This document shows, one piece after another, positions 1 through 64,000 of a stretch of DNA of 64,000 nucleotides; the first letter of the stretch is position 1; every line of letters starts with the position of its first letter. Position numbers and translations under genes: made by a program. The notes beneath the pieces were generated by a model. It worked only from the letters and a program-made list of their open reading frames with translations, had not been told where the DNA came from and ran no database searches. Origin of the DNA: Octopus vulgaris (lineage: Eukaryota); NCBI GenBank assembly GCA_951406725.2, contig OX597815.1, positions 43,834,001-43,898,000 on the forward strand, given 5' to 3'.

Positions 1-319
1 TAGGCAGAGAGCGAAGCGAAGAGAGAGAGAGAGAAAGACACAGATATAGAGAGGCAAAGAGAGAGAGCGCATATGTGTGTGTGTGTGTGTGTGTTTATTT
101 AAAAGAGAATTAGGCAGTGGTATAGAAAAAGAGTGAGAGGATGAGTAAATGGAAGAAAATATTAACAGAGAAAGAGAGGGAAAGAGTGAGGGTGAGAGTG
201 AGATTTTGAAAGAGAAGGGGAAAAGGAAACATAATAAAAGCATCAGAGTGAAGAGAGAAGGGGAGAGAAAGAGTAACATACTAGTAGAGAGGGGTAATGA
301 AAATGATGGCACCACCCAC

Positions 320-728
320 AGTAGGCGTGGTTTACTGATTAAAATTTGAGGAACGCTCATCACAACATTTATTTCATACGTTGCTTCTCAGCGAAGAAGC
401 TTGCCACGCAACGAGTACAAGGTAGACAAGAATTATATATAAACATATACGCTAACAATTACGTACTAAATTTTACTATGTACTGCTAATGATTGGAACT
501 ATTTAACGTCAAATTTATTAACCGAGGAAAAGGAATATATACAATAAATATATATATGTATATTATATATATTTGAAAAGACACCAATTGTAATATATGT
601 TCTACATACATGCATGTCTGAGCGTATGTTTACAAGTGAAAACAGATAATTTCTCATAGATAGGATTTGATATCTATCTATATGGAAATTTTGACAACTT
701 TATTTTTTTATTGGTGATTATTTAAACT
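320..728 (+). promoter_or_regulatory. Possible promoter/5' UTR of the host CKI
   Basis: GGCGTGG ~324, TATATAAA 436-443, ATTGG/CCAAT motifs, TGTTTAC 627-633; the TSS cannot be determined. Confidence 0.25.
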
Positions 729-2052
729 ATGAAGCTAATGGAAGGCGAATGCATTTATACTCCGGCCAGACCTAGCGGTCAGTTTCCGACACCTAATCGC
801 AGAATGCCACAAACTGTTATTAATACGGGCTCTAGCAGCGGGACCCGCATTGCTGCTCAAATTTTGGATCCTCGCCGTTTGTTAAAGGCTCGCCGAAAAC
901 TTTTCGATGGTGATTCTGAACCATCATCGGAACTGAATAATCCATCTGGGAAGACGGCGGCGGCAGCAGCGGCAGCTACAGAGAAGTCCGAAATCTGCCA
1001 ACGATTATTAGAAGAATGCCAAAACAAATGGAACTTCGATTTGGTTAATTGTGTACCACTGGAAGGTCGTTACGAATGGGAAAAAATGGAACCAGAAAAT
1101 GTACCAGGATTCTACTCGAGACCTTACACCAACCCCAAACGTCCTGTCCCAAACGTCCGAGAAAGTTATTCTCCAAATATGGTTGCCAATGGAAGTTACA
1201 GTAGAATACGATTCAGGGAAGACAGCCAGTCTAACGAAAGTACTTCTAGCTGCCTTCCTGGTATGGATGTTACAGTGCTTACTAAACTGAACAGCGGTAA
1301 TAACGACAATAACAACAGAAACAACAACATAGCTACCAACAACACTAAAGGTTGTGATCCCAATGATATTTATAATGTCCCTACTGCCTCTATCTCAACT
1401 TCTACTACGACTTGTGAACTGGAAAATACCAACGGTAAACAACAGGATATTACTGACGTGTGTAATGACAACCTTACACACAGCAGTACTTACTCTTGTA
1501 GTAATCGTAGTAGCAGTAGTACTAGTAGTAGTATTAGTAGTAATAATAATAATAATATGGGTAGTAGTATATTGTCTACGACAAACCGACAGAGAGGTAA
1601 GTCACCTCTGTGTTTTTCAGCTTCTGTGAAAAACGTAAACACTAGTAACCTACATGGATCTCACGAACAAGACAGTAATAATGATAATAATATTAACAAC
1701 AACAACAACAACAATAATAATGTTTTCTCTGGAAAGTCTGACACTTGTGATACACTAACCAATAGACTCAGCGAACAGCTGGACAATAAGCAATGTTCGA
1801 ATTTAACGGCAATCGATAAGGCCACCATTTCATTACCGTCATTATCATCGTCATCATCATCGTCCCCTTCCTACTCTTCATCAGCACCATCATCACCATC
1901 ATCTTTATCACCACCATCCTCATCACCACTATCCTCGTATTCTTCTTCTACATTACCTGTATCATCATCATCATCATCGACAACAACAAAATCCTACTCT
2001 ATGGAAACACTTAATGAGACGAAAACGTTGCCAAAACAAACCAAGATAGTCG
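729..2052 (+). CDS. CDKN1B: Cip/Kip cyclin-dependent kinase inhibitor (CDKN1A/1B/1C-like), coding exon 1
   Basis: The ORF contains a CDI domain: cyclin-binding ARRKLF (RxLF), CDK-binding KWNFDLVNCVPLEGRYEWE, and VPGFYSRP (cf. p27 LPEFYYRP). A long N/S/T-rich low-complexity region follows. A strong donor G|GTAAGT sits at 2052/2053 after KQTKIV. One-to-one orthology to a vertebrate paralog cannot be resolved, so the symbol is family-level. Confidence 0.93.
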
Positions 2053-2470
2053 GTAAGTCGAATTTTTAATTTATTTAATTATTATTGTTGATGTTGATTA
2101 TAATTTATGATAATTGCTTGTATTGTTAATTATATCGACCTGAAGAGATAAAAATTCAAAATAAAATTGGCCAAAGTAAGATTTAAAACCAGAACGTAAA
2201 AAGTCCGGATCAGACACCGCAATGTATTTTGTCCGAGGTTCTTAGTGTAGATTCAATGCGTGAAAGTGTCTAGTGTTAGCTCATATATGCATGTAAATGT
2301 GTATATATTTGGTACTTGCGAATGTATATAAACAAACTCTTTCTAATTGTTCCTTGCCTTTTTTGAAACACGAAACACTTTGCAGTAAATTATTATTTTT
2401 CTATGTTACTAATCTACATACGCTTCAGACAGACACACAGATAGACAAATAGATAGATAGATAGATAGAT

Positions 2471-2549
<79 letters not shown>

Positions 2550-3380
2550 GGTTGTATTCCTCGTTTTGCTTCATCAATACCATACCCGCCCACTTTATAT
2601 ATAGATTCGTGTCATGGATTACCTATTACACACACAGGCGCACACCACCCTTCTCCGTGAAGGTGAAGGGAACAGTCCTTCCCTACACACCACCATCTGG
2701 TCAATCTGTTACAGTTCATGTACGATAGAACAGAAGGTCAATCGTTTTCGTTCAACCTACTCGATTATGATTGATTGATATCTATCTCCCGATTTATTAA
2801 TATCCTACCGTCCTAGAAAAAAAAATTGAAGGGATTTATAAAAGAAAAAGAAAACAAAAACACATTGGATTTGTGTCGCAGTATGGCTGGTAGGTACACT
2901 TACGGAAAAGACAGACAGAATGGCCCCAGCTGCAGTAGTATCGTCGAGGAAATCCCGTTAGTAGAAAATTAAAACATTGATGCCGTCTCGCGAAAATAAC
3001 ATCCTAGATGAAATAACTGCAAAAAAAAAAAATTGAAGCACCAATGTTACTGCTGGTGTGTAAGAACGTAACCATTACTTTTTGCTTCTGTTGTTGTTGT
3101 TGGCCCCTATTGTAATCGAGCAGACATTTAAGGCATTTTTCAAGGTGGTGTTTTTCAGAGTGGGGTTCCATCAAATAATATATATATATATTTTTTTTTT
3201 TAATGGAATCGAGCACTTGGTTTTAATGAATTTCATTTTATAAATATGTATTTTAAAATAAATTGCTAGTTGACCTTTTCAAACTTAATATAAATTACAC
3301 GAAATTTTCGCTTTTAGGAAATATATATATAGGCTTGTGTACACACACACACATACATACATATATACATGTATACATAT

Positions 3381-3450
<70 letters not shown>

Positions 3451-4004
3451 ACGAGAGATAATGTGTTTTATTGATATTACATTGCCAGCCTCTGCGACCC
3501 ACCTTCCAAAATAGATGTGGGCTACAGCTATTTTCTGGGAAATATTTACAAGGGTTCCGTAACGAGCAAACTAGTTTAGGAACCGCTGCCTTTTAGGGTA
3601 TTCTCCCACGTCTGACCAACTGACAACGTTCCTCCCTTTTCAACATTTTCTACAGCGGCAAAGTTGTGATTCGAAATAAACTTCATTGCTATTTCTGGAA
3701 GGTCAACCCTTCCACGTAGAGGTTCCTTCTTTGGCATTATATGTTTCAGGGAAAGGAGTAATGACTAGCTGTAGTACTGTTGTTTTTCCCCCCCACTTCT
3801 TTCTCGTTTCCTTATACCTCTTTTTCTCTTCCCCTCTCCACCGTTTCACTTACTTACAACACACGCACACACACATTGTATTCTATGACATCTGATTGTG
3901 TGTGTGTGTGCTTGTGTACATTATTTCGTTATTGAAGATAGCATATATGAACGTAAAAACTATTAAAAAAAGCGATATATGCTATACACACGTACATATT
4001 GTGT

Positions 4005-4050
<46 letters not shown>

Positions 4051-4069
4051 CATACATACATACATATGA

Positions 4070-4246
4070 TAGACTTAAATGCAAAACTTTTTGTGTATAT
4101 ACAGATTACAACTATTAGTGTTGATTATGCGTGTGTGTATGTGTATGTGTATAGATATACACACACATAAATAGATAGATAGATAGATAGAGATTTGAAT
4201 GCAAAACTGTGTGTATACAGATTACAATTTGTGTTGATTATGCGTG

Positions 4247-4302
<56 letters not shown>

Positions 4303-4348
4303 AAATAGAGGCTTGAGTGCAAAAAAATTGTGTTACAGATTACAAACA
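4070..4348. repeat. Three diverged ~60-bp direct repeats separated by microsatellites
   Basis: tgcaaaa..tgtgt..acagattacaa recurs at ~4070, ~4190 and ~4310. Confidence 0.7.
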
Positions 4349-5989
4349 TACATACATACGGGCCCCGCCTTTTATCGGGCTAACAATTAATTGTACCTTC
4401 TCGGGGCCTACGATTAATTATATAATAATTATGCACACGTATATACGCAAACAAAAATTGCATATATTGTTTGTGTGTGTGTTTGTGCATGCATTCATGT
4501 ATGTATGTTAATGTTCGCAGTTATGGAAGTAATTAGTCATATATATAGAGAGAGATAGAGAGATAGTCATATATATAGATAGATATACACATACACACAC
4601 ACACATAAATACATTTTGTGTGTATGTTTGTATGTACTGTCACACACACACACACACGCACGCACACACACACATACGTACGCACACACACGCTACATTT
4701 TCTCTTCCACCCAAGGTTACTTTTTTTCTGTGTCATCCAGGCTTTACAACTCGCTGTGTGCACTATTCGTATAGTAAACATTGTAGTAGCATAGAGTAGT
4801 ATATACACACACACACATTTATTCACGATCAAGTATCGTAAAGTTGTATGTGTATATATATATATATATATATATTACTAATGATATTAATAATAATTAC
4901 TGGTTATGATTATTTCAAAACCTTTTTTTCTTTTTCGACCGATAACGTCTTTTTATAAGTCTCTATAGTAAATATTGCTAGCGAGTAGTTACTAATTTTT
5001 TTTAATATTTTTTTTTTTTTTTGCTTTTTTATTGATCGATAGAAACCTAATATCCAAATTTCATCAATAATCCTTATAGATTTTAAAAAGAAAAATAGAT
5101 TTGCGTTCATTATTATTTTTGTTAAGAGAATACTAAACTTAAGAAAAAATACCGAAATTTGGGCTGCTTATTATTTTGTGATGTTTTGCGTACTGTATGT
5201 ACTACTACTAAAAAATTTTCTTAGTTTCAACTACTACTAGTACTACTTACTACTCGCATCTATATGCGTGTGTAATAATATGTGTAAGAAAATCGTTTAT
5301 GTTAAGCAATTTACTAAGTGCTACAACGTTGTCGTATTGGATTTTGTGTTTACAAGACCGAGGGGTGGGGAGCAGCATCCCAATATTCACAGTAGTAGTT
5401 GTATTTTTTTCCCCCTAGTTCTAGACATAGACACGCTGTGAAAATGGGAGCTTTTTGGATAGGTACAACTCCTCTCTCGTCGATATCAATGTTGAAATTA
5501 TTAAAATTTTTTTAAAGCTATCGTGATTATTAATAATAACTGCAAATATTTTTATGCTATGCATGTAGTTTTATTACTAAAGTATGCATGCAATCTGTAT
5601 GCGCATGCATATTCTGCACACACACACACACACTGTACGTATACACTCAAAATCTGCAAGTGCGTGCTTAATATGCATGGTATGCGCGCACTATTTGCTA
5701 ACACTATAATTATTGTGCGATACGTAGAATGCATTAATTGCAATAAGCAGAGAAGCAATATAACGAATATATATGTATGTAAAAATTAGAACTGGAATGG
5801 GATATTTGCAGTAAGAAACTACAGAATACATATGGCGTCTATATAAATGCAAGGAATTAAGAGAGGAAGGGAGTAAAATGTGGATTAAGTTTGTTGTAGA
5901 GTGCCCGAGTGTGTGTGTGTGTAATGTCGAAAGAAAACGACAGAGTATAATTGTAAAGGGGGTAAATGCGAGAGAGTAAGAGTGCGACT

Positions 5990-6090
5990 GACTGACGTAT
6001 CGTGTTAGACGCCAGTGCGTGATGGGCGGAGCTTATTTGGCTTGACTTATAAATACTGAGCGAGCGCCCAGCCTGCTACTTAGTGACTTG
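5990..6090 (+). promoter_or_regulatory. Core promoter of the nested gene (CRE-like, GC box, TATA, Inr-like)
   Basis: TGACGTA 5993-5999, GGGCGGAGC 6024-6032, TATAAAT 6048-6054, and CTACT/TTAGT initiator-like motifs ~30-34 nt downstream of the TATA; locally CpG-richer than the flanks. Confidence 0.65.
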
Positions 6091-6742
6091 TTCTCAAGCA
6101 GACTACTGCTCTTGCGACCCGTTATGAGCGTCACAGTCGAGACGAATTTAACGTTACTATTACTACTATCATCAATATTGCAATCGTCATCTTCACTTCG
6201 ACTGTTGAACAACCTAACTGAAGGGAAACTAATGACTCTCAGTTTCTTTAAAGTTTTTGAGAAACTAAAACGGAATACTTATTCGTGTTCGGCAAGCGAT
6301 TTTAAGAATATAAGGCGTTAGTAAATAACTCTATATGCCACCGTGGATTCCTTACCACAGTCGTCACATCATTAAACAGATACATCATCACATCTAATTT
6401 ACAACACGAATTTTCATCGAAATTTCTTTTATTTCTGAAAACGATCGAACTTACTATTACGAGAAAATCACGGAAAAAAAAAAAAGGAAATTATTCGGAA
6501 GATTATCTTTCTCTCTTTCTCGCGCATTCTATGACTCATACACATACACTGTGTTTATAACAATACACACACCTACTGAATCACAATTAACAGTACAACT
6601 TCGATTATTTTTATTTTCTCAAACTTTTTTACAAAACGGAACGGATATAAGAAGCGACTAAATTTAGATTTGGATTCTTTTGTTGTTGTAGTCAACAATT
6701 TTCCATCATTATTAGGATTTTTAAAAGAAAAAATATTCCAAG

Positions 6743-7411
6743 ATGTCAAAGGTAGCAGTAAAACGCCCAGCTCAGTATTGCTTAACGTTCGACGATGACA
6801 ACTGCAGACCGAAGCGCTTTGACAGTAATATTGCGACGGAGAGAGACACTGGTCGACAATATGAGCAAGATTTTAACAACAACATTTACAAAAAAGCTCT
6901 CGAAGATTTGATAGTTGCGGAGCTCAAAAAGAAACTCGAAGAGGAGGCACGCCGTTTTAAAAAGAAGTGGAACTATGATTTAACAGATCAGAAATTCCTG
7001 TCTGGTGACTATTGTTGGGAAGCAAAATCTGCCAAGTCCTTTCCAATATCTTACGCTAAGCATTGTTTTTATTCGTACTACGGAGCTCAGCCGCTGTACC
7101 TGAACAGTGATGAGTCGGGGGTGGAACCTGACTGCCATTCAAAATCTTATGACAACAACGATAGCGGAACTGTTACACCACAACAAACTACTACAACTGT
7201 TACTACTACTGATGTACTATCATCGAACGACGAAATAGCAACAGAAACATTAACAAATACTAATGATACTCGCTCAATTGGAAATCCTGTAACTACTATT
7301 TGTAACGAAAACGCGGAAAACGCTGATGGCTCCTTACGCTTAATACCTATAATTTGTTACAAACCCAGGGATTCAGAAGGCGATATTCTTGATCGTCAAA
7401 GGCCAAACTGA
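6743..7411 (+). CDS. Intronless divergent Cip/Kip (CDI-domain) protein, 222 aa, nested in intron 1 of the host CKI
   Basis: Uninterrupted non-repetitive ORF with a good start context (aagATGt). It has a CDK-binding segment LEEEARRFKKKWNYDLTDQKFLSGDYCWE..FPISY, a degenerate cyclin motif AQYCLTF, a T/N/S-rich tail, and a promoter upstream. Confidence 0.85.
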   Translation: MSKVAVKRPAQYCLTFDDDNCRPKRFDSNIATERDTGRQYEQDFNNNIYKKALEDLIVAELKKKLEEEARRFKKKWNYDLTDQKFLSGDYCWEAKSAKSFPISYAKHCFYSYYGAQPLYLNSDESGVEPDCHSKSYDNNDSGTVTPQQTTTTVTTTDVLSSNDEIATETLTNTNDTRSIGNPVTTICNENAENADGSLRLIPIICYKPRDSEGDILDRQRPN

Positions 7412-8644
7412 GAAGCTTGAACATAAGTTGTATTTCAACAAATTCTGTCCTGCTGAACATATTCTTGATATATATATATATTGTGTGTATATATATATAC
7501 CGTCCACTGAAGAATCTGTCACACACACCTTTGTCCCTACCTCTTCGATTCGCCACCTCTATCACGTTTCAAATTGTATTTATTTCTATTTATTGATCAT
7601 CATACAGCTATCATGCCTGAACTTTATCCAATTTTGTTTTCTTCGATGAAAAAGTTCATATTTATTTAATTTATTTCTGAATAACTTTAAGAGAGAGAGA
7701 AAAAAAAACTCTTTGGACTTATTTTTGGGCGAAATTCCACCCGCCTTTTCTGGAAAGCCTTCCACGATCTCAAAAACAAAAAAAAAGTAACTTGATGATG
7801 TGAGGGTGGCTAAGCTTGTTTTGTCTTCTTACCGCTTTCCCCCGCTTCCTTCTTTCCTATGTGTGTAACTCGTTCGCTCCTTTTCTATAATATTGTGATA
7901 ATGAGTTCAAAAGTGATCGTGTACGAACAGTTTATATAACCCGTTATCATAACTGCTCGATGTTGGCAGCAGGATTTATATCCGACTCACAAAATATACA
8001 TCAAAATTGATCTCGTTTAAATAGAAAGAAACAAGACGAAACAAAACAAAAAAAAGGCAACAAAACTTCGCTTGATTATAAATTAAATATGCAGCACAGA
8101 AAAAAAAAATGCTTAAGGAAAAAAACCTCCGACGAGGCTGCATATTATTCTGATCTCGAGACTGCAATGTATAAAAATTGTCATTTACTAAAAAAAACAG
8201 AAATGATCGAAGTAAAAGATTCCCAACGGTTAGTATGTAATTATGTTTAAGTACTAACGCGCATGACTGCTGAAATTAACAATATTCTCACTCTGACACA
8301 CACACTCACACACCCCTTTTACTCTGTGTATGTAAGCAAAAACATGGGTTGTTCAGCAAGTTGGTAGAAAAGTGTCTTATTAAAACGTCTCTTCGTATAT
8401 AGATTTGCAACTATTTAGTCTTAAAATATAACTACATGATTAGGTTTTTACTCCTCAATTTTCTTTTGAGAGTTGCGACCTCGTCTTTTCGATTACCACC
8501 GCCAGCCTGTTATTGGGTACCAAATACATATTTTCTCAGTTGATGCAATTTACATTATTATACAAATAATAACGGGTTTAGATACACTTCTTCCAACTAA
8601 AATACATTAATCACATCACAAATAAGCATGTATGTCTTTTTAAC

Positions 8645-8686
8645 ATCTTGTTTTGCCGATTGTGTATCTTGTTTTGCCGATTGCGT
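8645..8686. repeat. 21-bp tandem duplication
   Basis: atcttgttttgccgattgYgt x2. Confidence 0.85.
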
Positions 8687-8939
8687 GTCTCTCTCAAAAT
8701 TTCTTTAGTCTATAAAATATTGCAAATGTTTCTTAAATTTCTAGATTTTCGTTCGGAACTACTACTTATTGTTTTTTCATTTTTATATATGGATATTGTT
8801 TGCTTTATTGCTTTCTAAAAAAACAATTAGTCTAACGGTAGTATAGTAACAATCTGTCTAATCTTCAAAAAACAAAACTGCTTTTTCTGAAACTTTTCGA
8901 TAATTACAAATGCCAGAAAATGTTCGTAACCAGAATGTT

Positions 8940-8975
<36 letters not shown>

Positions 8976-9779
8976 TGTGTGTAAAGACAACAGATTTGGA
9001 GGGAGGCGGGGGCTTAATGTCAGTTGACAGCAACGTACTTCCTTGTAACTAATTTAAAGGGGTCAGACCTTGTTATATATATAGTTTTACTCTGATTCTA
9101 TACGAGTTTACCCTTTTTAAAAGTACAAGTCGTCTGTGGAATACTCGGCCACTTGCACTACTGTTATATAATTGAGTACGTTCAATTTGTTCGAACAACT
9201 GGAATGCTTCATCATCGAAACTGATGACAATAACTACATCCATCATACATACCCCTTAAATTGATATTTTAGCAACAGTAATAGTTGCTATTGTGGTGTG
9301 GGAAGCTGTCTGTGTGTGCCTGTGCGTAGTTTTCCAGACCTTGCCTCCTTTCCTTGTGCACATTGTGTGTGTGTGTGCGCGCCTCACACACACACACACA
9401 CGCACTACATAATAAACACACATCTGGAACCGATGGAGGTTGTGATGAAGTAATCAGGCTTATAGTAACTGTGTGTACTAAACGTGATTTGAGGAGGGAG
9501 GGAAAATTTGTATTACGAATTTTGTTGAATTCAAAGAGTTTTTAGTACGTCAACTACTTTATATTACATGTTCAACATAATATTGTGTTCTTTAAAGGCA
9601 TTGTAAAACAACAAATTAATACCTTTTATGACAGATTTTATCAATATGTGAAATACGTGTTACGTGTTTGTATCTATCTTCACAGCTCGTCCTATCGAGG
9701 TTATTTATTGGAATCGATGAAATTCCTTTTAAAAATATGAAGCCTTGTGCTTAAATTGGAAACTTATTGTTAACACAAT

Positions 9780-9975
9780 TGTTAAACCGTCGGACAAAGA
9801 TATTTAGAAGCATTTCGACTTATTTTTAGGATTCTGAGTTCAAATCCCGCCGAAGTTGTTGACATTTTATCCTTTCGAAGTCGGTGAAATAAAGTAGTGG
9901 TACCAAACAAACACCCAATTCATGTAGTAGTAAATCGACCTTCCTCTAAATTTCTGGCCTTGTACCCAAACTTGT
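9780..9975 (+). mobile_element. Diverged SINE family B copy in intron 1
   Basis: B-box gagttcaaatcc plus tttatcctttcgaagtcggtgaaataaagta, similar to the 30581-30813 copy. Confidence 0.65.
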
Positions 9976-10299
9976 AAACCTCAGTTGTATATGATGATGT
10001 GATGCGTTAGTCATCATTATAACCAGGCTCGTTCCCCATATCCCTCCAATTCTTTCGCAGCGTGGATATATAATCCTAAATGCGCGCGCGCTTCTTTTCT
10101 CTCTATCGCTTCTCTTCTGTTGTTAATCCAAACAATTCCCCTTCCCTTTCCCGAAACAAAAAAGAATTTTGTATTGTGTAACAAAATAATTTCATTATTA
10201 TTATTATAAAAAAATATTGTAATCCAATAATCTTGATTTATTTTACTGCAAGTTTAGAATAAAAATTAAAAGTAGACACTTTTTTTTACTTTTTTGCAG

Positions 10300-10376
10300 A
10301 TTTTATGCCACACAGAAAGCGAACGCTATCTTATTGCCACACTGGAAACAGAGAAAAAAAATTAAGGAAAGAATAA
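10300..10376 (+). CDS. CDKN1B: Cip/Kip CKI coding exon 2 (PIP-box half, basic NLS, second RxL)
   Basis: A polypyrimidine tract ends in TGCAG at 10299. The phase-1 join gives KQTKIV-D-FMPHRKRTLSYCHTGNREKKLRKE* (TAA 10374-10376), which aligns with p21 QTSMTDFYHSKRRL. A donor GTGAGT follows at 10411. Confidence 0.88.
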
Positions 10377-10410
10377 AAAGAATCAACCCCATATTGCTGT
10401 AACAATCAAC

Positions 10411-11701
10411 GTGAGTTTTGTTTTTGTTTAAAAAAGCATTCAACTTCTTTTAGCTGCTTTGCTCGAAGATCTCCGAAGGATGCGATAATCTTAGTTTAGT
10501 TATCTCCCTTGGTATTAATGTGTGTGTGCGTGTGTGTGCTTCATATTATAATATATCGTGTGTAGAATAGATGTACGACTGCTTTAGAGCCACGTAAAAT
10601 TGTCTCCCGTCTGCTTCCAGCGTAGTGTTTTTTTTTTTAGCTACGACTAAATTCTGGATGTACAGAGCAAAATATAGGAGAAATTACGATAAACATAAGC
10701 TCAAGTTTATTATATGTCCTTTGTTCTTTCGACGTTTCACCGTTGAACTCTTCATTTTGCTCTTCCGAGGGAGGGCACTTTATTTGTTATTATTACATTA
10801 TGTTTATGGCCGACACTTAGAAATAAAAATGCTTGTATAATATAAACTATCATAATACGGACTAATTAGATCCAGCAAGTACTCGCACGAAGGAATCCTC
10901 GTAAAAGCGTGAATGCTCAAATCCCGTATGAAATGTCGTTATCGCGAGACTTTTTATGTAGTCTTTTATTATCTCCCTTACTTTTCCAGAAAGTTATTTT
11001 CTCTACTAATTTCTGATTAATGTATAAATGCATATTGTATTGTATTGTGTTGTATAAATATAGTGTAGTGCGTGAATTATATTATGAGAGAGAAATGCAC
11101 ATAGGTACAATATATGTCGATGCAAAATCTAACGCCATAGGTTTTTTTTTTTTTTTACATATATAGTTAGTCTCAAAGTAAAATAATAAATAGTACGTAT
11201 TGTTTTTCTCTCGATTATAAACTATAAGATCTCGATTTGGAGATCTTTTAGAAATTAATCTAGAGAGATCGTATAATAACAGTCTACATTATAATAGAGT
11301 TCATATGATATGATATAAATTTATTTTGCTATGAGGTTGTACAGGTGGGAAAACTTGCCATGTTATCAGTTTTCCTAGTCAATTTAGTTACGGCATATCT
11401 ATACTATACAACTAACCGTTTTCTCCCCGCAAACGGTCCAACTTCATTTCCGGCCAACTCTCAGAAAAATGAATATTTTTTTTCAAATAAAATTTTCCGT
11501 GAAGACGCTTCAGATTGTATAAATAGATTTGAGATTGTATTGGACTTTGCAGGGCGGGGACGACACTTGTGTAATATGTGTATACCTTGGTTACCTAGTA
11601 AAATAATTCCTATTATATAGTATGCCTGTCTTAATTAATTAATTACCTTTAAATTTTGCATTTTAAAATATTTATTTTATTTCTATTTTTTTTTATTGCA
11701 G
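10411..11701 (+). other. Probable intron 2 (in the 3' UTR)
   Basis: GTGAGT donor 34 nt after the stop; a long T-rich tract ending ttttattgcAG at 11701. Confidence 0.65.
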
Positions 11702-14700
11702 TTATTTCACAGAATGAACTCACTCAAGCAATAAATAAAATAATACGTATATACAAGGACACTTCGTGACAAAATGAAAAGGTCGCATCGTGAAAAATTT
11801 TCAAGTACAAACAAGACTATAATTTATATATGTATATATATATATATAATATTAATATCTTGGTTGAGAAACCAGACTGTTCTTTCCACTCTATGGTGCT
11901 TTTATGGCAGCACAAAAGTTACTGATGATGACATTAAAATACATATATAATTTTAAAGGCTGCGAAGAGACTGAAATAAGAATGCTGGAAGAAGAAGCAA
12001 AATTTATTCAACTCAACTCCTATAGCTGGAAAAAACATTCACCCCCACCCCCCTCTTGGGAGAAGTGTGATTCCTTTGCAGAGAAATGCTTGAGAAAAAG
12101 CTATTTAGAATAATTGAGTGAAATCATCTATTATCTCTCAGTTTAAAAAACCCTTTTTGGCATTGAAATTATTCTGTCAAATATATAATACTTCAATAAT
12201 ATTCATTGTTTTGAATTAATCATGTATATTATATCTCGTAAGGTTTCAATGATGTTCGTTTATTTTAAAGAATGACATTGTAGGATTGGTGTAAATGGCC
12301 AAACCTGGCTAATTTGAATGAACACACGGAAGAATAATTTGAGCCAGATATGTCTGATTCAAATGTTAAAAAGGGTTAAGGAATCGTAAGGCACTTGCAT
12401 CATTTCCCCTCACATCCAGTCTTTTGTGGTTTTTATAAAGATCTCTCTCTACATTGATTTATTAATTTAAAATATTGAACTGGAGGTTTAGGTTCAAAGA
12501 ATATATTATTATTAGATATAGGAGAGTATGAGAGTTTGTGTGAGTGTATATGTATATGAGTGTGAAATTTTCATTCAACTGTTGCATTCCTTTTTTTTTT
12601 TTTATGAAATGACAAAAATCAATCACATCATTAAATTTATATTTTTATATTTAAATATCATTCTTATATAAAAAACAATAATTGAAAAAAAAAAAGTTAA
12701 GGTAGAAAGAACAATTCAATCTTAATGTGATAATATTTTGCTGTTGCAGAAATCACTTCAGGGAATCAATGTATGTTTTTTTATACCAATATATAATAAT
12801 GATAAATAATTAAAATTTAATCAGTTTCTTATGAAGAAGAAAATCTGCAAACATCAAAAGTAGTGTTTAAAAGAAGCTTATGTGTTGTGTAGTAATTCTG
12901 ATTAAAAAACAAAGAAATTAAGTTAGCTAAGTTAGCTTAACGGTCCAGCATTGAACAATATAAAAATATTTTTCCACTGCTCGATGTACGATTTGCTGGG
13001 ACCAAGAAGGAAAAACATTAATTTTGTATCATTATTTTTAATTAACTTTTTCAACTTAAACCCCCCCCCCCCCCCATACATGGTAATTAAATCTTGCTGC
13101 TAAAAGAATCTCCATTTGAAAATTGGAAGAAAATCTTGAATAGATTTTTTTCCTCACCTCTTGAAAAATTTTTGTCTTTAGCTAGTTTTTTTTTTGTTTT
13201 TTTTTTTTCCAATATTGTAGCATTTGTGTATGTGTGTGTCTGTGTAACACAGTAGGCAGCATATCTAGTTTGACTGCAACAGGATGTGAGTGTGAATGGG
13301 AAACTGTATCATTCAAAATATTAGTTTTAAGTGTGAATAGAAAAAAGCGAAGTATTATAAAGCATTTAAGAAGCTGCTTGCTGCAGAATTTACATTGCTT
13401 CTAATGAATGTGGTACACAAAAATGAATCATGATTATTAGAATTGTATTATTTATTTTTCACAGATTCTTTTCAAAATTCTCTTTCATAAATGATTATCA
13501 TTTTCAAAGGTACATATAATTATTATTATTTATATATTTAAAAACAGAAAAATTAACATTAAAAATGAGTTAGAAATAGACAAAAAAAAATATATTTTTC
13601 AATGAATCTAATTAATATTATATTTATAGATTGAGTATTCTTAAAAATTCTGTGATAAGGCTTAAGTGATCTCGAGAATCTTATTATGATTGATCCCATT
13701 AAATTTAAACAGTTGGATCAGTGCGATGTTTGAAAAGGAAAATTGTGTTTGCATATTATACATATATATTATATACATGTGTATGTAAAATATATATATA
13801 TATATAGAGTGTGTGTGGTTATGTACATATTATTACTGCTGCCAATATGTTTTTTTGCTCCATTTCATTATTTATTCAATATGCTCATAGAAAAAAATTT
13901 TTTTGGTTAGATAAATATAAAATGAATGGATTCTTTTTGCTTTTCCAAATGTGCATAGAATATATGTACTGTGCAAAATTTCTATCATACAGAGAAAAGA
14001 AAAACTTCATAATTTAAATTCTCTTTGTAATAATAATAATAATAATGATGATAGCTTTGACTTAATAAGTGAACAAGATATGTAAAGAAGATAATGACTC
14101 ATTTTTCATTAACTATACATATAATTAATATACAACAAATTTTGATGCAATTAAACAGGTTTTTTTCCAGCAGTGTAAGTTAGTTTTTAGATTTAACAAC
14201 TTTTTTTTTTTTTTTTACAAGTAGCATCATCTTGGCAGCAGTATTTTTTACATCGTTAGCTTTTTAGTAATGGGGGTAAATTATTAAAATAGTTTTAAAT
14301 ATTTTGACAAATGCAATTTTTTTATTATATAATAATAAATGCTGCTGTTTATTTTTGTTCTTTGAGCCTTACATGTTCAATTTGACTTAATGTGTGAACT
14401 CGTGAAGATTTGATCTCCATCTTAAGAAAATCTTATGAGCTTTACAAAAAATATGAAAATATATTTTTCTTTGTTGAATTATTTTATTTATGCATGTGAA
14501 AAATAATGAACATATTGTACATAATTTATATTTTCAATTTCTCATTTAATGGATAGAAAAAAACTAAAAGAAAACTCAACAACAGTAAAAATACATACAC
14601 TTACTTAACAATCACATCAGAATCAGAATGTTGAAGCCCAATTCACATTTATTGACAAATATTTTTCCATTTTCTTTCCTTATCTTTTTCCTTCTATTTA

Positions 14701-15065
14701 CCTACAAAAAATCTTTTCTTGACTTCTTTCTTTCTTCAAGATATTTTCATTCATATTTTAACATGCTTACACAAAAAAATCATCTCTGCATGTGCACACA
14801 CACACCCACACCCACGCACACACACATGAACGAACACGCATATAAACAACACACTAAGCATAATTCAGATGGTACCTCATCCATCTCATTGAGTGTGTAC
14901 GAAAAAATGTCCATAAAATTATTAAATTGAAAAATCTATTTATTTATTTAAAAACATATTGTTAAAGTTTTTTTATGTGTAAATTATATTAAAAAAGTAA
15001 TTATGAAGAAAATTTGGAAAAGAAACACATTGAATGAAAATGTAATAAATATTATTATATTGTTT
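11702..15065 (+). other. Probable non-coding last exon / long AU-rich 3' UTR of the CKI gene
   Basis: Follows a strong acceptor. It is AU-rich and nearly SINE-free for ~3.3 kb, and ends at AATAAA 15044-15049 followed by a GU/U-rich tract. Proximal AATAAA hexamers also exist. Confidence 0.5.
12151..12375. mobile_element. piggyBac-like MITE within the putative 3' UTR
   Basis: Termini ccctttttggcatt / aatgttaaaaaggg; TTAA on the right flank. Confidence 0.6.
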
Positions 15066-15090
15066 AATTTGTTTGTTCTTGTTTGTCTTT
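15044..15090 (+). terminator. Candidate polyadenylation signal with downstream GU-rich element
   Basis: AATAAA followed by ttgtttaatttgtttgttcttgtttgtc; TE density rises immediately afterwards. Confidence 0.5.
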
Positions 15091-15107
15091 AACATCAATT
15101 TTTATAA

Positions 15108-15348
15108 CCCCTTTTCACTGTGGTTATTTTTTCATTACTGATGTTTATATACCAAGAAGTAAAATTGGTATTTTCTGTGAATCAAGTTGCCTCGATAAAC
15201 TTGACTTGACTTTTATAGTAATCTAATCTCAAACAAAAAAATAGTTTCAAGCATAATAACAAGTTTGGTATATAAAAAAACTGCGTTATGAAGTTTGGAG
15301 GTAATTGAAATTTTGAATGGATATTATCTGATATGCACAGTAGAAGGG
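15108..15348. mobile_element. piggyBac-like MITE
   Basis: Termini ccccttttcactgtg / cacagtagaaggg followed by TTAA. Confidence 0.5.
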
Positions 15349-15459
15349 TTAAAATGGCTTTTTATTGATTAGTTTGCTGAGTGTGAGGCAGCTTGCTTTT
15401 CTCATCTGACTCCTTACACAAGAATGTTGATTTATGCCTAGAACTTTTCTCCAATAAAT

Positions 15460-15960
15460 GAAATGGTGGTGGATTAATTCTCATAAAAATATTGAGTGCA
15501 AAGCACTTCTTCCACAGAGTGTGGTTGATATAATAAGAAAGGCAAGATTATTATTGATTCATCATTGTTGTTTGACTTGCAAAATCCTCTGGGATTTCCC
15601 AATCCAAACAGATCAGGTGATGGAGCATAAAACAGAGTGGACGGACCTAGTGGTGGCCAACAAGATGCACCACATGTGCTAATATATATAGTTGACGTGT
15701 ACCTCTTTGATCCACGAACAGTCAAGAAGGAAGGCGATAAAACACAAGTACAACCCTCTTAAGTACGAAATAGTCCGGCTATGAGAAAATGAAGGTGAAG
15801 ATAGTGCAAGTTTATTGTTGGGTCCTTGAAGACAGTATCAAGGCATCAAGAGGAATATATAAAGGAAATTGGAATAGAGTGCCCAGTAAGAACAGTTACA
15901 GTTTGCTTCCTTGGCACGGCCTAAATAATCAAGGAAGTAATTAATTAGATACTTGAAAAA
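15460..15960 (+). mobile_element. Decayed 3' end of an RLE-type (R4/Dong/NeSL-like) non-LTR retrotransposon
   Basis: Frameshifted translation KILWDFPIQTD..DLVV..IVDV..KYNPLKYEI..IVGSL..LGTA resembles a restriction-like endonuclease domain. Confidence 0.7.
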
Positions 15961-16757
15961 ACAGATAGCATGGTTACTGTAGGCTGCCTCTTGCCATATC
16001 ATGCCCTCAGTACATCGTGGATATATCTGTAAATTTATATATTGCAGATTCAGTATATCCATGGGTTTCTGAGCTTCTTTCCTTTGCTTCTCTGCTCATT
16101 TTGTTGTCACCTTTCCTTTCCTTTCATGATAAATACCTGGTTGATCCTTGCTAGTCGGTCAGTAGTTAATGTTTGTTCACAGGAAGAATCTTTCTATATA
16201 AGCAAGCCACGCAAAAAGCTTAAATAAATTCCATAAACAAAAAAGTGGAAACTATTAATAGGCTCCAGAGCTGAGGACCTTCATTTGAGATTTTTATCCC
16301 TCACTGCAAGTGGGGAGAGATGATAACTGGCAATTTCTAGAGCTCAACCAGCCGTCCAAGAATTTGTACGTGGAGATCTCCATTTCCAGCGACTTCGAGG
16401 GCCACCTCTCAGTGGTGTCAGGCGTCAATGAAGAGCCCTCGACTACAACAAGATGACCAAAGTTTTTTTTTTTTTTCCAAGGTCTGGGCCTCCCGCCCCT
16501 AAGCCCTAGACCATCACCTATCACCCTTACCCGTCTTGTTGCTTAACAACAACAAGAAATTCAACCAAGAAATGAATTGAAGTCAAGATGGAAGAAATAG
16601 TTGCAGTAAAACAGCTTAATACGTGATGGAGCCACTGCTGCTGCTAATCTTTCTGAATGGCACACCAAACAAAAAAAAAACACTACTTTGAAATTTTTTT
16701 TTTGCAATGCAGCCCACCTGTTGATGAGCCATGTCTCATGCAGACTGCTTCTCAAGA

Positions 16758-17132
16758 ATTATTGCCCATGCCAGCTTGCTCTTCTATATCAATTTTTATA
16801 AATTTACATTGAAGGATATTGAAATAGAAGTAATTTTAATAAAATTCTTTTTTTTTTTTTTTTTTTTTGTGCAAAAGGGCTGAGATATATATAAAATGTC
16901 AACCATACAAAAATTAAATGTGGGGGTGCTAATTAAATTGCCAGTCTTGCCAAACAAATAACAAAATCCTTAAATTCAAAAAGTATACAAAATACTTTGC
17001 ATCAATTATTACCCATGCCTGCTTTGCTCTATGACAATTTAAAAAAATTTACATTGAAGGATGAAATAAAAACAATATTTGGTAAATTTTTTACTAAAAT
17101 CCTTTTTTTGTGCAAAAAGGCTTGAGAGATAT
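16758..17132. repeat. Diverged ~130-bp direct repeat pair
   Basis: aattatt.cccatgcc..aaatttacattgaaggat..tttgtgcaaaa.gg at 16758-16890 and 17003-17132. Confidence 0.75.
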
Positions 17133-17929
17133 GGCCGATTTCAGAAACATAATTTTATTCTGGAAAAATTAACAATAGTCAAAGTATGAGCAGTATCTAT
17201 GCAACTCAGCCATCAATCAACAAGATTATTTATGCTTTGTTGATAAAAAACTTATCGGCTTTGATGCTAAGAAATCTTTGAAAGTTGATTCCACCTCTGG
17301 TTTGGATCTGATGTGGTAAAAGTCTCATATCCCTAGTCTGTGAGTTTCTGCAGTGTCATTCTTGTGACATGTGGCTTTGCATTATTATCATGGAGCAGAA
17401 TTGGGCCATGCCAATTCACCATTTTTTTTGCAAGTGAGCATGCTTTTCAGTGATTTAATTGCAGTAAACCTCTGCTGTAATGCTCTGATTGGCTTCCAGA
17501 AAGCTGTAATAGACAATACCAATTGCAGACCACCAGACGGTCACTGTAATTTATTTTAGCTGGATGCAATTTTGGCTTTGGGAAAATGTTTGAGGGACTC
17601 CTCATGACCAAGCCATTGACCTTGATCATTTACGGTTATCTTAATCACTTAAGAGAGCAGCCAATTATTTTCAGAACAACCTAATATATTTAGAACCTGG
17701 AATGTAGAGAATTTCAGTGCTGAAGAAAAACAGCATTTCAAGCTGAAAATTAAGCTAGAGCATTGAAATGGCCTTAAAAAAGTAACGACGAATCACTCCT
17801 ACTACATAATAATAATAAATACTACAAAATATAAATCTTGTACCCTGAAGTGACTATTTAGGAAGTATAAATAAAATGATTTTTATCATAGAAAATAACT
17901 AGAATGATTCATATTGCTGTTCATTAAGA

Positions 17930-18990
17930 AGGCATTGAGCTGGCAAAATCATTAGCACACTGGGCAAAAAAATGCTTAGCAGCTTTCCATCCATCTTTAT
18001 GTTCAGAGTTCAAATACTACCAAGATCATCTTTGTCTTGATCATCTCAAGGGTCAATAAAATAAGTATCAGCTGAGCACTGGGGTTGACATAATAAACTT
18101 GCCCTCTCCCTTGAAATGGCTGACCTTGTGCCAAAATTTGAAACCAAATATTTAATGTTATTAAGGTGGTGAACTGGTAAAATCAATAAGCTTATCAGAC
18201 AAAAAAACCCTGCTGCCTAACAGGTCCTGTTTAACACATGCTCTAATTTTAAATTCTGCCAAGTTCAGTTTTGTACTTCATCCTTTCATGGTCAATTCGG
18301 GGTTGATTAAAATAAAAGTACCAGTCAAGTCCTGGAGACAAAATAATTATTAAGTGGCTCCTTCCCCTCGGAATTATTAACCTTGTGCCAAAATCAAAGA
18401 ATTATTATTAATGTCGCTAAGATGGTGGGTGAGCTGGCAGAATCATTACCATATCATGGACACTGAGGTTAATGTAAATTGATTTCCCCATTCCTTTAAA
18501 ATTGCTGGCCTTGTGTCAAATTCTGAAACCATTATTATTATTATTGTTGTTGTTGCTGCTGCTAAGGTGGTGAGCTGGCAGAATCGTCATGCAAAAAAAT
18601 TCATCTTTACATTCCGAGTTCTAATTCCAACAAAGTCAACTTTGCCTTCCATCCTTGTGGGGTTAATAAAATAAGTACCAGTTTGAACACCAGGGTTTAT
18701 ATAACTGACTTACTCCTTCCCCAAAAATTTCTGGCCTTGTACCAAAATTTGAAACCATTATTGCTGCTGAACTAAGGTCAATTGATAGAATTTTCAGAAG
18801 ACTAGGGAAGAATGTCTCACAAGTATTTCTTCTGACTCTTTTACATTTGAGTTCAAATCCAGTCAAGCTGATTTTTGCTTTTCATCCTTTCGATGTTGAT
18901 ATAAAATGAAGTACACGCCAGATCTGTATTTGGTTTGGTGTAATCATTTAAATCCTTCCCTCAAATTTACCAACCTTGAGCTAATTAAAT
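17930..18990 (+). mobile_element. Head-to-tail array of ~5 diverged family B SINEs
   Basis: Repeated (ggtggt)gagctggcagaatc..gagttcaaat..tttcatccttt..aaataagtaccag..ggccttgtgccaaaatttgaaacc units. Confidence 0.8.
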
Positions 18991-19397
18991 TAGCAGTAAC
19001 TATTACTACTACTTTCAAGTTATAAGGACTAACTCAGAGCAACACTGAAAGCCACTGGAATTGAGCCTAAATTGTTTGTAATATAAGCCCAAGTCTGTAC
19101 CAAGTGGCTATATTCCATCATCATCAGAACCAAAAACTTCAAAACCACCAGTTGAGAAAGGAAAGAAATCAAAGATAGGAGTGAAAGGCTTAACAAAATC
19201 AATCTAGTCCTCTACCAAACAATTACCATGCAGTCATCAATGCTATTACCATAAAGGAAGCCTTTAGCAATGAAGAAACTAAGTTCTCTGATATGAGATA
19301 AAGCTGACAACAAATTATTAGTACTGTTGCTGCTACTAGAATAGAAGTTAACAAGAGAAAGAATTGGGTGAAACTTGGCCAACAAAGTATCTTGTGA

Positions 19398-19560
19398 TCA
19401 TCATCATCATCATCGTCGTTTAACGTCCGTTCTCCATGCTAGCATGGGTTGGACGGTTTGACCGGGGATCTGGGAAGCCAGAAGGCTGCCCCAGGCTCTG
19501 GTCTTATCTGGCAATGTTTCTACAGCTGGATGCCCTTCCTAACGCCAGGATGCCCTTCCT
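19398..19560 (-). mobile_element. 3' fragment of another SINE family with a (GAT)n tail
   Basis: Reverse strand reads tggcgttaggaagggcatccagctgtagaaac...catggagaacggacgttaaacgacgatgatgatg. Confidence 0.6.
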
Positions 19561-19574
19561 ATTATTTAAATACC

Positions 19575-19866
19575 TTTGTGCCCTTTTCAAGCCTAGCCAG
19601 GCTCATGGGCCTGGTTTCCCGGTTTCTGTAACGTATGTGTTCCCCTCAGCTGGACGGGACACCAGTCCATCACAGCGTTACTCAAAAAACAGGAAGAGAG
19701 AGTGAGAGAAAGTTGGGGCGAAAGAGTACAACAGGGGTCGCCACTACGCCCTGCCAGAGCCTCGTGGAGCTTTTAGGTGTTTTTGCTCAATAAACACACA
19801 AAATCGAAACAGCAATCCTTCGACTGTGAGTCCACTGCCCTAACCACTGGGCCATTGCACCTCCAC
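19575..19866 (-). mobile_element. tRNA-derived SINE family C (Meta/V-domain-like tail variant)
   Basis: Reverse strand starts gtggaggtgcaatggcccagtggttagggcagtggactc; the tail includes gatggactggtgtcccgtcc and gaaaccgggaaacc. Confidence 0.8.
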
Positions 19867-20300
19867 ATGTTATATCAAGCTGAAGTTAAACTGGCAATCC
19901 CCTCTCTTTCAGAGATTGATAACAAAACAACCCCAAGCAAAAATTGGGGAACCTATTTTGGTGGGCCAGTTTAAAAATTAGATCTCAATGAAGTGCGTGG
20001 CTTTGTGCTTCTATATAAGGTATTGTCATGACTGATTTATTATTATTACTGCTACTGTTACTTACAAGTTTGCTTTTTTTAGTTTATTAGTGGAAAACAT
20101 TATTCTTGTACTCTCACATGAAACATATTCACATATTAAAAAAAGCAAGTACAATCATTTGCGAATATTGACACACATTAACAACCATATAATAAAATAT
20201 TAATAATATAATTAGTTAGCACTAATCGACCGGATATTAAAAAAAAATTATGGAAAATGTGTACAAATAAATCTCTTTAAATGTGCACTCAGAACCTTGT

Positions 20301-20347
<47 letters not shown>

Positions 20348-20424
20348 ATGTGTGAGTATGTGTGTGTGTTACAGCACTTAGAAACAATATTATATATTCA
20401 TTATATATATATATGCATAATATT

Positions 20425-20463
<39 letters not shown>

Positions 20464-20482
20464 TTGAACAATATATTTATAC

Positions 20483-20586
<104 letters not shown>

Positions 20587-20677
20587 TAAACATTAACATA
20601 TATGTATACATAATATAGCTATCTATCTATCTATCTATCTATCTACCTATCTATCTATCTATTTATCTATCTATATA

Positions 20678-20843
20678 CATGACAAGCTTCTTTCAGTTTC
20701 CATCTACCAAATCCTCTCACAAGGCTTTGGTAGGCCTGAGGCTATAGTAGAAGACACCTGCTCAAAGTGCCATACAGTGGGACTGAACCCGGAACCATGT
20801 GGTTGGTAAGCAAGCTACTCACCACACAGCCAGTCCTGCACCT
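20678..20843 (-). mobile_element. SINE family A head fragment
   Basis: tRNA-like A/B boxes (tggctgtgtggt / gggttcagtccc) on the minus strand. Confidence 0.85.
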
Positions 20844-20884
20844 CATATATATTATATCCATACATACATACATACATACATACA

Positions 20885-20932
<48 letters not shown>

Positions 20933-21088
20933 CTTATATACACACACACACACATATATATATGTATATATATATGTATATATATGTATGTATATGTATA
21001 TATGTATATTATATCTATATATGTGTGTATATGTATGTATGTATATATATACATATATATGCATATAAATATGTGTGATATATACATC

Positions 21089-21122
<34 letters not shown>

Positions 21123-21133
21123 ATATATGTATG

Positions 21134-21164
<31 letters not shown>

Positions 21165-21317
21165 GTATATATATATATAGGTATATATATGTATGTATAG
21201 TATATGTATATATATGTATAGTATAAACCATATATGTATAAATTATCCATAGACGTCGTATGTATAGTTGTGTGTGTATGGATGTGTGGGTATGTGCGTG
21301 GGTGCATGTGTGTGTGC

Positions 21318-21357
<40 letters not shown>

Positions 21358-22196
21358 GTATGTGTGTGTGTGTGAGTGCTGCCTTGTGTTTGTGCCTACC
21401 CCACTGCTCGACAGTCGGAACTGATTTTGTTTAACTACTCTTAACGTAGTGACTCGGTAACAGATAAACCGAAAAAATTAATAGCAGACTTAGAAAATAA
21501 GTATTGAGGTCGATCAGTTCGACTAATTCCTCGAAGGTGGTGTCCTAGCATGGCTGCAGACCAAGGACTATAAAAGATAATGTGGCGAAACTGCAGGCCA
21601 CACATGAAATCCATACTTTCAGGAACTGAAAACATGTAGGGATAAAGAAACGGTATAACTCGAAGCGACGAGTTCTTGCTTATGATTTTAGACCTGTACC
21701 CGTTATAGCCCAAGAAATTCTGATTATTGTTAGCACTTCAGGATAGTTATTTATTTTCTGATTTATCAACAGAAACATGAATGAAGAAATTATCATGGTG
21801 GTGGAAGAGATTTCATATCTGGAGCAGTTTCCATAAAAATTAACCATGTTTGAGCAGGATTCCTCAAGATGCAATCTCACAAGTTGTTAATAAATATTTG
21901 CCCTCGTGATCTCTTATTGCTTAATAGATCATTGCTTAAGAGTACTACTAGAAATTGAGGTTAGCTCAGTCGATAGGGTAAAATCTGTTGATATGAATGG
22001 AATTCTGGGTATGACTGCATTTTTCCTTCAGTATAATCAATGAGAGTACAGATCCTAATATGTGTCCTAAATTTCTTAACAGTTAGTTTCGTGTGCTACT
22101 GCATGGTCGCAAGCAACGCAACAACATTATTGGAGATGAATGACAATAAACCTCAAGCTTTCATAGAGCTTTAAAATTATACGCAGTAGTAAACAT

Positions 22197-22586
22197 TACT
22201 CTTTTACTTGTTTCAGCCATTTGACTGCGGCCATGCTGGAGTACAGCCTTTTTAGTCGAGTAAATCGACCTCTGGACATATTCTTTTTAAGCCTGGTACT
22301 TATTCTCTTTTGCCGAACCGCTAAGTTACGGGGACGTAAACACACCATCATCGGTTGTCAAGTGATGCTGGGGGTGGGACAAACAAAGACGCACAAATAC
22401 ACACACACGCACATATATATATATGACGGGCTTCTTTCAGTTTCCGTCTACGATATCAACTCACAAAACTTTGGTCGGCCCGAGGCTATAATAGAAGACA
22501 CTTGCCCAAGGTGCCACGCCGTGGGACTGAACCCGGAACCATGTGGTTGGTAAGCAAGCTACTTACCACACAGCCACTCCTGTGCC
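22197..22586 (-). mobile_element. Full-length SINE family A (tRNA head, CORE-like ccttgggcaagt, internal microsatellite, aaaagagt tail)
   Basis: Matches the many other copies in this window. Confidence 0.9.
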
Positions 22587-22769
22587 TATCTTCACAGTGC
22601 CCATTGATTTGCAGGTATAGTTATTTCCATTATTCTTTTACTCCTTTCCTTGTTTCAGTCATTTGACTGCGGCCATCTGGAGCACCGCTTTTAATCGAAC
22701 AAATTGACCCAAGGATTTATTCTCGAATATAAATTTTCAACTTATATGTGTATATAAAGTAAATACACG

Positions 22770-23437
22770 TAGTTCAAAAACTCGTTTTGTGTGGCTTATT
22801 TCGTAACCAAAAAACAGGTACAGATTATAAACAATGAAAGGCCGATTTTGGTGATTCATTTGACAGAAGTAGCAGAGAATCAATCCGATGATAAATCTGA
22901 CCTTGGTTCTTGAAAGTTTGCATGAAACCTGGCTCAGTTAAATCTCTTGTGGCTCCAAATGATGTCACTTTTGGAAGTTCTTGGAACTTTGGTCAGTTGA
23001 TGACAACACTTTCTTCAATGGCTCTGGAGGTTGTGGGGTGCAGGGAGTTTAACCTTTCCACCACTGTAGCACAGTGCTGGTGTCTCTGCAGGCCACTTCC
23101 TTGCTTTATAATGTATGCACTTAGATGACATTGCACCAATGGAAACTCTAGTGTCATCTGCATTAGGAACTACTGGATCATAATTGAAAGTTGCTTCATA
23201 GAAGTTGCATCTCTGAGCTGTTGCAACTGCTCTTCGTACTGTAGTGGAAATCCTATTCCTTCTCAGCCGAGCATACCTCAGTTCATCACTTTGAGATGCT
23301 CTGGCTTTTGTAGTGCACAGTCTGTTCGTTTCTTGGTGTGCTTCCCTTTCTGCAGCTGTCTCTCTCTCCCTGGACAGAGACATTCTTTTGGCTGACCTTG
23401 ACATTGTAGACAAATTTGACACTTTCCATCTAGGCAT
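22770..23437 (-). mobile_element. Helitron Rep/helicase N-terminal pseudo-ORF
   Basis: MPR start, R/E-rich region, zinc-finger-like KCIHYKARKWPAETPALCYSGGKVKLP, then frameshifted TSFGA..GFMQTFK.QGQIYHRI, typical of Helitron RepHel. Confidence 0.8.
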
Positions 23438-24106
23438 GGTTATATACGTATAGAGAAATACACGGGTGCAGCAGATAGTAAAGAATGAAAATAACTGGAT
23501 AACGGAAAATACATTTCTTAATGCGACGGGCAGAAAGTAAATAAGAAATTTTTACGGAAAATAAAGAACTGCACGGGTTGAAGCGAAATGTCATTGAACC
23601 AAAGAGCCAGTATCGAAGGAACCAGATAGAGAGATATAGAGAGATAGAGATAGAGAGAGAGAGAGATGGATAGAGAGATATAGATAGAGATATATAGACG
23701 TCACTGACGCAGAGAATACCGCAGAGTAAACATTTTAGAAACTTTCAAAGACGTGAATCTAATATAAAAAGTAGTATTTTTTTTAATTTTTTCATGACCA
23801 ATGGATTAAGGGAGACAATCAATTTCTGAAAGTTACTTCGCAAAGAGTTACATCTATTCTCCACGTAACCCAGCAACGGGTGTTTTCTGCCTCCAGGGGG
23901 GTGCGTTACTCATGTGAAAACTTTCAAGAGGCTAAAGCAACCACTGGAACATAAGTAATGTATGTTCCCAGTTTGGAGAAAATCAGTTGAAAAATACGGC
24001 CGTTATAATCTTTTACACGCACGGACAGAACGGAATTTATATTATAGATATATACAAAGAGAGAGAGAGAGAGAGATGCACGCATACGACGGGTTTCATT
24101 CAATTT

Positions 24107-24515
24107 CTTATTTCTTTACTGCCCACAAGGGGCTACACACATAAGGGACAGACAAGGACAGACAAAGGGATTAAGTCGATTAGATGGACCCCAATGCGTA
24201 ACTGGTACTTATTTAATTGACCCCGAAAGGATGAAAGGCAAAGTCGACCTCGGCGGAATTTGAACTCAGAACATAGCGGCAGAAGAAATACCTATTTCTT
24301 TATTACCCACAAGGGGCTAAACATAGAGGGGACAGACAAAGGGATTAAGTCGATTAGATCTACCCCAGTGCGTAACTGGTACTTAATTTATCGACCCCGA
24401 AAGGATGAAAGGCAAAGTCGACCTCGGTGGAATTTGAACTCAGAACGTAAGTGGCAGACGAAATACCGCTAAGCATTTCGCCCGGCGTGCTAACGTTTCT
24501 GCCAGCTCGTCGCCT
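24107..24515 (-). mobile_element. Family B SINEs (two tandem copies)
   Basis: gaccccgaaaggatgaaaggcaaagtcgacctcggcggaatttgaactc occurs twice. Confidence 0.9.
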
Positions 24516-25203
24516 TCGTTCAATTTCTGTCTACCAAATTCACTCACAAGATTTCGCTTGGTCGGCTCGAGACTATAATAGAAGACACTTGCCCAAGCTG
24601 CCACGCAGTGAGACTGAACCCAAACCAAAGGGTTGGGTAGCAAACTTCTTTACCACACAGCCGCGTATGTAACTGGGAGGAAGAAAATGCGATAAATGTT
24701 TACAGGTGTTGGACCGTTCACCCTAATGAGAATGCATATGGATTACCTTGTATATACAAGCATCGTGTACATAGGTCATTACCTACGCTCCTGAAATTGT
24801 TTTGGTCATGGAGTCATACTTCGAGTGGGTTTATTTACTGTGTGTGTATATACATATGGTATGTGCATGTGCTTGTGTGTGTGTTCTTACATACATGCAT
24901 ACCATACATACATACATACATACATACATACATACATACATACATACATGCACGCATACATACATACATACATACATACATACATACATACATACATGCA
25001 TGCATACATACATACGTACATACATGTTTTTTATGTTTGTACGTGTGAGTGTGTTTGTATGTATGTAAATATATGCGTGTGTGTGTCTGTGTATGCATAT
25101 GTATGTGTGTGTATATATATGCATGTATCTCAGTATATATATATATGTATGTATGTGTATGTGTAAATGTGTTCACACACATATACTCATTAACAGTAAC
25201 ATA

Positions 25204-25234
<31 letters not shown>

Positions 25235-26076
25235 GCATATATATATATATACATACACACTCACATACATACACACACACACACACTCACATACATATAT
25301 GTGTGTTACTGTGTGTATGTGTATATGCGTGTTTACACATTTAGACACACATGCACTCACATAAACGCAATCTCATAAATAACACTAAAACCCGTAACTG
25401 GTAAATCACGTACGCACGCATGCTCACACATACACATACGCACACACACATACACACACACACAAGCACACACACATATATAAAACATACGTATACACGC
25501 ACATACGTACGTAAGTACGCTACGCACGCACACGCTTTCTCGCTCATAAAATACATGTAAAAATCTGAACAGGTAAATCAGTAAGCAGGTGAACAAACAG
25601 TTGATATGATATAAGGGCCAATGACCAAAACTAACCAAACAGATGTGTACATATTAGGTGTTAGGCTCAGGATATTTGATATGGACATCACCTGTGAAAG
25701 AAGGATCTATATTGCAGTTGACGCTGCTGTTAATGATCTCTCGGTCAATTGGTAACGCTTCAGCAGAAAAGAGGAATCAAATTCCAAGCTTGTTTCTTAT
25801 TGTTTATTTCTTATGTTTTCGATTTATTTATTTACTTACTTATTGCATTTATTTATTTATCTTTATTTTTTCTATATTTGCATGTTTGTTTATTAATCTA
25901 ACCTTATATAGATTCTCTGATACGTATTAATTTGTTTGTAAATTTTCTCTCAGTGACTTCGAATAGCATTTAGATATCATCTACGTGTTCTGGTTATTGT
26001 TGAGTTGTTTCGTGTTGCCATTGTTGTTTGGCCCCTATGTTAGTTCTGATCGCGCAGAGACCTATGATCATAGTTA

Positions 26077-26529
26077 CCGTAAATCCTCGAGTATAGTCCG
26101 CCCTTGAGTATAATACGCAGGGGATTTTTAGCGGGCTGTACTTCTGAAAAACCTAAACCTTGTGTATAATACGCACCCCTTCTCTAACTTGAGTCGTGCG
26201 TAATTAAGCCAGCAGTACCTAGTTGAACAAACACTTCCGCGCATGCGTAATACAATAATGGTGATGTTCTTAACTCTTATATGGGAATGTAAATATGTTT
26301 GCAAATTGTTTTTGTTACATGTTATTCTGTGTTTTGAATACTTTTATTTTAATAAATGTTGCTTACTGAAAGTTATGGATGATTCTTTTATGACTTCATT
26401 GCTTTCAGGCTTAGATTAAGGTATTTTCGCGCCCGACATCACAAAATACATCTCAATAAATAGTACGCACTAGGGATTTTGACCTTTAAATTTTGGGGAA
26501 AAATGCGGATTGTAATTGAGGATTTACGG
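26077..26529. mobile_element. Tc1/mariner/pogo-type MITE
   Basis: TA-ccgtaaatcctcgagtata ... tgtaattgaggatttacgg terminal inverted repeats. Confidence 0.8.
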
Positions 26530-27020
26530 CATTTCAACCATGACCAACTTTCTTGTATTTTTTCTTACTTTGTTTCTAAATCTTATGATGTCCAATATAT
26601 CCTTTAAAAAAGCAAACGCGGTGATGTGAAGGTGGGGACATGGCTGTTATTTCTAATCGCTCGATTGCTCGAGTATTTGCTTAAACAGCGATCAGCGGAA
26701 TTTTTTAGTATTGCGGCCTGTCTGATGATGAGTCATGTAGCATGTGGCCCGCTTTTCGTAAAAGGTTGCCAGTGCCTGGCTTAAACGCTTCTTTGTTGAT
26801 TCGTTATCATCTAGCTCTTACTGTTTGGGTCGTTGATATGTGAGTACTCTGAAGATTTGTCCCATTCTATTCCATATATATGATATCATAATCGAACAAA
26901 ACAATAAGGAAAACTACGTAGATGCCCAACCTGCTAGAAATAACAACTAAGTATCTTTCAAATTACACGTCACTTTTTTTTAAAATTTCTTAAAAATAGA
27001 AAGCTAACACTGTCTACTGC

Positions 27021-27192
27021 AGGCGTGCCTAGGTGGCAATAGGCTTGCTTCTCAGCTACATCGTTCCGGGTTCAGTCCCCCTGCATGGCACCACGGGCAA
27101 GTATTTTCTATTATAGCCTCGGGCCGATCAAAGCCATATGAATGGATTTAGTGGACGGAAACTGAAAGAAACCCGTCATGTATATATGTGTG

Positions 27193-27229
<37 letters not shown>

Positions 27230-27465
27230 GTGTGTATGCCTTTGTGTCTGTGTTTGTCCCACACCACCGCTTGACAACGGGTGTTGGTGTGTTTACGTCC
27301 CCGTAACTTAGCAGTTTGGCAAAAGACATCGATACAATAAACACCAAGCTTAAGAAAAAAGTAAGTACTGGGGTTGGTTCATTCAACTAAAAATTCTTCA
27401 AGGTAGTGCCACAGCATGGCCTCAGTCTTATGACTGAAACAAATAAAAGATCAAAGATAAAAGAG
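27021..27465 (+). mobile_element. SINE family A full-length copy
   Basis: Head, microsatellite and tail as in the other copies. Confidence 0.85.
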
Positions 27466-27868
27466 ATATTCTGAGACGGACTTCAAACACCTTTGATCAT
27501 GGACTCTGCCCTATCAGAATAGATCTTGTCTTAAACATCAGAAATAATACAATAAGAGTTCAAAAGTGTACCTTTCATCCTTTCAGGGTCAATAAAATAA
27601 AATACCAGTCAAGTATTGATGTCAATCCCATTGACCTCATCCTACTCACAAAATCTGCTGGCCTTGTGTCTAAAGTCAGAATCAATTAATATATGAACTA
27701 TATACTTCATACGCATGACAAACTGCTTCCTGCGAGAACAATGTTTCTTAACGTGGGCAGTGACACTGAGGATTGGGAATTCATATGGGAACACCAAATA
27801 TCAAGAGAGCGTTATGTGGTGGGGGTGTTTAGAAGGATAGGGACTTTTTTTCTTTTAGAAATAATATA

Positions 27869-28031
27869 CCGTATTTTTAATGTGTATAAGGAACCCTCTA
27901 ATTTTGGGGGCTTAAAATTCGGAAAAAAGGTTTATTAAGGGATTATAATACTATCCATGTATAAGAAACTCCTATGTTTTTTAACCTAATTTTTGACAAA
28001 AAAAGGGTTCCTTTTACACGTTAAAATACGG
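27869..28031. mobile_element. Short Tc1/mariner/pogo-type MITE with TA target duplication
   Basis: TA-ccgtatttttaatgtgtataaggaaccc ... gggttccttttacacgttaaaatacgg-TA. Confidence 0.85.
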
Positions 28032-28049
28032 TATATATCCCAGCGCCGA

Positions 28050-28138
28050 GCAAGTGTCTACTATAACCTCAGGTCGACCAAAGCCTTCTGAGTGGATTTG
28101 GTAGACGGAAACTGAAAGAAGCAGGTCGTATACATACA

Positions 28139-28169
<31 letters not shown>

Positions 28170-28615
28170 TTTCTTTTTTTTACTTGTTTCAGTCATTTGA
28201 CTGCGGCCATGATGAAGCACTGCCTTGAAGGTTTTTTTTAGTCGAACAAATCGACCCCAAGACTTATTTTTTAAGCCTAGTACTTATTCTATCGGTCTCC
28301 TTGCTGAACCATTAAATTACACCAACACCGGTTGTCAAGCGGTGGTAGGGGACAAACACAGACACAAAGACACGCGCACGCGTATATATATACATACGTA
28401 TGTATGTATATACGGCGGGCTTCTTTCAGTTTCCGTCTACCAAATCTACTCACAAGGCTTTGGTCGGCTCGAGGTTATAGTAGAAGACACTAGCTCAAGG
28501 TGCTACGCCTTCAATTTGAGTAATGTAGTATATATCATTACTTTTTGTTACTATTCTTTTACTCTTTTACTTGTTTCAGTCATTTGACAGCGGCCATGCT
28601 GGAGCACCGCCTTTA
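28050..28615. mobile_element. Cluster of family A SINE pieces in both orientations
   Basis: + fragment 28050-28130, - copy 28170-28505, tail fragment 28553-28615. Confidence 0.8.
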
Positions 28616-29280
28616 GCCGTGGGCCAGTATTGGACCGTGGACCATTTGGTCCCGGGCCGCACAGAAAGAAGATATTTTAAAATTTTATTTCTATTTTATT
28701 GACTATCACAGCCTGCAGAGTGTTTTGTTATATACCTAATATATGTGTATTATATATTTATATATAAAAGTGAGGTTGTGTCTGTCTCCTACGATTTAGA
28801 TTCCTAACTACTCCCACATTTCGCGGTGCAGTTTAACCAAAACCGGGTATCTTATAGTCGTGATTCATATCGAGCCCTTCTGGGTATTAGCGCGCGTCTA
28901 CGATGAGTCTACGATTTAAAAAAAATTTACCATAAATTTTTTCCATTTTAATGCATTTTTTCGCTATTATATAAGGGAAGTAACTCTCTAAAAATGTCTA
29001 CGATGAGTCAACGATTTAAAATAAATTTACCATCATTTTTTTTTCATTTTTAGTGCATTTTTTGCTATTTTTTGGCTATAACTCTCTAAAAATGCTTATA
29101 TAGTTATTTCCCTTACAAACCCGAACAACGCCGGGCGATACTGCTAGTATGTAATAATCAAATAAAATATAACGTACTTTATTGTGTTTTGTTATGTGCG
29201 TGATCCCACTGGTGCGTGGAAAAAACCTTTTTGGACGAAACCAGACCGGTTCATGGTACAAAAAACGTTGGAACCTGCTG
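28616..29280. mobile_element. hAT (Charlie/MER1-like) non-autonomous element interrupted by a Helitron
   Basis: ggaccgtgg..cgggccgcacag at the left; gtggaaaaa..acgaaacc..aaaaaacgttggaacctgctg at the right end. Confidence 0.55.
28757..29147 (+). mobile_element. Non-autonomous Helitron
   Basis: Inserted between A and T; 5' T(T)TATATATAAAAG; 3' hairpin cccg..cggg followed by CTAG at 29144-29147; internal repeats. Confidence 0.75.
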
Positions 29281-29291
29281 GATTACAGAGA

Positions 29292-29366
<75 letters not shown>

Positions 29367-30580
29367 GATATGACAAGTGATTGGAGGAAGGCCGAGAGAT
29401 GAGGGAGTAGTATGCTTGCAGAGTAAAGTATGTGTTGGTTAATGATACGTGTACGCAGCTGTAAGGGATCATACATACAAGCGTATATGTATAGTCCTTT
29501 CAAGAAAACACACAAAGCGTCAAATAGCGACAAAGGAACAAGATGGAGTAAGTTAAAGAAGGAAATAAGGGAACTGGAAGTTCTCATACCGCTGGAAACT
29601 AAGGTTCATAACCGGAAAATGAGCCGTTAATTTCTAAGCTGTCGGGTTGCCTTTGGACCACATAGAGAAAAGGCGAGAGAAATTGATGTAACAACAGATA
29701 TCCTATGTTGGGTGTGAACATTGACATAATATTGTTTTACGGATGTTATGTTACGAATTAGTATGACAAAAATAAACTTGTGTCAGGACGCGATCAGTGG
29801 TCAGATGAAAGCTATTGTAACTTTTACCTTTCAGTATTATTATACAGACAGGTATACACCTGTGTTAAATTTCTACTACACCTACCTTAGTTTTTTTTTT
29901 AAAAAAACAAACGCCCATACTTTGAATCTCTCTCTCTGTCTCACTTTACTTCTCTGTCTCTGTCCTCTTCTTTTTCGCTTCTTCTCTTTCGATTCTTTCT
30001 TTTAATTTTTTATTTAAGAAATTTAATATCGAATCTAAAATGTATGACGTTAGAACGAAGCTGGTATAGGATAGTATGACTTCTCATATACCAGTGAGTT
30101 GGCAAAATCGTTGGCATACTGGGCAACATGCTTTGCAGCATTTCTTCCAACTTGAATGTTCCGAGTTCAAATTCCGCCGACGTCCATTGTGCCTTTCATC
30201 TTTCATGATCGATAAAAAAGACTGCCTGCTAAGGACTGGGGTAGATATAATCGACTAGTCCTCTCCAAAATTCAGGCATTGAGCACATAGTAGAAGTATT
30301 TTTGTCAACGTTGTGTCTTTTCAATACGTGATAAGGTGTTTATTTTCCAAAATAGTGCTGGTCCCCATTTTTTTAAAGAAGAAAGAGTAGCACCTATGGT
30401 CTCCGCCAACTCTTTGAAACTAGTCGGAGTGATGCAGCTGAGGTTCAGCATGATCTCCTCAAACTCAACAACCTCAGGATATTCCAGAGTATTGACTTAC
30501 TTAGCAGGAAAAGCAGTTCCAAGTAATTTGGTGGAAGTTATAGTATGCGTGACGAGAAAAAAAAGTTAAGCGTATTGAGA

Positions 30581-30813
30581 GGCGGCGAGCTGGCAGAAAC
30601 GTTAGCACGCCGGGCGAAATGCTTAGCGCTATTTCGTCTGCGTTACGTTGTGAGTTCAAATTCCGCCGAGGTCGACTTTGCCTTTCATCCTTTCGGGGTC
30701 GATAAATTAAGTACCAGTTACGCACTGGGGTCGATGTAATCGACTTAATACCTATGTCTGTCCTTGTTTGTCCCCTCTGTGTTTAGCCCCTTGTGGGTAA
30801 TAAAGAAATAGGT
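30581..30813 (+). mobile_element. Young full-length SINE family B (tRNA head + Nin/Deu-like domain)
   Basis: ggcggcgagctggcagaaacgttagc..gagttcaaattcc..gcctttcatcctttcggggtcgataaattaagtacc. Confidence 0.9.
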
Positions 30814-31708
30814 ATGTTGATATAGCAGCAATAGATGAGACAGAGCAGGAAGACAGCATATCTGGACTGCTGAATAGGAACAAGTATAGTTCTATATATA
30901 TATATAACAATGAATACTCTAACTTCTGAAACCACACGCATACGGTTTCAGAAGTTAGTGTAACGCACAGACACTGCTTAGTCAAAATATGGGCCTTAAC
31001 AGATAAACACACCAATTTATAAACACACCAAATATCTTTTTATTTATGCGGAACCATAAAGTCATTTTTCAAGCTTTTGTATGCAGTTTTGGGAAGCATG
31101 AAATTTTGTATCATTGCGGAAATAATTTGAAGAGGATTTCAAGTCATTTTACCGATACAAGATACAAACATTCACTTTTACAAAAATAAAAAATAAAAAT
31201 CTTTTTAATCTATCAGATACGCTATCGCTACTTATTTAATTAAAACAAGTATATTTGCTATGAGAACAAACACAACAGTTAGCCTTTTGTCACATTCATT
31301 GTTCTATTTGTCCCATTCACATAAATTTCCATAAATTTTTATAAATTACTTATAATGTAACGCCCTCACATGTAATACTGTTCAATTCACAATTATCTTT
31401 TGCGTCTCTGCCGATAGCCATGTTTCATATTTCTCTCTACCCTCATTCTTTAATTTTATATTCTCTCAGTTTTGATTGCTATTTTATAAATAAAACGCCA
31501 CAGAAATCCTCTTCAAAACAACCTGTTACGCGATGAAATATGTCTCCTTGCATTCATATTTCAGCTATATCCACTCTATGCCATTTGTTATTAACATACA
31601 TCACTAATAAAAACACATTCTAAACCTTCAAATTTTCTTTATCTTTTTCTGATTTCTTTCATCTCCAACAGCCAACTCACGACCTTCATACGACACATTT
31701 CTTTTCAA

Positions 31709-31709
<1 letters not shown>

Positions 31710-31739
<30 letters not shown>

Positions 31740-31865
31740 CTTCTTCTTCTTCTTCTTCTTCTTCTTCTTCTTCTTCTTCTTCTTCTTCTTCTTCTTCTTC
31801 TTCTTCTTCTTCTTCTTCTTCTTCTTCTCCTTCTTCTTCTTCTTCTTCTTCTTCTTCTTCTTCTT
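31710..31865. repeat. (TTC)~50 microsatellite
   Basis: Near-perfect triplet tract with one interruption. Confidence 0.97.
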
Positions 31866-32578
31866 TCCACCCCTTACAATTCTTCCCTCAACCATCCTAT
31901 CGATTTCCAACAGCCGTTCAAATTATGTCATTATAATCCCCCTGTTGGGTGGTAGTCACGTTAGTGTTTCGTTATCTAAAAATATCTCATCTTTGCACGC
32001 AACGACAACAGATAATAGCAGTAGTCCGTAAACTGAACTTGCTGATCCTTCTTGGCCGTTGACAGTTTGTTGTCTGTTCATCCACTCAGCATTTAGTGAT
32101 ATTCGTCATTGACGCAATAAGTTCATTTGCCGAAATGGTTCGCATCCACCGTGCTACATTCCATGGCTTCATCGTAATCCTGGCTGGTTAGTTACTGGGT
32201 GCTAGTCCTTGCCAAAAAGGGCCACTCATGATTTGGTCCGCATCCGTTTATTCATATATCAACAGCTGACCTTTGTTTTCATCCTATTTAACCCATAGCT
32301 AGGGCCCTTAAATATGCTACCACTCCAGATCAGAGTAGATCAGCGAACAATAGTATAGTGGCTAAGAGGTTCCACACTCCTCAAAAAACCAGGTCCCCAC
32401 TACCGGACACACGTTAAAATCATATCCAATGCTTCAAATTATGTACTTTTAAAATACTGTCTTTTGTAACTTGACTAGGGAATATCAATTTATAATTGTT
32501 TGTTGTATATTGAATCACTTCAGAATGATAAACCCAAAGGTGGAACTCAGAGTCACGCTAGATCAGTTCTTGTTAAAT

Positions 32579-32683
<105 letters not shown>

Positions 32684-32698
32684 AGTGTTATTTCCATA

Positions 32699-32863
32699 GG
32701 CGCAGGAGTGGCTGTGTGGTAAGTAGCTTTGCTTACCAACAACATGGTTCTGGGTTCATTCTCACTGCGTGGCACCTTCGGCAAGTGTCTTCTACTATAT
32801 CCTCGGGCCGACCCAAGCTTTGTGAGTAGATTTGATAGATGGAAACTAAAAGAAGCCGTCGTA

Positions 32864-32929
<66 letters not shown>

Positions 32930-32980
32930 AGTGCGTGTGTTTATGTGTTTGTGTTTTTCCCCCAACATCGCTTGACAAAC
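32699..32980 (+). mobile_element. SINE family A, 3'-truncated
   Basis: ggcgcaggagtggctgtgtggtaagtagc head. Confidence 0.85.
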
Positions 32981-33087
32981 CATGAGCATTTTAACAAGTT
33001 CAATCTTACGAGAATGAAGGACAACTATATATAAAAGTATATAAAAGATTCACGGAATAACAATCATGTCGAACATAGCTTACCATA

Positions 33088-33124
<37 letters not shown>

Positions 33125-33126
33125 TC

Positions 33127-33220
<94 letters not shown>

Positions 33221-33808
33221 ACACACATATAATACAAAATGGTACAAGAACGCAAAATATCCGGACAGCTAAGTGATACAAAAATGGGACAACAAAACAT
33301 CCACATAGACGATACAAAGAAAACAAGGGCGGGTCATTCGAAGTTTTCTTTCCTCAGTCAAGCACCAGATTATCCTTGCAATTTCGGCTGATTATACTTG
33401 AGATTCCTCCAATCTGGCCAGCCCCAAGGAAAAACGAAGATAAGAGCATTAAATTCCTTGGAAGAAAGCAGCGAATGTATACAAAAACAAGGGCGGAAAA
33501 AATGGACAATGTTACGCAAATACAAATACATATATATATATATATACATACATACATACATACATACATACATACATACATACATACATACATACATACA
33601 TACATACATGCATAATACATACATACATACATACATACATACATACATACATACATACATGCATGCATGCATAATACATACATACATACATACATACATA
33701 CATACATACACACATACATACATACATATTCGTGACACTCCATCGGTTACGACGACGAGAGTTCCAGTTGTTCTGGTCAACAGAACAGCCTGCTCGTAAA
33801 TAGATAGC

Positions 33809-33884
<76 letters not shown>

Positions 33885-33994
33885 GAGGGGGGAGAAAGAC
33901 AGACAGACAGACTAACAGACAGACAAACCGACAGACGAGACAGACAGACAGATGCGTATTCTTTATTCGTTTCTTTTTTGTGAGAATGTGTATA

Positions 33995-34208
33995 CGAGTG
34001 GGTGCTGAAAACCTGGTTTTCGGTAAAAGAAAATACATGAGGATCAGTTAATTATGCTTTTATTTAACATATTCCCCTTTCAGATTCACACACTTACTGC
34101 AGCGGTCCTTCAGTTTTTCTAAGCCCTGTAAAAGAACTCGGAAGGTCGGGACTCCTGTCAGGCCTTTCGCGAGACACTTGAAGCCAGGAATTTTTCAGCA
34201 TCTCCTCG
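33995..34208. mobile_element. mariner-type MITE with TA flanks
   Basis: TA-cgagtgggtgctgaaaa ... tttttcagcatctcctcg-TA; a second copy lies in opposite orientation at 54760-54972. Confidence 0.85.
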
Positions 34209-34282
34209 TATGAGTGTGTGTTCGAGTGTTTACAATTGTTATTTTCTTTACAAATTTAGCGAGCACTATCATAAACCACTAT

Positions 34283-34668
34283 GTGGAAGCACTCCGTCGG
34301 TTACGACGACGAGGGTTCCGGTTGATCCGAATCAACGGAACAGCCTGCTCGTGAAATTAACGTGTAAGTGGCTGAGCACTCCACAGACACGTGTACCCTT
34401 AACGTAGTTCTCGGGGATATTCAGCGTGATACAGAGAGTGACAAGGCCGGCCCTTTGAAATACAGGTACTACAGAAACAGGAAGTAAGAGTGATAGAAAG
34501 TTGTGGTGAAAGAGTACAGCAGGGATCACCACCATCCCCTGCCGGAGCCTCGTGGAGCTTTAGGTGTTTTCGCTCAATAAACACTCACAACGCCCGGTCT
34601 GGGAATCGAAACCGTGATCCTATGACCGCGAGTCCGCTGCCCTAAACACTGGGCCATTGCGCCTCCAC
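34283..34668 (-). mobile_element. Full-length SINE family C with RTE-like tail and 11-bp TSD
   Basis: tRNA-like head gtggaggcgcaatggcccagtg; TSD taaaccactat at 34272-34282 and 34669-34679. Confidence 0.9.
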
Positions 34669-35099
34669 TAAACCACTATACCTAAATGCAAATTGATATA
34701 TTGTTTGAAATCTTCGTGTCTTCCTCGCCGTCTGTCTTTATGTGTATATATATGTGTGTGTGTGTGTGTGTGTTTGTGTCTGTGTGACAGTGTGAATGTG
34801 TGTATATATGTATACATGTGTGTGTGCGCGCGCACGTTTATGTATGTATGTGTGTATGTATGGATGGATGGAGGGATGGATGTGGTTTCCTCTGCATAAT
34901 CTGCCGGGTCCAGTCTTCATATGCAAAGGTAGACAAGCCGAGGATTTAAGAATCGTCGGCTATCTTCAACATGATTTAGTCGGCTTGTGGAAACCGTTGC
35001 CCGGGCAGTGGCTGCTGTGACACGCAGAGAGCTTACAAGATCCACAGATGAAGACCAAAGCGGACGAACTACTCCGAAGAGCACCATGTGTTTCCCCCG

Positions 35100-35985
35100 T
35101 CTGAGTACTACCCTGCCATGACACCTCATGCACCACTTCAACGCCGAAGGTTGTTGATAAATACATGTTGATTAATACATAGCACACACTTCAGAGCTGT
35201 GAACATTGACGATGAAGTCGACACACACATCGTTACGGGAGGCTCTGCATTTGCACGGCTAGATGAATTATTGTGGAAGAGGTAAAGCATAAGACTGACT
35301 ACCAAGTTGAAGGTTATCCAAATTAAAGGTGTACCAAGCTGAAGGTGTACCAAGTTGAAGGTGAACTGCATACGCTACTGCACACCTACGAGACTTGGAT
35401 GGTTTACAAATGCCACGCCAAGAAGCTAAACCGCTTCCACATGAACTGCCTGAGAAAGCTGCTGAAAATCACCCGGCAAGAACGGAATACTCCTCTCGGG
35501 CTGATCTGCCAAGCATTTACACATTGCTGGGGAGAGCCCAAGTCAGGTGGGCAGGCCACTTTTTTTTTCCGAATATCTGACAGGTTTTTCCAAGAGATTG
35601 TTTTACAGCGAATTGACAGAAGGCAAGTGCATGCAAAGTGGACAGGAAAAGCGCTTCAAGGACACACTGAAAGCGTCACTGAAGAGTTTTGAGACCAGTG
35701 CCAACATCTGGAAAACGCAAGCACAAGACTGCACTGCCTGGCGAAGCTGCACCAAAAGAGGTGCCACCTCCTATGAACAGAACATGACTACAGGGAAAAA
35801 AGAAAATGCGAACTACACAAAACCAGAGCCAACTCCTTGCTTTTAGTCCCAGCTGACCACTAGTGCCCGAGCTCCAGCAGAGCCAACCGAGCAACAGCCG
35901 GACACACCGTGCCCCGTCTTCTCCTCCGATTCGATGTCCTATGTGATGTCATCGTCGACAACGACGGACGAACTAATAAATAACA
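35100..35985 (+). mobile_element. RTE-clade LINE 3' fragment (decayed RT C-terminus)
   Basis: AVNIDDEVDT, ETWMVYKCHAKKLNRFHMNCLRKLLKI, AQVRWAGH, RLFYSEL..KRFKDTLK with frameshifts; 3' end gtcatcgtcgacaacgacggacgaac plus A-rich tail. Confidence 0.9.
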
Positions 35986-36127
35986 ATGTATGTGTGTGTG
36001 AGTGTGCATGCCTATACATGTGTCTGCGTTTGAGTGTGCGTGTGTGTGTGCGTGTGTGTGTGTGTGTCTGTTTGTCTGTCTGTGTGTGTGTGCGAGTATA
36101 TATGCTCGCGCGCTAATCGATAGACAG

Positions 36128-36183
<56 letters not shown>

Positions 36184-36352
36184 GAGGAGTGTTAGAGACA
36201 TATAGGGACAAACAGAAAAAATGAATGGAATGATATGGTGGTCGTAGTCCTATGTTGCATTACGAGCAATATCGAAAAAGCAAAAAAAAAAAAAAAAATT
36301 AAGAAGCCTGGCACAGTATCATATTCAGTGAATTAACTCTGATATAATTAGT

Positions 36353-36429
<77 letters not shown>

Positions 36430-36650
36430 CTTATATATATACTTATATATATATATACATACTTATTTATATATACTTATATATATATATATATATATAT
36501 ATATACTTATTTGTATATATATATATATATACTGTACATATATATATATATACTTATATATATACTTATTTATATATATATATACATACTGATATATATA
36601 TATATATATATATATACTGTACATATATATATATATACATACATACATAC

Positions 36651-36703
<53 letters not shown>

Positions 36704-36746
36704 CATACATACATACATACATAAAAAAAAATATATATATATATAC

Positions 36747-36814
<68 letters not shown>

Positions 36815-37559
36815 CGGCCGTCTGGACACAACGTCAGTGGTACGGTGTTATACTCGTAACCGTGGGAAGAACCAAACTTGATCAACCGTTCTGTTTTTTT
36901 CACTGTCTGGACAAGCTGGGTTTTAGCTGAGATCCCACGCTATTATTTCCTTATGTACTTGTTACTGCAGCCCTCTCTATTACTACAACTTCTAATGTTG
37001 GTGGTGGTGGCAGTGGTGGTGGTGGCGGTGGTGGTGGTGGTGGTTTTATGATCACTACAACAATTGATGTAGTTGTTTGTTCAGCCCCAAGTCTGCACTT
37101 ATCGAGTTTACATATGTTCAAAGGCGTTCCATCCATTACCACCCAGCCATTTTTCTTTTCTTTTTCTTTTTTCTTTTATACTGCATTGTCTGAAATACGT
37201 TGCACTTTTCTCTTTTTAGAGACGATTGCGTGTGATTTTAGAAACATTTGTCTTCTATTTCTCACTGGTCGAACGGTTGCATGTAGTTCCCACGTTACCT
37301 GCACATCACCTAACTCCCAAAGCAATGCTTAGACACAGTAGAAAATAGATTTTCCCAATGTTACACATAAGCTTTCTTTTGTGTCTAGCATTGCAAAGAT
37401 CAATAACAAGAAATCAATCAGTAAAAAATATATTGCTTCCCGTATGATACATTGTCGTCACACTTAGTTCCAAACAACAATTGAACATCTCTCTCTCTCC
37501 CTATCTATCTATAAAACTATTTATCTTTTTTCTTTCCTTCTTTCTTTTTTTATATCTCT

Positions 37560-37633
<74 letters not shown>

Positions 37634-37737
37634 AATTTAAAATGAGGGTGAAAAATTGGATATTAATTTGATTAACAATCAATTTAAAACCAGTGGTCGA
37701 GCATATTAAAATCTGAAGGTTCAGTAAATTGTATAAC

Positions 37738-37856
37738 ATATGAGAGGGATGGCCACTATGTGGACAACCCTTATGCTAGAAGTAGATCCGCTATGGTCTT
37801 ACCACTAAGAAATGTTCTCAAGAAAATTTAGCAAATAGTGGTCATCCCTCTCATAT
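37738..37856. repeat. 22-bp inverted repeat with a 75-bp spacer
   Basis: atatgagagggatggccactat / atagtggtcatccctctcatat (1 mismatch). Confidence 0.85.
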
Positions 37857-37861
37857 ATATG

Positions 37862-37915
<54 letters not shown>

Positions 37916-38169
37916 TTTTATTCTTTTACTTGTTTCAGTCATATGACTGCAGCCATGCTGGAGCACGGACATCGACTCCAGGACTTATTTTTTGTAAGCT
38001 TAGTACTTATTCTATCAGAGTCTTTTGCAGAACCGCTATGTTACGGGCACATAAACACACCAGCATCGGACGGACACACACACATACCTATTGACTTCTG
38101 TCTAGCGTCCATTTTATTCTATTAGCTCTCACGTTTTCAGTGGTCTAAGGACCTTGTAACGAGCGCATG

Positions 38170-38229
<60 letters not shown>

Positions 38230-38433
38230 GATGCAGCACGAAGTTTTGTCAGTGAACAGATCGCGGTCTCAAAGCGACGAAAATATTTTGACAAATAAAA
38301 TTTAAATGTTGAAGTGAATCTAACGGTTTTTGTATGTTTCTTAAATGGCTTATAAACACCTTCCACGCTGTAATTATTTTCGTTCCAGCACACGATCTCA
38401 GATCAAGTCACTCGCTATGCAAGTACATCTCCG

Positions 38434-38494
<61 letters not shown>

Positions 38495-39170
38495 CGAGTT
38501 CTTAAAAACACCAAAGAAGGACAAAAGACTGGATGTAGTTCTAGGATCTAAATATTTTGGAGTTTTGTATATGAGGTCTTTCTAAAGCGTTGTCTTTCGG
38601 TCATTTAAGGAAAGAGCCTGGATGACAGAATTTAGAATATTGATCTAGTCTCTAAATATAAAATTAAGCTAACCTGAAAATGACAAAATCCCGGCAGAAA
38701 CATTTGCAAAAGCTACATCGAAGCGGAACAACTGGATATTAAACTTGCTATAAACACATCAAGAACTTTATAGCTTTATGTACTTCGAGATCCACTGTTG
38801 CAAAAGGAAAAACAATAATTTTATTGTAACCTGGAAGTTTCAATGACTATATGGCCTGCTAGACTATATAATTTAGAGTCCTACATTCAGTTTGTGTATT
38901 AGTATATTCGATGGAGAAAAGCATGGAGAGACAGTGTTGGGTGGTGATATTTTTAGTAGTCCAAATATAGGGACAGCCTACTCTTAAATCAGAATTACTT
39001 TAATTTTCTATCAAACTAATTGCTGCGCCTTTCTCATCATGAAATAGAATATAATCTTAATCCAACGCATCTCTACTCAACATTTTACACTTTGAATAAG
39101 AAATACTTATAGCGAAATTTTAAAGTTACTATTAATAAAATTTATATAGACGTGTGTGTGAGTGTGTGTC

Positions 39171-39218
<48 letters not shown>

Positions 39219-39977
39219 CGCGCGTGCGTGCATGAGTGCATGCGTGTAAGAGAGAGAGAGACAGAGAGACAGAGAGACAGAGAGAGACAGAGAGACAGAT
39301 AGACAGACAGACAGATAGACAGATAGACAGACAGACAGATAGACAAACAGATAGACAGACAGACAGATAGACAGATAGACAGACAGATAGACAGACAGAC
39401 AGATAGACAGATAGACAGACAGATAGACAGATAAGACAGATAGACAGACAGATAGACAGATAGACAGATAGACAGACAGATAGACAGACAGACAGACAGA
39501 TAGACAGACAGATAGACAGACAGACAGACAGACATACAGACAGACAGAGTCAAGTATTCTTTTGAATTTCACTAGTTTCGGATCCTGTGCTGGTGTAGCG
39601 CCTTCAAGAGTTTTGTCGACTACATCAAATCCTGTTTATCGGGCGACCAGATTTTACATTTTGCGTCGATGTACGCATCACAATCCGCCAAATTACACCG
39701 GTCTACGCACACACATACTCATATACATGTGTGAGAGTATTTTTCTTAATTACCGCATTGTTCTCACCTTCCCTTTCATCTCACACGCACACCTGCCAGC
39801 TTCTCATTTCTACGCCTTTCTTTCACATACAACCCATCATCTTTCCACACTCCCACGACACCACGATACTTCGTTAACATACATGCACACCTCTACGCAT
39901 CTACATCTTTAAAGAAACCACTAGCACCCCAACACTTCACCTATACCGATCTCTGTGCCTGGATACCCTCCTATACA

Positions 39978-40424
39978 TACCTATTTCTTTACTACCCACA
40001 AGGGCTAAACACAGAGGAGACAAACAAGGTCAGACAGACGGATTAAGTCGATTATATCGACCCAAGTGCGTAACTAGCCCTTAATTTATCGACCCCGAAA
40101 GGATGAAAAGCAAAGTCGACCTCGGCGGAATTTGAACTCAGAACGTAACGGCGTGCTAACGATTCTGCCAGCTTGCTGCCTTAACCCTCTTATACATACC
40201 ATTCACCAACACGCAGAGACACAGAGGAGACAAACAAGGACAGACAGACGGATTAAGTCGATTATATCGACCCAAGTGCGTAACTGGTACTTAATTTATC
40301 GACCCCGAAAGGATGAAAAGCAAAGTCGACCTCGGCGGAATTTGAACTCAGAACGTAACGGCGTGCTAACGATTCTGCCAGCTTGCCGCCTTAACCCTCT
40401 TATACATACCATTCACCAACACGC
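39978..40424 (-). mobile_element. Family B SINE in a 210-bp tandem duplication
   Basis: Near-identical units with period 210 that include non-SINE flank. Confidence 0.9.
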
Positions 40425-40628
40425 CCCTCCTCTTTTTCTAACTCTCCCCCATAGAACCGTATTCCCGCTTGGCCCTTAATCCCTTTCTTTTTTCTTCTTT
40501 TTCTTCCTAACATCCTTTTCTCATTTATATTTCTTCTGATGAAGGATTGGCATCCAAAGCATCAGGACTCTTTCTCTTATTTTAAGCGTTAAATTAATAT
40601 AGTTGTTAAAACTTACCCTTCCCGTGTT

Positions 40629-40845
40629 GGCGGAGAGCTGGCAGAATCGTTAGCACGCCGGACGAAATGCTTAGCTGTATTTCGTCCGCTGCTACGTTCT
40701 GAGTTCAAATTCCGCCGATGTTGACTTTGCCGTTCATCCTTTCGGGGTCAATAAATAAAGTACCAGAGAGACACTGGAGTCAATGTAGCCGACTAGTCCC
40801 CTCCCACAAAATTTCATGACTTTGTGCCTTCAAAAGAAAGGATTT
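40629..40845 (+). mobile_element. Family B SINE
   Basis: ggcggagagctggcagaatcgttagc..ttcatcctttcggggtcaataaataaagtacc. Confidence 0.88.
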
Positions 40846-41440
40846 ATGCTCATTACTAAATACATACATCTGGCACCCCATCGCTTACGACGACGAGGGT
40901 TCCAGTTGATCCGATCAACGGAACAGCTTGCAAGTGGCAAGGATGTCAGGAGAGTTTCTAAGCAAGAATGGACTCAACTTCCGTACGATTAGAACGGAAG
41001 TCACGTATATTGGAGAATGCAATAGTAAACGGAGCAGGTGAGTTAGCTGAGTTTGGTCTGCAATTTCGTTTACTGGAGACCGCCATGATTGAATTGATTA
41101 AAAAGAAAAAAGAAAAAAAGATCAGCAAGGAAGATTTTTCACCGTAAGTAAGCAAGTAATCAGCTTCCCTATAATATAATACGAAGTTAGTGTGGCATCG
41201 GCATATATATATATTTAAGACCGCTGAACTCTGCACGCTTTTTCATTCTCTCTTCTTATTTCCTCTTGTAGGTTTGGAACGTGAAAGATTTTTTCCATTT
41301 TTCCCGAGCGTCAAACTAATGCACTTGTTTGTTGACCCTACATCTGTCTTCGTCTTTTGTTTTTCTATGAATTTCAACTATATATACATACATATATGTG
41401 TGTGTGAGTGTATGTGTGTGAGTGTATGTGTGTGTGTGTG

Positions 41441-41587
41441 GGAGGCGGTGTGGTAAGTAGCTTGCTTACCAGCCACATAGTTCAGTCCCGCTGCGTGGAA
41501 ACTTGGACGAGTGTCTTTTACTATAGCCTCGGTCCGACCAAAGCCTTCTGAATGGATTTGGTGGACGGAAAATGAAAGAAGCCCGTC

Positions 41588-41663
<76 letters not shown>

Positions 41664-41870
41664 TTGTGTGTCTGTGTTTGTCCCCCACCTTCGCTTGACA
41701 ACCGATGTTCATGTGTTTATGTCCCCGTAACAAAGTGGTTCGGCAAAAGAGACCGATAGAGTAAGTTCTAGGCTTACAAATGATAATTCATGGGGTCGAT
41801 TTCTTCGACTAAAGGCGGTGCTTCAGCATGACTGAAATCAAATGACTGAAACTGAAACAAATAAAAAGAT
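41441..41870 (+). mobile_element. SINE family A
   Basis: Head, microsatellite and tail present. Confidence 0.88.
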
Positions 41871-41874
41871 AATA

Positions 41875-41946
<72 letters not shown>

Positions 41947-42000
41947 GCTATATTAAATCTCCGAGCGAGATATAAACAGTAGCAATACGGAATCGTAATA

Positions 42001-42364
42001 TATAATTGGCAACCAAGTGTGGCGTCTTATACGGGACAGTGCCACAGACGTTTATAGCCCCAGGAAGACATCTCTTCCAGCTGGCTAACGACACACATTC
42101 TGTATCTGATTAGTATTTGCGAGGAGAGCTCATTGCTCCCATCTCTAGCCTCACGTGATACACACGCCGAGGACGGGTAACCACCCAGAAACTCGAGTCT
42201 GTTTTTATCAGGTAAGGCTAGAGATGGGAGTGATGACCTCCAATCGCAAATACCAATCGGACACAGACTGTGTGTCGTTAGCCAGCTGAAAGAGATGTCT
42301 TCCTAGGGCTATAAATATCAGTAGCACTGTCCCGTATAGGAAGCCTCACTTGGTTGGCAATTAT
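42001..42364. mobile_element. Fold-back/MITE-like element with ~150-bp inverted arms
   Basis: 42001-42154 is the imperfect reverse complement of 42211-42364. Confidence 0.85.
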
Positions 42365-42708
42365 ACATATAAATACATATACACTAAGTATATATTCGTA
42401 TAGCAGTGAAGATAGACCACGACACCTTTGAGCGAATAAAATGGAGATCGTTGTATTAATATGGTATCAGAAACTTCGTTGCACCCAGCATTAACAGGCT
42501 TAGTAGTAGGCGAGAAACTGCTGCAAATATACCACCTGCATTGACCTGTAATCCCCATTCTTGCAGCATCTGTGAGCTTCTTTGCAAATCGTTGGCAGCA
42601 CTTAAATGTCACATTTGACATAAGCATTGCGACTGACAAACAAAGAATAGGTAGTTAGATCCTCATACGTCGAAACCGACGGGAGAGTCCATCATATATA
42701 TGTGTGTG

Positions 42709-42863
<155 letters not shown>

Positions 42864-42910
42864 CGATCATTCAGTATGTGACCGTGTGTGTATCGTTGGC
42901 AATTTTCTTT

Positions 42911-43840
42911 CTCCAGCAAATCGTCAATGAAGAATCAGACTGAACTCAACTCTAGTCTGATCTATATGCTGTGAGTCAATGGGCAGACAGAAACAAAATG
43001 CAACTAAATGAGGGAAAATTTGAGCTGATGCATTTTGGAAGAAATTCCTCACTAAAACAACCATACTCTCTACCTTCAGGGGAACCGCTCACAGCCTCTA
43101 ACAATATCAGAGACCTGGGTGTAATTGTTGATGACGATCTCAGTTGGAGTGCACACATCAACAAGAAGGTCTATATAGCTCGTAGGATGAGTTCCTGGAT
43201 CTTAAGAACTTTCCGGTCCAGAGAACAAGGTGTCATCATACCACTTTTCTCCTCCTTTGTACGGCCACACCTTGAATACTGCTGCCCACTGTGGTCTCCC
43301 CATACAAGACAAAACATCTCCAGGATTGAGTCACCCCAGAGGGCACTCACTAAACGAATTGAAGGCATGGCTGCTCTCGATTATTGGGATCGCCTTAAAG
43401 CCTTGAAACTTTACTCCCTTCAGCGTCGCCGGGAGCGGTACATCATTTGTACGATGTGGAGAATATACCGCCAACTTTGCCCAAACGACCTTAACATTAG
43501 CTTCAAGGTTCATCCAAGACTGGGACCACGGGCCATACGTCCCCTGCCCAATTCAAGATCACAACATATATGTAGACTGCAACATAATTTCTTTTCCTCA
43601 ACAGGCCCTGCCCTATTTAACATTGTCCCAAGGGAGATAAAGAAGGAAAAGGATCCCATCAACTTTAAGATACCAGATAAGCCACCCATAATTGGATACA
43701 ACTCACCCAACAAGAACTCACTACTTGAACAAAACTTGACTTAAACAGGATTCGAATAATCCTATCAGGTGGTGCTATTAAGTTAGACATGGCCTGGACC
43801 AATCTTTGGTCGAAACATATCTAAGTTGTCTAAGTTAAGT
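42911..43840 (+). mobile_element. CR1/L2-group LINE 3' fragment (RT C-terminus + 3' UTR)
   Basis: QLNEGKFELMHFG, IRDLGVIVD, FVRPHLEYCCPLWSPH, YWDRLKALKLYSLQRRRER; ends in short taagt repeats. Confidence 0.92.
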
Positions 43841-43865
43841 TATATATATATATATACACATATAT

Positions 43866-44108
43866 TCTTTTACTCTTTTAGTTGTTTCAGTCATTTGACT
43901 GCTGCCATGCTGGAGCACCGCCTTTACGCGAGCAAATCGACCCCATTACTTATTCTTTGTAAGCCTAGTACTTATTCTATCGGCTCTTTTGCCGAACCGC
44001 TAAGTACTAGACTTACAAAGATTAAGTCCTGGGGTCGATTTGTTCGACTAAAGGCCGCAATCAAAGGGTCGCAGTCAAATGACTGAAACGAAAGAATAAA
44101 AGAAAAAT

Positions 44109-44150
<42 letters not shown>

Positions 44151-44340
44151 GTCCAGGAGTGGCTGTATGGTAAGTAGCTTGCTTACCAACCACATGGTTC
44201 TGGGTTCATTCCCACTGCGTGGCACCTTGGGCAAGTGTCTTCTACTATAGCCTCGGGCCGACCAAAGCCTTGTGAGTGGATTTGGTAGACGGAAACTGAA
44301 AGAAGCCCGTCGTATATACGTATATATATGTATGTGTGTG
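43866..44340. mobile_element. Family A SINE tails fused back-to-back, plus a head fragment
   Basis: - tail 43866-44005, + tail 44001-44103, + head 44153-44340. Confidence 0.85.
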
Positions 44341-44718
44341 TATATGTTTTTGTGTCTTTATTCTTTTGAATAGTATCAGTGGAATTTTCGAAACATGTGT
44401 CGAAAGTAAAAATATTTGATTACACCTGCGTTAAACTCCATTTATTTATTCATATATATATATATATATGCATGTATGAATATATATATAGTATGTATGT
44501 ATGTATGTATGTATGTATGTATGTATGTATGTATGTATGTATGTATGTATGTATGTATGTACAATTTATGGTGTAATACATGGTTTCGTATAATAATGTG
44601 TTTATCACGGACAGTTCCACTTGCGAATTTGCCTGGTAACGATAAATAAGTGGTAACAATAAATACATTCATATCTCATACCCACTGACTTATAATGGTT
44701 TATAAAAATACATGTATG

Positions 44719-44791
<73 letters not shown>

Positions 44792-45464
44792 GTGTGTGTA
44801 TGTATGTATGTATGTATGTATGTATGTATGTATGTATGTATGTATGTATGTATGTATGTATGTATGTATGTATGTATGTATGTATGTATATGTATGTATG
44901 TGTATGTATTATGAATGAATGTGTGTGTATGTATGTATGAATCTCTGTGTGTTTGTATGCATGTATGTGTGTATATGTATGTATGAATGTATGTGTTTTT
45001 ATGTATGTGTCTGCGTGTTTGTATGCATGTATGTATGCGTGTGTTTGATACTGTCTTTTATATATGACAAAGAAGCTGATTTTACTGTTGATACTTGTGA
45101 GGTCAATAAAATATGTACCAGTGTTATGCTGAGGTTGATCTAACCAACACTAGTCTTTCCACCTCCACTCCACCTTATCCCGCCCCCAAAAAGATAATAA
45201 CAAAAAAAAAACAAAAACAATCTGGCTTTGTAATCTATATTAAAATATATCATTTGTTTTCATGACTTAAAACCTATTTGTATAAATATGTAGTGAGAAA
45301 GGAGAAAAATGTAACAGCGAGGCGTTCATACTTTTCCCAAGGGTTTCAACGGTGCAAATCGTGGGAAAAGCTACGATAATAGATGCCAAGTAAAAATTAG
45401 CATCAAGTTATGATTCTTGATACTTAGTCAGTCACACCTGTTGGACTTAGTAAATATATTCTTT

Positions 45465-45862
45465 TCTTCTCTAGGCATAGGGTCCAAAATTTTTGGGGAG
45501 GGGGCCAGTCGATTAGATCTACCACAGTACGCAACTGGTACTTAATTTATTGACCCCGAAAGGATGAAAGCAAAGTCGACCTCGGCGGAATTTGATCTCA
45601 GAACGTAAAGACAGACGAAATACTGTTAAGCATTTCGCCCGGCGTGCTAACGTTTCTTATTTCTTTATTGTCCACAAGGGGCTACACATAGAGGGGACAA
45701 ACAAGGCCAAACAAAAGGATTAAGTCGCTTACATCAACCCCAGTGCATAACTGATACTTAATTTATCGACCCCGAAAGGATGAAAGGCAAAGTCAACTTC
45801 AGCGGAATTTGAACTCAGAACGTAAGGCCCGGTTTGCTAACGTTTCTGCCAGCTCACCGCCT
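45465..45862 (-). mobile_element. Two tandem family B SINEs
   Basis: The Nin-like motif occurs twice on the minus strand. Confidence 0.88.
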
Positions 45863-46340
45863 TACATAGTAAAAAAAAAAAAAAATTACCTAGCATAGAA
45901 CAAAATATTACATTCACAACTATGCAAGCGTCGTGATTTTAGCGTCTGGGAGGTTTTGTCAGGTGTGGCTTTTTCTTTTCTTTTCTTTTATTTTTTTTTC
46001 TTTGCATTTCGTTTGCAATTCTAAACAAAAATCAAGGTTTCTTTGTTCTGGAATTTCGCATTGTTTTGTGTAGTTTTCATGCGACAGTTGAATCTCACCA
46101 CTTGTTCATTAGTTTGAATTTTGGCGCGAGAAATTACTGAAAACAATCTGAAATGAATAATGTACCACCTCTGGTGAATTTTTAAATAGATTTATAAGTG
46201 TTGGGTTGTAGTATAAGTACGTTCGTACAGTTTGTGTGTGCACGCGCGCGTGTGTGCATTATACATACATATATATACATACATGTATATCTATGCAAAC
46301 ACAATCTCGCACTCTCATATATGCGAAAAATACATACATG

Positions 46341-46430
<90 letters not shown>

Positions 46431-46514
46431 TGTATGTATTTATCTATCTATCTATCTATCTATGCGTATAAGCATACACGTGTCTGTGTGTGTATGTCTA
46501 TGTGTGTGTGTATC

Positions 46515-46545
<31 letters not shown>

Positions 46546-46602
46546 TATAGATGTGTATACATATATGCATACACACATACATGTAGTCGTATATATATAT
46601 AA

Positions 46603-46673
<71 letters not shown>

Positions 46674-46720
46674 CCGTTTGTCCGTTGATTTTAAGGATTG
46701 CTATATGTGTGTGTGCGTGC

Positions 46721-46759
<39 letters not shown>

Positions 46760-47212
46760 TGTGTGTGTGTGTACACACACTTCTACTTGCCTATCTGCTT
46801 ATCTATATCAGGTGTTATTTAATTTACTCTTTATCTTTATCAGGTTCTCATTATTGTCTTCTATATATTATCTCCCGCTCATTTTTCTCTACGCGTTTGT
46901 GTACCGGAATTTATCATTTGAATATGTAGACGTTCACGTAAATGTATTTGTGTAACTCTATTTGTGTGTGTGTGTATACACACATACACACATCTATATG
47001 TATATGTGTCAGCATCTATAAATATTCATGTATACATATAAAATATGTCTATAGTAATCCTTAAAATGATCGGGCAAAAGGCTGGCAAAGATTATATATA
47101 TATATATATATATAGTTAATCCAAACATGAACAAAGAGAAAACATAACAACGCGAGGACGTGGAACAAGTATAGTGTTATTGGACGCTCAGGAAAGGAAA
47201 GAAAGAAAGAGG

Positions 47213-47248
47213 ATTTAACGTTTCGAGCGGAGCTCTTCGTCAGAAACA
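47213..47248 (-). ncRNA. Minimal type I hammerhead-ribozyme-like motif in a Penelope-type terminal repeat (47112-47250)
   Basis: Minus strand reads GUUU-CUGACGA-A-GAGC(UCC)GCUC-GAAA-CGUU-AAAU: intact core boxes, 4-bp stem II, palindromic ACGU stem III, weak stem I. Confidence 0.55.
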
Positions 47249-47693
47249 TGTAAATTATGAAGAGTAGCGGACCCAAAACAGTCCCCTGGGGAACACCGCT
47301 GGTGACTTTTGCTGGGCTTGAGTGGACTCCATCAACTACAACATGTTGTGTTCTATTCGCCAGGAAATACTTAATCCAGTGTAGAACTTTTCCACGGATT
47401 CCAACATTTGCCAATTTTGAGAGTTAGGATATTATGGTCTAGCCTGTCGAACGCTTTACTGAAGTCAAGATATATGACATCAGAGTTCGAACCTGTTCCC
47501 AAGGCTTTGAGTACATCTTCAATGTGGTGTAAGAGCTGTGTCCCTGCCACAGCGAAAGCCATGCTGATTTGCATTTAGGAGTTTGTGGGTCTCCAGGAAG
47601 TCAGCTATCCTTGATCTTAACACTCTTTCAAACACTTTAATGATGTGGGAGGTGAGTGAGATTGGGCGATAGTTGACTGCGAGGGATCTGTTT

Positions 47694-47697
<4 letters not shown>
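47249..47697 (-). mobile_element. CR1/L2-group LINE RT core fragment
   Basis: NYRPISLTSHIIKVFE, QHGFR, YLDFSKAFD, SGVPQGTVLGPLLFIIY with frameshifts. Confidence 0.92.
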
Positions 47698-47780
<83 letters not shown>

Positions 47781-47893
47781 TCGCCATACTAATATGGCAT
47801 TCTTAAAAATAAGAATAAAGCTGTCGCTGATTAGCTCCATCGTTTAGTGAGCGCTATATCGCCTCAAGAGACTTAGTAATTTTAATATTTCAG

Positions 47894-47929
<36 letters not shown>

Positions 47930-48374
47930 GCAGTGGTAAGAAGTTTGCTTCCTAACTCGTTGGTACCCGTTTCTATACTTTAAACAAATTACCGCACAAG
48001 CCATTAGTCATCCTTAAGGATGACGAAGTAATCTTCATCGCTTCGATTGACGAACACGAAATTAAGCAGTCTAGTGTTGATTCTCATGAGATATTAAAAG
48101 TTCTCTTAATGAGTCAATTCAGTGGGGTTTACATGAAACAGTTTAGCTTGGAAGTCATTGACCTAACACAACTCAGTGATAACTCTAATGAATCAGCTTT
48201 GTGACGCTTGTAATGATACAACTCAGTTGTCACTGTAAAGAAACAACACTGATTGTTGTTCTGACGCAACTCGATAGTGGTTGTAATGATACAGCTCAGT
48301 GCTGATGGTAGCGAAACAACTTCGAAAAGCGGCCTAGTAAAAAATGAGGTAGATGTAATAACAATAACAATAAT

Positions 48375-48750
48375 AACAAGAACACTCAGAGAGCGCAAAC
48401 CTCCGCGAAGGCTACACCAATGTCCTCTCAGCGATTAACCGAAGATTATTTTTAAAATGAGAATATCTGAAATAAACTCGACTGCTCACACAAACGAGAA
48501 TACTAAATATGAACCCGAACGCTCTCAAAAATTAAGTAAAAAAAAAAACCGGAAAAATAATCCAGAATCCTTGTCCGGTACCAGATCGATCCCAATATCT
48601 AACCAGTTCGTGCCAATCATGAGGCCAAACATCTCTGAATGTTTCATCCGAATCCATCCAGCGGTTCTTGAGATATCTTGTCCACCGACAAACCAACAAA
48701 CAAGCACAACTGAAAACAGTAACTCTGCCTTCGCTAAGGCGGAGGTAATA
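48375..48750 (+). mobile_element. Helentron-associated (HINE/DINE-like) non-autonomous element
   Basis: Subterminal acctccgcgaagg versus 3' gccttcgctaaggcggaggt hairpin; internal microsatellite-like (caaa)n. Confidence 0.6.
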
Positions 48751-48759
48751 TTAATCTTT

Positions 48760-49640
48760 TTACTATAGGCACGAAGCCTGAAATATCTGAGAGGGCAAAT
48801 CGATTACATTGACCCCCAGGGCCCAACTAGCACTTATTCTATCGACCTTGAAAATGATGAGAGACAACGTCGACGTTAGCGGAATTCGGACTCAGAAACT
48901 AAAGACGGATAAAATGCCGCTAAACATTTTGTTCGGCGTGAAAACATCTCTGCCAGCTAATGACCTGTAATTGGTTTCAAATTTTGGCATAAGGTCGGCT
49001 GTTTTCGAGGACTGGATAAATCAATTATATCGACCTCAGTACAAGGTTGGTGTTTATTTTGTCGACCACAAATGGATAAAAGGCAAAGTCGACTTCGGCG
49101 GAATTTGAACTTAGAACGTAAAGAGCCGGTAGAAATACCGCAACGCATTTTGTCTGATATACTGAGCATTCTGCCAGTTCACCACCTTAGTTAACAATAA
49201 TAACAACACCTTGGACGAAATACCGCTTAGCATTTCGTCCGGGGTGCAAACAACTCTGCCAACTCGTCACTTTTAATTGGCTTCCAGTTTTGGTATAAAG
49301 TCTTGTCCGGCGTGCAAGTAACTCTTTAATTGACTTCAAATTTTGGCACAAGGCCTGCAGTTTGGAGGGACTGCTCTTTTCTTCCTCTTTGTTTCTTTGT
49401 TTTTTACCAGTTTTCATTGCGTATTTATTTCCTCTTTGAGGGTTTCAATTTCCCTCCTATTTCCCTCTTTTACGTTACAGATAGTTACTGGACAGATATT
49501 TATTTGATCGACCACAAACGAATGAAAGGCAAAGTCGACTTCGGCGGAACTTGAACTCACAACGTAAAGAGCCGGTAGAAATGCTGCAATGCGTTTTGTC
49601 CGAAGCGTTAAGGATTCTACCAGTTCACTACCTTAGTTAA
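48760..49640 (-). mobile_element. Cluster of diverged family B SINEs
   Basis: Three to four copies of gaaaggcaaagtcgacttcggcggaatttgaact. Confidence 0.8.
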
Positions 49641-49885
49641 CAATAATACCAATACCCTTTACTTTTTTTTAACCGTTTACTTGTTTCGCTTTTTGCACTG
49701 CGGCCATGCGATCATAATAAGCTTACTTAATGTTTTTTAAAAGTGGTTTTGAGAACTGGAAACCCATTTCATAGCATTAAGACATACGTTTCGGTAATTC
49801 AGGGAAAGGAATATAATTTTTATATTCCCCATTATTTCTGTTCATTTCATTTTTAACTACACTGCTTTCCTCAAAGATTACGCAC

Positions 49886-49949
<64 letters not shown>

Positions 49950-50273
49950 TATCTATTCAAAACGCATTGCAGATAAATATAAAGAGAAAAGAAGAAGTGC
50001 AGGCACAAGATTACAACCGTGCCTTAATCTACAAATGACGGAGAACTGTTCAACAAGCTTATTTTGATGAAAAACGCAACCCAATATACAGTCACCGTAG
50101 TTCTTGAATCAGCGAAATGAAGTTTTATGACCAACTAAAACGTTGAAGAATCATCCACCTGGCTTCTCTTAGTAGTCCGTGAAAAACGTTTTCCAGGTCA
50201 TAGAAGATATGGAAGAGTGGTTTCTGCTTTTCTATTTTTAAAATGTCTTCCTCATAAAATCATGCCAAGTGTC

Positions 50274-50335
<62 letters not shown>

Positions 50336-50479
50336 CTACTTAGCTATCTGCTTATCTGTATCAGGTGTTACTTAATTTACTGTTTATCTTTATCAGGTTC
50401 ACACTATTGTTTTCTATATATTATCTCCCGCTCAATTTTCTCTTCGCGTCTGTGTACCGGAATTTATCATTTGAATCAT

Positions 50480-50900
50480 GTCCGAAGTGCATGAAAACCA
50501 CATTGAGATTCGGGAAAAATCCATATCAAGATGGCCGTTTAGACGGACTTTTGCAAATATTTTCCCTGGAATGGTGACCAATGATATTCCGCGATAATTC
50601 CTTGCATTTAAAAATTCATTTGGAACCTGGCGATCTTGACAAATTTTGGGGATCAAAGAGGAAAGAATGATTATGAGACATAGTCCCCCCTGTTTCAGGC
50701 ATTCAAGAGGGATGTTATCTGCCCTGGGAATTTTCGCAATTTCGTTCTGTTCAAGATCCTTTTAAATTCTCGTAATGGTGGCTGCATACTTAACTACGGC
50801 TGCTCAGGATGATATGGGACATTTCCCACGATATCCTCTGTTGCTGATGAATTCCGATTCAGCAGTGAGAGAAAATGTTTCTTCCAGCATTCGACAATAT
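50480..50900 (-). mobile_element. Old LINE (RTE-like) RT N-terminal fragment
   Basis: PRADNIPLECLKQGG and VPNEF..RNYRGISLVTIPGKIFAKV. Confidence 0.65.
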
Positions 50901-52703
50901 CTTATAGATTTGTTAAGATGTTGTCGAAGTATGCAGCTGAAAGCTTGCCCATTGATGGTCGTTATTAGAACTGAGAGAGTGCCCTCAAATTTTTCTATTA
51001 CTTGACATATAGAAGGGAAAAAGGAGAATCTTTGTCAATGAAGAGAAATACATTGTCAACCAGCTAACTCAACATACGTCATAACTGTATGACTGTTGCA
51101 GTCAAGCCTGCCGCTGTTTTTGCTGTCATGCAAAGACAGAATCCAGCATTGATGATAGTGTTTAGAGCCTTTGCAAGCGACGAGAATATGACTACATTCC
51201 ATTTCATCAAAGCGGCTCTGGACATCAAAGTATCTCATTAGTTGAGCATGATAAACCATGTTCTGATCTTTGGTTTACTAAATATCATGATCCGAAAGAG
51301 GTTATGTCCGTACAAGACACATCACTAGCACGAGATTCAAAGTGAGTGCAGACTTATTTCTAAGTGAAGCTTTCACTGTTTGTTACTAAAGTCTGGATTT
51401 CTAACTTAGCATATTTCAATTTATGTGATGTCTGTACGTGAGGTGTCAACAAAGACGAGATCAATTCAATTGTTCATAGCAGCTTCCCTAAGTTAAATCA
51501 GTGGTTAAGAAAAGCATCGGGTTTACAAATGAGGATGAAGTAGAGGGTATTTTCAGGCTTTGGGCATCCGCATTCAGTTGATTGCTGATGGTGGACATAT
51601 TTTGAAAATATACCCACCTCCTAGCATTATTTTACAAGGTTAGAAACGGTACGGTTTTATGTGCATAAACGGTCCGCGCGCTCATACGTGTATGCGTGTT
51701 TTTACCTGTGTTCATGTTTGCGTTAGTGATTGACACGACACCTCGAGTTAAACATGATCAATGTTGAGACAAAATGATAAAAATATAAAACGATACCTAA
51801 ATACTTGGGTCGCTATGATCTACTAAATATATATATATATATATAAAAAACCTAACCGAGTTCAGCATGAGAATAATAGAATATGCATATCCATGTACGT
51901 ATACATGGACACACATACACACGTCTGTGTGTGTGATGGTGTGTATGTATACATACATGCATACATTCATACATACATACATACATACATGCATACATAC
52001 ATACACACATACATACCTACATACAGACATACATACATACACACACGCGCGCGCGCACGCACACACGCACGCACACACATTTATGTAGTGAACATACATA
52101 TGTGTTATAATATATGCCGATATAAAAGCATACATATTCATGTATGTTCACGCATCCGTCTTCTAATTCGATTGTCTTTCTTTCTTCCCGTCCCACCCTG
52201 CCAAACACTCCTCTGTTATCTTCTTTTTTTTGTTTCGTTTTTCAATTATTTTTATCTTCAAAAATCCCCCCCTTCATCGTCTCCCTCCATCCTTCTCTCT
52301 CTCCCTCCATCCTTCTCTCTCTCCCTCCATCCTTCTCTTTCTCCCTCCCCCTCTCTCTCCCTCTTTCGACTGCTCTCTCTCTCTTTCTGTTTCCTATCCA
52401 TCTCAAATTTGTCTTCAAAATATTATCCCGTTTATTTCCAGGCTCTTTCTCTTTTTAACCTCTGACTACTACATTGTCTTTTTCTAACAAATACATACAT
52501 TACGTACGTACACACACGCACGCACACATATAATAAAGTCACATACACACATACATACATGCATACACACATAATGCATACATACATACATACATACATA
52601 CATACATAAATACAGACAGACAGACAGATAGTCAGACAGACAGAGTTAGATATATTTACATACATGCACATATATATACATAAAATAACAAAACACTGGG
52701 ATT

Positions 52704-52806
<103 letters not shown>

Positions 52807-52828
52807 ATATATATATATATATATAAAT

Positions 52829-52867
<39 letters not shown>

Positions 52868-52869
52868 GG

Positions 52870-52905
<36 letters not shown>

Positions 52906-53622
52906 CCTGTGTTTTGTTATTCTATTTTCCTCTTTTCTTCCGTTTTATTTATAGTCGAGAAGTATAGTTTTTTTTTTTAATTAATCCATGTCAATATTTT
53001 TATTTTTGCTGCTTAAACTTTTTTTGTTTTTCATTTTGCATGAATTTTTTTTTGTTATTTTTTTTTTCCTGCTTGACCCTGTCTAACCTTCATTACAAGG
53101 CAAGGTATATACTGCCCTCCCCCCCCCCCCCCAGTCACTCAAGGTTCTCTCCCTTCCCTTCCCTTCCCTACTCAGAGTATTGACAGGTTACTGAAGCAGA
53201 ACACAGAAGACCGTTTCTTTTTGTATTTTGTCCCACTCTTTTCTTCCTCTTTTTTTTCTTTGTTTTTTTTACTAGTTTTCATTGTGTATTTATTTCCTGT
53301 TTGAGGGGTTTCAATTTCCCTCCTATTTCCCTCTTTTACGTTACCTGCTTTCTCTCCGCCTCATAGCTTTTAGCCAAAATATTGTAACTCTTTTCCTTCC
53401 CACTACACCATCCCAATATTACCTGCTTGTCTGTCATATACTCTGTCTGTCTGTCTTTATATACAAACAACCTACTCCATATTACATTGGGTATCTTTAT
53501 CACATTCCGTCTCATTGCCCTTCACTGCACTCTATTGTCAATTTACATAGCCGCGTCCCAATCTCATATACTTATTTTCATTTATTTATTTTTCTTACTA
53601 TCTATCTATCTATCTATCTATC

Positions 53623-54028
53623 TGGCTGTGTGGTAAGTAGCTTGCTAACCAACCACATGGTTCCGGGTTCAGTCCCACTGCGTGGCATCTTGTGTCTTCT
53701 ACTATAGTGTCTTCTACTATAGCCCCGGGCCGACCAATGCCTTGTGAGTGGATTTGGTAGACGGAAACTGAAAGAAGCCTGCCGTATATATGTATATATA
53801 TATGTGTGTGTGTGTGTGTTTGTGTTTGTCCCCCTAGCATTGCTTGACAACCGATGCTGGCGTGTTTACGTCCCCGTCACTTAGCGGTTCGGCAAAAGAG
53901 ACCGATAGAATAAGTACTGGGCTTACAAAGAATAAGTCTCGGGGTTGATTTGCTCGACTAAAGGCGGTGCTCCAGCATGGCCGCAGTCAAATGACTGAAA
54001 CAAGTAAAAGAGTAAGAGAGAGAGAGTA

Positions 54029-54084
<56 letters not shown>

Positions 54085-54495
54085 GTCTGTATGTCTATAG
54101 ACTGATACTCTTTTACTTGTTTCAGTCATTTGACTGTGGCCATGCTGGAGCACAGCCTTTAGTCGAGCAAATCGACCCCAGAACTTATTCTTTGTAAGCC
54201 TAGTACTTATTCTATCGGTCTCTTTTTTTTTGCCGAACCGCTAAGTTACGGCGACGTAAACACACCAGCATCTGCTGTCAAGCGGTGTTGGAGGTCAAAC
54301 ATAGATACAAATATATACACACACATATACATATATACGACGGGCTTCTTTCAGTTTCCGTCTACCAAATCCACTCACAAGGCTTTGGTCGGCTCGAGGC
54401 TATAGTTGAAGATACTTGCCCAAGGTGCCACGCAGTGGGACTGAACCCGGAACCATGTGGTTGGTAAACAAACTATTTACTACACAGCCACTCCT
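53623..54495. mobile_element. Inverted pair of near full-length family A SINEs
   Basis: + copy 53623-54016 and - copy 54106-54495, separated by (CTAT)n. Confidence 0.92.
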
Positions 54496-54759
54496 ACGTG
54501 TATGTATGTATGTATATATACATCTCTATCTTTGTGTTCGTGTTTATCCCCACCACCGCTCGACAACCGATACTGGTTTGTTTACGCTCCCGTAAACTAA
54601 CGGTTTGGTAAAGCGAGACTGATAAAATAAGCAGCAGGCTTTAAATGAAATTTGTACTCGGGTATAAATAAAACCTTGTTTAAATAATACCATGAAGGCG
54701 ATGCTCCAGCATGACTGCATTCCAATGACTAAACCATGTAAAGGATAAAAAGATAAATA

Positions 54760-54972
54760 TGAGGGGGTGCTGAAGATTTTCTGGCATTAAGGGTGTCGCG
54801 GAAGGTCCGGCTGGAGGCCCAGCCTTCCTAGTTCTTTTACAGGGCTTAGAAAAACTGAAGGACCGCTGCAATAAGTGTGTGGCACTGAGAGGGGAATATG
54901 TTGAATAAAATCATAATCAACTGATCCTCTTGTATTTTCTTTTACCCAAAGCCCAGAACTATTCAACACCAC
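54760..54972. mobile_element. mariner-type MITE (second copy)
   Basis: Reverse-complement similarity to 33995-34208. Confidence 0.8.
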
Positions 54973-55020
54973 ACCCCTCCCTCACCCCGTTTAAGTGTGC
55001 TTGTATGTGTATGTGTGTGC

Positions 55021-55125
<105 letters not shown>

Positions 55126-55355
55126 GGTCATTTCCTTTTGCTGGCTTGCCCTCTCATTTCTTTCCTTCTCCTGCCACTACGCCACCTCTGCCAGTGTCAA
55201 TCAACTCAACATCTACCCCTGGCTCTTCCTAGCCACCACACACATGTATCAGTATCTACGTTTGTGGGTGTGTATGCAAGTGTATGTATGTATGTGTGTC
55301 TGTGTCTGTGTGTGCGGGCGTGCGGGTATCTCACTATCTATCTCACTATCTATCC

Positions 55356-55451
<96 letters not shown>

Positions 55452-55664
55452 GTGTGTGTGTGAGTGTGCGCGCGTACGTGTGTAAACTTATCGTCGTTTT
55501 CTTTTTATTTCTGAAATGATAATAAGACAAGTAACAATATAAGGGACATCATTATACCAGCGACCAGAATATCAAATTCAATTAGTGACAACAGGAGACA
55601 CTAACTCCCTATAATTACCACCTATTGCAATACAATATAATTGTGTGCCAGCGGGGTGGAGTCT

Positions 55665-56160
55665 ATGTCAGGTGTGGCCAACCTATTTCAAGAAGCGAGC
55701 CGCAATGACAGAGCCGTCTCAGCAGCATTATAGACCCCTAGGCAAATCAATGCAATGGACTCTATGTTATTTATTTACAGGGGTAGAGCTGATGTCAAAC
55801 ATGGGCAACCTTTTTCAAGAAGCGGGCTGCATGACAGAACCGTCTCAAGCAGCATTATAGACCCCTAGGCAAATCAATGCAATGGACCCTATGTTATTTA
55901 TTTACAGTGATAGAGCTGATGTCAAACATGGGCAACCTTTTTCAAGAAGCGGGCTGCATGACAGAACCGTCTCAAGCAGCATTATAGACTCCTAGGCAAA
56001 TCAATGCAATGGACCCTATGTTATTTATTTACAGGGGTAGAGCTGATGTCAAACATGGGTAACCTTTTTCAAGAAGCAGGCCGCAGGACAGAGATGTCTC
56101 AGCAGCGTTATTGGCCCCTAGACAAAGAAATGCAACAGACCCTTTGCTATTTATTTACTG
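55665..56160. repeat. 127-bp tandem repeat, ~4 copies
   Basis: gatgtcaaacatgg at 55791, 55918 and 56045; the outer copies are more diverged. Confidence 0.95.
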
Positions 56161-56484
56161 ACGGCAACCCACAGTATCTAAAGATCAGAAGTGAGCCCTT
56201 AGTGAGCCCTTTAAGACCTCCAAAGTGCTCATGCTTTAAGATGGCCCTACCGTATGCGACATGGTTAATTATCAGACCGGTCGCACTACTAAAGCAATTC
56301 AAGGTAATTTTTGTGTCTGATGTAACCTTCAGAAAGTCTCCCGCGTGACGTAGCTTGCTCACTCATGACTTGTCTATGTGATCACTTGATAAGCTACAAA
56401 TAGCAGCCAAATCTACCTCAAACCATATTTAACTGCCTTGGGGAGAAAAGCGACGAACACAATGAATAATGTAATCCTGTTTGC

Positions 56485-56804
56485 CTTCTTCTTCTTCTCC
56501 TTCTTCTTCTTCTTCTTCTTCTTCTTCTTCTTCTTCTTCTTCTTTTTCTTTTTCTTCTTTCTTTCTTCTTCTTTTTCTTTTTCTTTTTCTTCTTTTCTTT
56601 CTTCTTCTTCTTTCTTCTTTTTCTTCTTCTTCTTCTTCTTCTTCTTCTTCTTCTTTCTTATTCTTTTTCTTCTTCTTCTTCTTCTTCTTCTTTTCTTCTT
56701 CTTCTTCTTCTTCTTCTTCTTCTTCTTCTTCTTCTTCTTCTTCTACTTCTTCTTTCTTCTTCTCCTTCTTCTTCCTCCTTCTTCTTCTTTCTCCTTCTTC
56801 TTCT

Positions 56805-56840
<36 letters not shown>
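56485..56840. repeat. Imperfect (CTT)n/(CT)n polypyrimidine tract
   Basis: Direct inspection. Confidence 0.95.
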
Positions 56841-57487
56841 CATTCTTCCGTCTTCTTTTACTGCCTTTTACTCTTATTGCGCACTTTCTCTTTTCTCTTC
56901 TCCTCTCTTCCTCATTATTGCCTCCCTCCTCCTTTCTCTCTCACTCTGATATTTCTGCTGCTTCCGAGTACCAAGATATTTGTCTCGGTTTCCCATAGCT
57001 TTCATACTTACCCGTTATTTGCGCCTTTTGGAACTCAACCACGCTCCATGTTAATTCTTTACAAAGCCCTATTTCGGTTCTCTCCCTTCCCTTCCCTACT
57101 CAGAGTATTGACAGGTTACTGAAGCAGAACACAGAAGACCGTTTCTTTTTGTATTTTGTCCCACTCTTTTCTTCCTCTTTTTTTCTTTGTTTTTACTAGT
57201 TTTTCCAACTAATTCTTCTCACCCAGCATCGCCAAAATGCTCACTGTCCCCAGTTTGCCTGTTCTGTTTTACACCAGTCGAAAGACTTCCATAAACGCAC
57301 TATTCTACGTCTTACTATCCCAATCCTTTACTTTGGTCCTCACTAATCATTTCACTAATACCCGAAGCTTACGGTCCTGCTGTAATGTACCGAAATCGTG
57401 ATTTTAAACTCAAGAGCTGATAAAGGGATATTTGCTTCTCTGTTTGTGTTTTTCCATGTTTTATTTATTTGATTTGTTATTTGTGCT

Positions 57488-57534
<47 letters not shown>

Positions 57535-58029
57535 TCAAAGACGAAAAAAAAAAGGTATTCTAATTACTATACAATTCTTGATTTACTGAAATTATCTTCA
57601 CTCCAAGATAAGGTAAAGAAATATATAGCAACATTTTCAACCAGCTTAAGATTGGAAGGGGTGTATATAATCTCAACAAATCAAAATTAACCTGGAATTA
57701 ACATGCCTATAAGAGTTGGAGTGAGTAGAGAAGAGGGGCAGCAGTGAGGTTGACAAATTCATAAATAAACAATGATATGATACTGCCGAAAGAGGAACAG
57801 ATGTGCCGATTGACACACAACGGGGAAAATAAAATGAATATCATCGTTTCTGTTTAGACTGTTTTAAAAGAAAAGAAATAAAACGATATCGTTGTTTTTA
57901 TGTCTCATAACATAGATAGTTCTTTGATAAGAGAGATCAACATGACATACGTGAAGAAATTGTAAGAAGTTTACTTCTCGACCACAAGATTCCAGGTTCT
58001 GACCCACTGCGTGGAACCTTCCAATCTTC

Positions 58030-58482
58030 TCCAGTGGTGAAATGATTAAAGAATATTTTTTTATTTATGGAAGATGGGGTTCCTTGTCACACGGCTAAAA
58101 TGACCCAAAATTTGTTGGATGAGAATGGCATTAAAAAACTTCCATGGCCAAGTCAGTCACCAGATTTGAACCCTATTGAATACCTCTGGGACATAAATGG
58201 ACAGAACATTCATAAAAAGAACAAGAAAGCATCTTCAAACTCAGATCTTTTGAGATTACTGCATGAAACTTGGCAAGAAACTTGGCAAGAAACTTGGCAA
58301 CAGAATATTCGTCATCTGATCAGTAACATGCCTAATAGGGTTCTTGCATTGAAAAATGCGAAGGGTATGCCTACTAAATATTAAATATTCGCATTATAAC
58401 AATTAATAGATAACTTGAATGTATAATTTCAGATTTAAATAAATTTTAATGATTATAAGGGTGTCTATTTACTTCTGCCATG

Positions 58483-58486
<4 letters not shown>
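58030..58486 (+). mobile_element. Tc1 transposon 3' fragment (transposase C-terminus and TIR)
   Basis: FMEDGVPCHTAK..WPSQSPDLNPIEYLW..NAKGMPTKY*; right end ..ttctgccatgtctg-TA; internal 12-bp triplication (ETWQ x3). Confidence 0.9.
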
Positions 58487-58532
<46 letters not shown>

Positions 58533-58863
58533 CTATGTGTTCGACGTCCTTTTGGTGTCCTGTACACATATATGCGTGTATATGTACATGTAGAGGTAGG
58601 TACGTATATATATATATATATATTTATTACATATATATATATATATATATATTTAAAAAAGGAGATGTGGAACACGAGTTGTGATTTATAAAAAAAGGAA
58701 ATGAAGAAAATGCTGACAAAATAATTTAAGTAAAGGAGAGTGTATTTAATTAGGTGAAAGTTCTTTTTACCGGTTGCGCATTTGTTATGCTTATCAAAAG
58801 ATATATTTTTAAGAGAGATAGAGTTCCTTTCTGATAGATTTTTTCTCTTATAAGAGAAGAAAA

Positions 58864-58920
<57 letters not shown>

Positions 58921-58929
58921 ATGTGTGTG

Positions 58930-59290
58930 TATCTGTGTACGTGTGCGTGTCCCACCACCGTTTGACAACTAGTGTTGGTTTGCTTATAGCCACGTAACTT
59001 AGTGGTAGACTATATACCAAGTTTAAAACAAATAGATAAGGAGCTCGATTTGTTCGACTAAACCCTTAAAAGCGGTGCTTCAGCATGGCTGCAGTCAAAT
59101 GATTGAAATATATTAAAGGAAAAATGCAAAATGTAAAATACAAGATTTATATAGGTATGGTTTCGGGTTCAGTTCCACTGCATGGCACTTTGGGCAAGTG
59201 TGTTCTACTATAGCCTCGGGTCGACCAAAGCCTTGTGAGTGGATCTGGTAGACGGAAAATGAAACTGAAATATATGTGTGTGAGTGTGTG

Positions 59291-59328
<38 letters not shown>

Positions 59329-59417
59329 CATACATACATATATATATATACATACATACATACATACATACACACGCACATACACACACATATGTGTGTG
59401 TTTGTGCGTGTGTCTAC

Positions 59418-59452
<35 letters not shown>

Positions 59453-60139
59453 TATGCTTTTGTGTCTGTGTTTGTCATCCCCATCACCGGCGTTGGTGGT
59501 TCGACAAACGACCCCAATAAAATAAGTACTAAGCTTAAAAGAAAAATGTCCTGGGGTTGATTTATTTGACGGAAAACCTTCAAGGCGATGCTCCGGCATG
59601 CCCGCTGTCAAATGACTGAAACAAGTAGAACTAAAAGTGTAAAAGAGTCGTTTTCTAGTTTTAGAACCGTCCTAATCTAGCAGACCAATGGCATTCCAAC
59701 CGTCACCATCCAGCTCCCCCCCTCTCATTTATCTTTTATCTCATACTTGTTCCAGTCAATTGACTGCGGCTATACTGAAACACCACCTTGAGGAATTTTT
59801 AGTCGATTGAAATGACTGCAGTATTTTTTTTAACCCTGTTCTCATTCTATCGGTTTCGTTTGCCCAACCGCTATATTATGGGCACATAAACACAACACCG
59901 ATTGTCAAACGGTTATGGGGTAAATCCTCAGACACAAACAAACACACACACACACACACATACACGCACACATGCATATTACGACGAGCTTCTTTCAGTT
60001 TCCATCTACAAAATCTACTCAAAAAACTTTGGTCGACCTGAGGCTATAATTGAAGACACCTGCCCAAGATGCTACGCAGTGGGACTGAACCTGGAACCAT
60101 ATGGTTGGGAAGCAAACTTCTTACTATACAGCCACGCCT
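58930..60139. mobile_element. Family A SINE cluster (+ tail, + copy 59155-59640, - copy 59730-60139)
   Basis: Matches other family A copies. Confidence 0.85.
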
Positions 60140-60494
60140 GAGAACTCAGAACTACATTATCCAACATGTTCTTTTCCATATCGGTAAGGCGTGATTTTGA
60201 GATGGAGATTTGTGTGCTATTTCTTACATGTCGAGCGGTCTCAGAAAGACTCTATTATTGTCTCGCTTCAATCCGATACTCCATTATGGCAGCTGCAATC
60301 CAATCAACGATTGGGATCAGTAATAAAATAAACACACTACACACACGTGTGTGCGCGTGTGTATATTGGTCTCAAAATTTGGCACAAAGCAAGCAATTTC
60401 GGGGGAGGAAAGAAGTCGATTACAGCGACCCCAGTAATCATCAGGTACTTATTTTATCGACTCCAAAATGATGAAAGGCAAATTCGACCTCGGT

Positions 60495-60799
60495 TGTTGT
60501 TTGTTCCTTCTCGAGCCATGCCTGGCTCATAAGGGCCGGTTTCCCGGTTTCCTTGGCGTATAGGTTCCCCACCTGGACGGGACGCCGGTCCGTCGCAGGT
60601 GAGCTGCAAGATGCAGGAGGAAAGAGTGAGAGAAAGTTGTGGCAATGAGTCAGCAGAAGTTCGCCATTACCTTCTGCCGGAGCCGTGTGGAGCTTAGGTG
60701 TTTCGCTCATAAACACACACATCGCCCGATCTGAGATTCGAACCCGCGATCCCTCGACCGCGAGTCCACTGCTCTAACCACTAGGCTATGTGCCTCCAC
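60495..60799 (-). mobile_element. Family C SINE (Meta/V-like tail) nested in a family B SINE, with 15-bp TSD
   Basis: aaattcgacctcggt at 60480-60494 and 60800-60814; the host SINE continues on both sides (60370-60885). Confidence 0.92.
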
Positions 60800-61681
60800 A
60801 AATTCGACCTCGGTGCCGTATTTGAACTAAGAACATAAAGCGACGGATGAAATGCCGCTAAGCATTTTGTGCGGTGTGCTAATCATGTGTGTGTATATTA
60901 TTCTATCACCTATACACGTGTGTAGTATGTTTGTGTGTATATATATGTGTGTGTGTGTTTAAATGAAAAAGAAGGTAAGAGAGTTAGCATATACACTTTT
61001 GTTTTGGAGTATGTGTGTGAATATGCCTGAGAATGTATTATTTGTGTGCGTGCTTAAATAGAATATTTATGTGTGTATATGTTTTCGCGCGCGTTTGTGA
61101 GCGCTGTTTTATGCGTGGTTCGCCTCTTTCTTACCCCATTTAGCTTTGATGGGATTTACCTGTCATTTTTGGCGGGAAGCGATGACCTGTTGTAGGAAAA
61201 GTCCAGATGACTACCACATTATTGAGCAGTCTAGCTAGCTAGCATCATTGTTGTGTACACTCCTTTTTAATGTATGTATAGGTATGTTGTGTTTAGCCTC
61301 ATACATTTGAGACTCTTCCCGCCCAAACATCAGCCACTGATTTCTAAAATCTATTTAATGCCTGTATACATACTTTCACACGCCCTTGGATGTTGTATAC
61401 ACCCAGTCTTCTGTCGCCCTATCCTCCTTTGTCTCAATCTTTCTCCCTCTCTCCTTCACCTTTCCGCTCTCTCTCCCTCTCTTTCTCCCTCTCTCCTTCA
61501 CCTTTCCGCGCTCTCTCCCTCTCTTTCTCCCTCTCTTCCCTTCTTTACACGTACACACGCGCGCGAACACAAACACACATAGAGGGATAGATGAAGAGAA
61601 AAAGAGAGAGAGAGAGAAAGAGAGGGAGAGATGCAAGCGTATACAGAGAAATAGACAGGCAGATCTGCAGACTGACAGACG

Positions 61682-61755
<74 letters not shown>

Positions 61756-61860
61756 TAGGTAGACGCATAGATAGTTGGATAAATACACACGTGAATGGAT
61801 GGATAGATAGGTATATAGATACATTGTTGAATTGCACCTAGGGCGGGTTATGTATTTATA

Positions 61861-61894
<34 letters not shown>

Positions 61895-61946
61895 CGTATA
61901 TATAGAACAATCTTACTTAGAAAGGGATGCGTGTGTTCCGTCATAT

Positions 61947-62300
61947 AATATATTAATAAATAAAACATATGCATATATATATATACATACATATATGTAC
62001 GTACCTACCATTACATGTATATATACACGCATATATGGGTACAGGACACCAAAAAAATCGTCGAACACAATGAGAAACGAAAACATAAACACAAAACCAA
62101 AGAACTGGACATTTTTCTTAAGCAACAAAAAAATAGAGTACAGGACAAATAACACAAGGAAAATTCCCCTTCTTCAGTCGCCATGGTTTCATCTACTCTG
62201 CGTTTCGAAGGTGTCCTGTATCCATATATGCGTGTATATATACATGTAGAGGTAGGTACGTACATATATGTATATATATATGCATATGTTTTATTTATTA

Positions 62301-62305
<5 letters not shown>
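61947..62305. repeat. ~100-bp inverted repeat arms around a ~160-bp spacer
   Basis: ..gtacgtacctac..cacgcatatatgggtacaggacacc / ggtgtcctgtatccatatatgcgtg..gtaggtacgtac..; a solo arm also lies at ~58555-58620. Confidence 0.85.
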
Positions 62306-62347
<42 letters not shown>

Positions 62348-63062
62348 AGTGTGTGTGTGTAATCCTAATCGAGAAGGAATAAACTCATCTAGGTGGAATG
62401 AATACATTTTTCTTATCTGTACTTTCAATCATATACATAAAAAAATATATATGCGTATATATGCTTATACATTCACACATAGATGCATACAGTCATAGAG
62501 ACATGCATATATGCATACATGCATATATATATATATATATACATACATAACCTACATACATACACACACTCATACATACATCCATATATACAAATACACA
62601 TACATGCATACATGTATGCATATACATATATTCATACATACAATCATATCCCTATCTTTTGGATGTATGTATATATATGCACATATAAGTGCAATATCTA
62701 TGCATCTATGCATGCATACATAGAAATTCAAGAACTAGATAAAAGTGGATGCATACATACACACATACATACAGTCCTTTATTGATTTCAGTCATTTTTG
62801 CGGCCATGCTGGGGCACACACTTATTGTAATTGATCAATTCGACTTCAATACTTCAGTATGGTACATATCTTCGGTATGGTACATATGGTACATAACTTC
62901 CGTATGGTACATTTCGTGCAGTTTGGTACATATGGTACTGTGTGGTATTGTACAGTATGCATGTATCCATGGAGCCGTTTTCAGGATATAAAAATATATA
63001 ACACAAACAAAAATTTTGGCTTTTAAACGAATGTTAACATAATACGGTCACAAACATACAAA

Positions 63063-63113
<51 letters not shown>

Positions 63114-64000
63114 ATAGACATACACGTATAGATACCGATACACAGAGACATACGTACTTTTACACACGTACACATATAGGTATCCCACCACACACAAATA
63201 CGCTCACATTCACACAGACATACATACACATACACACATGTGTGTATTGAGTGTAAACACACTCGCACACATAAATGAACATACACACATACACGTATCG
63301 ATAACGACACACACACTCGTACATCAACACACACACGTACACGTATAGACACCGACACGCACGCACACCTATACACACACACTCACTCACACACACACAC
63401 ACACACACACACACGTATATCATTTTCCACATCTTAGAGTCAGATTTACTTTTTCATGACCAGTTCTAGCTAATACAGTTCTTGACCTAATTAAATATGA
63501 TAAAGTTCATTGAAAAGAACAATTGTTCTGCTATATATTTTGAAATATCATAAAAGAAAGTTGGCTGAGGATAAAAAGTTACGATAAACATGTTTCCACA
63601 AAAGCCAGAGAAGCACAACGATGCAATTGCTAAGCAGTTTAGTTTCCTTATTTCTTAATGAGTTTTGTCCTAAATATGAAATAAACATCAGAGCTTCCAT
63701 GCGGAATGTAGAGGATCTACTCAGAAGTAGTGTAAGCTCTACTTCTGAATCCATCGCAATATCGGAAACCCTTCCTGCATCATCAGCATCTATCTCAGAG
63801 TCATCAGTATTTCGCTACTTAGCCTGTACATATCGCTTAAGTAAGATAGAAAGCATTGATTAGTCTTCGGCAGCAGAAGGGCTCCATTTGTCGTCTCTTG
63901 TCAGTCACAGTCACATTGAGTTGATTTCAGCTGCCGTGCCCATCTCCATTGTGGATTTCATTTGTTTGTGTTCCAAACCAATCTTCAGTAGGAAATAACG

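Follow-up and report, generated by a model that had tools for sequence, protein, structure and literature searches.

At CDKN2A, which produces INK4a and ARF, alternative promoters serve different first exons, and these are spliced to the exons that both forms have in common. The common exons of the UGT1 and clustered protocadherin (PCDH) genes are translated in every form and in the same frame, and ARF is read in an alternative frame. As described in an excerpt of PMC1885805, UGT1 and the clustered protocadherins combine tandemly arrayed first exons and alternative promoters with common exons. The NESP55 form of GNAS carries a whole ORF in an alternative first exon and uses exons 2–13 as 3'UTR (PMC2671723, excerpt). 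The Drosophila inaF-A to -D proteins are homologous products of one locus (PMC13012068, excerpt); the inaF genes share a 3'UTR, and 14 fly genes share 3'UTRs (PMC4528330, excerpt).

We describe here a Cip/Kip locus of Octopus vulgaris in which the first intron of one inhibitor gene (the host) contains a second unit that is, with high probability, an alternative first exon, probably with a promoter of its own, in which a paralogous ORF is complete and for which host exons 2 and 3 are 3'UTR. Like inaF, this single locus encodes homologous proteins and has common 3'UTR exons; unlike in inaF, octopus exon 2 encodes the PIP tail of one form but is UTR in the other, and the protein family is unrelated. 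As in NESP55, the alternative first exon has its own ORF and stop and is spliced to common downstream exons, but NESP55 is imprinted and unrelated to Gs-alpha, whereas in the octopus the inner ORF and the host are paralogues. Unlike in UGT1/PCDH and INK4a/ARF, the second exon 1 stops before the junction. The layout is known in kind from inaF and NESP55; the octopus locus joins paralogy to a shared exon that is translated in one form and untranslated in the other. In the literature searched, which included few subscription papers, we found no report of the structure of this locus, or of such a layout in any Cip/Kip gene; a search by accession gave no main text, although the O. sinensis protein occurs in the supplement of PMC12693960, and a RefSeq transcript model may already show the shared exons. 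The original prediction was of a second gene nested on the same strand inside the host intron, which it presented as unusual; same-strand intronic nesting is less so than implied, and the FlyBase excerpt (PMC4528330) does not flag it as exceptional.

Organization of the locus

Coordinates are positions in the window, the whole 64,000-nt stretch of O. vulgaris DNA that was analysed (OX597815.1, 43,834,001–43,898,000, forward strand). The locus comprises the following features.

729..2052, + strand: host first coding exon, 441 codons plus 1 nt, ending CG/GTAAGT; it encodes an RxL at residue 56, the CDI at residues 90–119, a long low-complexity linker and the first half of the PIP box
2053..10299, + strand: host intron 1, phase 1; the annotated protein equals the exon 1 and exon 2 translations
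5993..6084, + strand: promoter-like elements of the second unit, with TGACGT at 5993, a GC box at 6024 and a TATA element, TATAAATA, at 6048
6078–6084, + strand: initiator-like site of the second unit, with TTAGT at 6080
6076..8228, + strand: alternative first exon of the second unit, roughly 2.15 kb, in 4/4 runs; 5' end approximate, ending CG/GTTAGT
6124..6560, + strand: four ATGs upstream of the ORF, within a leader of about 660 nt, opening frames of 65, 29, 20 and 9 codons
6743..7411, + strand: Cip/Kip-family ORF of 222 aa, closed by a stop of its own; the CDI spans about 6917–7021, and RxL and PIP box are absent
7412..8228, + strand: 3'UTR before the splice donor, 817 nt, no AATAAA
8229..10299, + strand: 2071-nt GT..AG intron spliced out of the second transcript, in 4/4 runs
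10300..10410, + strand: shared exon 2; completes the PIP box and encodes the basic tail of the host, 3'UTR of the second transcript
10411..11701, + strand: shared intron 2, GT..AG; listed contigs in runs X1 and X17 bridge 10410 to 11702
11702..12500, + strand: non-coding exon 3 of both transcripts, running on beyond 12500, where the aligned stretch ends

Much of the original prediction held at this level. The locus contains two Cip/Kip-family ORFs, of which the second is intact on the + strand and still open (in 4/4 sequences), and the predicted GC box, TATA and initiator-like sites are present. The Pfam PF02234 check, run on both proteins, scored both CDIs above the cut-off of 25 bits: 30.5 bits for residues 59–93 of the second protein and 40.5 bits for the host (ORF 729–2052). 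The predicted extent of host intron 1 agrees with a 466-aa database protein (O. vulgaris CDKN1B), which is identical letter for letter to the translations of 729–2051 and 10302–10373, with one junction codon between them; an O. sinensis database record has the same spliced end as the O. vulgaris host protein. The host junction from 2052 to 10300 lies outside the contig-aligned stretch and rests on these gene models and on the contig break described below.

Rfam gave no matches in window positions 1–20000, and inspection of the 20 kb upstream by eye showed no plausible ORF of any length. Elsewhere in the window, a 262-aa open frame (42956–43741) looks by eye like the C-terminal fragment of a LINE reverse transcriptase.

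The second unit is spliced to host exon 2

Assembled contigs from 4 of 20 sequencing runs containing the unit, one per study from four studies, were mapped on positions 4900–12500. None of the runs is recorded as RNA and they were taken as such from their exact GT..AG joints; the splice evidence comes from two organisms, both near-identical to the window. In all four assemblies the contigs span the inner unit, starting at about 5875–6076 and running to 8228, where they are joined to position 10300, the first nucleotide of host exon 2. We interpret the unit as an alternative first exon and not as a self-contained nested gene because of this junction. As a rough hint to its use, junction and exon contig depths were 17.3/16.3 and 54.1/54.5 (in X5 and X17 the two are one contig), and listed contigs that run unspliced past 8228 had depths of 5.5 and 5.3. 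The second gene had been described as intronless and as ending near 7700; the former is true of the coding part only, since the exon is spliced, and the contigs go on to 8228 in 4/4 runs. There are 19 in-frame stops from the stop of the second ORF (7409–7411) up to the donor, and no in-frame reading into exon 2.

The contigs also bear on the host junction. The junction contig ends 29 letters inside exon 2 in 4/4 runs, and the downstream contig in X1 and X17 carries one extra 5' letter ahead of its genomic match. The break and the extra letter together suggest that the same acceptor is also joined by another upstream exon whose last letters are CG, as those of the host exon are.

The 5' ends of the contigs lie at 6076, 6021, 5946 and 5875, which cannot fix a start. 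None of the listed joints leads from upstream into the inner exon, contigs being unable to show starts; the four long exon contigs run through 6084 with neither a listed joint nor a loose end there, and no match to host exon 1 was found among the listed loose ends (35 further loose ends exist). The inner exon is unlikely to be a cassette exon of the host, because no listed joint or loose end links host exon 1 to it.

Other joints, with sides of 21–24 letters and non-GT/AG ends, were taken as artefacts. A weaker third donor at 9544, also joined to 10300, was seen at low depth in one of the four runs (X17). A 72-codon open frame (8011–8226) reaches the second donor in a frame that differs from the PIP frame, and 31 of 2000 shuffles held one that long; it may represent a downstream ORF, or A-rich composition may account for it.

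Leader and position of the stop codon

Substrates of EJC-type NMD have a stop separated from the last junction by more than about 50 nt and are stabilised when UPF1 is lost. From the stop of the second ORF it is 817 nt to the first junction and 928 nt to the next, an NMD-type layout, whereas the host stop (10374–10376) lies 34 nt ahead of the next junction, so that the locus forms a built-in pair of mRNAs, one with and one without this layout. The second transcript is plentiful in 4/4 runs, and NMD is therefore at most partial. Mammalian Cip/Kip mRNAs are under NMD control (PMC6680220, excerpt); the literature that we searched, in abstract or excerpt, did not establish EJC-dependent NMD in molluscs.

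Run X17, from the second organism, has no listed differences from the window in 6076–6321 (246 nt, holding the 65-codon upstream frame) and eight in the next 421 nt. This may be a weak hint of constraint on the segment without differences.

The second protein retains CDK-contact positions and has no canonical RxL or PIP box

The second protein resembles the Cip/Kip proteins p21, p27 and p57 (PF02234) in its above-threshold CDI, which scored 33 bits in a six-frame search of the genome, and in its best PDB match, p27 (E 0.005). Alignment to p27 indicates that the CDK-contact positions W-N-F/Y-D, G-x-Y-x-W and P-x-x-Y are retained in 4/4 orthologues. It differs from these proteins in having no canonical RxL(x)F cyclin motif ahead of the CDI helix (0/4 orthologues, with only an xxLxF at residues 12–16) and no C-terminal PIP box and basic tail (0/4, whereas the host has both), in its family-specific N- and C-terminal motifs, and in being encoded as the alternative first exon of a paralogue. 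By eye, RxL(x)F occurs in 20 of the 21 spiralian CKIs that PMC12693960 lists in its Table S7, a table seen in excerpt, the O. sinensis orthologue of this protein being the exception, and a strict PIP box in 13 of the 21.

Between the candidate LxF and the CDI Trp the distance is 64 residues, compared with 45 for the host RxL. The N-terminal stretch of two orthologues (P0002 and P0003) resembles, by eye, the RxLxF of a Helobdella CKI in the excerpted table of PMC12693960, and the conserved xxLxF may be a remodelled cyclin dock. Residue 13 (6779–6781), inside this candidate docking stretch, is Cys in the window and in O. sinensis, and Arg in P0002 and Argonauta.

Judged from its sequence, the second protein is a divergent Cip/Kip-family protein and not a canonical member, and is predicted to be a CDK-binding inhibitor without the PCNA-binding tail of the host. 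Its inhibitory activity is uncertain, because the CDI match spans profile positions 13–47 only and the RxL is missing in 4/4 orthologues. An AlphaFold model (pLDDT 35, low confidence) is largely disordered with one helix before the CDI Trp, and CDI clusters at 0.84–0.86 in the ESM Atlas serve as a lead only.

Conservation and relation to the host

Orthologues of the second ORF share 99% identity with it in O. sinensis, 84% in another assembly and 52% in Argonauta hians. Relative to Argonauta, identity is highest in the N-terminus (20/23), followed by the CDK-binding region (40/50) and the C-terminus (16/27), and falls to 12/42 and 26/80 in the first and second linkers; the N-terminal 23 residues are thus conserved more than the CDI itself. 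The six gap events in this comparison leave the frame intact. In a neutral simulation limited to substitutions, with the window ORF standing in for the ancestor, both copies were stop-free in 0 of 1000 trials at 52% identity and in 58 of 1000 at 84%. Judged from these comparisons, the second ORF is not a chance frame and is under selection. The ORF itself is also older than the Octopus–Argonauta split.

The similarity between host and second protein is confined to the CDI, with 16 of 48 residues identical, in agreement with the original view that it is limited and the duplication old. Between the two units, the best DNA matches are 30–35 nt long (E 0.004) and fall outside the CDI. The O. sinensis protein has already been placed as a CKI in a phylogeny (PMC12693960), whose available parts do not comment on gene structure; in the leaf order of the CDI tree in its supplement, the two O. 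sinensis proteins are adjacent.

A four-orthologue profile searched against 1.84 billion representatives returned only the orthologues P0001 and P0003, and a metagenome scan returned no homologues of the second protein. Searches with the host protein gave only an Octopus cluster and two weak p27-like matches, with none among shorter proteins, and found neither an Argonauta host gene nor squid or cuttlefish orthologues. The absence of deeper homologues does not date the duplication, because the squid and cuttlefish host orthologues were also not found.

Alternative explanations

The original proposal, in which the intron contains an intronless gene that is independent, is polyadenylated at a site of its own and affects the host through interference or premature termination, would account for the promoter-like elements, the separate start and stop and the separate RefSeq gene id of the O. 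sinensis protein. The inner unit instead shares host exons 2–3 by splicing in 4/4 runs, its contigs reach 8228, and no AATAAA precedes the donor; the single ATTAAA between stop and donor (at 8082) could serve a minor end. We consider this explanation very improbable and, as the main form, largely refuted; neither the proposed nested poly(A) site nor premature host termination at it finds support. More improbable still is that the inner transcript is mainly a regulatory or NMD-bound RNA with a decaying relic of an ORF. The four upstream ATGs and the distance from the stop to both junctions agree with such a relic, and the window protein was not found by exact-sequence look-up in a protein collection. 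Against it, the ORF is open in 4/4 sequences, its conservation is region-specific, and the gap events that separate it from Argonauta cost no frame.

Two further alternatives leave the present structure as it is and concern the origin of the unit and the function of its protein. The unit may have arisen as a retrocopy or dispersed copy that landed in the intron and captured a cryptic donor later, in line with a coding part without an intron and with DNA similarity to host exon 1 or the donor region that is gone. The host CDI sits in one exon, however, so that a copy of exon 1 also gives an intronless coding sequence; a spliced-mRNA copy would bring the PIP tail, absent in 4/4 orthologues, and the same strand, similar exon length and same CG/GT donor context also speak against an origin of this kind, which we regard as improbable. 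A weightier alternative, though still an unlikely one, is that the second protein is no longer a cyclin–CDK inhibitor and has become a CDK-only binder, a decoy or assembly factor, or a protein that engages a new partner through its conserved N-terminus, a tyrosine-rich stretch (109–114) and its C-terminus. The RxL(x)F missing from 4/4 orthologues and present by eye in nearly all spiralian CKIs of the excerpted table, the conservation of the N-terminal 23 residues above that of the CDI, and the longer distance from LxF to the CDI Trp point in this direction. Against it, the CDK-contact positions are kept as far as Argonauta, and the Helobdella-like N-terminus of P0002 and P0003, seen by eye, suggests that the protein may still dock cyclin.

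Proposed origin and mechanism

We favour an alternative first exon that would derive from an old tandem duplication, in which promoter, exon 1 and donor were copied into intron 1. A stop inside the copied exon would then have changed exon 2 from coding sequence to UTR while splicing to exon 2 was kept. This interpretation agrees with the shared strand, the similar ATG-to-donor distances (1324 nt in the host and 1486 nt in the second unit) and the CG/GT context of both donors, each of which matches 7 of 9 consensus positions. It also agrees with the loss of exactly the part that exon 2 encodes and with the adjacent leaves in the published tree. None of the DNA similarity that would prove a tandem duplication is left.

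PCNA-coupled destruction in S phase through a PIP box with a basic +4 residue is established for p21-type degrons. We propose that the second protein, in the manner of p27, engages the N-lobe and the ATP pocket of CDK and that, having neither the PIP box nor the basic +4 residue, it would escape this destruction and would not compete for PCNA. Cyclin docking may be weakened, or shifted to the conserved N-terminal LxF stretch. Promoter choice, probably through a separate promoter, would determine whether a canonical inhibitor is made or one that does not respond to PCNA; the distal 3'UTR controls would be common to both mRNAs, and the four upstream ATGs and the early stop could damp the second form or bring it under NMD control. 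Taken as a whole, the account, with its alternative first exon, duplication origin and functional steps, is in our judgement reasonably probable. We put forward more speculatively, as a doubtful extension, that the locus works as a two-gear brake, in which the promoter used decides whether the inhibitor made is canonical and PCNA-degradable or has no degron, no RxL and an altered cyclin preference, and the exon that toggles between coding and UTR places the second form under uORF/NMD control, for example to lock cell-cycle exit on differentiation.

If the account is correct, two inhibitors that differ in degradation and docking arise from promoter choice alone, and the second would be a natural separation-of-function form with no PIP box and no RxL. 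Because the 3' end is common, the two forms would not be told apart by 3'-tag single-cell data or by probes to the 3'UTR of octopus 'CDKN1B', and the co-expression test proposed originally therefore needs 5' or full-length reads.

CDI loci and cyclin-fold ORFs in the genome

The region 5900–8300 is single copy in the genome, and the six-frame search identified two real CDI loci, the host and the second ORF. A third match (21.5 bits) fell below the cut-off and was rejected, as by eye it lies in a broken, retroelement-like stretch. With only two CDI loci in the genome, the locus may represent the whole Cip/Kip repertoire of the octopus.

Elsewhere in the genome we observed divergent cyclin-fold ORFs, each a long single frame (277–365 aa), in tandem arrays: five at 103.11–103.24 Mb of C4 and four at 72.22–72.27 Mb of C8, with one similar ORF at 19.58 Mb of C25. 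These look like lineage-specific expansions of intronless cyclins.
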